NCBI GenBank assembly: GCA_963741945.1
Contig: CAVUKA010000003.1
Coordinates: 787,998-851,997, forward strand
Direction: 5' to 3'
Source: an uncultured Gemmatimonadales bacterium
Lineage (GTDB): Bacteria > Gemmatimonadota > Gemmatimonadetes > Longimicrobiales > RSA9
Length of the DNA: 64,000 nt
The first letter of the stretch is position 1. Each line of letters opens with the position of its first letter. A program made the translations under genes and the position numbers. The notes below the pieces were generated by a model, which did no database searches, had not been told where the DNA came from, and worked only from the letters and a program-made list of their open reading frames with translations. Below, one piece after another: positions 1 through 64,000 of this stretch.

Positions 1-1
1 C

Positions 2-691
2 TTCTACCTGGCGGCGGCGCTGCTGGTTCTCGGCGCGCTCCTGGTCTGGCTGTGGGTGGACGAAGTCCCGGCGAAGGTGGACACGAGCCCAGGCGCGCGT
101 TTCCGGCTGATCGATCGATCACTGCTGTCCCCGGGGATCCTGGGGGTGGCCCTGGCCACGTTCGTGATGGCCACGGCGTTCACCATGATGGCGACACTGG
201 AGCCCGAGTTCATCCGGCGCCTTCACGGCACGGCGTTCGGCTTCGGCGTTGCGTTCAGCGCGCTGATGGCCACGCGCCTGGTGCTGCAGGTTCCGCTCGG
301 GTCGCTGTCGGACAGGATCGGGCGCAAGCCGCTCATCACGGGCGGCCTGATCCTCATGGCCCCGGCGACGGCGCTCCTCGGGATCTCGGGCTCGATGTTC
401 CAGCTGTCGGCCTACCGCGTGCTTCAGGGAGCGGCGTCGGCCGCGATCGCGGCACCGGCCTTCGCGCTGGCGGCGGACCTGACCACGGCGGGCGGGGAAG
501 GCCGCCAGATGAGCATGGTGACAGTGGGCTTCGGCCTCGGCCTGGCCACGGGGCCGCTCCTGGCGGGGCTGCTCGGCGCCCTCTCCTTCGAGCTACCTTT
601 CCTGGTGGGCGGTGTCCTCTCGCTCGCCGGGGCGTGGGTCGTCCAGCGCTGGGTCCCGGAAACCGTGGTGCGGCGGGGCACGGAAGCCTGA
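2..691 (+). CDS. MFS transporter, C-terminal half (5' end outside window)
   Basis: Open frame from base 2. Hydrophobic helices and MFS motif A variant GSLSDRIGRK. Confidence 0.85.
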   Translation, partial: FYLAAALLVLGALLVWLWVDEVPAKVDTSPGARFRLIDRSLLSPGILGVALATFVMATAFTMMATLEPEFIRRLHGTAFGFGVAFSALMATRLVLQVPLGSLSDRIGRKPLITGGLILMAPATALLGISGSMFQLSAYRVLQGAASAAIAAPAFALAADLTTAGGEGRQMSMVTVGFGLGLATGPLLAGLLGALSFELPFLVGGVLSLAGAWVVQRWVPETVVRRGTEA

Positions 692-715
692 GCGGGCCCG
701 CCGCCGGGTTGGAGC

Positions 716-1902
716 TCAGTCCTCGGGGGCGGGGAGGCGGAGGGCGAACGTGGCGCCGGGGTCTCCGTCCTGATCGACGAACACCTCGCCGCCCATCAGG
801 TTCGTGACGGCGCGGGCAAGGGCGAGGCCCAGTCCGAAGCCGGAGCCCGTGTCTCCGAGCCGGCGGTACGGCTGGAAGATGTCTTCGGAGTCTTTCGGCT
901 CGATGCCGGGCCCGTCGTCGCTCACGCGGAGCGTCACGCGACCGGGAGACCCTCCCTCCCGCTCCGCCTGCACGCGAATGGTGCTGTGCGCCGGTGAGAA
1001 TTTGATCCCGTTCTCCAGCAGCTGAACGAGCACTTGCCGCAGGCGGTGCTCGTCCGCCAGGACGTCGAGGTCGTCCGGCACGTCGACTTCCACCGTGATG
1101 GCCGCGTCCGCGGTGGGGAACGCCACCACCTCCAGGCTGGCATCGACCACGCGGCGCAGGCGGACGCGGCGGAGTTCGACGGATAGTCGGCCTGCGCTGG
1201 CGAGGCTCATCTCGAGCGCGTTGCTCACCAGCGCTTCCAGGTGACCGACCAGCATGTCGAGCCGGTCCACCGCCGTTCCCTGCGCTTCCGACATCTCGCC
1301 GTACACCCCGTCGCGCAGGAGATGGAGGTAGCCGCGCATCGAGTTCAGCGGTGAGCGGAGGTCGTGCCCCACCGTCCGAAGCGCGTCCTCCCGGCTAGAG
1401 CCCTGCCGCTCCAGCTCCTCCATTCGCCGGACCATGCCGGCGGCGGCCTGCTCCCGCCGCTCCCCTTCCAGGGCGACGGAAGCCTGGTCCGCCAGGGCGG
1501 ACAGCAGCCACTCGTCACGGGACTCCACCGACCGCCCTTCCGGGAGGAGCACGGCGAGCAGCCCCGTCACCGCGCTCCTCACCACCAGCGGGACGCCCAG
1601 AAACCGCTCGATGGCCCCATCGTCGAAGACGGAGCTGAGCCGGGCGACGACGGTCTCGTCGAGCGGCTCGCGGAACCGCTCCACCACGTCCGGCTCGATG
1701 CCGCGCGCGGCACGGATATGGAGGAGGCCATCGTCGTCCGGAAGCATGAGCACGACTCGCGGCGCCCCAGGAGCGTCTGCGCCGTCTCCACGGTGATGTC
1801 CAGGACTTCGTCCAGCGAGGCCGCATACGTGAGCGCGCGGCTCACCGCCGTGAGGCGCTCCAGCGCCGCGGCGGTCCCGGGGTCGGGATCTCGCCCGCTC
1901 AC
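716..1902 (-). CDS. GAF-domain sensor histidine kinase; frameshift at ~1765
   Basis: H-box GHDLRSPL, N-box QLLENGIKF, G1 DDGPGI, G2 GFGLGL. The GAF N-terminus (ALERLTAVSRALT...) is in another frame and joins if the C4 run at 1765-1768 gains one base. Start (GTG ~1902) uncertain. Confidence 0.8.
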
Positions 1903-3336
1903 GGCCGCTGCACCGCCCGGGCGCTCGTCGTCTTCCACACGGATCCCGCCCGGCCCGATCGTGAACCGGTGGGAGGCCAGGGAGTGGTCGCTTCCGCGGG
2001 CTTTCACGATCCGCAGCCGCCGCTCCGGCGGCTCGGCGGTCATGTCCGTGTGCAGCGAGATCAGGGAATCGGAGAGCGTGCTGAGACGCGCCTCCTGCGA
2101 GCCAATGCGCATCGACATGGGCGGACGAGTCGCCTCGAGCGTGAACACGCTGGTCACCCCCTCCACCGCCAGCCGCTGGACGATGGAGTAGAGGTAGTCG
2201 TGGAAACGCTCATCGCTGCCCGCGGCCAGCCGCAGGTCCCCCAGGGCGTCGACCACCAGGCGGCGGATCCCCCGCGCGCGGATGGCGGCGAAGAGCTCGA
2301 CCACCACCGAATCGATCCGCAGCTCCACCGGCGACTGGTACTGGAAGTGGAGCCCGCGCTCGCTGTACTCGTGCAGGTCCACGCCGAGCGCGCGCACGGT
2401 CCGTGCGAGCTGGGTCGGGTTCTCCTGGAGGTTCAGCACCAGCGCCGGCTCACCCTGCCGGACACCCTCGAGGGCGAAGCCCAGCCCGAACGTGGTCTTC
2501 CCCGCCCCCGCCTCGCCCAGCACCAGCGCCGCGCTCCCCCGCCACAGCCCGCCATCCAGGAGCGGATCCAGCCCGGCGATCCCCGAAGGAATGCGCTCGG
2601 GCTCCGCGCTGTACGGCGTCGGCTCGTGCGGCGTCACCAGGCGGGGGAAGACCTGGAGACCGTCCGGCGTGATGACGAACGCGTGCAGCCCCTCCTGGTA
2701 GCTGCTCCCCCGCAGCTTCAGCACCCTGAAGTAGCGCTCATCGTTCTTCGCCGAGCCCTGGCGCGCCAGCTGCACGATGCCGTCGGCCACCGCGAACTCC
2801 GGGTAGACCGGGACATCCTCGCTGGCGTACTCCCCCACCAGGAACGTCGTGATGTCGTAGCCCGACAGCACTCCGCCGAGCCGCGCCACGAGCCGCCGCA
2901 CTTCCACGGGCGATTCGGTCAGGTCGTGCAGCGCCTTGAACGAGTCCACCACCAGCATCTTCGGCCTCAGCTCGCGGATCAGCGACCCCACGTGCTCCAC
3001 CAGGAAGTCGATCCCCTTCCCGAGCAGCTCCTCGCTCACGTCCTGGTACACCACGGACCCGAGCATCTTCTCTTCATCGTAGAAACGGAACGTCTGGAGG
3101 TAGGTCAGGACTTTCGCCAGCGGCTCCGCCAGCGTGGTGATGTACACCACCGGACGATCACCGGTGGCGTTGTGGAACAACAGCTGCTCCGCCAGGATCG
3201 TCTTCCCGGCACCCGGCTGCCCCATGATGATGTTGATCGAGTGCGTCGGGAATCCGCCGCTCAGGATGGCATCCGTAGCCGCGTGCCCGGTGCCGATCCG
3301 CTCGAGCTCCAGCACGCCCCCGCCTCCGTCACCCAT
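1900..3336 (-). CDS. KaiC/RAD55/GvpD-family double-domain ATPase (3' end uncertain; ORF as sequenced runs to 1579)
   Basis: Two RecA-like domains with Walker A GQPGAGKT and GEAGAGKT, KLRGS/KARGS motifs, and LSTLSD at the position of KaiC ISTITD. Confidence 0.85.
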
Positions 3337-3740
3337 CGCTTCCTCGCTTCAGCGCAATCAGTTCCTGCACGGTCGACACGAGCGACTGCTCCGCGAGCGG
3401 CTTCCGCAGGAACGCGTCCGCCCCCGCCTCCTTCGCGCGTCCTCCCGCCGCCAGAATGCTGAAGATGAGCACCACCGTGCCGCTCAGCTCGGGCACCGCC
3501 TTGATTCGACGGCAGACCGAAAGACCGTCCAGCTTCGGCACCAGGATCTCCGTGATCACGAGATCCGGATGCTGCGAGTCGGACGAGCACGAGCGCCTCC
3601 TCGCCGTCCGTCGCGAACTCGACGGCAAACCCGGCGTCGCGGAGGAAGTAGCCTTCCAGCTCCCGTACTTGGGGATCGCGCTCCACTACGAGGATGACTG
3701 CGCTGCCATCCGCTTCGGTCCGCGGCTCAGGCTCCGAAAT
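3329..3740 (-). CDS. Single-domain response regulator (atypical receiver); frameshift at ~3579
   Basis: [14 protein letters not shown]... in one frame continues as [20 protein letters not shown]...[10 protein letters not shown] in another. Start not determinable. Confidence 0.75.
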
Positions 3741-3920
3741 GGCTCCGCTCCGGTCTGCGCTTTTCCCTGGCCCCCAAAGCCCACGAACGTCATGAATCTG
3801 TCCCGCGTTCCCGCACACCGCAAGCGGAAAATCTGCCGCGCCACATCCGGGTCGCCGCGGTCGTCGGAGCGGTCGGGTGCCGGGTTCATCCGGCGGGCCT
3901 TCTCGCGTTAGTTTCGGCCC

Positions 3921-4821
3921 ATGCAGAGCACCAACGATCCGCCATCGCCGTCTTCGCGCTGCTCGACGCGCTGCGCAACCGCTCGGTGGTGGTGCTGGCG
4001 GGGGCCGGGTGCAGCACGGAATCCGGGATTCCCGATTATCGCGGCCCCGAGGGGAGCCTGCGCGAGCGGGCTCCGATCCAGTACCGTGAGTTCGTGCGGG
4101 ATACCACGACCCGGCAGCGGTACTGGGCGCGCAGCGCTGTGGGGTGGCCGCGCATGCGCTGCGGCGCGGCCCGAACCCGACGCACGTCGGGCTGGCGAGA
4201 CTGGAGTCCGGGGGCGTGGTGAGGGGCGTGATCACGCAGAACGTGGACGGTCTGCACCAGGCGGCGGGGAGCCGTCGCGTGGTGGAGCTTCACGGGTCGT
4301 TGGCCGCGGTGCGCTGCCTCACGTGCGGCGACGTGCTCGCGCGCCAGGCCTTCCAGGAGCGGCTGCTGGGGGAGAACGCGGTCTGGTTCGCCCGCCTGGC
4401 ACGGGAGCCGGGCTCCGGCGACGTCCGCTCCGCCCCGGATGGCGACGCCGAACTCGGCGCCGACCACGTGGCCCGCTTCCGGGTCCCCGGATGCGGCGAG
4501 TGCGGGGGCGTGCTGAAGCCCGACGTCGTCTTCTTCGGCGAGAACGTGCCCGCGGAGCGCGTGGAAGACGCGTGGCGGCTGTTCGGAGAAGCCGAGGTGC
4601 TGCTGGTGGTCGGGTCGTCCCTCACCGTATTCTCCGGCCGGCGATTCGTCTACCGCGCGCAGAAGCAGGGCATGCCGGTGGCGGTGGTGAACCTCGGGCC
4701 CACGCGCGCCGACCATGTGGCCGCTGTGAAAGTGGAGGGTCGAACGGGCGAGGTGCTCCCTCGCGTGGCATCGGCGCTGGCGCGCGGCGTCGCGGCCGGT
4801 CCGGCCCGCGAGGCGACGTGA
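3921..4821 (+). CDS. Sir2/sirtuin NAD-dependent deacylase; frameshifts at ~3940 and ~4160
   Basis: [36 protein letters not shown] zinc ligands, KPDVVFFGE and GSSL, split across frames. Confidence 0.85.
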
Positions 4822-4865
4822 CGGTGGCCGGGGAATCTGAACAGGACAGGACGAAAGCGAACACG

Positions 4866-5845
4866 ATGACGCTCGAGGACCTGAACCGGCGGATCAACGC
4901 ATTCCGGGAGAGCCGCGCGCTGCTCACGGCCATTGAGCTGGACCTCTTCACGGCCGTGTCGCGGGGGCGCGGACGCCGGAGCGTGTGGCGTCCCGCCTCG
5001 ACACGGACCCGCGAGCCACGGAAGCCCTCCTCAACGCCCTCGTGGCCATCGGCGTGCTGGAGAAGCGCGACGGAACGTTCCAGAACACGGACCTCGCCGC
5101 CGAGCACCTGGCGGCTGGCGGCGAGCACGATTCGCGCGCGGCGATCATGCACACGGTCCACCTCTGGCCTCGCTGGTCCACGTTGACCGACTGCGTGCGC
5201 GAGGGCACGTCCGTGATGCGCCGCGCCCGCGCCCGGGACGACGACTGGACGGAAGCCTTCATCGCGGCCATGCACCGCAATGCGGCCGATCGGGCGCCGC
5301 GCGTGGTGGAGGCCATCGGCGTCGACGGCGTCCGGCGGGTGCTGGACGTGGGTGGCGGCTCCGGCGCCTACTCCATTGCGTTCGCCCGGGCCGAGCCGGC
5401 GCTCGAGGTGGACATCCTGGACGTCCCCGACGTGGTCCCCATCGCGCAGCGCCACATCCAGGAGGCGGGGGTCACGGACCGCGTTCGCCCCCGCGCCGGC
5501 GACTTCCGCACCGACGACCTGGGCCACGGCGACTACGACCTGGTCTTCCTTTCCGCCATCTGCCACATGAACGGCCCGGAGGAGAACCGGCGTCTGCTCG
5601 AGAAAGCGTTCGGCGCCCTGGCGCCGGCGGGCCGCATCGTCATCCAGGACTTCATCCTCGACGCGGACAAGACCGCGCCCGCCATGGGCGCCCTCTTCGC
5701 CCTCAACATGCTCGTGGGCACGCGCGCCGGGAGTTCCTACAGCGAGCCGGAGTACGCCGACTGGCTTCGCGACGCCGGCTTCGACGACGTGCGCCGCCTT
5801 CCGCTCCCGGGCTCCACGGACCTGATGGTCGGCCGACGTCCCTGA
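4866..5845 (+). CDS. Class I SAM-dependent O-methyltransferase with dimerisation domain; frameshift at G run 4963-4967
   Basis: N-terminal SRALLTAIELDLF in one frame; LDVGGGSG and GDF motifs in the 4985-5845 ORF. One extra G joins them. Confidence 0.85.
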
Positions 5846-5887
5846 GCCGCCTGGCTCCCTCCCCGGCCGCCGCCCATATTCCGCGCC

Positions 5888-7012
5888 ATGGCCAGTGTAC
5901 AGCTCAGGGATGTCCGCAAGGTATACGGCGGACCGAACGGCCAGGTGGCCGTGGCGGGCGCCACGTTCGAAGTGGCGGACGGCGAGCTCGTGGTCCTGGT
6001 AGGCCCATCCGGCTGCGGCAAGAGCACCACGCTCCGCCTCATCGCCGGGCTGGAGGCGGCCACGTCCGGCGAGATCCGGATCGGCGGCCACGTGGTGAAC
6101 GATGTCCCGCCGCAGCGCCGGGACATCGCCATGGTCTTCCAGAGCTACGCACTCTACCCGCACATGTCCGTGCGGCAGAACCTGGCATTCGGGCTCAAGC
6201 TGCGGAAGACGCCGAAGTCCGAGATCACCGACCGGGTGGGGCGCGCGGCCGCGGTCCTCGACATCGGCGGCATCCTGGACCGGCGCCCCGCGCAGCTCTC
6301 GGGCGGCCAGCGCCAGCGCGTAGCCCTCGGCCGCGCCATGGTGCGGGACCCGCAGGTGTTCCTCTTCGACGAGCCGCTGTCGAACCTCGATGCCAAGCTC
6401 CGGGTCCAGATGCGCGCCGAGCTGGCCGCGCTCCACCGGCGCCTGGGCGCCACCATGATCTACGTCACCCACGATCAGGTCGAGGCCATGACGCTCGGTG
6501 ACCGCATCGTGGTGCTGAGCGATGGCGTGATCCAGCAGATCGACACCCCCCTCGCCCTCTACCACCACCCCGCCAACCGCTTCGTGGCCGGCTTCCTCGG
6601 CAGCCCGGCCATGAACTTCGTCGAGGGCCGGATCGCGGGCGACGATGGGCTCCACTTCGTCGCCGACGACGACGCGTTCGTCCTCCCGCTGCCTCCCGCG
6701 TCCCGCGACGCGCTGATCGGCTACACCGGGCGGCGGGTCACCCTGGGCGTGCGGCCCGAGACCGTGGACGTGCGGGCGACCGGCGAGCCCGGGATCCCCG
6801 TTCTGCTCGCCGCCGTCGAGCCGCTCGGGAACGAGGTGTTCGTGCACGCGGATGCCCGCGGGCACCGGATCACGGCCCGCGTCTCACCGCGCGAGCTGCC
6901 GTCTCCCGGCGAGCCCGCAACGCTGGCGCTGGACGCCGCCGGACTCCATTTCTTCGACGACGAGACCGGCGAAGCCCTGTGCCGCGAGCCCGGCGCAGAC
7001 CCCGTCGCCTGA
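5888..7012 (+). CDS. MalK/UgpC/MsmX-type sugar ABC transporter ATP-binding subunit
   Basis: GPSGCGKS, LSGGQRQRVALGR, DEPLSNLD, YVTHDQ, C-terminal TOBE-like region. Confidence 0.92.
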   Translation: MASVQLRDVRKVYGGPNGQVAVAGATFEVADGELVVLVGPSGCGKSTTLRLIAGLEAATSGEIRIGGHVVNDVPPQRRDIAMVFQSYALYPHMSVRQNLAFGLKLRKTPKSEITDRVGRAAAVLDIGGILDRRPAQLSGGQRQRVALGRAMVRDPQVFLFDEPLSNLDAKLRVQMRAELAALHRRLGATMIYVTHDQVEAMTLGDRIVVLSDGVIQQIDTPLALYHHPANRFVAGFLGSPAMNFVEGRIAGDDGLHFVADDDAFVLPLPPASRDALIGYTGRRVTLGVRPETVDVRATGEPGIPVLLAAVEPLGNEVFVHADARGHRITARVSPRELPSPGEPATLALDAAGLHFFDDETGEALCREPGADPVA

Positions 7013-7024
7013 CCACCCCCCCGC

Positions 7025-9142
7025 TTACTCCCTCGGCCAGACGTTGTCGGAGGGATCCGCGTCGGGGAAGCGACCGTACGGGTCGAGAATGACCCGGGCC
7101 ACGCCGCGGCCGCCGAAATCGAGCACCGCCCGGAACGTGCGCGACCCGGAGAACCAGATGTCCACGGGCCAGCGCAGCTCGTAGGTGTTGGTCCCCACGC
7201 GAACCGCGTTCGCGGGCGCGCGGACGGCGGGCTCCGCACCGGTCAGCTCCACTCCCAGCACTACGGGCGACGGCATCTGCCCGTCCTGGCGGATCGTGAT
7301 GGTGGTCCTGCCAGCGGCGGTCGTGACGCTCTGGATCGAACCGTCGACGGCGTCGGTGCTGAACAGCCAGTAGTACCAGAACCAGCCGAGGTCGCGGCCG
7401 AGGGCGTTGCTCATGTAAAACGCGTAGTCCCACGGGCTCGGGTGCTTGAACGCCCACGCCCTCGCGTATTCGCGCATGGCGCGCCACACGGCCGTGTCCC
7501 CCACCACTCCGCCCAGACTCGAGAGCATGAGCGGCGCTTTCCCATACGCCTGGAAGCTGTAGAACGGGCCGGCGTAGTTCGACGGCCACATGAGCGGCGG
7601 CTCCAACTCCTGCCCGCTCACTTTTCCGTACGCCTGCCCCAGCCCGTCCAGCTGCGGTCGCTTTCCCTCCGCATCCGCATCCGAGAGGATGTTCATGTAC
7701 TGGTTGAAACCCTCGTCCATGAAGCCGTACCACGTCTCGTTGGTGCCCACCATCATCGGCCACCACTCGTGCCCCGTCTCGTGGTCCGCGGCGCCCACCC
7801 CCGACATGATGAACATCGGGTATTCCATCCCCATTTCCGGCCCGTCGACCATGGTCATGACCGGGAACGCGTACGGCATCCACAGCCTCGAGTAGAACTG
7901 CAGCGCGTGGCGCACCACCTCCGGCGCGCGGGCGAAGCGCTGGGCGTGCCCGGGGAGATAGAAGATGTTGAGCGGAATCCGGCCGCCGCCGGGGATATCC
8001 ACGCCCGTGGCGTCCCAGACGTAGCGGTTCGACGTGGCCCACGCCACGTCGGCCACGCTGTCCGCCACGAAGTGCCACACCAGGCGGTGGCCCGAAGCCG
8101 TGGCCGTCCCGGCGCCCTGCTGGTCCGCCGCGACGATGTGCCGCAGCTCGTCCGATGCCACCACCCCGGACAGCCGCTCCCGGACCGCCGGCGCCAGCAC
8201 TTCATCCGCGTTCTGCAGCACGCCCGTGGATGCCACCAGCCAGCCCGCCGGGACGTCGATGGTCACGTCGAAGCGGCCGAAGTTGTTGTAGAACTCCGCC
8301 GGCCCCAGGTACGGCTCGGTGTCCCAGCCACGCAGGTCGTCGAACACCGCCACCTGCGGATACCACTGCGCCACCTGGAAGAGCGTGTCCGCCCACGCGC
8401 CCATGCGCTCGCCCCGCCCGTTGAACGCCCGCGGCACCTGGAAGCTCCACTCCGCTTCCATCGTCCCCTGCCCGTGGGCGACGATCGGCGACGGCAGCGG
8501 GATCTGCACCACCGTCTCCTTGATGGCCTCGGCGATCGGCGTGCCGTAGCGCCGTCCGCTGGGCGTCACGTTCGGCCGCGTGGTATCCGCCAGGTCCACC
8601 GCCTGCCCGTTCAGCACCAGCTTCGTCAGCGTCATCCCGCCCGTGATCTCCGGCACCGCCTCCTCGCGCGGCACGTTCGCCCGGAACAGGTTCTGATCCA
8701 GCCGCAGCACGATCGTGGTCAGCGTCGAGTCGCTCGGGTTGTCGATCACTACCCGCTCGCTCCCCGTCACCGTCCGCGTCGACGGCTCCAGTCTCGCCCG
8801 GATCGTGTACTCCGTCCACAACTGCCAGTACTTCGGACCCGGCGCGCCCGTGCTGTCCCGCGTCTCCGATGCGAACGCGTTCCGGATGTTGTCCAGCATC
8901 GGGATCGTGCGACGCACCGCCCGCTCCGGCACCCCCGCTTCCCCCCCCACCCCGGCAGCGCCGGCCACTCCCGCGGGCCCAGCCGCCCCCGCCCCCGCCC
9001 CCGGCGCCGTCCCGGCTCCCGCAGCCGCCGACGGCGATCCGGTTTCCCCGCCGGGCGCGTGGGCACACGAGCCCAGGACGAGCGCGGGCAGGAGGAACAG
9101 GCCGGCCAGCGCGGCCGGACGGGTCGGGATCGTTCTGGACAC
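7025..9142 (-). CDS. M1-family zinc metallopeptidase, probable lipoprotein
   Basis: GMEYP, HETGH...MDEG. Signal peptide ending LGSC, then an Ala/Gly linker. Confidence 0.88.
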   Translation of the reverse strand: MSRTIPTRPAALAGLFLLPALVLGSCAHAPGGETGSPSAAAGAGTAPGAGAGAAGPAGVAGAAGVGGEAGVPERAVRRTIPMLDNIRNAFASETRDSTGAPGPKYWQLWTEYTIRARLEPSTRTVTGSERVVIDNPSDSTLTTIVLRLDQNLFRANVPREEAVPEITGGMTLTKLVLNGQAVDLADTTRPNVTPSGRRYGTPIAEAIKETVVQIPLPSPIVAHGQGTMEAEWSFQVPRAFNGRGERMGAWADTLFQVAQWYPQVAVFDDLRGWDTEPYLGPAEFYNNFGRFDVTIDVPAGWLVASTGVLQNADEVLAPAVRERLSGVVASDELRHIVAADQQGAGTATASGHRLVWHFVADSVADVAWATSNRYVWDATGVDIPGGGRIPLNIFYLPGHAQRFARAPEVVRHALQFYSRLWMPYAFPVMTMVDGPEMGMEYPMFIMSGVGAADHETGHEWWPMMVGTNETWYGFMDEGFNQYMNILSDADAEGKRPQLDGLGQAYGKVSGQELEPPLMWPSNYAGPFYSFQAYGKAPLMLSSLGGVVGDTAVWRAMREYARAWAFKHPSPWDYAFYMSNALGRDLGWFWYYWLFSTDAVDGSIQSVTTAAGRTTITIRQDGQMPSPVVLGVELTGAEPAVRAPANAVRVGTNTYELRWPVDIWFSGSRTFRAVLDFGGRGVARVILDPYGRFPDADPSDNVWPRE

Positions 9143-9246
9143 GAGACGCTCCGCTCTTGCTGTGGGGGATCCCTCTACACCGACGTTATAGCGACTCCGC
9201 GCACGGGACGCGAGACGGGGACGCCCGCCTGCCCCGGCAGCCGCCG

Positions 9247-10023
9247 TCAGTCCGCGGACTCTTCTCCCCAGTCCCGCTCAGACTCCCGCTCCGCCAGCGT
9301 GACCAGGGCATCTTCTGCCGCTTCCGCCACTTCCGGGTTCCCGTCGCGCGTGAGGCGCTCCAGCACCGGCCGGGCGGTCGGGTGGCCGATGCGGCCGAGG
9401 AGGTCGGCAGTGTCGCCTCGGCGGGCGTCGTCGTCCGCCATGGAGCCCGCGCCCTCCAGACCGGCGATGAGCGCCGGCACGATCGGGTCCATGCCCAGCG
9501 GGTCGTACAGCAGCGACTCCTCCGCCACCAGCAGCAGTCCCATGCGGTCGTGCAGCGTGCTCGACACCCACATCTCCAGGAACGCCGCGGTGCCGCGCCC
9601 GTCGGCCAGCCGCTCCGCCGCATCGGCGTGGCGGCCTGCCTCCACCAGGGACGCGAAGACGATCCTGGCCGCGTCCGGCCCCTGTCGCTCCACCAGCCGC
9701 CGCGCCAGCTCCTGCGGTGCGACGACGCCGGTCATGATCAGCTCGTCGTCCACCACGGTCGTGGGCACCGCCCGCACTTCGTACCGCTCCATCAGCTCGC
9801 GTTCCACGGACACGTCGACCACTTCCACGACCACGTGCGGGTTGGCCATGGCCACCGTGGCCACGGAGCGCAGCTGGTGCGGACACACCGGGCACCCGGG
9901 CGCCACGAAGAGCAGCACCTCCGTATCCTTTTCCAGCGGCGCCAGCACGCCCACGACCGCTTCCACGTCGGCCGCGTCGGTCAGTGCTTCCAGTGTCTCG
10001 AAATCCGTCGATTGCTCATCCAT
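9247..10023 (-). CDS. Thioredoxin-fold (CPVC) protein with C-terminal HEAT-like repeats
   Basis: FVAPGCPVCP, cis-Pro motif VRAVP, C-terminal ADLLGRIG...NPEVAEAAEDAL. Confidence 0.75.
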   Translation of the reverse strand: MDEQSTDFETLEALTDAADVEAVVGVLAPLEKDTEVLLFVAPGCPVCPHQLRSVATVAMANPHVVVEVVDVSVERELMERYEVRAVPTTVVDDELIMTGVVAPQELARRLVERQGPDAARIVFASLVEAGRHADAAERLADGRGTAAFLEMWVSSTLHDRMGLLLVAEESLLYDPLGMDPIVPALIAGLEGAGSMADDDARRGDTADLLGRIGHPTARPVLERLTRDGNPEVAEAAEDALVTLAERESERDWGEESAD

Positions 10024-10083
10024 GGCCGCGATACTAGCCCATTCGCGCCGCCGCGTCGAGGCGCCGACCGCCCGCGCTGGGGG

Positions 10084-10743
10084 TCATCCCGCCGCAAGGT
10101 CGGCCCGCGGCTCGCGACGTCGCCGCAGCAGGATCATCGCCACGGCCACGGCCGCGCTGACCGGCAGCCCCACGTCCTGGACCACGCCGAACGCGAAGAC
10201 CGCCGACGTCCCGACCAGCGCCCAGAGCACGGGGATCGCGAGAAGCCACCCGGGCGCACGGGGCGCGAGCAGCAGCATCCCGAACGTGTAGATCACCACC
10301 GGACATGGCGCGCCGAAAGTGGGACTGTCGAACCAGGCATGGCCCGTGGCACTGCCCAGCACCGGGTAGACGACGAGGGCATACGCCAGCATCAGCGCAG
10401 CGAGCAGGCCGGCCGCGTCGGGCGCGATCCCGAACGGCACCGGCCGGCGCACCACGCCCACCCACAGGAACAGCGCCGCCTGGACCACGAACAGGGCTCC
10501 GAACGCCAGCGCCGGCGGGTTCACCGCGCTGAAGTGGAGGATGTGGTAGGCGATCCCCGTCCAGAGCCAGAGCGCGGCAAGGAACGCCCACACCCACCGG
10601 GCAGACCGCGCGCCGCGCCGAACGGCGAGGGCCACGGCCACCACCGCACCCACGAGCAGGACCAGCTGCGCCGGCCAGACCGCGTGGTTGTAGGAAGTGA
10701 AGACGCCAAAGAACGCTTCGCGGGAGAACGGCATCTGGCCCAT
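10084..10743 (-). CDS. Integral membrane protein, DUF6064-like
   Basis: MPFSREAFFGVFTSYN...WPAQ start and PTFGAPCP motif. AGGAGG precedes ATG 10743. Confidence 0.7.
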   Translation of the reverse strand: MGQMPFSREAFFGVFTSYNHAVWPAQLVLLVGAVVAVALAVRRGARSARWVWAFLAALWLWTGIAYHILHFSAVNPPALAFGALFVVQAALFLWVGVVRRPVPFGIAPDAAGLLAALMLAYALVVYPVLGSATGHAWFDSPTFGAPCPVVIYTFGMLLLAPRAPGWLLAIPVLWALVGTSAVFAFGVVQDVGLPVSAAVAVAMILLRRRREPRADLAAG

Positions 10744-10933
10744 GGAGCCTCCTTTTCGGGGGGAGTCGACTCCGAACATGTGACGCGGGGCAGGCTCCCG
10801 CTGTAGGGAAATGCCCCAAACCGGAGCATCCCCCGCTGCGATCGCGCCTCCAGCGGCGCGGCCACGTCGGAGGCGGGGGAGCGATTCCTGGACCCCGGTC
10901 CGCCGCGATCGGCGACCGCCACCCCGGCCGCGG

Positions 10934-12013
10934 CTAGGGCGTGACCAGGAGGAAGGCGAGCCCGAAGAGCGCGTAGACGGCCAGGAGCAGCACGCCTTCG
11001 AACCACGTCACCTCGCCGTCCTGGGCAATGGCATTCACGATGAAGGCCACGCTCGCGATGGCGATCAGCTCCACCGGGTTCTCGAACACCAGGTTCATGG
11101 GCGAGCCCATGGCGTACGAGACCAGGACCAGCACCGGCGCGAGCAGCAGCGCCACCTGGATGGTGGAGCCCACGGTGATGCTCATGACGAGGCTCATGCG
11201 ACCCTGGCGGGCGAAGTGGACCGCGGACACGTACTCCGCCGCGTTGCCCACTACCGCCAGCACGATCACGCCCAGGAAGAACGGCGTCAGGCCGAACCCC
11301 TCCGCCGTGGCGTCCAGTGCGCCCGAAACCAGCTCGGCCTCCACGGCCGTGATCGCCGTCCCGCCGGCGAGGACGACGAGGGAGAGCCAGACGGGCCAGA
11401 CGCCGCCCTCGGCGCCAGCCACCGCCTCGTCGTCCTCACGGGCGAACACGTCCCGGTGCGTCACGAAGGTGTAGACCAGATTGGCGACGTAGACCAGCAC
11501 CAGCACCACGGCCACGCCGAGGCTCAGCGTCTCGTCCAGCGCCGACACCGTGGCGGCGCCCTGAACGCCGCGCTCCATGTAGTCGAACAGGGCGGGCAGG
11601 AGCAGCGCGATCACCGACAGCACCAGCAGGCTCGAGAGCAGTCCGGCGCGCTCCCGGTTGAACGTGCGATGCTCCCGCCCCCACGTTCCCACCACCACCG
11701 CCAGCCCCAGCCCCAGCAGGCTGTTGCCGATGATGGAGCCCGTGATCTGCGCTTTCGCCACGGCCGCGTTTCCCGCCGCCAGGACGAACAGCGCCAGGAT
11801 CAGCTCGGCCGTGTTGCCGAACGTCACGTTCAGCAGCCCGCCCACCGCCGGGCCCGCCCGGCGCGCCAGGTGGTCCGTGGCCCGCCGGATCCACTCCGCC
11901 AGCGGCGCGATGGCCGCCACGGCCGCGGCGAACACCCACAGCGGCGAGACGTGCGCCACGTACTCCAGCGCGAGGGAGACGGGGACGAGGAGAAGGAGCC
12001 AGGCCGAGATCAT
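10934..12013 (-). CDS. cax: Calcium/proton exchanger (CAX family)
   Basis: Alpha-repeat motifs NVTFGNTAE and VVGNAAE, ~10 TM helices. Confidence 0.9.
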
Positions 12014-12032
12014 GGGCGTGGGTCCGGACGGA

Positions 12033-12929
12033 TCATCTCCGGATGACGAAGACGGCGCCCGTGGCCGCAGCTGCGGTCCAGGGCACCCGCTCCTCCACTC
12101 CGCCCTGCCGCCAGACCAGTGTCGCGAGGCCCGGGTCGACCGGTCCCAGATCGAGCTCGACCTCATGGCCAGGGCCGAGGAGAATCGGATCGGCGTCAGC
12201 ACCCGGACCCCGGAGCATCACCTCGACGGCGGAGGCCAGGCCATTCCGCACCGTCAGTGACCGGAGATTCGCCACCGCCGGTCCATCCTCGCGGCCTGCA
12301 GCGGCTTCGCCGGTCTCCGCGTCGCTGTGTAGACGCGAAGGCGACGGCTCCGCCCCATCCGGTCCGACGTTCTCGGCACCCCGAGGATCTGTCGGTTCCA
12401 CCGTGGCGCCGTCCCCGGCGGTGGACGCCGGTTCCGCCGTGGCAGCGTACCCGGCAGCGGAACCCGGTTCCACCGTGGCGCCGTCCCCGACGGCGTCCGC
12501 CGGTTCCGCCGGTTCCCTCGACACCGGCTCGGGCGAGAGCTGGACCAGCGGTCGGGGCCGATCATGGTCGGGGCGCTCCGCACCGCCGCTGCGGATGCCG
12601 CCCCGCGGCCCGGGAGTCGGCTGCTCCGTCGTCGCACCGATGGTCGCGTCGTACCGGGCAGCCCCGCTCAGGAAGCGGCCCCAGTCGGGCCAGAGCGTCG
12701 CAACCCATCCCACCAGCAGCACGGCGAGCAGGCCGGCCACGACGTTCGCCCACGTGGCCCTGACGGACACGAGCTCGACCGTCGCGCCGAGACCGAAACC
12801 CAGACCCATTCCGCTCAGGAGAATGACTTTGGGCGCCTCCGCGATATACAGCCCTGTCCCGGCGAGCAGGGCCAGCACCGACCCGCCGGCGACGGCGGCG
12901 AGAAGGGCGCTCGGGGTTCGTTTGGCCAC
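12033..12929 (-). CDS. Hypothetical membrane protein with Pro/Ala/Glu-rich linker
   Basis: Three N-terminal hydrophobic segments, duplicated GDGATVEP, small C-terminal domain. Confidence 0.55.
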
Positions 12930-13043
12930 GAGACCTCTACGCGTTGATCAGGTGATTTTCGCTGTAACGTAAGGTGCGGGCGCCCACCGCGCAGGTCCTC
13001 GCCCCCTGGAGCGGCCGGCGCGTCGATCCGCTACCTTCCCGCC

Positions 13044-13694
13044 ATGATCACCACGGGCTGGAGCGTCGCCGCGGCGGCCGCCGCGGTCACCCTGATCGCA
13101 GGCATCGGAGCCGCCGTCGCGGACGCCGCAGGCAAGCCGGGACGCGGCCCGCTCAAGATGCTGGCCGCGTCCGGATACCTGGCGTTCGCATGGAGCCAGG
13201 GCGCGCTGGAGTCGCCGTACGGCCGCGTGGTCTTCCTGGCTCTCGGGCTCTCCTGGGCCGGCGACTTCCTCCTCCTCGGCGACGGCCGCCGCGCCTTCGT
13301 CGCCGGGCTCGTCGCGTTCCTCCTGGCCCACCTGGCCTTCGCCGCCGCGTTCACCCTCCACGGCGTGACCGCGCCCGTGGCCGCCGGGGCCGGCGTCGCC
13401 ATGCTGGCGGTGGACGCCATGGTCCTGCGCTGGCTCCTGGCCGCCGACCTCCCGGCGCCCATGCGCGCTCCGCTGACAGCCTACCTCGTGGCCATTGCCC
13501 TCATGGTGGCGCTGGCCGCGGGCACGGGGAGTGCAGGGGTGGCCGCGGGCGCCATCGCCTTCGCGGCGTCCGACATTTTCGTCGCCCGGCAGCGCTTCGT
13601 GCGACGCTCCGCCATGAACCGGCTCATCGGGCTCCCCCTCTACTTCGCCGGGCAGCTTCTGCTGGCGGCCTCGGTGGGCGGGCCCGGCGCCTGA
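13044..13694 (+). CDS. YhhN/lysoplasmalogenase-family membrane protein
   Basis: LSWAGDFLL, AFLLAH, SDIFVA and LYFAGQ motifs. Confidence 0.85.
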   Translation: MITTGWSVAAAAAAVTLIAGIGAAVADAAGKPGRGPLKMLAASGYLAFAWSQGALESPYGRVVFLALGLSWAGDFLLLGDGRRAFVAGLVAFLLAHLAFAAAFTLHGVTAPVAAGAGVAMLAVDAMVLRWLLAADLPAPMRAPLTAYLVAIALMVALAAGTGSAGVAAGAIAFAASDIFVARQRFVRRSAMNRLIGLPLYFAGQLLLAASVGGPGA

Positions 13695-13789
13695 GCCCCG
13701 GCGTCGGCGGCCGTCGCTTGCCCCGGCCGCCCGAGCGTCGCAATCGTCGCCACAATCAGCCGAAACACTCCACTGAAAGGACGGCAACC

Positions 13790-14164
13790 ATGCGATACAC
13801 GCTCTTCCTGCACTACGCCGAGCCGGCACCGGGCGAGCTCGACGACGCGACCATGGAGGCGGGGAGGACGGCAATGCGCGACTACGCGCAGGCGCTGGTG
13901 CGCGCCGGTGTCCTCGTCTCCGCGGAAGTCTTCCAGCCGTCCGCCCGCGCCACCACCGTCCGCGTGGCGGATGGCGCGCCCCGCGTCCACGACGGGCCGT
14001 TCACCGGGAGCAGGGAACAGATCGGCGGCACGTTCGTCCTGGATGTCCCCGACCGCGAGAGCGCCGTCGACTGGGCGACGAAGTGCCCGGCCGCACGGTG
14101 GGGCGCAGTCGAGCTCCGTCCGGCCGCCGCGCGCGTCGTCGACGGCCACTGGGTGGAAGCCTGA
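13790..14164 (+). CDS. YciI/DGPF-domain protein
   Basis: HDGPFTGSREQIGG...AVELRP. GAAAGGA precedes ATG 13790. Confidence 0.85.
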   Translation: MRYTLFLHYAEPAPGELDDATMEAGRTAMRDYAQALVRAGVLVSAEVFQPSARATTVRVADGAPRVHDGPFTGSREQIGGTFVLDVPDRESAVDWATKCPAARWGAVELRPAAARVVDGHWVEA

Positions 14165-14264
14165 GTCCTCGAGTTCGCGGGCGCGGCCGTTCCCACCCCG
14201 CCGGCCCGGTTCTTCCAACGTTCCGGCCCTCGCTCGCCGCACGCACCCGTGACCCGACCGATCC

Positions 14265-16316
14265 ATGACCCACGCACACTCCGCCACAGGGGCTCCCCGG
14301 GGCACCCGCGACTCCGCCGCGGAAGCTGGCGGGGCCACCGCCGCCCGCGGTGCCGCCATAGCCGCCGCCGTAGCCGCCACCCTCCCTGCCGCCGTAGTCG
14401 CCGCCTGCGCCTTCGCCCTCGCCCTCGCGCCGCGGCCCGCCACCGCCCAGGCCGGCGTGGCCGCGGCCGCCGCGCCGGACACCGGGCTCTGGGTTCCGCG
14501 CAACATCGAGGCGGCCATCGCCGCCGGGACCCGCACCCTCACCGGCGCACCGGGGCCCCGGTACTGGCAGAACCACGCGCGCTACAGCATCGACCTCTTC
14601 CTCAGCCCGCCGTCGCCGACCGTGCACGGGGAGGCGGAGATCGTCTACCACAACGAGAGCCCGGACACGCTGGACCACCTCGTGTTCAAGCTCATCGGCA
14701 ACATCCACAAGCCGGGCGCGGCCCGGAGCAGAGGCGTGCCGCCGGAGTTCCTGACGAGCGGGATCCGCATCGACTCGTTCGCGGTGAACGGCACCGTCGC
14801 CGGGTTCCCGCAGGGTGCCATGGTATTCACCACGCCCGCCGTCGGGCTGCCGGAGCCCCTTCTCCCGGGCGACTCCGTCCACCTCGCCATCGGCTGGCGC
14901 TACGACCTCGCCCCGTCCGGCCCCACCGGGGCGCGCGAGGGCGTGGTAGACGCCACGTCGTTCTTCCTCGCCTACTTCTATCCGGAAGTGGCCGTCTACG
15001 ACGACTATCAGGGATGGGACGACATCGCGTTCAACGGCCGCCAGGAGTTCTACACCGACTTCAACGACTACGACGTCCGCGTTCACGTCCCGGCCGGGTT
15101 CGTGGTCTGGGGGACGGGGACGCTGCACGACCCGGAGCGCCTGCTCCAGCCGGGCGCGCTCCGGCGCTACCGCGCGTCGCTGGAGGCGGACGCCGTCGTC
15201 CATATCGCGACGGCGGACCAGATGCTGGCCGGCCGGATCACCACGCCGGGCCCGCCGCTGACCTGGCGCTTCACGTCCAGCCACATCCCCGATGTGGCGT
15301 TCGGCGTCAGTGACCACTACGCCTGGGACGGCACCAGCGTGGTCGTGGATAGCGCCACCGGCCGGCGCGCCAGCGTGCAGAGCGCGTACAGCGCGGACGC
15401 CGCCGACTACCCGTTCATGACTCGTTGGGCCGCCCACGCCCTCGACTACTTCTCCCGCCGGTGGCCGGGCGTGCCATACCCCTACGAGAAGTCCACCATC
15501 TTCCAGGGCGACGCCGACATGGAGTACCCGATGATGGTCAACGACGCCGCCGAGCCCGACACCGCCATCTCCCGCTGGGTGGCCGAGCACGAGATCGCCC
15601 ACACCTACATGCCCTTCTACATGGGGATCGACCAGACCCGCTGGGGCTTCATGGACGAGGGGTGGGCCACCGCCTTCGAGTACTTCATCAACCGGGCGAA
15701 CATGGGCGAGGCGTGGGCGGACAGCCTCTTCCGGGCGGTCCGCGTCCGCGACTGGATCACTGACCCGTCGCCCGCCGAGGACGTGGCCATCATCACCCCC
15801 GAGGAGATCCTCGGCGCCAGCGTCACCTACGCACACAACGCCTACGGCAAGCCCGCCCTCGGGTACCTGGCCGTGAAGGACCTCCTCGGCGACACGCTCT
15901 TCCGTCGCGCGCTCCACGCCTACATGGCCACCTGGCATGGCAGGCACCCGTCGCCATGGGACTTCTTCTATTCATTCAATACGACGACGGGCCGCGACCT
16001 CGACTGGTTCTGGCAGCGCTGGTTCTTCGCCAACAGCTACATCGACCGCAGGCTCGTGGGCGTCGCGCGCACCGGCGACGGTTACCGGCTCTCCGTCCGG
16101 AACGTGGGTGGGATGCCCGCGCCGTTCGACGTGGTCCTCACGTTCGCGGACGGGTCCACGCGGCGAGTCCACCAGACGCCGGCCGTCTGGAAGGCGGACC
16201 CCGACATGGCCACGTTCACAGTCCCCACCGACCGGCCGGTCCGCGCCATCAGGCTGGACGGCGGGATCTGGATGGACGCGACACCCGCGGACGACGGCTG
16301 GACAACGCCCGAATAG
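14265..16316 (+). CDS. M1-family zinc metallopeptidase, secreted
   Basis: DMEYP, HEIAH...MDEG, signal peptide. Paralogous to 7025-9142. Confidence 0.88.
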   Translation: MTHAHSATGAPRGTRDSAAEAGGATAARGAAIAAAVAATLPAAVVAACAFALALAPRPATAQAGVAAAAAPDTGLWVPRNIEAAIAAGTRTLTGAPGPRYWQNHARYSIDLFLSPPSPTVHGEAEIVYHNESPDTLDHLVFKLIGNIHKPGAARSRGVPPEFLTSGIRIDSFAVNGTVAGFPQGAMVFTTPAVGLPEPLLPGDSVHLAIGWRYDLAPSGPTGAREGVVDATSFFLAYFYPEVAVYDDYQGWDDIAFNGRQEFYTDFNDYDVRVHVPAGFVVWGTGTLHDPERLLQPGALRRYRASLEADAVVHIATADQMLAGRITTPGPPLTWRFTSSHIPDVAFGVSDHYAWDGTSVVVDSATGRRASVQSAYSADAADYPFMTRWAAHALDYFSRRWPGVPYPYEKSTIFQGDADMEYPMMVNDAAEPDTAISRWVAEHEIAHTYMPFYMGIDQTRWGFMDEGWATAFEYFINRANMGEAWADSLFRAVRVRDWITDPSPAEDVAIITPEEILGASVTYAHNAYGKPALGYLAVKDLLGDTLFRRALHAYMATWHGRHPSPWDFFYSFNTTTGRDLDWFWQRWFFANSYIDRRLVGVARTGDGYRLSVRNVGGMPAPFDVVLTFADGSTRRVHQTPAVWKADPDMATFTVPTDRPVRAIRLDGGIWMDATPADDGWTTPE

Positions 16317-16332
16317 CCGGCGGCACGCGGCG

Positions 16333-18483
16333 TCAGTCGCGCTCGCTCGTTTCCCTGGAAGGCTCGCCCGCGCGGGATCCATCGGATCTCCGGGCACGCT
16401 GGAGCTGCTCTTCGGTGCTGCCGGGCTCGAGTCGTCGGGGCAGCTCCACGATGAAGGTGGAGCCGACACCATACTCGCTCTCGACCTGGATCCTGCCGTT
16501 CAGCAGTGCGACCAGCTTCCGTGTGATCGTGAGACCGAGCCCCGTCCCCCCGTACTCGCGGGTGGGGGACTGGTCCACCTGGCGGAAGTCCGCGAACACG
16601 GCCTCCAGGTTCTCCGCCTTGATCCCGATTCCGGTGTCGCTCACGTCGATCCGCAGACGATCGTCCGCGAGCGGGCGCGCCCTCAGCGTCACGCCGCCCT
16701 CGGACGTGAACTTGATGGCGTTGGAAAGCAGGTTCAGCAGGATCTGCTTGAGCTTCATGCGGTCGGTGAAGAGGGTCGGGAAGTCCTTCTCCACTTCGAC
16801 GGTCAGCGTCAGCTGCTTCTCACGGACGAGCGGGTCGAGCGCCCCGGTCAGCTCGCCCACGACCTGGGGCACCGATACGTCGTCGAGATGAACGGGCATC
16901 TTCCCCGCTTCGATCTTCGACAGGTCCAGGATGTCGTTGATCAGCTCCAGCAGGTGCTGCGTGGCGATGTCCACCCGCTTCAGCCCTCTCTTCTGCTGGT
17001 CGGTCAGCGGGCCGTAGATCTCGTCGCGCAGCAGCGAGGTGTAGCCGATCACCGCGTTGATCGGCGTTCGCAGCTCGTGGCTCATGGTCGCCAGGAAGTT
17101 GCTCTTCAGTCGCGAGGCCCGCTCCAGCTCCTGGCTCTGCCATTCCAGCCGCCGGTTCCGCTCCTCCAGCTCCACGGTCGCCAGATGGATCCGCTCCTCC
17201 AACTGGTCGTTGAGCTCCCGCAGCTCCCGCGCGAGCCGCTCGTTCTCGACCATCTGCGTGAGGTCGTGGATCACGCTCACGATGGCCGTCGCCTCCCCCC
17301 GGGCGTTCAGGATCTTGCTGCTCACCACCTCGGCCGTGAAGCTGGTCCCGCTCTCCGGCGCCTGCAGGTCGAGTGTCTGGACGAGCCGCGTCTCCGGCTC
17401 CAGGAGAAAGTCGCTGATCAGGCTGGTGAGCTTCATGTCGTTCGCCCGCACGGCCCGCTTCCGGTCCGGACCGGCCGCCTCGGGCCGCTGTGGGTCGAAC
17501 AGCAGCTCCGCCTCCCGGTTCATCAGGATGATGTTGGAGTGGTCATCCGTGAGGAGGATGGGGTCACCGACGTTCTCCAGCGTGGCGTTCAGCCGCTCCC
17601 ACTCCTGCCGGACCCGCTCCTCGGCGGTCCGCGACCGTCGGAACTCGGCCTCCAGCTCGGTCAGCGCCCGCTTCAGGTCCGTGATGTTGCGGAGGATCGA
17701 CAGGTACGAGCGTTCCATTCCTTCCCGCTCCACCGGTGCCGGAAGCACTTCGAAGAGCAGGTCCGACCCGTCCGTGGGGTGGACCAGGCTCAGCTCCCGC
17801 GGCTTGGCGGTGCTGGTGCTGATCACGGAGCGCGTGAGGAACGAGCTGAACAGCAGGTTGTTCAGCTGGATGGCCCGGCGGCGGCCGTCGCTGTCCCCGG
17901 GCTGGGTGGCGAACAGCTGCTCTGCCCGGTCGTTCGCCAGCAGGATGTTGTTGCTGGCGTTGGTCAGCAGGACAGGGTCGGGGAGGCTGTTGACGATCGT
18001 GGTGAGCAGCTCACGGTCCCGCGACAGGCACTGGGCACGCCGCTGCAGCTCGCTCAGGAGGCGGATCCGGTCCAGCTCGGGCGCGTGCTCCTCGAACACG
18101 CCCCGGAACGATGCCACCGCGCTTTCGCTGGCATCGGCCTCCACCAGCGCTGCGCCCCAGCTGGAATCGCTGCGGCCGAGGCGCAGCAGCAGGACGTCGC
18201 TCGGCGCAGCTTCCGGCACGCGCACCCGCCCGCTGCCTGGCGTGCGCAGCCCTGCGCCGAGCGGCGTGTCCGGGTCGGACGCCGCCCGCTCCAGCGCCCG
18301 GACCCCGTTTCCCTGGTGGCCGAAGCCCAGCGCGCGATACCGGTCGCCGTTCTGGAAAACGACGAACGCGCGATGCACGCCGCTTCCGTTGACAGCCTGC
18401 TCCAGCACCAGTGTCACTGCTTCATCGAGGTCGCCCGTCCGGGCGAGGCGAGCCGCGAGGGAGGGAGAGGGGGACCCCATCAC
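16333..18483 (-). CDS. Soluble PAS-domain sensor histidine kinase (GAF-like + 2 PAS + HisKA + HATPase)
   Basis: MSHELRTP, NLLSNAIKFT, DTGIGI, GGTGLGL. Two PAS-like repeats (SLPDPVLLTN / NVGDPILLTD). No TM helix seen. Confidence 0.92.
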   Translation of the reverse strand: MMGSPSPSLAARLARTGDLDEAVTLVLEQAVNGSGVHRAFVVFQNGDRYRALGFGHQGNGVRALERAASDPDTPLGAGLRTPGSGRVRVPEAAPSDVLLLRLGRSDSSWGAALVEADASESAVASFRGVFEEHAPELDRIRLLSELQRRAQCLSRDRELLTTIVNSLPDPVLLTNASNNILLANDRAEQLFATQPGDSDGRRRAIQLNNLLFSSFLTRSVISTSTAKPRELSLVHPTDGSDLLFEVLPAPVEREGMERSYLSILRNITDLKRALTELEAEFRRSRTAEERVRQEWERLNATLENVGDPILLTDDHSNIILMNREAELLFDPQRPEAAGPDRKRAVRANDMKLTSLISDFLLEPETRLVQTLDLQAPESGTSFTAEVVSSKILNARGEATAIVSVIHDLTQMVENERLARELRELNDQLEERIHLATVELEERNRRLEWQSQELERASRLKSNFLATMSHELRTPINAVIGYTSLLRDEIYGPLTDQQKRGLKRVDIATQHLLELINDILDLSKIEAGKMPVHLDDVSVPQVVGELTGALDPLVREKQLTLTVEVEKDFPTLFTDRMKLKQILLNLLSNAIKFTSEGGVTLRARPLADDRLRIDVSDTGIGIKAENLEAVFADFRQVDQSPTREYGGTGLGLTITRKLVALLNGRIQVESEYGVGSTFIVELPRRLEPGSTEEQLQRARRSDGSRAGEPSRETSERD

Positions 18484-18492
18484 GCGCCCGAC

Positions 18493-18807
18493 CTAGTCCA
18501 CCTCTCGCAGGTCCGCCTCTCGCAGGCGCTTGCGGAGCTCGAGGTTCTCGGCGCGCATCCGCGCCAGCTCCGCCTGCTCGCCGCTCGTCAGCGCCTGAGG
18601 CCGCGATATGGACGGCAGCGTGCCCACGGCCTCGGCGTACTTGAGGTACGTGTCGATGGCGGCCACGACGATCCGGGCTTCCACCGTGACGAGGTCGATC
18701 CCTACGAGCGAGACGCGCACGTATGCGTCGATCACGATGCCCTTGTCCAGGACTCGATCGAGCACGTCGATGAGGCTCGTCCCTGCTGGTGCCCTCTCTA
18801 CCGCCAT
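18493..18807 (-). CDS. gvpA: Gas vesicle structural protein GvpA with C-terminal extension
   Basis: [52 protein letters not shown]. Confidence 0.9.
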
Positions 18808-18838
18808 GGAGCCTTCTCCGGTTCCGTAGGTGCGCACG

Positions 18839-19150
18839 TCATTCGGCCGTGAGCCGATGCTCCTCGAGGCTCTGCAATCTTCGTGACAGCTCGTCCAGCC
18901 GCTGGCTGATCTCCCGCCCGTCCTGCGCTCGCGTGGAGAGCCGCGGGTCCGTCTTCCACCAGTCCATCCCGATCTCCTGCGCCTTGTCCAGCGAGCAGAC
19001 CAGGAGCCGGATCTGGATCGTCAGCAGCTCCACGTCCGCCAGCTGGATCCGGATGTCGCCGGCGATCATCAGCCCTTTGTCCAGCACCCGGTCGAGAACA
19101 TCGACGAGTCCCTGGGACCGCTCCGGCCCCAATTCGTACAGTTCTGCCAC
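18839..19150 (-). CDS. gvpJ: GvpA/J-family gas vesicle protein (GvpJ-like)
   Basis: [29 protein letters not shown]...[13 protein letters not shown]. Confidence 0.8.
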
Positions 19151-19169
19151 GGCGGTCGTCCTTCCCGGT

Positions 19170-19511
19170 TCAGACGAGTCGGCCCAGGGGGCCGAGGTCG
19201 ATGTTCAGGTCTTCCTTCTCCAATCCGAAGACCTGGCGGATCGTGTCCAGCCTCTCCTCGAGTCGCAGGAGCGCCAGCCCGAGCCGCTCCGTCTCTTCGT
19301 CCGTCAGTGTTCCCCCCTCCATCCGCCGCACCGCCTGGTGCTCCAGGACCTGGCGGACGAACTCCACGAGCGTCAGCACGAGCTGGCTCACGCCCGACTC
19401 GATGTCGTCCGGGGTGGCCTCCAGACGGCGGGGCAGCGATGGCGCCGCCTCTCGCAGCTGTGCCGCCCCCCGCTCCGGCTCGAGCTCCCGTGCGCCGTTC
19501 GAAGTTTCCAT
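19170..19511 (-). CDS. gvpK: Gas vesicle protein K
   Basis: LVLTLVEFVRQVLEHQAVRRMEGGTL...DLNIDLGPLG. Confidence 0.88.
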   Translation of the reverse strand: METSNGARELEPERGAAQLREAAPSLPRRLEATPDDIESGVSQLVLTLVEFVRQVLEHQAVRRMEGGTLTDEETERLGLALLRLEERLDTIRQVFGLEKEDLNIDLGPLGRLV

Positions 19512-19515
19512 TCCG

Positions 19516-20196
19516 CTACGGCTGCTCGTCCATGAATCCGTACGGCGGCCAGGGGCCTGTGAGGACGAAGCGCGCTCCGCCCTCCGGAGCGGCGAACTGC
19601 CCGAACCGCCGCCGGTAGGCACGAGCCCGGTCACGGTCCACGAGATGCGCGATCGACACCAGGCTGCCGCCGCCGTCCTCCCGCACCCGCTGGTCCCGGA
19701 CCAGGTCGCCCAGGAACGTCCGCAGCTCGCCCGCCACCTGCCGCCCGCGCTCCCGGGCCGCTTCCGCCGCCCGCCGCCGCCGCGCGAGTCCCTCCAGGTA
19801 GGCCCGGCCGCTGGTCCGGTCCGGCGGCGCGCCCACCGGCCGCCGTTTCGGGCCGACCACGCGCACGCCGAATTCGAGCGCGCCGCGCACACGCTCCAGC
19901 GCGCGGCCGAGTTCCGGCCCACGATGCGCGAGCGCTTCCTCCAGCCCCGCCCGGCTCCCGAACCACTGGCCGAATCGCATCGGCAGCGCCGTCACCCGCT
20001 CGACCGACCGCTCCACGACCCGGTTGTGCTCCCGGATGCGGTCGACTGTCGCCAGCCCCGGAGGAGCGCCCTCGGAGACCCAGGCGCGGAGCCCGGCCGC
20101 GTCCACGGCCACGACATCCGCCGCGTCGAGGCCACGCAGCTCCGGCGGCGGATCCAGGGTCGGCGGACCCACGCAGTAGAGATAGAGTCCCATCAC
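19516..20196 (-). CDS. GvpL/GvpF-family gas vesicle protein
   Basis: LYLYCV start, LPMRFG, SGRAYL, TGPWPPYGF. Confidence 0.85.
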   Translation of the reverse strand: MMGLYLYCVGPPTLDPPPELRGLDAADVVAVDAAGLRAWVSEGAPPGLATVDRIREHNRVVERSVERVTALPMRFGQWFGSRAGLEEALAHRGPELGRALERVRGALEFGVRVVGPKRRPVGAPPDRTSGRAYLEGLARRRRAAEAARERGRQVAGELRTFLGDLVRDQRVREDGGGSLVSIAHLVDRDRARAYRRRFGQFAAPEGGARFVLTGPWPPYGFMDEQP

Positions 20197-20402
20197 GCCT
20201 CCCGGACATCAGCGGCCGGAGACGCCAGCCGCCCCTCCAGCGCCTCGACCCCGGCCAGGAGCAGGTGGAGCTGGAGGTAGATCAGATCGATCCCCGCCAC
20301 ACTGATCGTCACGTCCCCCCGGAGCACCACGCCCCGGTCCAGCACCCGGTCCACCAGCTCCACGAGGCGGACCCGCTCGTCCAGCGTGAGATCCCTACTC
20401 AT
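20193..20402 (-). CDS. Short GvpA/J/S-family gas vesicle protein (GvpS-like)
   Basis: LVELVDRVLDRGVVLRGDVTISVAGIDLIYL. Confidence 0.82.
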   Translation of the reverse strand: MSRDLTLDERVRLVELVDRVLDRGVVLRGDVTISVAGIDLIYLQLHLLLAGVEALEGRLASPAADVREA

Positions 20403-21174
20403 GGGCCGCGAGAAACCGGTAGGGCGCCCATGGGCCGGTCAGATGCACAGTCAGGCCCAGCTGCTCGAGGCGGGGCACCTCCCGCGCCAGTGCATCCCGC
20501 ACCTCGCCACGCCGCGCGCGCCCGATCAGCAACGCTGCGTTCAGCGTCACCGGGGCCGCATCCCCGGGCGGCTCCAGCCGCACCACGTCCTCCGCCATGG
20601 ACCCGAGCCGCTCCAGCAGCTCTCCGGCGAGCCGCCCCGCGGCCCGGCGCCCTTCACCGCGCGCCAGGTCCGTGCGCTTCTTCTCGAGCAGGAACCGCTT
20701 GCCGGGCGTCGCTTCGGCGATCTCGCGGTCCAGCGCCGCCACCGTGTCCGAGACCTCCCCGATGTGCTGCAGGAGGCGAGCCTGGTCCGCGGACACCTTC
20801 AGGTCCCACTCGTCCACCTCGCCGAACCGGTCCAGCCGGTCCCGGATCCGACCCGTCCTGGCGCCCACCTCCGCGCGCAGCGCCTCCAGGTCCGTGAACA
20901 GCGTCAGCAGCCGCGACGGGAGGATCCGGGCATGGTCCACGAACCACGCCACCACCTGCTCGTGCCTGAGCCCCTGCTCCGCCATCCAGGCGACGTCGCC
21001 ACTGCTCCGCTCCAGCGCCGACTCCTCGTATCCGGGCGACTCCAGCCGGGCCACGATGGCCGCGACGCCGTCCAGCGCCACCAGCTCCACTTCCGCGTCG
21101 CCCACTCCCAGCAGACCGCGCTCCGGCAGCGCCGTCGCCTCGTCCGTGAACCCGTACAGGTAGAGCACGCTCAT
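20395..21174 (-). CDS. GvpL/GvpF-family gas vesicle protein
   Basis: LYLYGF start, HEQVV, PGKRFL, TGPWAPYRF. Confidence 0.85.
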   Translation of the reverse strand: MSVLYLYGFTDEATALPERGLLGVGDAEVELVALDGVAAIVARLESPGYEESALERSSGDVAWMAEQGLRHEQVVAWFVDHARILPSRLLTLFTDLEALRAEVGARTGRIRDRLDRFGEVDEWDLKVSADQARLLQHIGEVSDTVAALDREIAEATPGKRFLLEKKRTDLARGEGRRAAGRLAGELLERLGSMAEDVVRLEPPGDAAPVTLNAALLIGRARRGEVRDALAREVPRLEQLGLTVHLTGPWAPYRFLAAHE

Positions 21175-21183
21175 CCGCAGCCG

Positions 21184-41218: not shown

Positions 41219-44200
41219 GTGTTCGTCCACCTCCATACACATTCCGAATTCTCGCTCCTCGATGGCGCGAACCGGCTGAGTGACCTGATCCGACGGGCGC
41301 AGGAGTACGAGATGCCCGCTGTCGCGCTGACGGACCACGGCACACTATACGGGGCGTGGCAGTTCCGGCAGCAGGCGACGAAGGCGGGGATCAAGCCGAT
41401 CATCGGCATGGAAGCGTACGTGGCCCCCGGCGCGCGGCAGGAGCGGAGCGTGACCCGGGGCGAGCGGCCGTACTACCACCTGGTGCTCCTGGCCCGTGAC
41501 CTGGCCGGCTACCGCAACCTGGTGCGCCTCTCCTCCATCGGCTTCCTGGAGGGCTTCTACCACCGCCCGCGCGTGGACCGGGAACTCCTGGAGCGCCATT
41601 CCGAGGGTCTCCTGGTCAGCAGCGCGTGCATGGCGGGGGAAGTGGCGCGCCACCTGATGGCCGACCGCCTGGACGCGGCCCGGGAGGCGGCCTCCTGGTA
41701 CGCGGACGTCTTCCGCGACCGCTACTACCTGGAAGTCCAGGCACACGACACGGAAGGACAGGCGGGGCTGAACGAAAAGGTGTTCGCGCTGGCCGACGAG
41801 CTGTCGCTCCCGGTCGTCGCCACGAACGACGCCCACTTCCTCCGGCCCGAGGACCACGACGCGCACGACGTGCTCCTCTGCATCGGCCTCGGCAAGGACC
41901 GCGAGGACCAGAACCGGATGCGCTACGACCGCGGGCTCTATTTCAAGTCCGGGCGCGAGATGGCGGAGCGCTTCCCCGGCCATCCGGACGTGCTGGAGAA
42001 CACGCTGGCCATCGCCGACCAGGTCTCGCTGGACCTGCCGAAGCAGTACCACGTCCCCAAGTTCCCGCTCCCCGACGGGATCAGCCTGGAGTCCGAGCTG
42101 CTGACGGCGCTGGCGACAGAAGGGACGAAGAAGCTCTATGGCGATCCGCTGCCGCCGCACGTCCGGGAGCGGCTGGACTACGAGCTGGGCGTGATCACGA
42201 ACCCGACCGCGGACTACTCGGGCTATTTCCTGATCACCGCGGACTTCATCAACTGGGCGAAGGACCACGGGATCCCGGTGGGGCCGGGACGCGGGTCGGC
42301 GGCCGGCTCCATCGTCGCCTACGCCATGGGCATCACGGGCGTGGACCCGCTCGAGTTCGACCTGCTGTTCGAGCGGTTCCTGAACCCGGACCGCGTGTCC
42401 ATGCCCGACATCGACATCGACTTCTGCTACGAGCGCAGGGGCGAGGTCATCGAGTACGTGCGGGAGAAGTACGGGCGCGACAGCGTGGGACAGATCATCA
42501 CGTTCGGGACCATGAAGTCCCGGGCGGTGATCCGGGACGTGGGACGCGTGCTCGGATTCGAGCCCGCGGAGACGGACCGGCTGGCGAAGCTGATCCCGAA
42601 CGCTCCCGGGAACAGCATGACGGTATCGGAGGCGAGGGAGAAGATCGGCGAGCTGCGGGAGATGGCGCGCTCCGATGACCGGGTCCGGCGCCTGCTCGAC
42701 TACGCGGAGACGCTGGAGGGGCTGGCCCGCCACGCCAGCGTGCACGCCGCGGGCGTGGTCATCGCGCCCGGGCCGCTCCAGGAGTACGTCCCCGTGTGCA
42801 CGCAGTCGGGCGGGCGCGGCGCCGGCTCGAACGGGGATGAGGACACGATCGTGACCCAGTGGGACATGATCGCGCTGGAGCAGGCCGGGATGCTGAAGAT
42901 GGACTTCCTCGGCCTGAAGACGCTCACGGTGATCTACGACGCCGCGGACGCGGTGCGGCAGAACCACGGGGAGCTGAAGCACCCGGTCACGGGCGAAGCG
43001 TACGAGCGGATCGAGGACGTCCCGCTGGACGACGCGGCCGTATACGAGATGCTCGCCCATGGCGGCACCAGCGGCGTGTTCCAGTTCGAGTCGAGCCTGG
43101 CCACGGACAAGCTGCGGGCCATGAAGTGCGACCGCTTCGAGGACCTGGTGGCCACGAACGCGCTCATCCGGCCGGGCCCGCTGGACAGCGGGATGACGGA
43201 CGTGTTCATCCGTCGGAAGCTCGGCAGGGAGCCGGTCACGTACCCGTTGCCGCAGCTGGAGGAGGTGCTGGAGCCGACGTACGGCGTCATCACCTACCAG
43301 GAGCAGCTGATGCGCATCGCGCAGGTCCTGGCCGGCTTCACGCTGGCCGAGGCGGACGTGATGCGGAAGGCCGTCGGGAAGAAGGACGCGGAGCTGATCG
43401 CCGCGCAGCTGGAGAAGTTCGTGTCGCGCGCCGAGGAGCTCGGGGTGCCGCGCGCGAAGGCGAGAGAGATCGCCGAGCAGATCGAGACGTTCGGCCGCTA
43501 CGGCTTCAACCGGAGCCACTCGGTGGCGTACGCGCTGCTGAGCTACCAGACCGCGTGGCTGAAGCGGCACTACCCCGCCGAGTTCATGGCGGCGCTGCTG
43601 TCGTCGGTTGTGGACAAAACGGACGACGTGGTAAAGTACATCGCGGAGTGTCGCGAGATGACGCGCCACATCCCCGGCCGCGAGGACCCCATCGAGGTCC
43701 TCCCCCCCGACGTCAACGAGAGCGGTTGGAAGTTCACGGCGGTGAGCGATACCGCCATCCGCTTCGGCATGGGCGCGTGCCGTGGTGTGGGCGAGGGTGC
43801 GGTGCGGGAGATCCTGACGGCAAGGGCCGACGGCGCGTTCGAGAGCCTGTTCGAGCTGGTGGACCGGCTCGACCTGCGGACCGCGGGGAAGCGCACGCTG
43901 GAAGCGCTCATTGCCGCGGGGGCGTGCGACTCGTTCGGTCACCGGGCGCAGCTCATGGCCGGGCTGGAAATGGCCGTGGGCGAGGCGCAGCTGCGGCAGG
44001 CGGAGCGGGAGAGCGGGCAGGGATCGCTCTTCGACCTGGGCGCGGAAGCGGCGCCCGTGCGCGAGCCGCCGAAACTTCCGGACGTGCCGAAGTGGCCGGA
44101 ATCGGACCGGCTGGCGCGGGAGAAAGAGATCCTGGGCTTCTTCATCAGCGGGCATCCGCTGGACAAGTTCGGGGACGAGCTGAAGCTGTTCGGCAGCGTG

Positions 44201-44761
44201 AACACGGCGAACCTGTCGGAGTACCGGGACAGGAAGGTGGAGCTGGCGTGCGTGGTCACGGCCATCGCGCGCCAGATCTCGAAGCGGAACGGACAGGAGT
44301 GGGGGCGGGTGAGCGTGGAGGACTTCCACGGCACGGCTTCCGTGCTGGCGTTCGGTGAGGCGTGGGAGAAGTACCGGGACGTGCTGCTGCAGGACGCGGC
44401 CGTCATTGTCCGGGGACAGGTCTCGGGCCGCGACCGCGACGAGGACGACCCGCCCATCTTCCTCGATGAGGCGCTGCCGCTCGCCACGGTGCGCGACGCC
44501 GGCTCCGTCGGCATCGAAGTGCGGCTGCGGCGTGGCGCGTCGGCGAACGCCATCGAGGCGGCTACCGTTGCGTTCCGTCGCAGCCCGGGCGACGCTCCGC
44601 TGTACGTCCGCCTGGACGGGAACGGTGGCGGCGGGGACGCCGCGAGGCCGAAGCGCTTCCGCTCCCGGTCGGTTCGGGTGTCGGCATCGCCGGAGCTGGT
44701 GGCGGAGCTGAAGGAGCTGTTCGGTCCGGAGCGGGTCCGACTCGTACGAGCGCAAGGGTGA
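41219..44761 (+). CDS. dnaE: DNA polymerase III alpha subunit
   Basis: PHP FVHLHTHSEFSLLDG, GPGRGSAAGS, MPDIDIDF, KMDFLGL, OB fold. Confidence 0.98.
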   Translation: MFVHLHTHSEFSLLDGANRLSDLIRRAQEYEMPAVALTDHGTLYGAWQFRQQATKAGIKPIIGMEAYVAPGARQERSVTRGERPYYHLVLLARDLAGYRNLVRLSSIGFLEGFYHRPRVDRELLERHSEGLLVSSACMAGEVARHLMADRLDAAREAASWYADVFRDRYYLEVQAHDTEGQAGLNEKVFALADELSLPVVATNDAHFLRPEDHDAHDVLLCIGLGKDREDQNRMRYDRGLYFKSGREMAERFPGHPDVLENTLAIADQVSLDLPKQYHVPKFPLPDGISLESELLTALATEGTKKLYGDPLPPHVRERLDYELGVITNPTADYSGYFLITADFINWAKDHGIPVGPGRGSAAGSIVAYAMGITGVDPLEFDLLFERFLNPDRVSMPDIDIDFCYERRGEVIEYVREKYGRDSVGQIITFGTMKSRAVIRDVGRVLGFEPAETDRLAKLIPNAPGNSMTVSEAREKIGELREMARSDDRVRRLLDYAETLEGLARHASVHAAGVVIAPGPLQEYVPVCTQSGGRGAGSNGDEDTIVTQWDMIALEQAGMLKMDFLGLKTLTVIYDAADAVRQNHGELKHPVTGEAYERIEDVPLDDAAVYEMLAHGGTSGVFQFESSLATDKLRAMKCDRFEDLVATNALIRPGPLDSGMTDVFIRRKLGREPVTYPLPQLEEVLEPTYGVITYQEQLMRIAQVLAGFTLAEADVMRKAVGKKDAELIAAQLEKFVSRAEELGVPRAKAREIAEQIETFGRYGFNRSHSVAYALLSYQTAWLKRHYPAEFMAALLSSVVDKTDDVVKYIAECREMTRHIPGREDPIEVLPPDVNESGWKFTAVSDTAIRFGMGACRGVGEGAVREILTARADGAFESLFELVDRLDLRTAGKRTLEALIAAGACDSFGHRAQLMAGLEMAVGEAQLRQAERESGQGSLFDLGAEAAPVREPPKLPDVPKWPESDRLAREKEILGFFISGHPLDKFGDELKLFGSVNTANLSEYRDRKVELACVVTAIARQISKRNGQEWGRVSVEDFHGTASVLAFGEAWEKYRDVLLQDAAVIVRGQVSGRDRDEDDPPIFLDEALPLATVRDAGSVGIEVRLRRGASANAIEAATVAFRRSPGDAPLYVRLDGNGGGGDAARPKRFRSRSVRVSASPELVAELKELFGPERVRLVRAQG

Positions 44762-44764
44762 GGA

Positions 44765-45736
44765 ATGGCCGGTGAACCGCTGGATTTCGAGCGTGACATC
44801 AGGGAGCTGGAAGAGCAGATCGACCGGCTCCAGGGACTGGCCCAGGACCGGGGCCTGGACGCGTCGCACGAGCTCGACACGCTGGAGGCGAAGGTGGAGG
44901 AGCTGAAGAAGGACGCGTACCGTGGGCTCTCGCCCATCGAGCGGGTCCAGCTCGCGCGCCACCCGCAGCGCCCGTTCACGCTGGACTACGTGGAGCGGGT
45001 GTTCACCGAGTTCATGGAGATGCACGGCGACCGCGCCTACCGCGACGACGAGGCCATCGTGGGGGGTTGGGCGAGACTGGACGGGCGAACCGTGATGGTG
45101 ATCGGGCACCAGCGCGGGCGGGACATGAAGGAGAACCTGCGGCGCAACTTCGGCATGCCGCACCCGGAGGGATACCGCAAGGCGCTCCGGCTGATGCACC
45201 AGGCGCAGAAGTTCGGCCATCCGGTGATCACGCTCATCGACACTCCGGGCGCCTACCCGGGGATGGGAGCGGAGGAGCGGGGGCAGGCAGAGGCCATCGC
45301 GCGGAACCTGCGCGAGATGGCCGCGCTGCGTGTGCCGTCCGTCTCGGTCGTGATCGGTGAGGGCGGGAGCGGCGGCGCGCTCGCGCTGGGCGTCACGGAC
45401 CGGATCCTCATGTTCGAGAACGCGATCTACAGCGTGATCACGGCCGAGGGGTGCGCGGCGATCCTGTGGAAGACGTCCGACGCGAAGGAGAAGGCAGCGG
45501 CCGCGCTCAAGATCACGGCGGGGGACCTCCAGCGCCTGAGCGTGGTGGACGAGGTCCTGCCGGAGCCCGGCGCCGGCGCCCACAACGACTGGGACGCGGC
45601 CGCGGATACGCTGCGGGACGCCCTCGTGCGACACGTGGGCGAGCTCGCCGAGCTCGATCCGGACGACCTCCGCGAGCGCCGCTGGGCGAAGTACGACGCG
45701 CTCGGCGAGTGGAAGGAATCCGTCCGCGCCGGCTGA
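44765..45736 (+). CDS. accA: Acetyl-CoA carboxylase carboxyltransferase alpha
   Basis: ARHPQRP, NFGMPHPEGYRKA, DTPGAYPG, GEGGSGGAL. Confidence 0.97.
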   Translation: MAGEPLDFERDIRELEEQIDRLQGLAQDRGLDASHELDTLEAKVEELKKDAYRGLSPIERVQLARHPQRPFTLDYVERVFTEFMEMHGDRAYRDDEAIVGGWARLDGRTVMVIGHQRGRDMKENLRRNFGMPHPEGYRKALRLMHQAQKFGHPVITLIDTPGAYPGMGAEERGQAEAIARNLREMAALRVPSVSVVIGEGGSGGALALGVTDRILMFENAIYSVITAEGCAAILWKTSDAKEKAAAALKITAGDLQRLSVVDEVLPEPGAGAHNDWDAAADTLRDALVRHVGELAELDPDDLRERRWAKYDALGEWKESVRAG

Positions 45737-45764
45737 GCCGCCGTCGCCTAGCCATCGAAGCCCC

Positions 45765-46664
45765 ATGCACATCGTCGAAGTCAGCTTCAAGGGAAACCGC
45801 CGGGACTATTTCGCCGCCGATGGCGAGCTGGCCTCCGTGGATTCGCACGTCATCGTGGAAGCGGACCGGGGCGAGGACCTGGGCCGCGTGACCGCGGCCG
45901 GCGCCGTGGCCGAGCGGAAGTGCACCGGGTGCTCCACCGGGTGCGCCGCGCCCACGCCATCGAAGCGCGTGCTCCGGCCCGCTCGCCCGGAGGAGATCGA
46001 GCGCTCCGTCGCGCTGCGGGCTGACGAGCCGCGGGTTCGCCGCACCGTGCGCGAGAAAGTGCAGCGGCACCAGCTGAAGATGAAGGTGAGCGAGGCCGAG
46101 TGGCAGTTCGACCGCAACAAGCTCACGGTCTACTTCACCGCCGATCGGCGGGTCGATTTCCGCGAGCTGGTGAAGGACCTGGCGCGCACGTTCCGGACGC
46201 GGATCGAGCTGAAGCAGATCGGGGTGCGGGACGAGGCGGCGCTCCTGGGCGGCGTCGGGCGCTGCGGCCGCGAGCTCTGCTGCTCCACCTGGCTGCGGGA
46301 GCTCAAGCCGGTGAGCCTGCAGCTGGCCAAGGACCAGCGCCTGTCGCTCAACCCGGCGCAGATCTCCGGCTGCTGCGGTCGGCTCATGTGCTGCCTCACC
46401 TACGAGCACGCGGCCTACGTGGAGGCCAGGAAGCGCTTCCCGCGCGAAGGGAAATGGCTCTCCACCGCCCGCGGCCGGGAGCGTGTCATCGCCGTGGACA
46501 TCTGGAGAGAGCGGGTCGTGCTCAAGGACGAGGAAGGGGAGCGCCGCACGCTGGAGCTGGCGGCGCTGAAGTCGGAGGTGGACGCGGGCTCGCGTCTGTC
46601 GGCGAAGCGGGAGCGCAGCCGCGGCGAGGCGGGGACGAACGGGAACGAGGGTGGTGAGGGGTGA
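45765..46664 (+). CDS. ricT: PSP1-domain Fe-S protein RicT/YaaT
   Basis: RVDFRELVKDLA, GRCGRELCC, SGCCGRLMCCLTYE. Confidence 0.9.
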   Translation: MHIVEVSFKGNRRDYFAADGELASVDSHVIVEADRGEDLGRVTAAGAVAERKCTGCSTGCAAPTPSKRVLRPARPEEIERSVALRADEPRVRRTVREKVQRHQLKMKVSEAEWQFDRNKLTVYFTADRRVDFRELVKDLARTFRTRIELKQIGVRDEAALLGGVGRCGRELCCSTWLRELKPVSLQLAKDQRLSLNPAQISGCCGRLMCCLTYEHAAYVEARKRFPREGKWLSTARGRERVIAVDIWRERVVLKDEEGERRTLELAALKSEVDAGSRLSAKRERSRGEAGTNGNEGGEG

Positions 46665-48223
46665 ACCCGAAGCGCTACAAGTACATAACGACGGCCATCG
46701 ACTACGCCAACGGCGCGCCGCACCTGGGCCACGCGCTGGAGAAGATCGGCGCTGACGCCATGGCACGGTACCGCCGGCTGAAGGGCGAGGTCGTGCACTA
46801 CGTCATCGGCATGGACGAGCACGGCCTCAAGGTGTTCCAGAGCGCCGAGGAGCGCGGGATCACGCCACAGGAGTGGGTGGACGAGCTGGCCGCCCAGTTC
46901 CAGGCCGCGTGGGAGCGGCTGCACATCAGCAACGACGACTTCATCCGCACCACGCAGGCGCGACACCGCCGCGCCGCGCAGGAGATGGTCCGCCGCATCG
47001 AGGCCGCCGGCGACCTCTACACCGACACGTACGCCGGCTACTACTGCGTGGGGTGCGAAGCGTACAAGACGGAGGACGAGCTGGAGTGGCGGGACCCCGA
47101 GTCGCCGCTGCCGAGGAGCGAGCCGCGCGCCGATCGGGCGCACGCGCTGCGCTGTCCGCTCCACCCGCGCCGGGAGCTGGAGTGGATGGAGGAGGAGAAC
47201 TGGTTCTTCCGCCTCTCCCGTTACCAGGACCGCCTGCTCGACCTGCTGGACGAGCGTCCCGAGTTCGTCCAGCCGGAGACCCGCCGCAACGAGGTCCGGC
47301 GCGTCATCGAGGGCGGCCTCGAGGACATCTCCGTCTCCCGCGCCCGCCTCCGCTGGGGCGTGCCGTGGCCGGACGACCCGGAGCACGTGGTCTACGTCTG
47401 GCTGGAGGCGCTCAGCAACTACCTGTCCGCCACCGGCTTCCCCGACGAGGACTACACCCGCTACTGGCCCGCCGACTTCCACGTCATCGGCAAGGACATC
47501 ACCCGCTTCCACTGCATCTACTGGCCCGCGTTCCTCATGAGCGCCGGCCTGTCGCTCCCACGCACCGTCTGGGCACACGGCTTCATCAATTACGGCGGCG
47601 GCAAGATGTCGAAGTCGGAGGGCGTGAGCATCACCCTCGACGCCGCCATCGAGCGCCACGGCCCCGACGCCCTCCGCTATTACCTGCTCCACGACATCCC
47701 CTGGACCGGCGATGGCGACTTCTCCCTCGACCGCTTCGACGATGTCTACACCGCCGAGCTCGCCAACGACCTCGGCAACCTGGCCAGCCGCAGCCTCTCC
47801 ATGATCGAGCGCTACCGCGACGGCGTGGTCCCGCACGGCGGCAAGACGGACCTGGACGAGCGCATCCCGGACGTGCTCGTCCGCTACCGCGCCGCCATGG
47901 ATGGCAACCTCCTCCACCAGGGGATCGGCGCCGCCATGGAGCTCGCCGACGCGGCCAACGGCTTCGTCGAGACCCGCGCGCCCTGGAGCCAGGCGAAGGA
48001 TCCGTCGCAGGCGACGGAGCTCGATGCCACCCTCGCCGCCCTCGCCCGCGCCCTCGCCGCCCTCGCCACCATGCTCGAGCCCTTCCTCCCCGAGCGCATG
48101 CGCGTCCTCGCCGCCGCGCTCGGCCTCGAGCGGATCCCCGGCCTCGACGACATCGCCCGCCTCGACCTCGAAGGGCACAATGTCGCGCGAGGCGAGATCC
48201 TGTTCCCCCGTACCGAGCGGTAG
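46661..48223 (+). CDS. metG: Methionine--tRNA ligase (short form without C-terminal tRNA-binding domain)
   Basis: YANGAPHLGH, YVWLEAL, IGKDITRFH, KMSKS. Confidence 0.95.
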   Translation: MNPKRYKYITTAIDYANGAPHLGHALEKIGADAMARYRRLKGEVVHYVIGMDEHGLKVFQSAEERGITPQEWVDELAAQFQAAWERLHISNDDFIRTTQARHRRAAQEMVRRIEAAGDLYTDTYAGYYCVGCEAYKTEDELEWRDPESPLPRSEPRADRAHALRCPLHPRRELEWMEEENWFFRLSRYQDRLLDLLDERPEFVQPETRRNEVRRVIEGGLEDISVSRARLRWGVPWPDDPEHVVYVWLEALSNYLSATGFPDEDYTRYWPADFHVIGKDITRFHCIYWPAFLMSAGLSLPRTVWAHGFINYGGGKMSKSEGVSITLDAAIERHGPDALRYYLLHDIPWTGDGDFSLDRFDDVYTAELANDLGNLASRSLSMIERYRDGVVPHGGKTDLDERIPDVLVRYRAAMDGNLLHQGIGAAMELADAANGFVETRAPWSQAKDPSQATELDATLAALARALAALATMLEPFLPERMRVLAAALGLERIPGLDDIARLDLEGHNVARGEILFPRTER

Positions 48224-48257
48224 CTGTGGGGAAATCCCCCAAACCTCGCGGCGCGCC

Positions 48258-48287
48258 TTGACGACGCGCCGCGGGTGGGGATATCCT
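48258..48287 (+). promoter_or_regulatory. Putative sigma70 promoter of the M23 gene
   Basis: TTGACG-N18-TATCCT. Confidence 0.5.
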
Positions 48288-48342
48288 TGCCCGGTTCCAC
48301 TCAGGAAATCATCCAGAACGCTTCCCCGAACCCAGGATCTCC

Positions 48343-49284
48343 ATGGCACGGCGCCATTGGACACTCATGGTCGTTCCGGACGACCAGTCCTGTGTGCGGC
48401 AGTACCGGCTGTCGAGCCGGTCGCTGCGTACCGCCCTGCTGGTGACGGCCGGCGCGCTGATCCTCCTCGTGAGTCTCGCGGCCGGCTTTTTCGTCGAAGA
48501 AGGGCAGCGGAACGAAGCGGAGCGGCTGGAGCGGACGAACGCGCTGCTGCAGAGCCAGCTGGAGACGATCCGGTCGGACATGTCGGTGCTGCAGAACTCG
48601 CTCGCGGAGCTTTCGGCGAAGGACGAGCGCTACCGGCTGCTGGCGAACCTCGACCCGCTGGACGAGGACGTGAAGAAGGCCGGTGTCGGCGGCCCGGGCA
48701 CGCGCACGGTGGAGGAAATGCCGCTCTGGCACGTGGACCGCATCCTGGCCCGTGAAGCGTTCGGTGCGAGCGCGGACGTGCGCTCGCTGGTCCGCCGCGC
48801 GCGTGTGCTGGTGGCGAGCTGGGACGAGGCGACGGAGTCGATGGAGACGCAGGTGGACGCGTGGGAGCGCACCCCGTCGATCATGCCCACGACCGGATAC
48901 GAGACCAGCGGCTTCAGCTACAGCCGGCTTCATCCGATCCTGAACGTGCGGAGGCCGCACAAGGGGATCGACATCGTGGCCAAGCGCGGGACCCCGGTGG
49001 TGGCTGCCGCGAAGGGGACGGTCGCGTTCGCCGGGGACACGCACGGCGAGTACGGCTGGATGGTGGAGATCGACCACGGGAACGGGATGAGCACGCGCTA
49101 CGCTCACCTGGCGAAGGGGAGTGTGCTGGTGGAGCCCGGGCAGCTGGTGGAGCGGTGGCAGAAGCTGGCCGAAGTGGGGAGCACCGGCATGGTGACAGCG
49201 CCGAGCACGCACTATGAAGTGCTCGTACGCGGGCGGCCCGTGGACCCCGACAAGTTCGTCATCGGGGACGTACTCCGCTTCTGA
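48343..49284 (+). CDS. M23 metallopeptidase with TM helix and coiled coil
   Basis: HKGID, YAHL, STHYEV. Confidence 0.9.
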   Translation: MARRHWTLMVVPDDQSCVRQYRLSSRSLRTALLVTAGALILLVSLAAGFFVEEGQRNEAERLERTNALLQSQLETIRSDMSVLQNSLAELSAKDERYRLLANLDPLDEDVKKAGVGGPGTRTVEEMPLWHVDRILAREAFGASADVRSLVRRARVLVASWDEATESMETQVDAWERTPSIMPTTGYETSGFSYSRLHPILNVRRPHKGIDIVAKRGTPVVAAAKGTVAFAGDTHGEYGWMVEIDHGNGMSTRYAHLAKGSVLVEPGQLVERWQKLAEVGSTGMVTAPSTHYEVLVRGRPVDPDKFVIGDVLRF

Positions 49285-49381
49285 CCGCGATCCGCGCGGG
49301 GGCGCTGGCAGACGCGCGAGCCCTGCCTGCCTCGGCGCCGGCCCTGCCGGAGGCGGGGGGCCAGACCGTGGGCGCCATGGC

Positions 49382-49410
49382 TTGATGGACCCCGCGGGCG
49401 CCTGTACTTT
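49382..49410 (+). promoter_or_regulatory. Putative sigma70 promoter
   Basis: TTGATG-N17-TACTTT. Confidence 0.45.
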
Positions 49411-49448
49411 GTTGTCCTTCCAGCGATCCATCTTTCCGAGAGAGACAG

Positions 49449-50234
49449 ATGAAACGAGTGGTCCTGATCCTGGCGGCCGCGGTATTCGCGGCGAGCACTG
49501 CGGCCTGTGGCGGTGGGAACGTTACCGTGCTGGCGCAGCTCCAGGGCGCGTCCACCGGGGCCGAGACGGCCGAGCCGGTGGCACTGGGGAGCCTCCCCGT
49601 CCGCCTGCTGCCGTACGATCGTGACGCGATCTTCGACTCACTGAAGGCGGCGTACCCGGAGCCGGAGCCGGAAGTGCCGGACAGCATCCTCGATCTCCAG
49701 AACCGGGTGGTCACGCAGCAGCGGGAGTGGCAGCAGGCCAACAACCGGTGGCTGACGCTGCGGGACAGTCTGAAGACGCTGTCGGACAAGATGGCGCGAA
49801 TGGACAAGAGCTCCGGCCAGTATTTTGCCATGTTCCGCGACTTCAACGACCTGGACGACCAGGTCAACCAGTTGGAGCGGCGATCGAACCAGGCGTTCCA
49901 GGAGTTCACCACCGCGCAGAACCGGCTGAGCGAGCAGGCGCGCGAGATCCGGCTGGCGAAGCAGGCATGGTCGGACGAGGCGTACGCGCCCATCGATTCG
50001 ATCATCCAGGCGAAGCTGGAGGCGATGGGGTTGGAAGAGCGCGCGGACACGACCAATGCCCAGGGGATGGCCTATTTCAAGGGCGTTCCCACGCGGAAGT
50101 GGTGGGTCACGGCGCGCTACGAGCGGCAGTTCGATGAGCTCTACTGGAACGTCCCGGTCGACGTCCAGGGCGGCAAGGAGCCGACGCAGGTCCGTCTCAC
50201 CGAGGAGAACGCCGAGGTGCGACAGAAGCTCTGA
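49449..50234 (+). CDS. Hypothetical lipoprotein with central coiled coil
   Basis: MKR-hydrophobic-TAAC signal, helical core, typical codon bias. Confidence 0.8.
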   Translation: MKRVVLILAAAVFAASTAACGGGNVTVLAQLQGASTGAETAEPVALGSLPVRLLPYDRDAIFDSLKAAYPEPEPEVPDSILDLQNRVVTQQREWQQANNRWLTLRDSLKTLSDKMARMDKSSGQYFAMFRDFNDLDDQVNQLERRSNQAFQEFTTAQNRLSEQAREIRLAKQAWSDEAYAPIDSIIQAKLEAMGLEERADTTNAQGMAYFKGVPTRKWWVTARYERQFDELYWNVPVDVQGGKEPTQVRLTEENAEVRQKL

Positions 50235-50257
50235 CCGGGCCTGAACCGTGAGGTAGA

Positions 50258-52417
50258 GTGCCTGAAGCCACGCGCACAAAGACCCAGGCGGTGCTGACGC
50301 TGGAGATTCCCGGCGACGGCACCGCCTGGCTCGTTTTCGACGATCCTGGCAGGAAGGTCAACATCCTTTCCACGCCCGTCATGGAGCGGCTGGACGCACT
50401 GCTGGACGAGGTGAAGCGGGGTGCGGCGGCAGGCGAAGTCCGGGCGCTGGTGGTGCGGAGCGGGAAGGACGGCAGCTTCATCGCCGGGGCGGACATCGAC
50501 GAGATCGTCGACATCACGGACCCGGTGGAAGGGCGGGCAAAGGCAGCGCAGGGGCAGGGCGTGTTCCAGCGTCTCGCCAGCCTCTCCATCCCCACGGTGG
50601 CGGCCGTGGACGGCACATGCGTGGGTGGCGGCACGGAGCTGATCCTTGCCTGCGACGTCCGGCTCGCCAGCGACCGAGCGGAAACCAGGATCGGGCTGCC
50701 GGAGACCCGCCTGGGGATCCTCCCCGGCTTCGGCGGCACCACGCGCCTCCCCCGCCTGGTGGGGCTGGCGGCCGCCGCGGACATCATCCTGGCGGGAAAG
50801 TCCGTGGACGCGCGCAAGGCGCAGAAGATCGGGCTCATCGAGGAGCGCATGCACGCGGGCGTGCTCTACGACCGCGCCCGCGAAGTGGCGCTGGGCATGG
50901 CCGATGGTGGTGCTGCGCCCTCCCGGTCGAAGCCGCCGCTGCAGATGCGGCTCATGGAAGCCACGGCGCCGGGCCGGGAGCTCATCCTGAGGCAGGCCCG
51001 CAAGCAGGTCATGAAGCAGACCCGGGGGCACTACCCCGCCCCGCTCCGGGCCATCGACGTGATGCGCCGCTCCGCCGGCGCTCCCATCGGCAAGGCGCTC
51101 GCGCTGGAAGCGCAGGCGCTGGGCGAGCTCGTCGCCACACCGGAGTGCAAGAACCTGATCCGCGTCTTCCGGCTCATGGAAGGCGCGAAGAGAGCCGCGC
51201 CCGACGCGCGGCCCCGGAGCGTGGACCGGGCCGCAGTGCTCGGCGCGGGCGTGATGGGCGGCGGCATCGCGCAGCTCCTGGCCTACCACGAGATCCCCGT
51301 CCGGCTCAAGGACATCGATCGGGAGGCCCTTTCCACGGGCCTGCGCCACGCCCGCAGCATGTTCGACAAGCTGACCAGGCGGCGGAAGCTCCGGACGCGG
51401 GAGGCACGGGACCGGATGGGCACCATCGCCCCGTCGCTCGACTACACCGGCTTCGGTGCGGTGAACCTGGTGATCGAGGCCGTGGTCGAGCGGATGGACG
51501 TGAAGAAGGCGGTCCTGAGCGAGACGGAGGGGAAGGTCCGCCCCGGGACGGTGCTGGCGAGCAACACGTCGTCGCTCTCCATCACGGAAATGGCTTCCGC
51601 CCTCGAGCGCCCCGGCGACTTCGCCGGGATGCACTTCTTCAATCCGGTGGAGAAGATGCCGCTGGTGGAAGTCATTCGCGGCGAAGCGACCTCTGACGAT
51701 GCCGCGGCCACCGTGTTCGCGCTCGCGCTGCGCCTGGGCAAGACGCCCGTGCTGGTGCGCGACGGCCCGGGGTTCCTGGTGAACCGGATCCTCACGCCCT
51801 ACCTCAATGAGGCCGGGTACCTGCTCGGGGAGGGGGCGTCCATCGCACAGGTCGATGAGGCGCTGGTGGACTTCGGCATGCCCATGGGCCCGCTCCGGCT
51901 GCTGGACGAAGTGGGCCTCGACATCGCCAGCCACGCAGGGGACACCATGCACGAGGCCTTCGGCGAGCGGTTCGCGCCGGCCCCGGTGCTCCAGGCGCTC
52001 GAGGGGACGGACCGGCTCGGGCGCAAGAACGCGTGCGGCTTCTACACGTACGAGGATGGGAAGGCCACGCACCCGGATCCCGGCATGTACCAGGCTTTCG
52101 GCGCGGTGCCCCCCGGCGGACGGGCCGCCCCTCCACCGGCCACGATCGTCGATCGCACGATCCTCCCCATGATCAACGAGGCCGCCCGCATCCTCGACGA
52201 GGGGATCGCCCGCTCCGCCGACGACGTGGACCTCGCCATGATCACGGGCACCGGCTTCCCGCCGTTCCGGGGCGGCCTGCTGCGCTATGCCGACGAGCGG
52301 GGCCTGGACGGGATCGTCGCGCGGCTAAGGGAGCTGGCCGCCCGGTTCGGCGCGCGCTACGAGCCCGCGCCGCTCCTGGTCCGGAAGGCCGAAGCCGGCG
52401 AGAGGTTCGTCGTCTGA
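50258..52417 (+). CDS. Fatty-acid oxidation complex alpha (enoyl-CoA hydratase/3-hydroxyacyl-CoA dehydrogenase, FadJ/FadB-like)
   Basis: FIAGADI, GGGTEL, GLPETRLG, GAGVMGGGIA, SNTSSL, MHFFNPV. Confidence 0.93.
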   Translation: MPEATRTKTQAVLTLEIPGDGTAWLVFDDPGRKVNILSTPVMERLDALLDEVKRGAAAGEVRALVVRSGKDGSFIAGADIDEIVDITDPVEGRAKAAQGQGVFQRLASLSIPTVAAVDGTCVGGGTELILACDVRLASDRAETRIGLPETRLGILPGFGGTTRLPRLVGLAAAADIILAGKSVDARKAQKIGLIEERMHAGVLYDRAREVALGMADGGAAPSRSKPPLQMRLMEATAPGRELILRQARKQVMKQTRGHYPAPLRAIDVMRRSAGAPIGKALALEAQALGELVATPECKNLIRVFRLMEGAKRAAPDARPRSVDRAAVLGAGVMGGGIAQLLAYHEIPVRLKDIDREALSTGLRHARSMFDKLTRRRKLRTREARDRMGTIAPSLDYTGFGAVNLVIEAVVERMDVKKAVLSETEGKVRPGTVLASNTSSLSITEMASALERPGDFAGMHFFNPVEKMPLVEVIRGEATSDDAAATVFALALRLGKTPVLVRDGPGFLVNRILTPYLNEAGYLLGEGASIAQVDEALVDFGMPMGPLRLLDEVGLDIASHAGDTMHEAFGERFAPAPVLQALEGTDRLGRKNACGFYTYEDGKATHPDPGMYQAFGAVPPGGRAAPPPATIVDRTILPMINEAARILDEGIARSADDVDLAMITGTGFPPFRGGLLRYADERGLDGIVARLRELAARFGARYEPAPLLVRKAEAGERFVV

Positions 52418-52962
52418 CCGATCTGCCGCTCCCCCGCCCGGTCGAGATCCACTACCTGCGCCCGCCCGACCGCGCGCAGCTGTTCTCCCAGACCCTCGTC
52501 CACGAAGGCGACGCCCTGGTCACGTACCTCCCCGCCGCGGGCGTGTCCCGGCCCACCGTGGTGAACGGGCAGACCGTGCTGGAGGCGGCGTCGCCCGTGG
52601 TCTGGCTCACGTTCCCCGGTCGGGCCCACGACATCGGCCGGTTCCACACCCCTGACGGCCGCTTCACCGGCTACTACGCCAACATCCTCACGCCGGTCGC
52701 AGTGGAGCGGCGGGCGGCCGGCGACGTATGGCGCACCACCGACCTGTTCCTCGACGTTTTCCTGACCCCCGGCGGCGAGGCGTTCGTGCTGGACCGTGAC
52801 GAGCTGGAGGAGGCCATCGCCGCCGGCTGGGTGGACGCGGAAACGGCGAGACGCGCCGAGCGCGAAGCCGCGACGCTGGTGCGGTCGGCCCGGGAGGGGA
52901 GCTGGCCGCCGGCCGTGGCGCGGGAGTGGACGCTGGAGCGGGCGAGGCGGGCGGCGCAGTGA
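52414..52962 (+). CDS. DUF402-family protein (start codon unclear, possibly CTG)
   Basis: GYYANILTP, TTDLFLDV, LDRDELEEA. Confidence 0.75.
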   Translation: MTDLPLPRPVEIHYLRPPDRAQLFSQTLVHEGDALVTYLPAAGVSRPTVVNGQTVLEAASPVVWLTFPGRAHDIGRFHTPDGRFTGYYANILTPVAVERRAAGDVWRTTDLFLDVFLTPGGEAFVLDRDELEEAIAAGWVDAETARRAEREAATLVRSAREGSWPPAVAREWTLERARRAAQ

Positions 52963-53036
52963 GCCCGAGCGGCTTCCGGATCCAGGGGCAGACGCCAAGC
53001 ACGGTCCGGAAAAGGGGATCGGCCATCGTCGCACGG

Positions 53037-53063
53037 TGTAACGAAGCCGATCAGGAACCCGAC
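53037..53063 (+). promoter_or_regulatory. Possible ECF sigma promoter
   Basis: TGTAAC-N17-CGAC, 20 nt upstream of a DsbA-family gene. Confidence 0.35.
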
Positions 53064-53083
53064 GGAGTGGAGACGACACGACG

Positions 53084-53797
53084 ATGATGGGACGGAAGCT
53101 GACCGGCCTGCTGGCGCTCGGCGCCGCACTGGGCCTATTCGTACCGGCCACCCTGGTGGCGCAGTCCGAGGCGGGGGCGGCGGGTGCCGAGAGCGCGCTG
53201 ATCGAGCGGGCGCTGGCCAGCCGCACGGCGGGGCCCGACAGCGCCGCCGTGGTGGTGTTCGAGATCGCCGACTTCCAGTGTCCGTACTGCGCCCAGTTCG
53301 CTACCACCGTGGGCCCGCAGGTGATGGACCGGTACGTCCGCAGCGGGAACGTGCAGTGGGTGTTCGTGAACATGCCCCTGCACAGCCATCCGCTGGCCTG
53401 GGGCGCGGCTGAAGCGGCGCTCTGCACCGGCGCGGCCGGGGGCGATTTCTGGGCCATGCACGACCGGCTCTACGGCCAGCAGCGCGCCTGGACGAACCTG
53501 GACGACCCGTCGGATCAGTTCGCCCGCATGGCCACCGATGCTGGCGCGTCACCGGGCGCCTACGCCACCTGCGTCGCACGCGACCAGGTGGCCTCCCTCA
53601 TCCTGCAGGACTTCGGCTCGGCCGTGAGCGCGGGGATCAACGGCACGCCCACGTTCGTGATCACCCACAAGCAGCAGGTGCTGGACCAGATGGTGGGCGT
53701 CCAGACGATCAAGACCTGGACGAACGTCCTCGACCTCGCGCTCCAGGGGAAGTCCGCCCAGCGCCCCGCCGCCGACTCCGCTGGATCCGGGGGCTGA
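53084..53797 (+). CDS. DsbA/BdbD-family thioredoxin-fold protein
   Basis: DFQCPYC, GINGTPTF, signal peptide. Confidence 0.9.
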   Translation: MMGRKLTGLLALGAALGLFVPATLVAQSEAGAAGAESALIERALASRTAGPDSAAVVVFEIADFQCPYCAQFATTVGPQVMDRYVRSGNVQWVFVNMPLHSHPLAWGAAEAALCTGAAGGDFWAMHDRLYGQQRAWTNLDDPSDQFARMATDAGASPGAYATCVARDQVASLILQDFGSAVSAGINGTPTFVITHKQQVLDQMVGVQTIKTWTNVLDLALQGKSAQRPAADSAGSGG

Positions 53798-53851
53798 GCC
53801 GGCTCCGGGGGCTGAACCGGCTCCGGGCGGCTGAACCGGGTCCGGGCGGCG
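53786..53851 (+). repeat. ~3.5 copies of an 18-19 bp tandem repeat across the stop codon
   Basis: TCCGGGGGCTGAGCCGGC / TCCGGGGGCTGAACCGGC / TCCGGGCGGCTGAACCGGG / TCCGGGCGGCG. Confidence 0.75.
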
Positions 53852-53921
53852 AGCGACGGGGGCGCGGGCCGGGCTGACAGCTCGCCGCGCCTTCGCGTGG
53901 GGCGATGTGCTTCGCGCGCCC

Positions 53922-54365
53922 TCAGCTCTCCCGGCGCCGCCGCAGGCGCCCCACTTCGGGGAGCGCGGCAATGAAAGCGAGGGTCGAGACGGTGGCGGAG
54001 CCGATGCACCAGCGGCACCAGGCCCCGATCACCCATTCCTCGAGGGCGCTCAGATAGAGCGTGAAGACGAACGCCACGCCGGTGAGCGTGACGAGCGCGG
54101 TGGAGACCCACGCGCGCTCGGCCAGACCGGCCCGCGTTCCGGCGAGTGCCACGACCAGGATGGCGATGTAGCCGGCGAGGCCCAGGGCGGCGACGGGAAT
54201 GCCGGCGAACATGGCATAGCGGGAGGCCTGCACGGTCTCGCAGCCGCCGCCGACGCCACAGATCACGGTGGGGATCAGGCCGAGCTTGTACAGCAGGAGG
54301 TAGCCGGCAATGAAGATCCCGGCCATGGCGAGCACCGCGATGGCCTGGCGATTGACGAGGTTCAT
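53922..54365 (-). CDS. Vitamin K epoxide reductase (VKOR) family protein
   Basis: Loop cysteines CGVGGGC, GIPVAALG, WCRWC, 4 TM helices. Confidence 0.92.
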   Translation of the reverse strand: MNLVNRQAIAVLAMAGIFIAGYLLLYKLGLIPTVICGVGGGCETVQASRYAMFAGIPVAALGLAGYIAILVVALAGTRAGLAERAWVSTALVTLTGVAFVFTLYLSALEEWVIGAWCRWCIGSATVSTLAFIAALPEVGRLRRRRES

Positions 54366-55120
54366 TGGCCCGGGGTCGCTGCCTCCGCGGCAGTGGAGTC
54401 GAGGACCCGGAGCAGGTTGCGCTCCATGTCGCCCACGGTCCGGCCGCCGACCTGTCGATTGTTGACGAGCACGGTGGGCGTGCTGTTGACGCCCAGCTGT
54501 TCGCCGACCATGCGGTTGGCCGTGACCACCTGCGCGTACTGGTCGCTCTTCAGGCAGCGCTCGAACGCGCCCGCGTCCAGCCCGATCGCCTTCGCGTAGC
54601 CGACGAACGTGTCCTCCACGTCCCGCTGCGCGCTCCAGTTGGGCTGCTCCTGGAAGAGCTTCTCGTGCATGGGCCAGTACCCGCTCTCGCCGTTCAGCTG
54701 CTGGGCGCCGGCGCAGCGCGCGGCGCGCGCGGCCAGGAAGGAGTGGATGTGGGTGCCGCCGAGGGGGAAGTCGTAGAAGATCAGCTCGGCCTCACCGCGA
54801 TCGATGTACGGCATGAGCTTCGGCCGCACCTCGAGCGAGAACTCCCGGCACGCGGGGCACATGAAGTCGGCGAACTCGACGATCTTGATCGGCGCGTTCT
54901 CGTTTCCAATGCGGACCGGCGTGGCCTGCTCGTACAGCGCACGCGCATCGGACGCGTCCAGCTCCACGGGCTCCGTGGCGGCCGTGCCGCCTCCACCCGT
55001 GAGCGCGTACCCCAGGGCGGCCAGGCCGATGACGGCGACCACCGCCAGCACGGCATAGAAAATCCCGTTCCCCCCGCCACCCTTCTGGGCGGGCGACCCC
55101 TTCCGCTGTCTCTGCGCCAC
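54362..55120 (-). CDS. Membrane-anchored DsbA-family protein
   Basis: DFMCPAC, GVNSTPTV, N-terminal TM. 4-nt overlap with VKOR. Confidence 0.9.
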   Translation of the reverse strand: MAQRQRKGSPAQKGGGGNGIFYAVLAVVAVIGLAALGYALTGGGGTAATEPVELDASDARALYEQATPVRIGNENAPIKIVEFADFMCPACREFSLEVRPKLMPYIDRGEAELIFYDFPLGGTHIHSFLAARAARCAGAQQLNGESGYWPMHEKLFQEQPNWSAQRDVEDTFVGYAKAIGLDAGAFERCLKSDQYAQVVTANRMVGEQLGVNSTPTVLVNNRQVGGRTVGDMERNLLRVLDSTAAEAATPGQ

Positions 55121-55229
55121 GCTCGACCCCCTCGCTGTGTTGCGGCTCGTTACGCCCTCGCTGATACACGCCGGAAGATGACGGGGTTTCCGGGTGGGTC
55201 AAGGGCGGCGGACCACCCGGCCCGGTCGC

Positions 55230-55919
55230 TCAGCCCACCGTGGCGAGAAGCGCGTCCGTATCCCGCAGGTCGGTCAGGACCACATCGGCGCCAGCCTCCT
55301 CGAGCTCGGCCACGCTGTGCTTCCCGGTGGCCACGGCCACGGCCCACACACCCAGCTCGCGGCCGCACGTCACGTCGAACGGCGTGTCCCCGATGATGAC
55401 GATGTCGCGACCGCGAAAGTCGATGCCCGTGCGCTCCTTCGCTCGCCGGACCGCCACGGCGGGGAGCCGGTCCCGGCGCTCGTGGTCGGAGCCGAACGCG
55501 CCGAAGTCGAAGCGCTTCCAGAGGTCCACGGCGCCCAGCTTCAGCCGGGCCCCGGGCGCGATGTTCCCGGTGAGGAGGGCCACCAGGTGGTCGCCCGTCT
55601 GGTGCAGCCGGTCGAGTGCGGTGTAGACGCCGGGCAGGACGCGCGTGTCGGCGTCCGGCCGCGCCAGCTCCACTTTCAGCTCGCGCAGGTACGCCTCCCA
55701 GAGGAGCGGGAGGGCGGGGTCGATACGCGCGTCCTCGAAGCCGGCCATGTGGAGCAGCTCGCGGGCGATCTGCGGGTCGGTCCGGCCATGGAAGTCGTAC
55801 GTGTCCATGGGCCCCGTCTCGCCATAGACCTGGAGCATGGCTCGTCGGAAGGAGCGCGACCCGGCCCCGTGCGTGTTGACCAGCGTGCCGTCGATATCGA
55901 ACAGGACCAGCTTCCGCAC
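55230..55919 (-). CDS. HAD-superfamily hydrolase
   Basis: FDIDGTL, LTGN, IGDTPFD. Confidence 0.92.
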   Translation of the reverse strand: MRKLVLFDIDGTLVNTHGAGSRSFRRAMLQVYGETGPMDTYDFHGRTDPQIARELLHMAGFEDARIDPALPLLWEAYLRELKVELARPDADTRVLPGVYTALDRLHQTGDHLVALLTGNIAPGARLKLGAVDLWKRFDFGAFGSDHERRDRLPAVAVRRAKERTGIDFRGRDIVIIGDTPFDVTCGRELGVWAVAVATGKHSVAELEEAGADVVLTDLRDTDALLATVG

Positions 55920-55922
55920 CGC

Positions 55923-56852
55923 TCAGCTCCCGTCCACGGCCCGCTCGATGGCCTCGGCCATGGCATCGGCCGCGAGTGCGCCAAGGGCGAGGAGAAGTCC
56001 CGGCTCCACGGGCGACGCCGATTCGGCGGTGGACACGGCGAACGTGACGTCGCCATCGAACGGCGTGTGCGCGGGGAAGATGCGCCGTGCCTGCGCCGCG
56101 GACCCCGCCCGCGCCAGCGACTGCAGCGCCGGCCGCGTCAGCGGCGCGTCCGTGGCGATCACGCACAGCGTGGTGTTCGTCCCCGGCACCGCCCCGCCCA
56201 GGGGCGCGCCGGCCTCCCCGCCGCGGAGGAGGGCGACGGCATCGACGAAGCCGCCATCGTCGCCCCGTGCCCCCGCCAGGATCCGGCCCCGGGCGTCCCG
56301 CACGTCGCCCAGCGCGTTCACCACCGCGAGCGCACCCACCGTGTAGCCGAGCGCCCGCAGCGATGCCGTACCCACGCCCCCGGGCGACACCCGGTCCGGG
56401 CCCAGGAGCTTGCCGACCGTTGCGCCCGTCCCCGCGCCCACGCGCCCTTCCGCCACGTCCGCCCCCGCGGCCTCGCACGCCGCCCTGCCCGCGGCCGCGT
56501 CCGGGCGCCGGTCCGGGCGGCCGGCCGCCAGGTCGAAGATCACGGCCGCCGGAACGATGGGGACGCGGGCGACCCCGGTGTCGAACCCCTGCCCGGCTTC
56601 TTCCAGCCACGCCGCCACGCCGTCCGCCGCCGCGAGCCCGAACGCCGAGCCGCCGGTGAGGAGGATGGCGTCCGCGCGCTCCACCAGGTGCAGATGCGAG
56701 ATGGCCTCCAGCTCGCGCGTGCCCGTGGCCGTGCCGCGCACGTCGCAGCCCGCGCGGAACGGCCCGAGGACCACGGTGCACCCGGTGCGCGCGTCGGGAT
56801 CGGTGGCGTGCCCGACGCGGATCCCCGGGACATCGGTGATCCGGCCGCTCAT
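55923..56852 (-). CDS. P1/DmpA-family peptidase
   Basis: ITDVPGIRVGH, GGSAFGL, G-NTT, HTPFDGD. Confidence 0.9.
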   Translation of the reverse strand: MSGRITDVPGIRVGHATDPDARTGCTVVLGPFRAGCDVRGTATGTRELEAISHLHLVERADAILLTGGSAFGLAAADGVAAWLEEAGQGFDTGVARVPIVPAAVIFDLAAGRPDRRPDAAAGRAACEAAGADVAEGRVGAGTGATVGKLLGPDRVSPGGVGTASLRALGYTVGALAVVNALGDVRDARGRILAGARGDDGGFVDAVALLRGGEAGAPLGGAVPGTNTTLCVIATDAPLTRPALQSLARAGSAAQARRIFPAHTPFDGDVTFAVSTAESASPVEPGLLLALGALAADAMAEAIERAVDGS

Positions 56853-56907
56853 GCCCCGGCCGTCGGAACGCCGGCGCAAGCCGGCCGGAACAGCGTCGCC
56901 TCCCGAC

Positions 56908-57654
56908 TCACCGGGCGGCGCGGGCGGCGCGCACCGCTTCCGCGAACGCGGTCATGAGGCGGATGTTGGGATCGGTGTTCTCCGCCTCCGCTTCCAGCCG
57001 TTCCGGGTGCCACTGGACGCCCAACACCCAGTCGCGCCCGGTGTGCTCGATCCCTTCCACCAGCCCGTCCGCGGCGCGGGCGGTGCACCGCAGCCCTTCG
57101 CCCAGGTCCTTCACGGCCTGGTGATGGAACGAGTTGATCTCCAGCGGCGCGCACTCCCCCAGGATCTCATACAGCCGGCTGTCTGGCGTGCAGTCCACGG
57201 TGTGGTGGTGCTGACCCCACGGCTCTTCCTGGTAGTGCGTGACCTGCTCGCCACGCTGGGTGGGCAGGTCCTGGTACAGCGTGCCGCCGAAATAGACGTT
57301 CAGGACCTGCATCCCGCGGCAGATGCCCATCACGGGGATGTTCTCCGCCATGGCCGCATCCAGCGCCGTCCACTCGGCGGCATCGCGCGCGGGATTCACC
57401 ACGTCGAGCTCGGGCACCGGCTTCTCGCCATACCTCGCGGGCACGATGTCCTCGCCGCCCGTGAGCAGCAGCCCGGACGCGATGCCCACCAGCTCGGCGA
57501 TGGCCTCGGGGTCGTGGGCGGGCGTGACCAGGACGGGAGTGAGCCCCACGCGCGCCAGGAGGCGGAGATAATTGGAGTAGATCTCCACCCGCGGCTGGCG
57601 ATCGCGGCCGCCCTGCGGATTGAGTGTGGTGGTCAGTGCGACGAACGGTTCCAT
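56908..57654 (-). CDS. Peptidase C26 / gamma-glutamyl-GABA hydrolase family
   Basis: LTGGED, GICRGMQ, NSFHHQ, VQWHPE. Confidence 0.92.
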   Translation of the reverse strand: MEPFVALTTTLNPQGGRDRQPRVEIYSNYLRLLARVGLTPVLVTPAHDPEAIAELVGIASGLLLTGGEDIVPARYGEKPVPELDVVNPARDAAEWTALDAAMAENIPVMGICRGMQVLNVYFGGTLYQDLPTQRGEQVTHYQEEPWGQHHHTVDCTPDSRLYEILGECAPLEINSFHHQAVKDLGEGLRCTARAADGLVEGIEHTGRDWVLGVQWHPERLEAEAENTDPNIRLMTAFAEAVRAARAAR

Positions 57655-58802
57655 GGCCTCGTTGTTCTCGTGCTCGATTCCGGAGCCACCGGTGCGGCTC
57701 CGCCCCGGGCGACGACCCCCAGCAAGAGCTGTCCCACCCGGTCATTGTCGACCACCCCGCCGAACGCGGCCGCGCCGGGGCCGCGAGCGAACAGCGGGAC
57801 CAGGGACGCCGTGTGGCCGGTGGTGGTGTAGTGCGCGCCGAACGTTCCCATCGGGTCGGCGTGGAGCGCCAGCCCGCCGGTGTTGTGGTCGGCCAGCACC
57901 ACGATCAGCGTGTTCGGGTGCTCCTCCTGGTACGCCAGCGCGCGGCGGATGGACAGGTCGAGGTCCAGCACTTCGGCGATGACCTCCTGGAGCGGCGCGT
58001 TCTCGTGTCCGCGCCAGTCGATCTGCGAACCCTCCACCAGCAGGAAGAAGCCCCGGTCCTGGTGCGACAGCACCCGCAGCGCCGATCCCGTCATCTCGGG
58101 CAGCGAGGGCTTCCGCTCCGTGGCCGTGCCGGGATTGTTCTCGGAGAACAGCCCCACCAGCGACCGGATCGTGTCGGGGTCCAGCGCGGCGAACGTCTCC
58201 GGCGAGTCCACGAACACGGACCGGCCGCGGAAGGCCGCCAGCAGGTCCAGCTGGTCCGCACGCCGGGTGGGGTCGAAATACTGGCGACCACCGCCCAGCA
58301 GCACCGTGGGCGCCAGCTTCGCGATCTGCGCCGCGATCTCCCAGTGCTCGTTCCGGCTGGCTACGTGGGCGAGGAACGCGGCCGGCGTGGCGTGCGTCAC
58401 GGTGGCCGTCACCACCACGCCGGTGCCCATCCCGTTCTTCTGCGCCACTTCCAGAACGGTCGGGAGCGGCGTCGTGTCGGTCGACACGGCGATCCCGCCG
58501 TTGTACGTCCGCTGCCCGGTGGAGAACGCGGTCGCGCCCGCGGCGCTGTCGGTGACCCGGCTGTCCGCGCTCTGCGTGGTCATCAGCCCGATGGTCGGGA
58601 AGCGGTCGATCGCCAGATCCGACGTCGCCAGCTTCGCGGCCGTCCAGTACGCCAGCCCTGCTCCGTCGGCGACGAAGAGCACCACGCTGAACGGCCCCCC
58701 TGCCGCCGGTGTCGGGGGCGGGGCGGGCCGCGCGGGCGGGCCGCACGCCGCGGCCGTGAGGAGGGCGAGGAGGGCGGCGCTGCGGCGTATCCGGAGTTTC
58801 AC
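57633..58802 (-). CDS. Alkaline phosphatase, lipoprotein
   Basis: FVADGAG, VTDSAAGATA, HATPA, EGSQIDWRGH, ADHNTGG. Lipobox TAAAC. Confidence 0.9.
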   Translation of the reverse strand: MKLRIRRSAALLALLTAAACGPPARPAPPPTPAAGGPFSVVLFVADGAGLAYWTAAKLATSDLAIDRFPTIGLMTTQSADSRVTDSAAGATAFSTGQRTYNGGIAVSTDTTPLPTVLEVAQKNGMGTGVVVTATVTHATPAAFLAHVASRNEHWEIAAQIAKLAPTVLLGGGRQYFDPTRRADQLDLLAAFRGRSVFVDSPETFAALDPDTIRSLVGLFSENNPGTATERKPSLPEMTGSALRVLSHQDRGFFLLVEGSQIDWRGHENAPLQEVIAEVLDLDLSIRRALAYQEEHPNTLIVVLADHNTGGLALHADPMGTFGAHYTTTGHTASLVPLFARGPGAAAFGGVVDNDRVGQLLLGVVARGGAAPVAPESSTRTTRPWNRSSH

Positions 58803-58825
58803 GGGTCCGTTCGGTTCCTGGTGGC

Positions 58826-59818
58826 TCAGCGCGCGGCCAGCAGCTCCGGCACGCGCGAGGGGTCGATGTTCCCGCCGGAGATCACGGCAGCCGCGGCCCC
58901 GCCGGACCACGCCCCCGACTCCAGCGCGGCGACGGTGGCCGCGCCGGAATACTCGACCAGCAGCTTGCCCCGCGCCAGCAGGCGACCGGCCGCGGCGCGG
59001 ATCGCGTCGTCATCCACGAGCACCACGTCGTCCACCAGCGCGCGGGCGTGGGCGAACGTGAGCGCGCCCACGCGGACCGGGAGCAGCCCGTCGGCGATGC
59101 TGTCCGTGGCATCCAGCGTCACCAGCTCGCCGGCGTCGAGAGAGCGACGCATGGCCGCGGAGCCCGTGGGCTCCACCCCCACCACCGCCACTCCGGGGCG
59201 GAGCCGCTTCACCGCCGCAGCAACGCCGCTCAGCAGCCCGCCCCCGCCGATCGGAACCAGGATCGCCTCCACGCCAGGCCAGTCCTCCACGATCTCCAGC
59301 CCGACCGTCCCCTGCCCCGCGATGATGTCCGGATGGTCGAACGGCGGGATCATGACCATGCCCCGCCGCTCCTGCTCCCGCTCCGCACGCGCCCGCCGCT
59401 CCTCCGACGTGGTCCCCTCCATCACCACTTCCGCCCCCAGACGCTTCGTCCCTTCCACTTTCACTGCCGGCGCGTTCACCGGCATGACGATGAGCGCCGG
59501 GACCCCGAACCGACGCGCCGCGTACGCCACGGCCTGGGCGTGGTTCCCGCTGGAGTAGGTGATGACGCCGCGGGCCCGCTCCTCCGCCGAAAGCCGGGAG
59601 ACCATGGTGTACGCGCCCCGGAGCTTGAACGCGCCGATCGGCTGGAACGACTCGCACTTCAGCCGCACTTCGCTCCCCACCACCTCCGTGACCCACGGCG
59701 CCGGGAGCAGCGGAGTGCGCACCGCCACACCTTCCAGGCCGCGGGCGGCGGCGAGGATCGAGTCGAGCGTGACCAGCTCCGCGGCCGTAGCGGCCGGGCC
59801 CCCGGACGCGGGACTCAC
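58826..59818 (-). CDS. PLP-dependent threonine/serine dehydratase
   Basis: [24 protein letters not shown]. Confidence 0.92.
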
Positions 59819-62505
59819 GACTCCGGCTCTGCGTCCGCGGACAGCCCCTCCGCGCTCGGCTCCGCCGACAGCGCCTCGCCGGCCGCTTCGTCGCCGATCA
59901 ATTCGTCGCCGATCAACTCGCCGTCGATCGCCTCGTCGTCCTCCGGGACCAGCCGCGCCACGTCCATCACTTCGTCCGCCTCGTCCAGCGCGATCAGGCG
60001 CACGCCCTGCGTGTTGCGACCGATGACCCGGATCTCGGACACCGACTGCCGATTCACCACGCCGTTGCGCGTGATCATGACCAGCTCGTCATCCGGGTTG
60101 ACGCCCTTGATCGACACCACCTTCCCCGTCTTGCTCGTCGTCCGGATGTTGATCACGCCCTTCCCGCCCCGGCCCTGCAGACGGTAGTCGTCGATCCGGC
60201 TTCGCTTCCCGAGCCCCCGCTCCGTCACCACCAGCAGCGTGGGCTCCCCCTCGACTCCCGCTGCCGGCGGCTCCGCCGGCGACGCCCCGTCACCCGCCAG
60301 CGCGGCCGCTTCCTCGTCCGCCGCCGTGCCGGCCGCCGACGTGGCTCCGCCCGCCTCGCCGATCGCCGCGGCGCCCGGGCGGACCACGACCATGCCGACC
60401 ACGTAGTCGTCCTTCATCAGGCGGATGCCCCGGACGCCGGTGGTGGCCCGCCCCATCTGCCGGACGTCATCCTCCTGGAAGCGGATGGCCATGCCCTCGT
60501 GCGTGGCCAGGATCACCTGGTCGTCGCCCGACGTGATCTGGACATCGATCAGCTCATCGCCCTCCAGCACGTTGATGGCGTTCACGCCCGTGACGCGGAT
60601 GTGCTGGTATGCGCTGAGCGCGCTCTTCTTCACCACGCCGCGACGCGTGGTGAACAGCAGGTTCAGCTCGTCGCTGAACTCGCGCACGGGGACCACCGCG
60701 GCGATGGCCGCCTCCGGCCCGAGCTGGAGCAGGTTGATGATCGGCTTCCCCCTCGCGGCGCGGCCGACCTGCGGGATCTGGTGCACTTTCAGCCAGTAGC
60801 ACTGGCCGCGGCGGGTGAACACCATGAGGTAGTCGTGGGTCTGCGCCAGGAACAGGTGCTCGACCCAGTCTTCCTCCTTCGTGTTCATCCCCATCAGCCC
60901 CCGCCCGCCCCGGCGCTGCGTCCGGTACGTGTCCAGCGGGAGGCGCTTGACATACCCCGCGTGGGAGATGGTGACGACCATGGGCTCGTCGGGGATCAGG
61001 TCCTCGATGGACAGGTCGACACTGTCGCCCACGATCTGGGTCCGCCGGTCGTCGCCGTACTTGTCCGCCAGCTCCTGGAGCTCGTCCTTGATGATCTGGA
61101 AGCGGCGAGCCTGGTTGGACAGGATGTCCTCCAGGTCCTCGATGGTGGCCAGGACCTGCCGGATCTCCTCTTCCAGCTTCTCGATCTCCAGCCCCGTGAG
61201 GCGGGCCAGGCGCATGTCCAGGATCGCCCGCGCCTGCGCCTCGCTCAGCTCGAACTCCGACATGAGGGAGCCGCGCGCTTCCTCCGTGTCGCTCGAGCCG
61301 CGGACGATCTCGATCACGCGGTCGATGTTGTCGACGGCGATCTTCAGCCCCTGGAGGATGTGCTCGCGCGCCCGGGCCTGCGCCAGGTCGTGCTCGCTCC
61401 GGCGCACGATCACTGTGTGGCGATGATCGATGAAGTGGCGGAGCAGCTCCTTCAGGCTCATGACCCGCGGCACGCCATTGTCCAGCGCCAGCATGATCAC
61501 GCCGAACGTGGACTGCATCTGCGTGTGCTTGAACAGCTGGTTCAGCACGATGTAGGGGATGGCGTCGCGCTTGAGCTCGATCACCACGCGCATTCCGTCC
61601 CGGTCGCTCTCGTCGCGCAGGTCCCGGATGTCCGTGATCCGCTTGTCGCGCACCAGCTGCGCCATCTGCTCGATCATGCGCGCCTTGTTCACCATGTACG
61701 GGATCTCGTGGACGATGATCCGGCTGCTGCCGTCGTCGTCCTCCTCGATCTGCGCTTTCGCCCGCATGATGATCCGGCCCCGCCCCGTCTCGTACGCCTC
61801 ACGGATCCCGTCGCGACCATGGATGAACCCGCCCGTGGGCAGGTCCGGGCCGCGCACGTGCTCCATCAGGTCCGCCACCGTGCACTCCGGGTTGTCCACC
61901 AGGTGCTGCGCCGCCGCCACCACTTCACGCAGGTTGTGCGGCGGGATGTTCGTGGCCATCCCCACCGCGATCCCGGACGCCCCGTTCACCAGCAGGTTCG
62001 GCAGCTTCGACGGCAGGACCACCGGCTCCTCGCGCTGGTCGTCGAACGTGGGCGTGAAGCCCACGGTGTCCTTGTCGATGTCCGCCAGCAGCTCCTGCGC
62101 GATGGCCTGGAGCCTCGCCTCCGTGTACCGGTACGCCGCGGCGTTGTCGCCATCGATGGAGCCGAAGTTCCCCTGCCCGTCCACCAGCGGGTAGCGCAGC
62201 GAGAAGGACTGGACCATCCGCACCATGGCGTCGTACACCGCCGAGTCGCCGTGCGGGTGGTACTTCCCCAGCACTTCGCCCACCACGTTCGCGCTCTTCT
62301 TGTACGGCCGCGTGGGGCCCAGACCCAGCTCGCTCATGGCGTACAGGATCCGCCGGTGCACCGGCTTCAGACCGTCCCGCACGTCCGGCAGCGCCCGCTG
62401 CACGATCACGCTCATCGAGTAGTCCAGGAAGGACTCCCGCATCTCCTCCTCGATGAGGCGAGGAAGGACTTTCGACTGCGTTCCGGGCATGTCCGGAGTG
62501 TCCAT
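59815..62505 (-). CDS. gyrA: DNA gyrase subunit A
   Basis: [30 protein letters not shown], GyrA-box QRRGGRG. Start ATG 62505 or TTG 62511. Confidence 0.97.
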
Positions 62506-62642
62506 CGGCAACCGTTTTCTTGAATGAGTCGAGTCGGGGGGCCGGCCGGTTGACCGGCAACCCCGTAATTTAGCCAGTTTCCAGGGTTTCTGCGAGTCAT
62601 TCGTCGTACACCTCCGGGCCTCCGAAGTTCACGCGCGCGCGC

Positions 62643-62816
62643 GCGGAGAACGGCGGAGAGGCGGAGAGAGGCGGAGAGGCGGAGAGGCGGAGAGGCGGAG
62701 AGGCGGAGAGGCGGAGAGGCGGAGAGGCGGAGAGGCGGAGAGCGCGGAGAGGCGGAGAGGCGGAGAGGCGGAGAGGCGGAGAGGCGGAGAGGCGGAGAGC
62801 GGCGGAGAGCGCGGAG
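62643..62816 (+). repeat. 8-bp tandem array (GCGGAGAG)n
   Basis: 19 exact copies counted from 62653 to 62809, with short interruptions and degenerate flanks. Confidence 0.95.
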
Positions 62817-63107
62817 GAACAGCGGTTCACGCGGAGCCGCGGAGAACGCGGAGGTCCGGCGGCGAGGGCCGGGAGACGGACTCGCCCGGGCGGCTTCCGG
62901 GGGATTCTCTTTTGTTTGTGCCGCGCGCGGCTACGGTGGCGGCATGGCGGGCCCCGCGGGGGATGCCGGGATCACGGTGGAGCGTCGGAGGGAGCGGAGG
63001 AACAGCGATTCACGCGGAGTCGCGGAGAACGCGGAGGGTCCGGCGGCGCGGGCCGGGAGACGGACTGGCCCGGGCGGCTTCCGGGGGATTCTCTCTTGTT
63101 TCTGCCG
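62811..63107 (+). repeat. Repeat family A: two ~113-bp direct repeats (62811-62923, 62994-63107)
   Basis: Near-identical copies, each containing CACGCGGAGyCGCGGAGAACGCGGAG. Confidence 0.92.
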
Positions 63108-63122
63108 GGCGCGTTGACACCG

Positions 63123-63449
63123 CCCGGCCACTCGGGGGACCCCGGGGGTCCTCCGCGTCCTCCGCGGCTCCGCGGCTCCGCGTGGAATGGTGTATCGGAG
63201 CGCTCGGTGGCGGCGGAGGCTGGCACCGCTCGGCATGCCCCGGCCACTCGGGGCAACCCGGGGGTTCTCCGCGTCCTCCGCGGCTCCGCGTGGAACGGTG
63301 TATCGGAGCGCTCGGTGGCGGCGGAGGCTGGCACCGCCCGGCATGCCCCGGCCGCTCGAAGCAGCCCGGGGGTCCTCCGCGTCCTTCGCGGCTCCGCGTG
63401 GAATGGTGTATCGGAGCGATCGGTGGCGGCGGAGGCTCGCGCCGCCCGG
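63123..63449 (-). repeat. Repeat family B: three tandem ~108-116-bp units
   Basis: Units start at ~63123, 63239 and 63347. Each carries CTCCGCGTCCTyCGCGGCTCCGCGTG (core motif in reverse orientation). Confidence 0.92.
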
Positions 63450-63452
63450 ACG

Positions 63453-63923
63453 CTAGGAATTGACCCGGAGTCGGGAACCGGAGTCGGGGACGTAGCCGTT
63501 CACGATGCGGGAGATGCCCTCCTTCATGGTGGGCGCGCCGAAATTGAGGAGGAGGGCGACCTGCAGGTCCATCAGGCGGAGATACGTGAAGGTCTGCCGG
63601 CGGTGGACCGGAAGCAGGTGCTCCACCGCCTTGACCTCCACCACCACGATCTCGTTGATCAGCAGGTCCACCGTGAGCGCGCCGTCGAAACGGAGGCCGT
63701 CGTATTCGAACGTGACCGGCCGCTGGCGCTCCACCCGCAGTCCACGCCGCGCCAGGTCCTTCGCCAGCAGCCGCTCGTACACCGACTCCAGCAGCCCCGG
63801 CCCCAGCCCCCGGTGCAGCCAGTAGGCGGCATCTACGATCTCCGCCGTGATCACATCCGTTCCGGGCACGACTTCGACGATTCCGCAGTCGTGTCCCCCG
63901 CCCGCCTCACCACTCCCCTTCAT
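63453..63923 (-). CDS. GxxExxY protein (PD-(D/E)xK nuclease-like family)
   Basis: LGPGLLESVYE, VDLLINEIVVVEVK, Q..TYL, LLLNFG. Start may be a downstream GTG. Confidence 0.93.
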   Translation of the reverse strand: MKGSGEAGGGHDCGIVEVVPGTDVITAEIVDAAYWLHRGLGPGLLESVYERLLAKDLARRGLRVERQRPVTFEYDGLRFDGALTVDLLINEIVVVEVKAVEHLLPVHRRQTFTYLRLMDLQVALLLNFGAPTMKEGISRIVNGYVPDSGSRLRVNS

Positions 63924-63932
63924 GGCTCCTCA

Positions 63933-64000
63933 CGCAGTTCCCTCCGCGCTCTCCGCGCCTCCGCGTGACCGCAGTTCCTCCGCGCTCTCCGCGCCCTCCG
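63933..64000 (-). repeat. Two further core-motif copies upstream of the GxxExxY gene (second truncated by window end)
   Basis: CTCCGCGCTCTCCGCGCCTCCGCGTG at 63942-63967 and from 63978, each preceded by CGCAGTTC. Confidence 0.88.

What the first reader, a model, noticed from the sequence alone, without database searches (positions are those of the whole stretch)
62628..64000. GxxExxY nuclease gene embedded in its own repeat family: candidate REP/RAYT-like system
Seen: a ~26-bp non-palindromic motif of three CGCGGAG subunits (CACGCGGAGnCGCGGAGnnCGCGGAG) occurs at least 7 times within ~0.7 kb of the gene. Plus-strand copies are at 62828-62853 and 63011-63036. Minus-strand copies are at 63151-63184, 63267-63292, 63375-63400, 63942-63967 and 63978 onward. 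The linker is also shared across the gene (GCGGAGGAACAGCGGTTCACGCGG at 62811 on +, GCGGAGGAACTGCGGTCACGCGG at 63961-63983 on -). I saw no full copy elsewhere in the window. Known: GxxExxY proteins are a small PD-(D/E)xK-like family with no established function that I know of, and REP sequences cluster around RAYT nuclease genes in a comparable way. Inference: the protein may recognise, cut or propagate this motif, as a selfish or domesticated nuclease-repeat element sitting next to gyrA.
Basis: partly seen in the sequence, partly recalled or inferred. Interest (0 to 1): 0.82.

Follow-up and report, generated by a model that had tools for sequence, protein, structure and literature searches.

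The report
Tiny nuclease gene framed by repeats
A very small nuclease gene of unknown function sits between inverted copies of a three-part DNA repeat, the same arrangement recurs around its relatives in many bacterial phyla together with gene-less hairpin copies, and it looks like an undescribed kind of compact selfish DNA element.

Summary
The triple CGCGGAG motif occurs 7 times (up to 3 mismatches) in window 62724-63967 and nowhere else in 64 kb; 0.01 are expected by chance.

It is not a local oddity. Of 120 loci, 67 show an inverted partner nearby, forming hairpins.

Where a GxxExxY gene is present, it is bracketed exactly by inverted copies: YTCA, three heptamers, gene, three heptamers, TGAR. 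This gives 437-440 bp units in L040, L069 and L121.

Starting from the protein:
- 4 of 8 plasmid-borne homologues carry canonical inverted repeats of variant heptamers (CGCGAAG, CGCAGAG, CACAGAG). The other 4 carry other flanking repeats.
- 73 of the 120 closest homologues end in a peptide that translates the 3' repeat.
- One Sphingomonas species has the unit between fabD and fabG; a congener lacks it.

My reading is a compact selfish nuclease element with gene-less hairpin derivatives. It works like REP/RAYT or IS/MITE but belongs to neither family. That the nuclease binds, cuts or moves the repeats is inferred, not shown. I found no description of it in print.

The parts
63453..63923 (-). 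GxxExxY protein gene (156 aa), a small PD-(D/E)xK nuclease. ATG at 63923-63921, stop at 63455-63453.
   Evidence: TIGR04256 2.3e-35 and PF13366 5.3e-35. The residues I take to be the nuclease's catalytic set are conserved in 61 aligned homologues: E46, Y49, E96 and K98 invariant, D86 at 90% or more. AF2 model pLDDT 86.7.
63942..63968 (-). Proximal 5' terminal repeat of the gene-bearing unit: TCA plus three CGCGGAG heptamers at 8-9 bp spacing. It ends 18 nt upstream of the ATG.
   Evidence: Exact pattern match. Same position and orientation as the 5' repeats in L040, L069 and L121.
63978..64000 (-). Second, distal 5'-type repeat copy, cut by the window end. It is joined to the proximal copy by the linker GGAACTGCGG.
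   Evidence: Read directly. Heptamer positions. Linker repeat is pair I12.
63456..63492 (-). Decayed 3' repeat inside the end of the coding sequence. It encodes ...VPDSGSRLRVNS, where intact relatives encode ...PSASPRLRVNQ.
   Evidence: Codon comparison with L040. The R-L-R-V-N codons differ from L040's repeat only at third positions. Tails of homologues.
63123..63449 (-). Three tandem 108-bp units. Each carries a 5'-type repeat on the - strand (CCA plus 3-4 CGCGGAG heptamers at 63151-63184, 63267-63292 and 63375-63400).
   Evidence: TRF period 108, 3.0 copies, 87% matches. Families D2, D3 and D5. Pattern matches.
62980..63113 (+). Unit A2, carrying the repeat TTCA plus three CGCGGAG at 63009-63036 on the + strand. 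On the gene strand this is a 3'-type arm. Together with 63151-63184 it forms an inverted pair with a 114-nt interior.
   Evidence: Families D4 and D6 at 91-94% identity. Pair I13 at 92% complementary. Pair listing.
62797..62929 (+). Unit A1, carrying the repeat TTCA plus three CGCGGAG at 62826-62853 on the + strand.
   Evidence: Families D4 and D6. Exact pattern match. Beyond the repeat, the unit has no match in any fetched locus or in the rest of the window.
62652..62816 (+). Microsatellite (GGCGGAGA), 19.9 copies: an expansion of the sub-repeat plus its spacer. It lies about 140-300 nt upstream of gyrA.
   Evidence: TRF period 8, 93% matches, score 276.
59815..62511 (-). gyrA, the host gene downstream of the repeat nest and on the same strand as the nuclease gene. 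Context only, not part of the element.
   Evidence: ORF. 8000 of 8000 scored candidates reach E 1e-50 or better, and the 120 listed all carry the same two Pfam domains (PF00521, PF03989). Best named relatives are Longimicrobiales at 76-82% identity.

Best explanation
Window 62.6-64.0 kb holds one gene-bearing copy, plus amplified gene-less pieces, of a compact repeat-bounded element that is widespread in bacteria.

The full unit is about 440 bp. It consists of a terminal repeat (YTCA followed by three heptamers of the form CRCRRAG at 8-9 bp spacing), a GxxExxY PD-(D/E)xK nuclease gene of about 125-155 aa, and an inverted copy of the repeat ending in TGAR. The 3' repeat usually overlaps the last codons of the gene. 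Gene-less inverted pairs of the same repeat, with interiors from 6 to about 250 nt, are the common form. I read them as non-autonomous derivatives.

Shown: the architecture, its recurrence across phyla, the gene-less hairpins, one insertion polymorphism, and conservation of the residues I take to be the catalytic set.

Inferred:
- The nuclease recognises the heptamer arrays at the two ends and cuts at or near the YTCA boundary.
- Units move or home with the help of host repair, and gene-less pairs are mobilised in trans.
- The gene is expressed by read-through from host operons. It is always co-oriented with its neighbours, and the GGAG of the last heptamer or a nearby GGAG serves as ribosome-binding site.

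In this Longimicrobiales window the 3' repeat has decayed while its peptide is kept. This particular copy may therefore be fixed or domesticated.
For: 1. The motif cluster is far beyond chance: 7 matches against 0.01 expected.

These include AT-rich contexts (L003, L007). The motif is nearly always preceded by TCA (68 of 174 matches) or close variants.

3. 85 of 137 arms have an inverted partner within 250 nt downstream, against 0 of 90 controls taken 1 kb away. The opposite arrangement occurs in only 8 of 137.

4. The gene is bracketed exactly:
- L040, 439 bp
- L069, 440 bp, between purM and purH
- L121, 437 bp, between fabD and fabG
- L123, 472 bp, between radA and an FAD protein

5. Starting from the protein: all 8 plasmid records found by tblastn have flanking repeats, and 4 of the 8 have canonical inverted triple heptamers.

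6. The only recurrent family among 103 ORFs that start just downstream of any triple-heptamer site is PF13366 (5 of 103). The only GxxExxY pair among 1018 ORFs near motifs is L040/L069; the other 6 pairs in that comparison were not characterised.

7. Peptide proxy for the 3' repeat at the C-terminus:
- 73 of the 120 closest homologues, against 3 in the wrong-orientation control
- 26 of 150 diverse representatives, against 4 in the control
- 66 of 120 carry SA(x)[SP]R[LP]R[VI]N

8. Empty site: S. paeninsulae has fabD, about 32 nt by my reading of the alignment, then fabG. S. parapaucimobilis has an extra 436 bp there, bounded by the repeats.

9. B. finegoldii contigs hold 35 repeat places in 15 records, against one GxxExxY gene.

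10. E46, Y49, E96 and K98 are invariant and D86 is at 90% or more.

11. The gene is co-oriented with both neighbours in 8 of 8 loci where both are known.

12. The window protein is 63-70% identical to alphaproteobacterial proteins although the host is Longimicrobiales. This suggests horizontal transfer.
Against: - No test of binding, cleavage or movement exists.
- No target-site duplication is evident at L040, L069 or L121.
- A hydrolytic PD-(D/E)xK nuclease alone cannot join DNA, so any movement needs host functions.
- Only 2 of 120 motif-scan loci carry the gene at the motif. L058 has a GxxExxY gene with no clear repeat.
- 4 of 8 plasmid homologues have non-canonical flanks, some of them direct rather than inverted.
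- The two arms of a pair co-vary at spacer 2 and in the 4-nt prefix (11 of 23 and 10 of 23). Some pairs differ only by G/A changes. This is also what selection on an RNA or DNA hairpin would give.
- Foldseek finds no close functional analogue: best E 0.017.
- The single empty-site comparison is between species only 74% identical in DNA.
- Whether hairpin-bearing genomes always hold a matching GxxExxY gene could not be checked.
Confidence: 0.55

Rival explanations
1. The inverted repeats act as RNA hairpins (processing, stabilising or insulating structures in operon transcripts, as in REP stabilisers or the stems of 23S rRNA intervening sequences). The GxxExxY gene merely resides inside such a hairpin. 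It uses host transcription and does not itself act on the repeat.
For: - The gene is co-oriented with both neighbours in 8 of 8 loci.
- No sigma-70-like promoter is found in 62400-64000.
- The arms co-vary beyond the heptamers: spacer 2 agrees in 11 of 23 pairs against a shuffle mean of 3.74, reached by 0 of 20000 shuffles.
- Compensated variants occur, such as CACTGAG with CTCAGTG in L130.
- Some arm pairs differ only by G/A, which allows G-U pairing on one strand (L094, L024).
- B. finegoldii hairpins lie between co-directional genes (5 sites) or convergent genes (2 sites), never between divergent ones.
Against: - Pairing alone does not explain why the same heptamer sequence, the purine spacers and the TCA prefix are kept across more than 10 phyla and in AT-rich genomes.
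- About half of the pairs have non-matching spacers.
- 28 of 120 loci have solo arms.
- No Rfam family reaches its threshold.
- It does not explain why GxxExxY is the only recurrent cargo, nor the insertion polymorphism.
- The polarity of the G/A differences is forced by how the loci were found, so it is no evidence either way.
Confidence: 0.2
2. A domesticated host system. GxxExxY is a cellular site-specific nuclease (repair, defence or regulation), and the repeats are its operators or targets, kept for a host function rather than for spread.
For: - The window's 3' repeat has decayed at the DNA level while the peptide RLRVN is kept through third-position changes.
- Some of the nearest homologues (P0002 and P0006-P0009, 75-76% identity) likewise keep SRLRI.
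- The residues taken to be catalytic are under strong conservation.
- The family is very large: 29,100 clusters at 50% identity.
Against: - No hit to any PADLOC defence model.
- The genomic neighbourhoods are unrelated housekeeping operons (fab, pur, radA, gyrA) with no recurrent partner gene.
- The gene is present or absent between congeners.
- The window protein is about as similar to alphaproteobacterial proteins (63-70%) as to a Longimicrobiaceae one (69%), which fits horizontal transfer.
Confidence: 0.12
3. A genuine REP/RAYT system, or an ordinary IS with MITEs.
For: It shares the look of these systems: one gene flanked by inverted repeats, plus many gene-less inverted doublets.
Against: - The only domain is PF13366. 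No Y1/HUH or DDE transposase family is matched.
- A single arm is three direct heptamers, not a palindrome.
- No target-site duplication is seen.
Confidence: 0.02
4. Chance or plain microsatellite instability with no link to the gene.
For: - The window holds a 20-copy 8-bp microsatellite of a related unit.
- 9 of 120 scan loci are plain tandem arrays and 16 are other or unclear.
Against: - 0.01 matches are expected against 7 seen.
- The bracket architecture repeats exactly in unrelated genomes.
- The control gave 0 of 90 partners.
Confidence: 0.01

Closest known systems
REP sequences with RAYT transposases (REPIN-RAYT systems)
   Same: A single small nuclease-type gene is flanked by inverted copies of a short repeat. 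Many gene-less inverted doublets of the same repeat form hairpins in intergenic regions, with a ratio of one gene to many repeats (B. finegoldii: 1 gene, 35 repeat places).
   Different: - The enzyme has a PD-(D/E)xK fold (PF13366), not an HUH/Y1 transposase.
- Each arm is three direct heptamers plus TCA, not a palindrome.
- Nearly the same repeat sequence is shared across phyla. From recollection, REPs are lineage-specific.
- The 3' repeat is part of the coding sequence.
Insertion sequences and their MITE derivatives
   Same: Terminal inverted repeats of about 27 bp bound a unit that encodes one protein. Short gene-less units carry the same ends (for example three tandem units of about 130 bp in L026). 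One insertion polymorphism is seen.
   Different: - No known transposase family is present.
- The unit is only about 440 bp. From recollection, this is smaller than any autonomous IS I know of.
- No target-site duplication is seen.
- A hydrolytic nuclease cannot carry out strand transfer by itself.
Free-standing and intron-borne homing endonuclease genes, including PD-(D/E)xK ones such as I-Ssp6803I (recalled, not tested here)
   Same: A very small selfish nuclease gene lies between conserved housekeeping genes, co-oriented with them and present or absent between relatives. Spread would depend on host repair.
   Different: Homing endonuclease genes are not bounded by inverted repeats and do not leave families of gene-less hairpins. 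No target site has been identified here.
23S rRNA intervening sequences that carry a small ORF. I saw only the abstract of PMC4990558, in the listing; the four-helix-bundle family name is recalled.
   Same: A short selfish insert (428 nt in Coxiella, per that abstract) carries one small ORF and sits inside a transcribed region. That its stem is formed by inverted repeats is my recollection.
   Different: The ORF family is different, and the location here is intergenic in operons, not in rRNA. I recall that such four-helix-bundle genes have similar repeat flanks, but I could not test this. None was found among the 103 ORFs scanned.

Membership tests
GxxExxY protein (TIGR04256 / Pfam PF13366 PDDEXK_3) | Matches the family profile above the curated cut-off | tested here: met
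   121.4 bits against a cut-off of 35. 120.7 bits against a cut-off of 22.
GxxExxY protein (TIGR04256 / Pfam PF13366 PDDEXK_3) | G-x-x-E-x-x-Y motif and the D...E-x-K residues expected of a PD-(D/E)xK nuclease | tested here: met
   G43-L-L-E46-S-V-Y49. E96 and K98 are invariant and D86 is at 90% or more in 61 sequences. The alpha/beta order of the AF2 model is consistent with this fold. Foldseek gives only weak PD-(D/E)xK matches, E 0.017 or worse.
REP/RAYT | The gene encodes a Y1/HUH (IS200-like) transposase | tested here: not met
   The Pfam scan finds only PF13366.
REP/RAYT | The repeat unit is itself a short imperfect palindrome | tested here: not met
   One arm is three direct heptamers. 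A hairpin forms only between two arms.
REP/RAYT | The gene is flanked by inverted repeat copies, and gene-less inverted doublets are dispersed in the genome | tested here: met
   Gene flanks. 67 of 120 loci have a partner. 85 of 137 arms have one against 0 of 90 controls.
Classical IS / MITE | Terminal inverted repeats bound the unit | tested here: met
   L040, L069, L121 and L123.
Classical IS / MITE | Encodes a transposase of a known family | tested here: not met
   Only PF13366 is found.
Classical IS / MITE | Target-site duplication at the insertion | tested here: inconclusive
   No direct repeat is seen outside the repeats at L040, L069 or L121. The single empty-site pair is only 74% identical, so the exact junction is uncertain.
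Homing endonuclease gene | The nuclease cuts the empty allele, and the gene is copied in by repair | not testable with these tools
   Only a presence/absence pair was found.
Known anti-phage defence systems (PADLOC) | Matches a defence-system protein model | tested here: not met
   0 families at E 0.01 or better.
Curated RNA families (Rfam 15) | The hairpin reaches a family's gathering score | tested here: not met
   In the window region there is only one chance-level match. In 20 hairpin loci there are only sub-threshold miRNA-precursor look-alikes and one tRNA.

The most novel reading that the evidence does not exclude
GxxExxY units are a new superfamily of the smallest autonomous mobile DNA elements known (about 440 bp). 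They would be driven by a nuclease of about 120 aa that reads three tandem heptamers at each end. They spread between phyla and seed families of gene-less hairpins in intergenic DNA. The heptamer type would switch in concert within an arm (CGCGGAG, CGCAGAG, CGCGAAG, CACAGAG) as the recognition specificity of the protein diversifies.
Probability: 0.3. Interest if true: 0.9.

Novelty: new variant of a known kind. Interest (0 to 1): 0.8.

Why it matters
PF13366/GxxExxY is a very large family with no assigned function. It has 29,100 clusters at 50% identity, and Steczkiewicz 2012 lists its function as 'Unknown' (PMC3424549, one passage read).

Tying the family to a defined DNA repeat gives a concrete, testable substrate and a likely biology as a selfish element. 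It would also:
- explain a class of intergenic hairpins found from Bacteroides to Sphingomonas to Gemmatimonadota;
- explain the odd N- and C-terminal extensions of many database entries (RGAAENAE..., ...SASPRLRVNQ);
- flag wrong names, such as the JGI label 'iron complex transport system substrate-binding protein'.

If the nuclease really mobilises the unit, it would add an enzyme class to the known ways DNA elements move. It would also offer a very small sequence-specific nuclease with a modular-looking recognition site.

Tried and rejected
- **Simple chance or microsatellite:** rejected.
- **Recurrent partner gene next to the motif:** an all-against-all comparison of 1018 ORFs within 600 bp of motifs gave only 7 two-member clusters. 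One of them is GxxExxY; the other 6 were not characterised.
- **Four-helix-bundle (23S IVS-type) genes sharing the same flanks:** this is my recollection. None was found among 103 ORFs downstream of triple-heptamer sites, nor in the 24.8-kb B. finegoldii contig. It stays untested.
- **Pseudogene remnants of the nuclease inside gene-less hairpins:** tblastn with 28 queries found none.
- **Homology of the window's unit A and unit B flanks:** no match beyond the repeat itself.
- **Solved structure by sequence:** 0 hits. By fold, nothing at E 0.001 or better.
- **Defence and phage libraries:** no PADLOC hit and only one PHROG at E 0.0046.
- **RNA fold of the whole 1.4-kb region:** uninformative, with no shuffles possible at that length.
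- **Polarity of G/A differences between arms, as a test for RNA pairing:** abandoned. The scan required one arm to be all-G, which forces the result.
- **Spacer 1 agreement between arms:** only marginal, 11 of 23 against a shuffle mean of 7.26, reached by 1075 of 20000 shuffles.
- **Literature:**
  - 'GxxExxY' occurs in 3 papers, of which the tool listed 2. One was read at the matching passage and is unrelated; the other was seen only in the listing.
  - PF13366/PDDEXK_3/TIGR04256 occur in 2 papers.
  - 18 repeat strings, searched 'anywhere', gave 0, 4 and 99 papers. All that I saw listed (0, 4 and 30) were unrelated by title.
- **No complex prediction was run.**
Full report
**What is in the window**

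The last 1.4 kb of the window lies upstream of gyrA (59815-62511, - strand). The host is a Longimicrobiales bacterium: the best named gyrA relatives are 76-82% identical.

Read on the gene strand (-), the order is:
- two tandem copies of TCA plus three CGCGGAG heptamers (63978-64000, cut by the window end, and 63942-63968);
- the 156-aa GxxExxY gene (63923-63453; TIGR04256 at 2.3e-35, PF13366 at 5.3e-35);
- three tandem 108-bp units, each with the same repeat in the same orientation (63449-63123);
- two units of about 130 bp with the repeat in the opposite orientation (63113-62980 and 62929-62797);
- a microsatellite of the sub-repeat, about 20 copies (62816-62652).

The pattern search gives 7 matches, all in this region, against 0.01 expected. 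23 of the window's 56 CGCGGAG heptamers lie in the last 2 kb.

**The motif elsewhere**

120 loci (1.11 Mb) were stored, about 80 of them with 10-kb flanks. Going by the record titles, they come from:
- Planctomycetota and Verrucomicrobiota;
- Alpha-, Beta-, Gamma- and Zetaproteobacteria;
- Acidobacteriota, Gemmatimonadota and Myxococcota;
- Chloroflexota, Nitrospirota and others.

Some have AT-rich surroundings.

The motif is usually preceded by TCA (68 of 174 matches) or by CAC, CAA or CCA. Its spacers are mostly purines.

Inverted partners:
- 85 of 137 arms have an inverted partner within 250 nt downstream (local score 14 or more).
- Only 8 of 137 have one upstream.
- None of 90 control stretches 1 kb away has one.

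By locus:
- 67 of 120 have a partner.
- 28 are solo arms with a TCA-like prefix.
- 9 are plain tandem arrays.
- 16 are other or unclear, some probably coding or simple repeats.

Neighbouring arms often use variant heptamers: CGCAGAG, CGCGAAG, CACAGAG, CACGAAG.

**Link to the gene, starting from the motif**

Only three GxxExxY genes exist in the 120 loci (phmmer; tblastn with 28 queries). Two of them are bracketed exactly by the motif.
- In L040 (a Rhizobium-like MAG) the unit runs from TCA plus three heptamers, through the gene, to three inverted heptamers plus TGA. It is 439 bp and lies after an AMP-binding gene and a MaoC gene on the same strand.
- In L069 (Verrucomicrobiales) a 440-bp unit sits between purM and purH, and the stop codon is the TGA of the repeat end.
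- The third gene (L058) has no clear repeat, although a hairpin lies 1.7 kb away.

No other protein family of known identity recurs near motifs. Among 1018 ORFs there are 7 two-member clusters, of which one is GxxExxY and the other 6 were not characterised. Among 103 ORFs that start within 70 nt downstream of any triple-heptamer site, PF13366 is the only family seen more than once (5 of 103).

**Link to the gene, starting from the protein**

tblastn of the window protein against 72,556 plasmid records found 8 records. I fetched all 8.

Four have canonical inverted triple heptamers around the gene:
- Sphingomonas parapaucimobilis, CGCGAAG type, 437 bp, between fabD and fabG;
- Gemmatirosa, CGCAGAG-type hairpins on both sides;
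- Bacteroides finegoldii, CACAGAG/CGCAGAG/CACGGAG, 472 bp, between radA and an FAD protein;
- Bernardetia, CACAGAG type.

The other four have different flanking repeats:
- Persicobacter, three AATCC-containing units on both sides;
- Treponema, one 11-nt inverted repeat;
- a Fusobacteria strain, direct repeats of about 50 bp;
- Prevotella, AAATC-type triple repeats.

In the protein database, 7894 of the 8000 scored candidates are homologues.
- 66 of the best 120 end in SA(x)[SP]R[LP]R[VI]N, which is the in-frame translation of the 3' repeat.
- 10 of 120 begin with RG[AGD]AExAE, the translated 5' repeat.

I then used a stricter proxy: any 7-residue peptide that three heptamers of 12 types could encode.

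| Set | 3' repeat in the C-terminal tail | Wrong-orientation control |
|---|---|---|
| 120 closest homologues | 73 | 3 |
| 150 diverse representatives | 26 | 4 |

The family has 29,100 clusters at 50% identity with E 0.001 or better.

**Signs of insertion and of a gene-to-hairpin ratio**

S. paeninsulae has fabD and fabG about 32 nt apart. S. parapaucimobilis has 436 extra bp there, bounded by the repeats. The two species are only 74% identical in DNA there, so the junction is approximate. I see no target duplication.

In the B. finegoldii contigs held in the plasmid collection, a 34-nt 3' repeat finds 35 places in 15 records, all intergenic. Only one GxxExxY gene is found there.

Four fetched hairpins and one whole contig show gene-less units with interiors of 33-126 nt. 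They lie between co-directional genes (5 sites) or convergent genes (2 sites).

**The protein**

E46 and Y49 of the name motif, and E96 and K98, are invariant. D86 is at 90% or more in 61 aligned homologues. The AF2 model is confident (pLDDT 86.7). It has no close solved relative:
- 0 hits by sequence;
- best Foldseek E 0.017, to Cas4, tRNA-splicing endonuclease and Hjc-type folds.

There is no PADLOC hit.

The window protein is 63-70% identical to proteins named from Parvibaculum, Dongiaceae, Odyssella and Rhizomicrobium, and 69% to a Longimicrobiaceae one. For a host in Gemmatimonadota this suggests horizontal transfer.

**How I think it works**

Shown: the bracket architecture, its recurrence, the gene-less pairs, one polymorphic site, co-orientation with both neighbours in 8 of 8 loci, and conserved putative catalytic residues.

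Inferred:
- The nuclease reads the heptamer arrays at both ends and cuts near the YTCA boundary.
- Units spread with the help of host repair.
- Gene-less pairs ride along in trans.
- Expression depends on host read-through. No promoter-like site was found.

In the window the 3' repeat is decayed, but the codons for R-L-R-V-N differ from L040's repeat only at third positions. Some of the nearest homologues (P0002 and P0006-P0009) keep SRLRI. This copy may therefore be fixed, and the tail may matter to the protein.

**Rivals**

An RNA-hairpin role is the main rival.
- For it: the arms co-vary (spacer 2 agrees in 11 of 23 pairs against a shuffle mean of 3.74, and the prefix in 10 of 23 against 3.56). 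Compensated variants exist (L130).
- Against it: pairing does not explain the sequence conservation across phyla, the solo arms, or the exclusive cargo.

A domesticated host function is possible for copies like the window's. Membership in REP/RAYT or a known IS family fails on domain content.

**Unexplained**

Arms are often uniform inside yet differ in type from their partner. L094, for example, has CGCGGAG three times opposite CGCAGAG three times, across a 6-nt loop. Independent mutation does not give this.

**Print**

I found no description of this element.
- 'GxxExxY' occurs in 3 papers, of which 2 were listed. The passage I read concerns a Cas4 call.
- PF13366 is listed with function 'Unknown' in Steczkiewicz 2012 (passage read).
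- 18 repeat strings gave only papers that looked unrelated by title.
- The family text of TIGR04256 was not visible to me and may say more.

Noticed in passing
L094 157-215; L019 2683-2915; L066 about 5032-5340; L024 about 9940-10023; L105; L068: Hairpins whose two arms are each uniform inside but of different heptamer type, for example CGCGGAG three times opposite CGCAGAG or CGCGAAG three times. Partner arms tend to show either one deviating heptamer or all three with the same deviation. This suggests concerted change within an arm.
   Followed up: partly
L086 300-570; L077 9259-10112; L107: Series of three arms of three different heptamer types (CGCGGAG, CGCAGAG, CGCGAAG) about 45 nt apart on one strand, mirrored on the other strand in an order that is not simply nested.
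   Followed up: no
L125, L127, L128 (flanks of the gene, locus positions about 1340-2050): In Persicobacter, a Fusobacteria strain and Prevotella, GxxExxY genes are flanked by other repeat types (AATCC or AAATC based, some direct). In Prevotella the same unit also precedes the next small ORF, which looks cassette-like.
   Followed up: partly
window 63456-63470: The C-terminal peptide R-L-R-V-N is kept although the underlying repeat has decayed. The differences from an intact repeat are at third codon positions, so this tail may be under selection as protein.
   Followed up: partly
proteins P0122, P0124, P0128, P0130, P0145 and others: Representatives of 272-295 aa with two matched stretches. 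These are either tandem GxxExxY genes read through as one ORF or true fusions.
   Followed up: no
names given by sources: Many close homologues carry the JGI name 'iron complex transport system substrate-binding protein', although their only Pfam domain is PF13366. This is probably a propagated wrong name.
   Followed up: no
L026 4380-4815: Three tandem gene-less units of about 130 bp of the CACAGAG/CACGGAG type in a Mariprofundaceae contig, with a conserved 55-nt interior.
   Followed up: partly
L063 1566-1640 and 2190-2276; L013 3769-3794 and 4725-4869; L077 9640-9720: Hairpins sit on both sides of ordinary genes: an ActD subunit of alternative complex III, and a long ORF of 287 codons that I did not identify. 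By my reading of the sequence, not by a tRNA scan, they also sit around what looks like a tRNA gene.
   Followed up: no
window 59815-59930 and 62442-62511: The ORF for gyrA is 898 codons from a TTG, but the source's own protein is 875 aa. The C-terminus has an acidic repeat tail ([11 protein letters not shown]).
   Followed up: no
L132 1265-1430: A second long inverted repeat of about 140 nt, unrelated in sequence to the heptamer repeat, lies next to a B. finegoldii hairpin. It scored as a miRNA-precursor look-alike below threshold.
   Followed up: no
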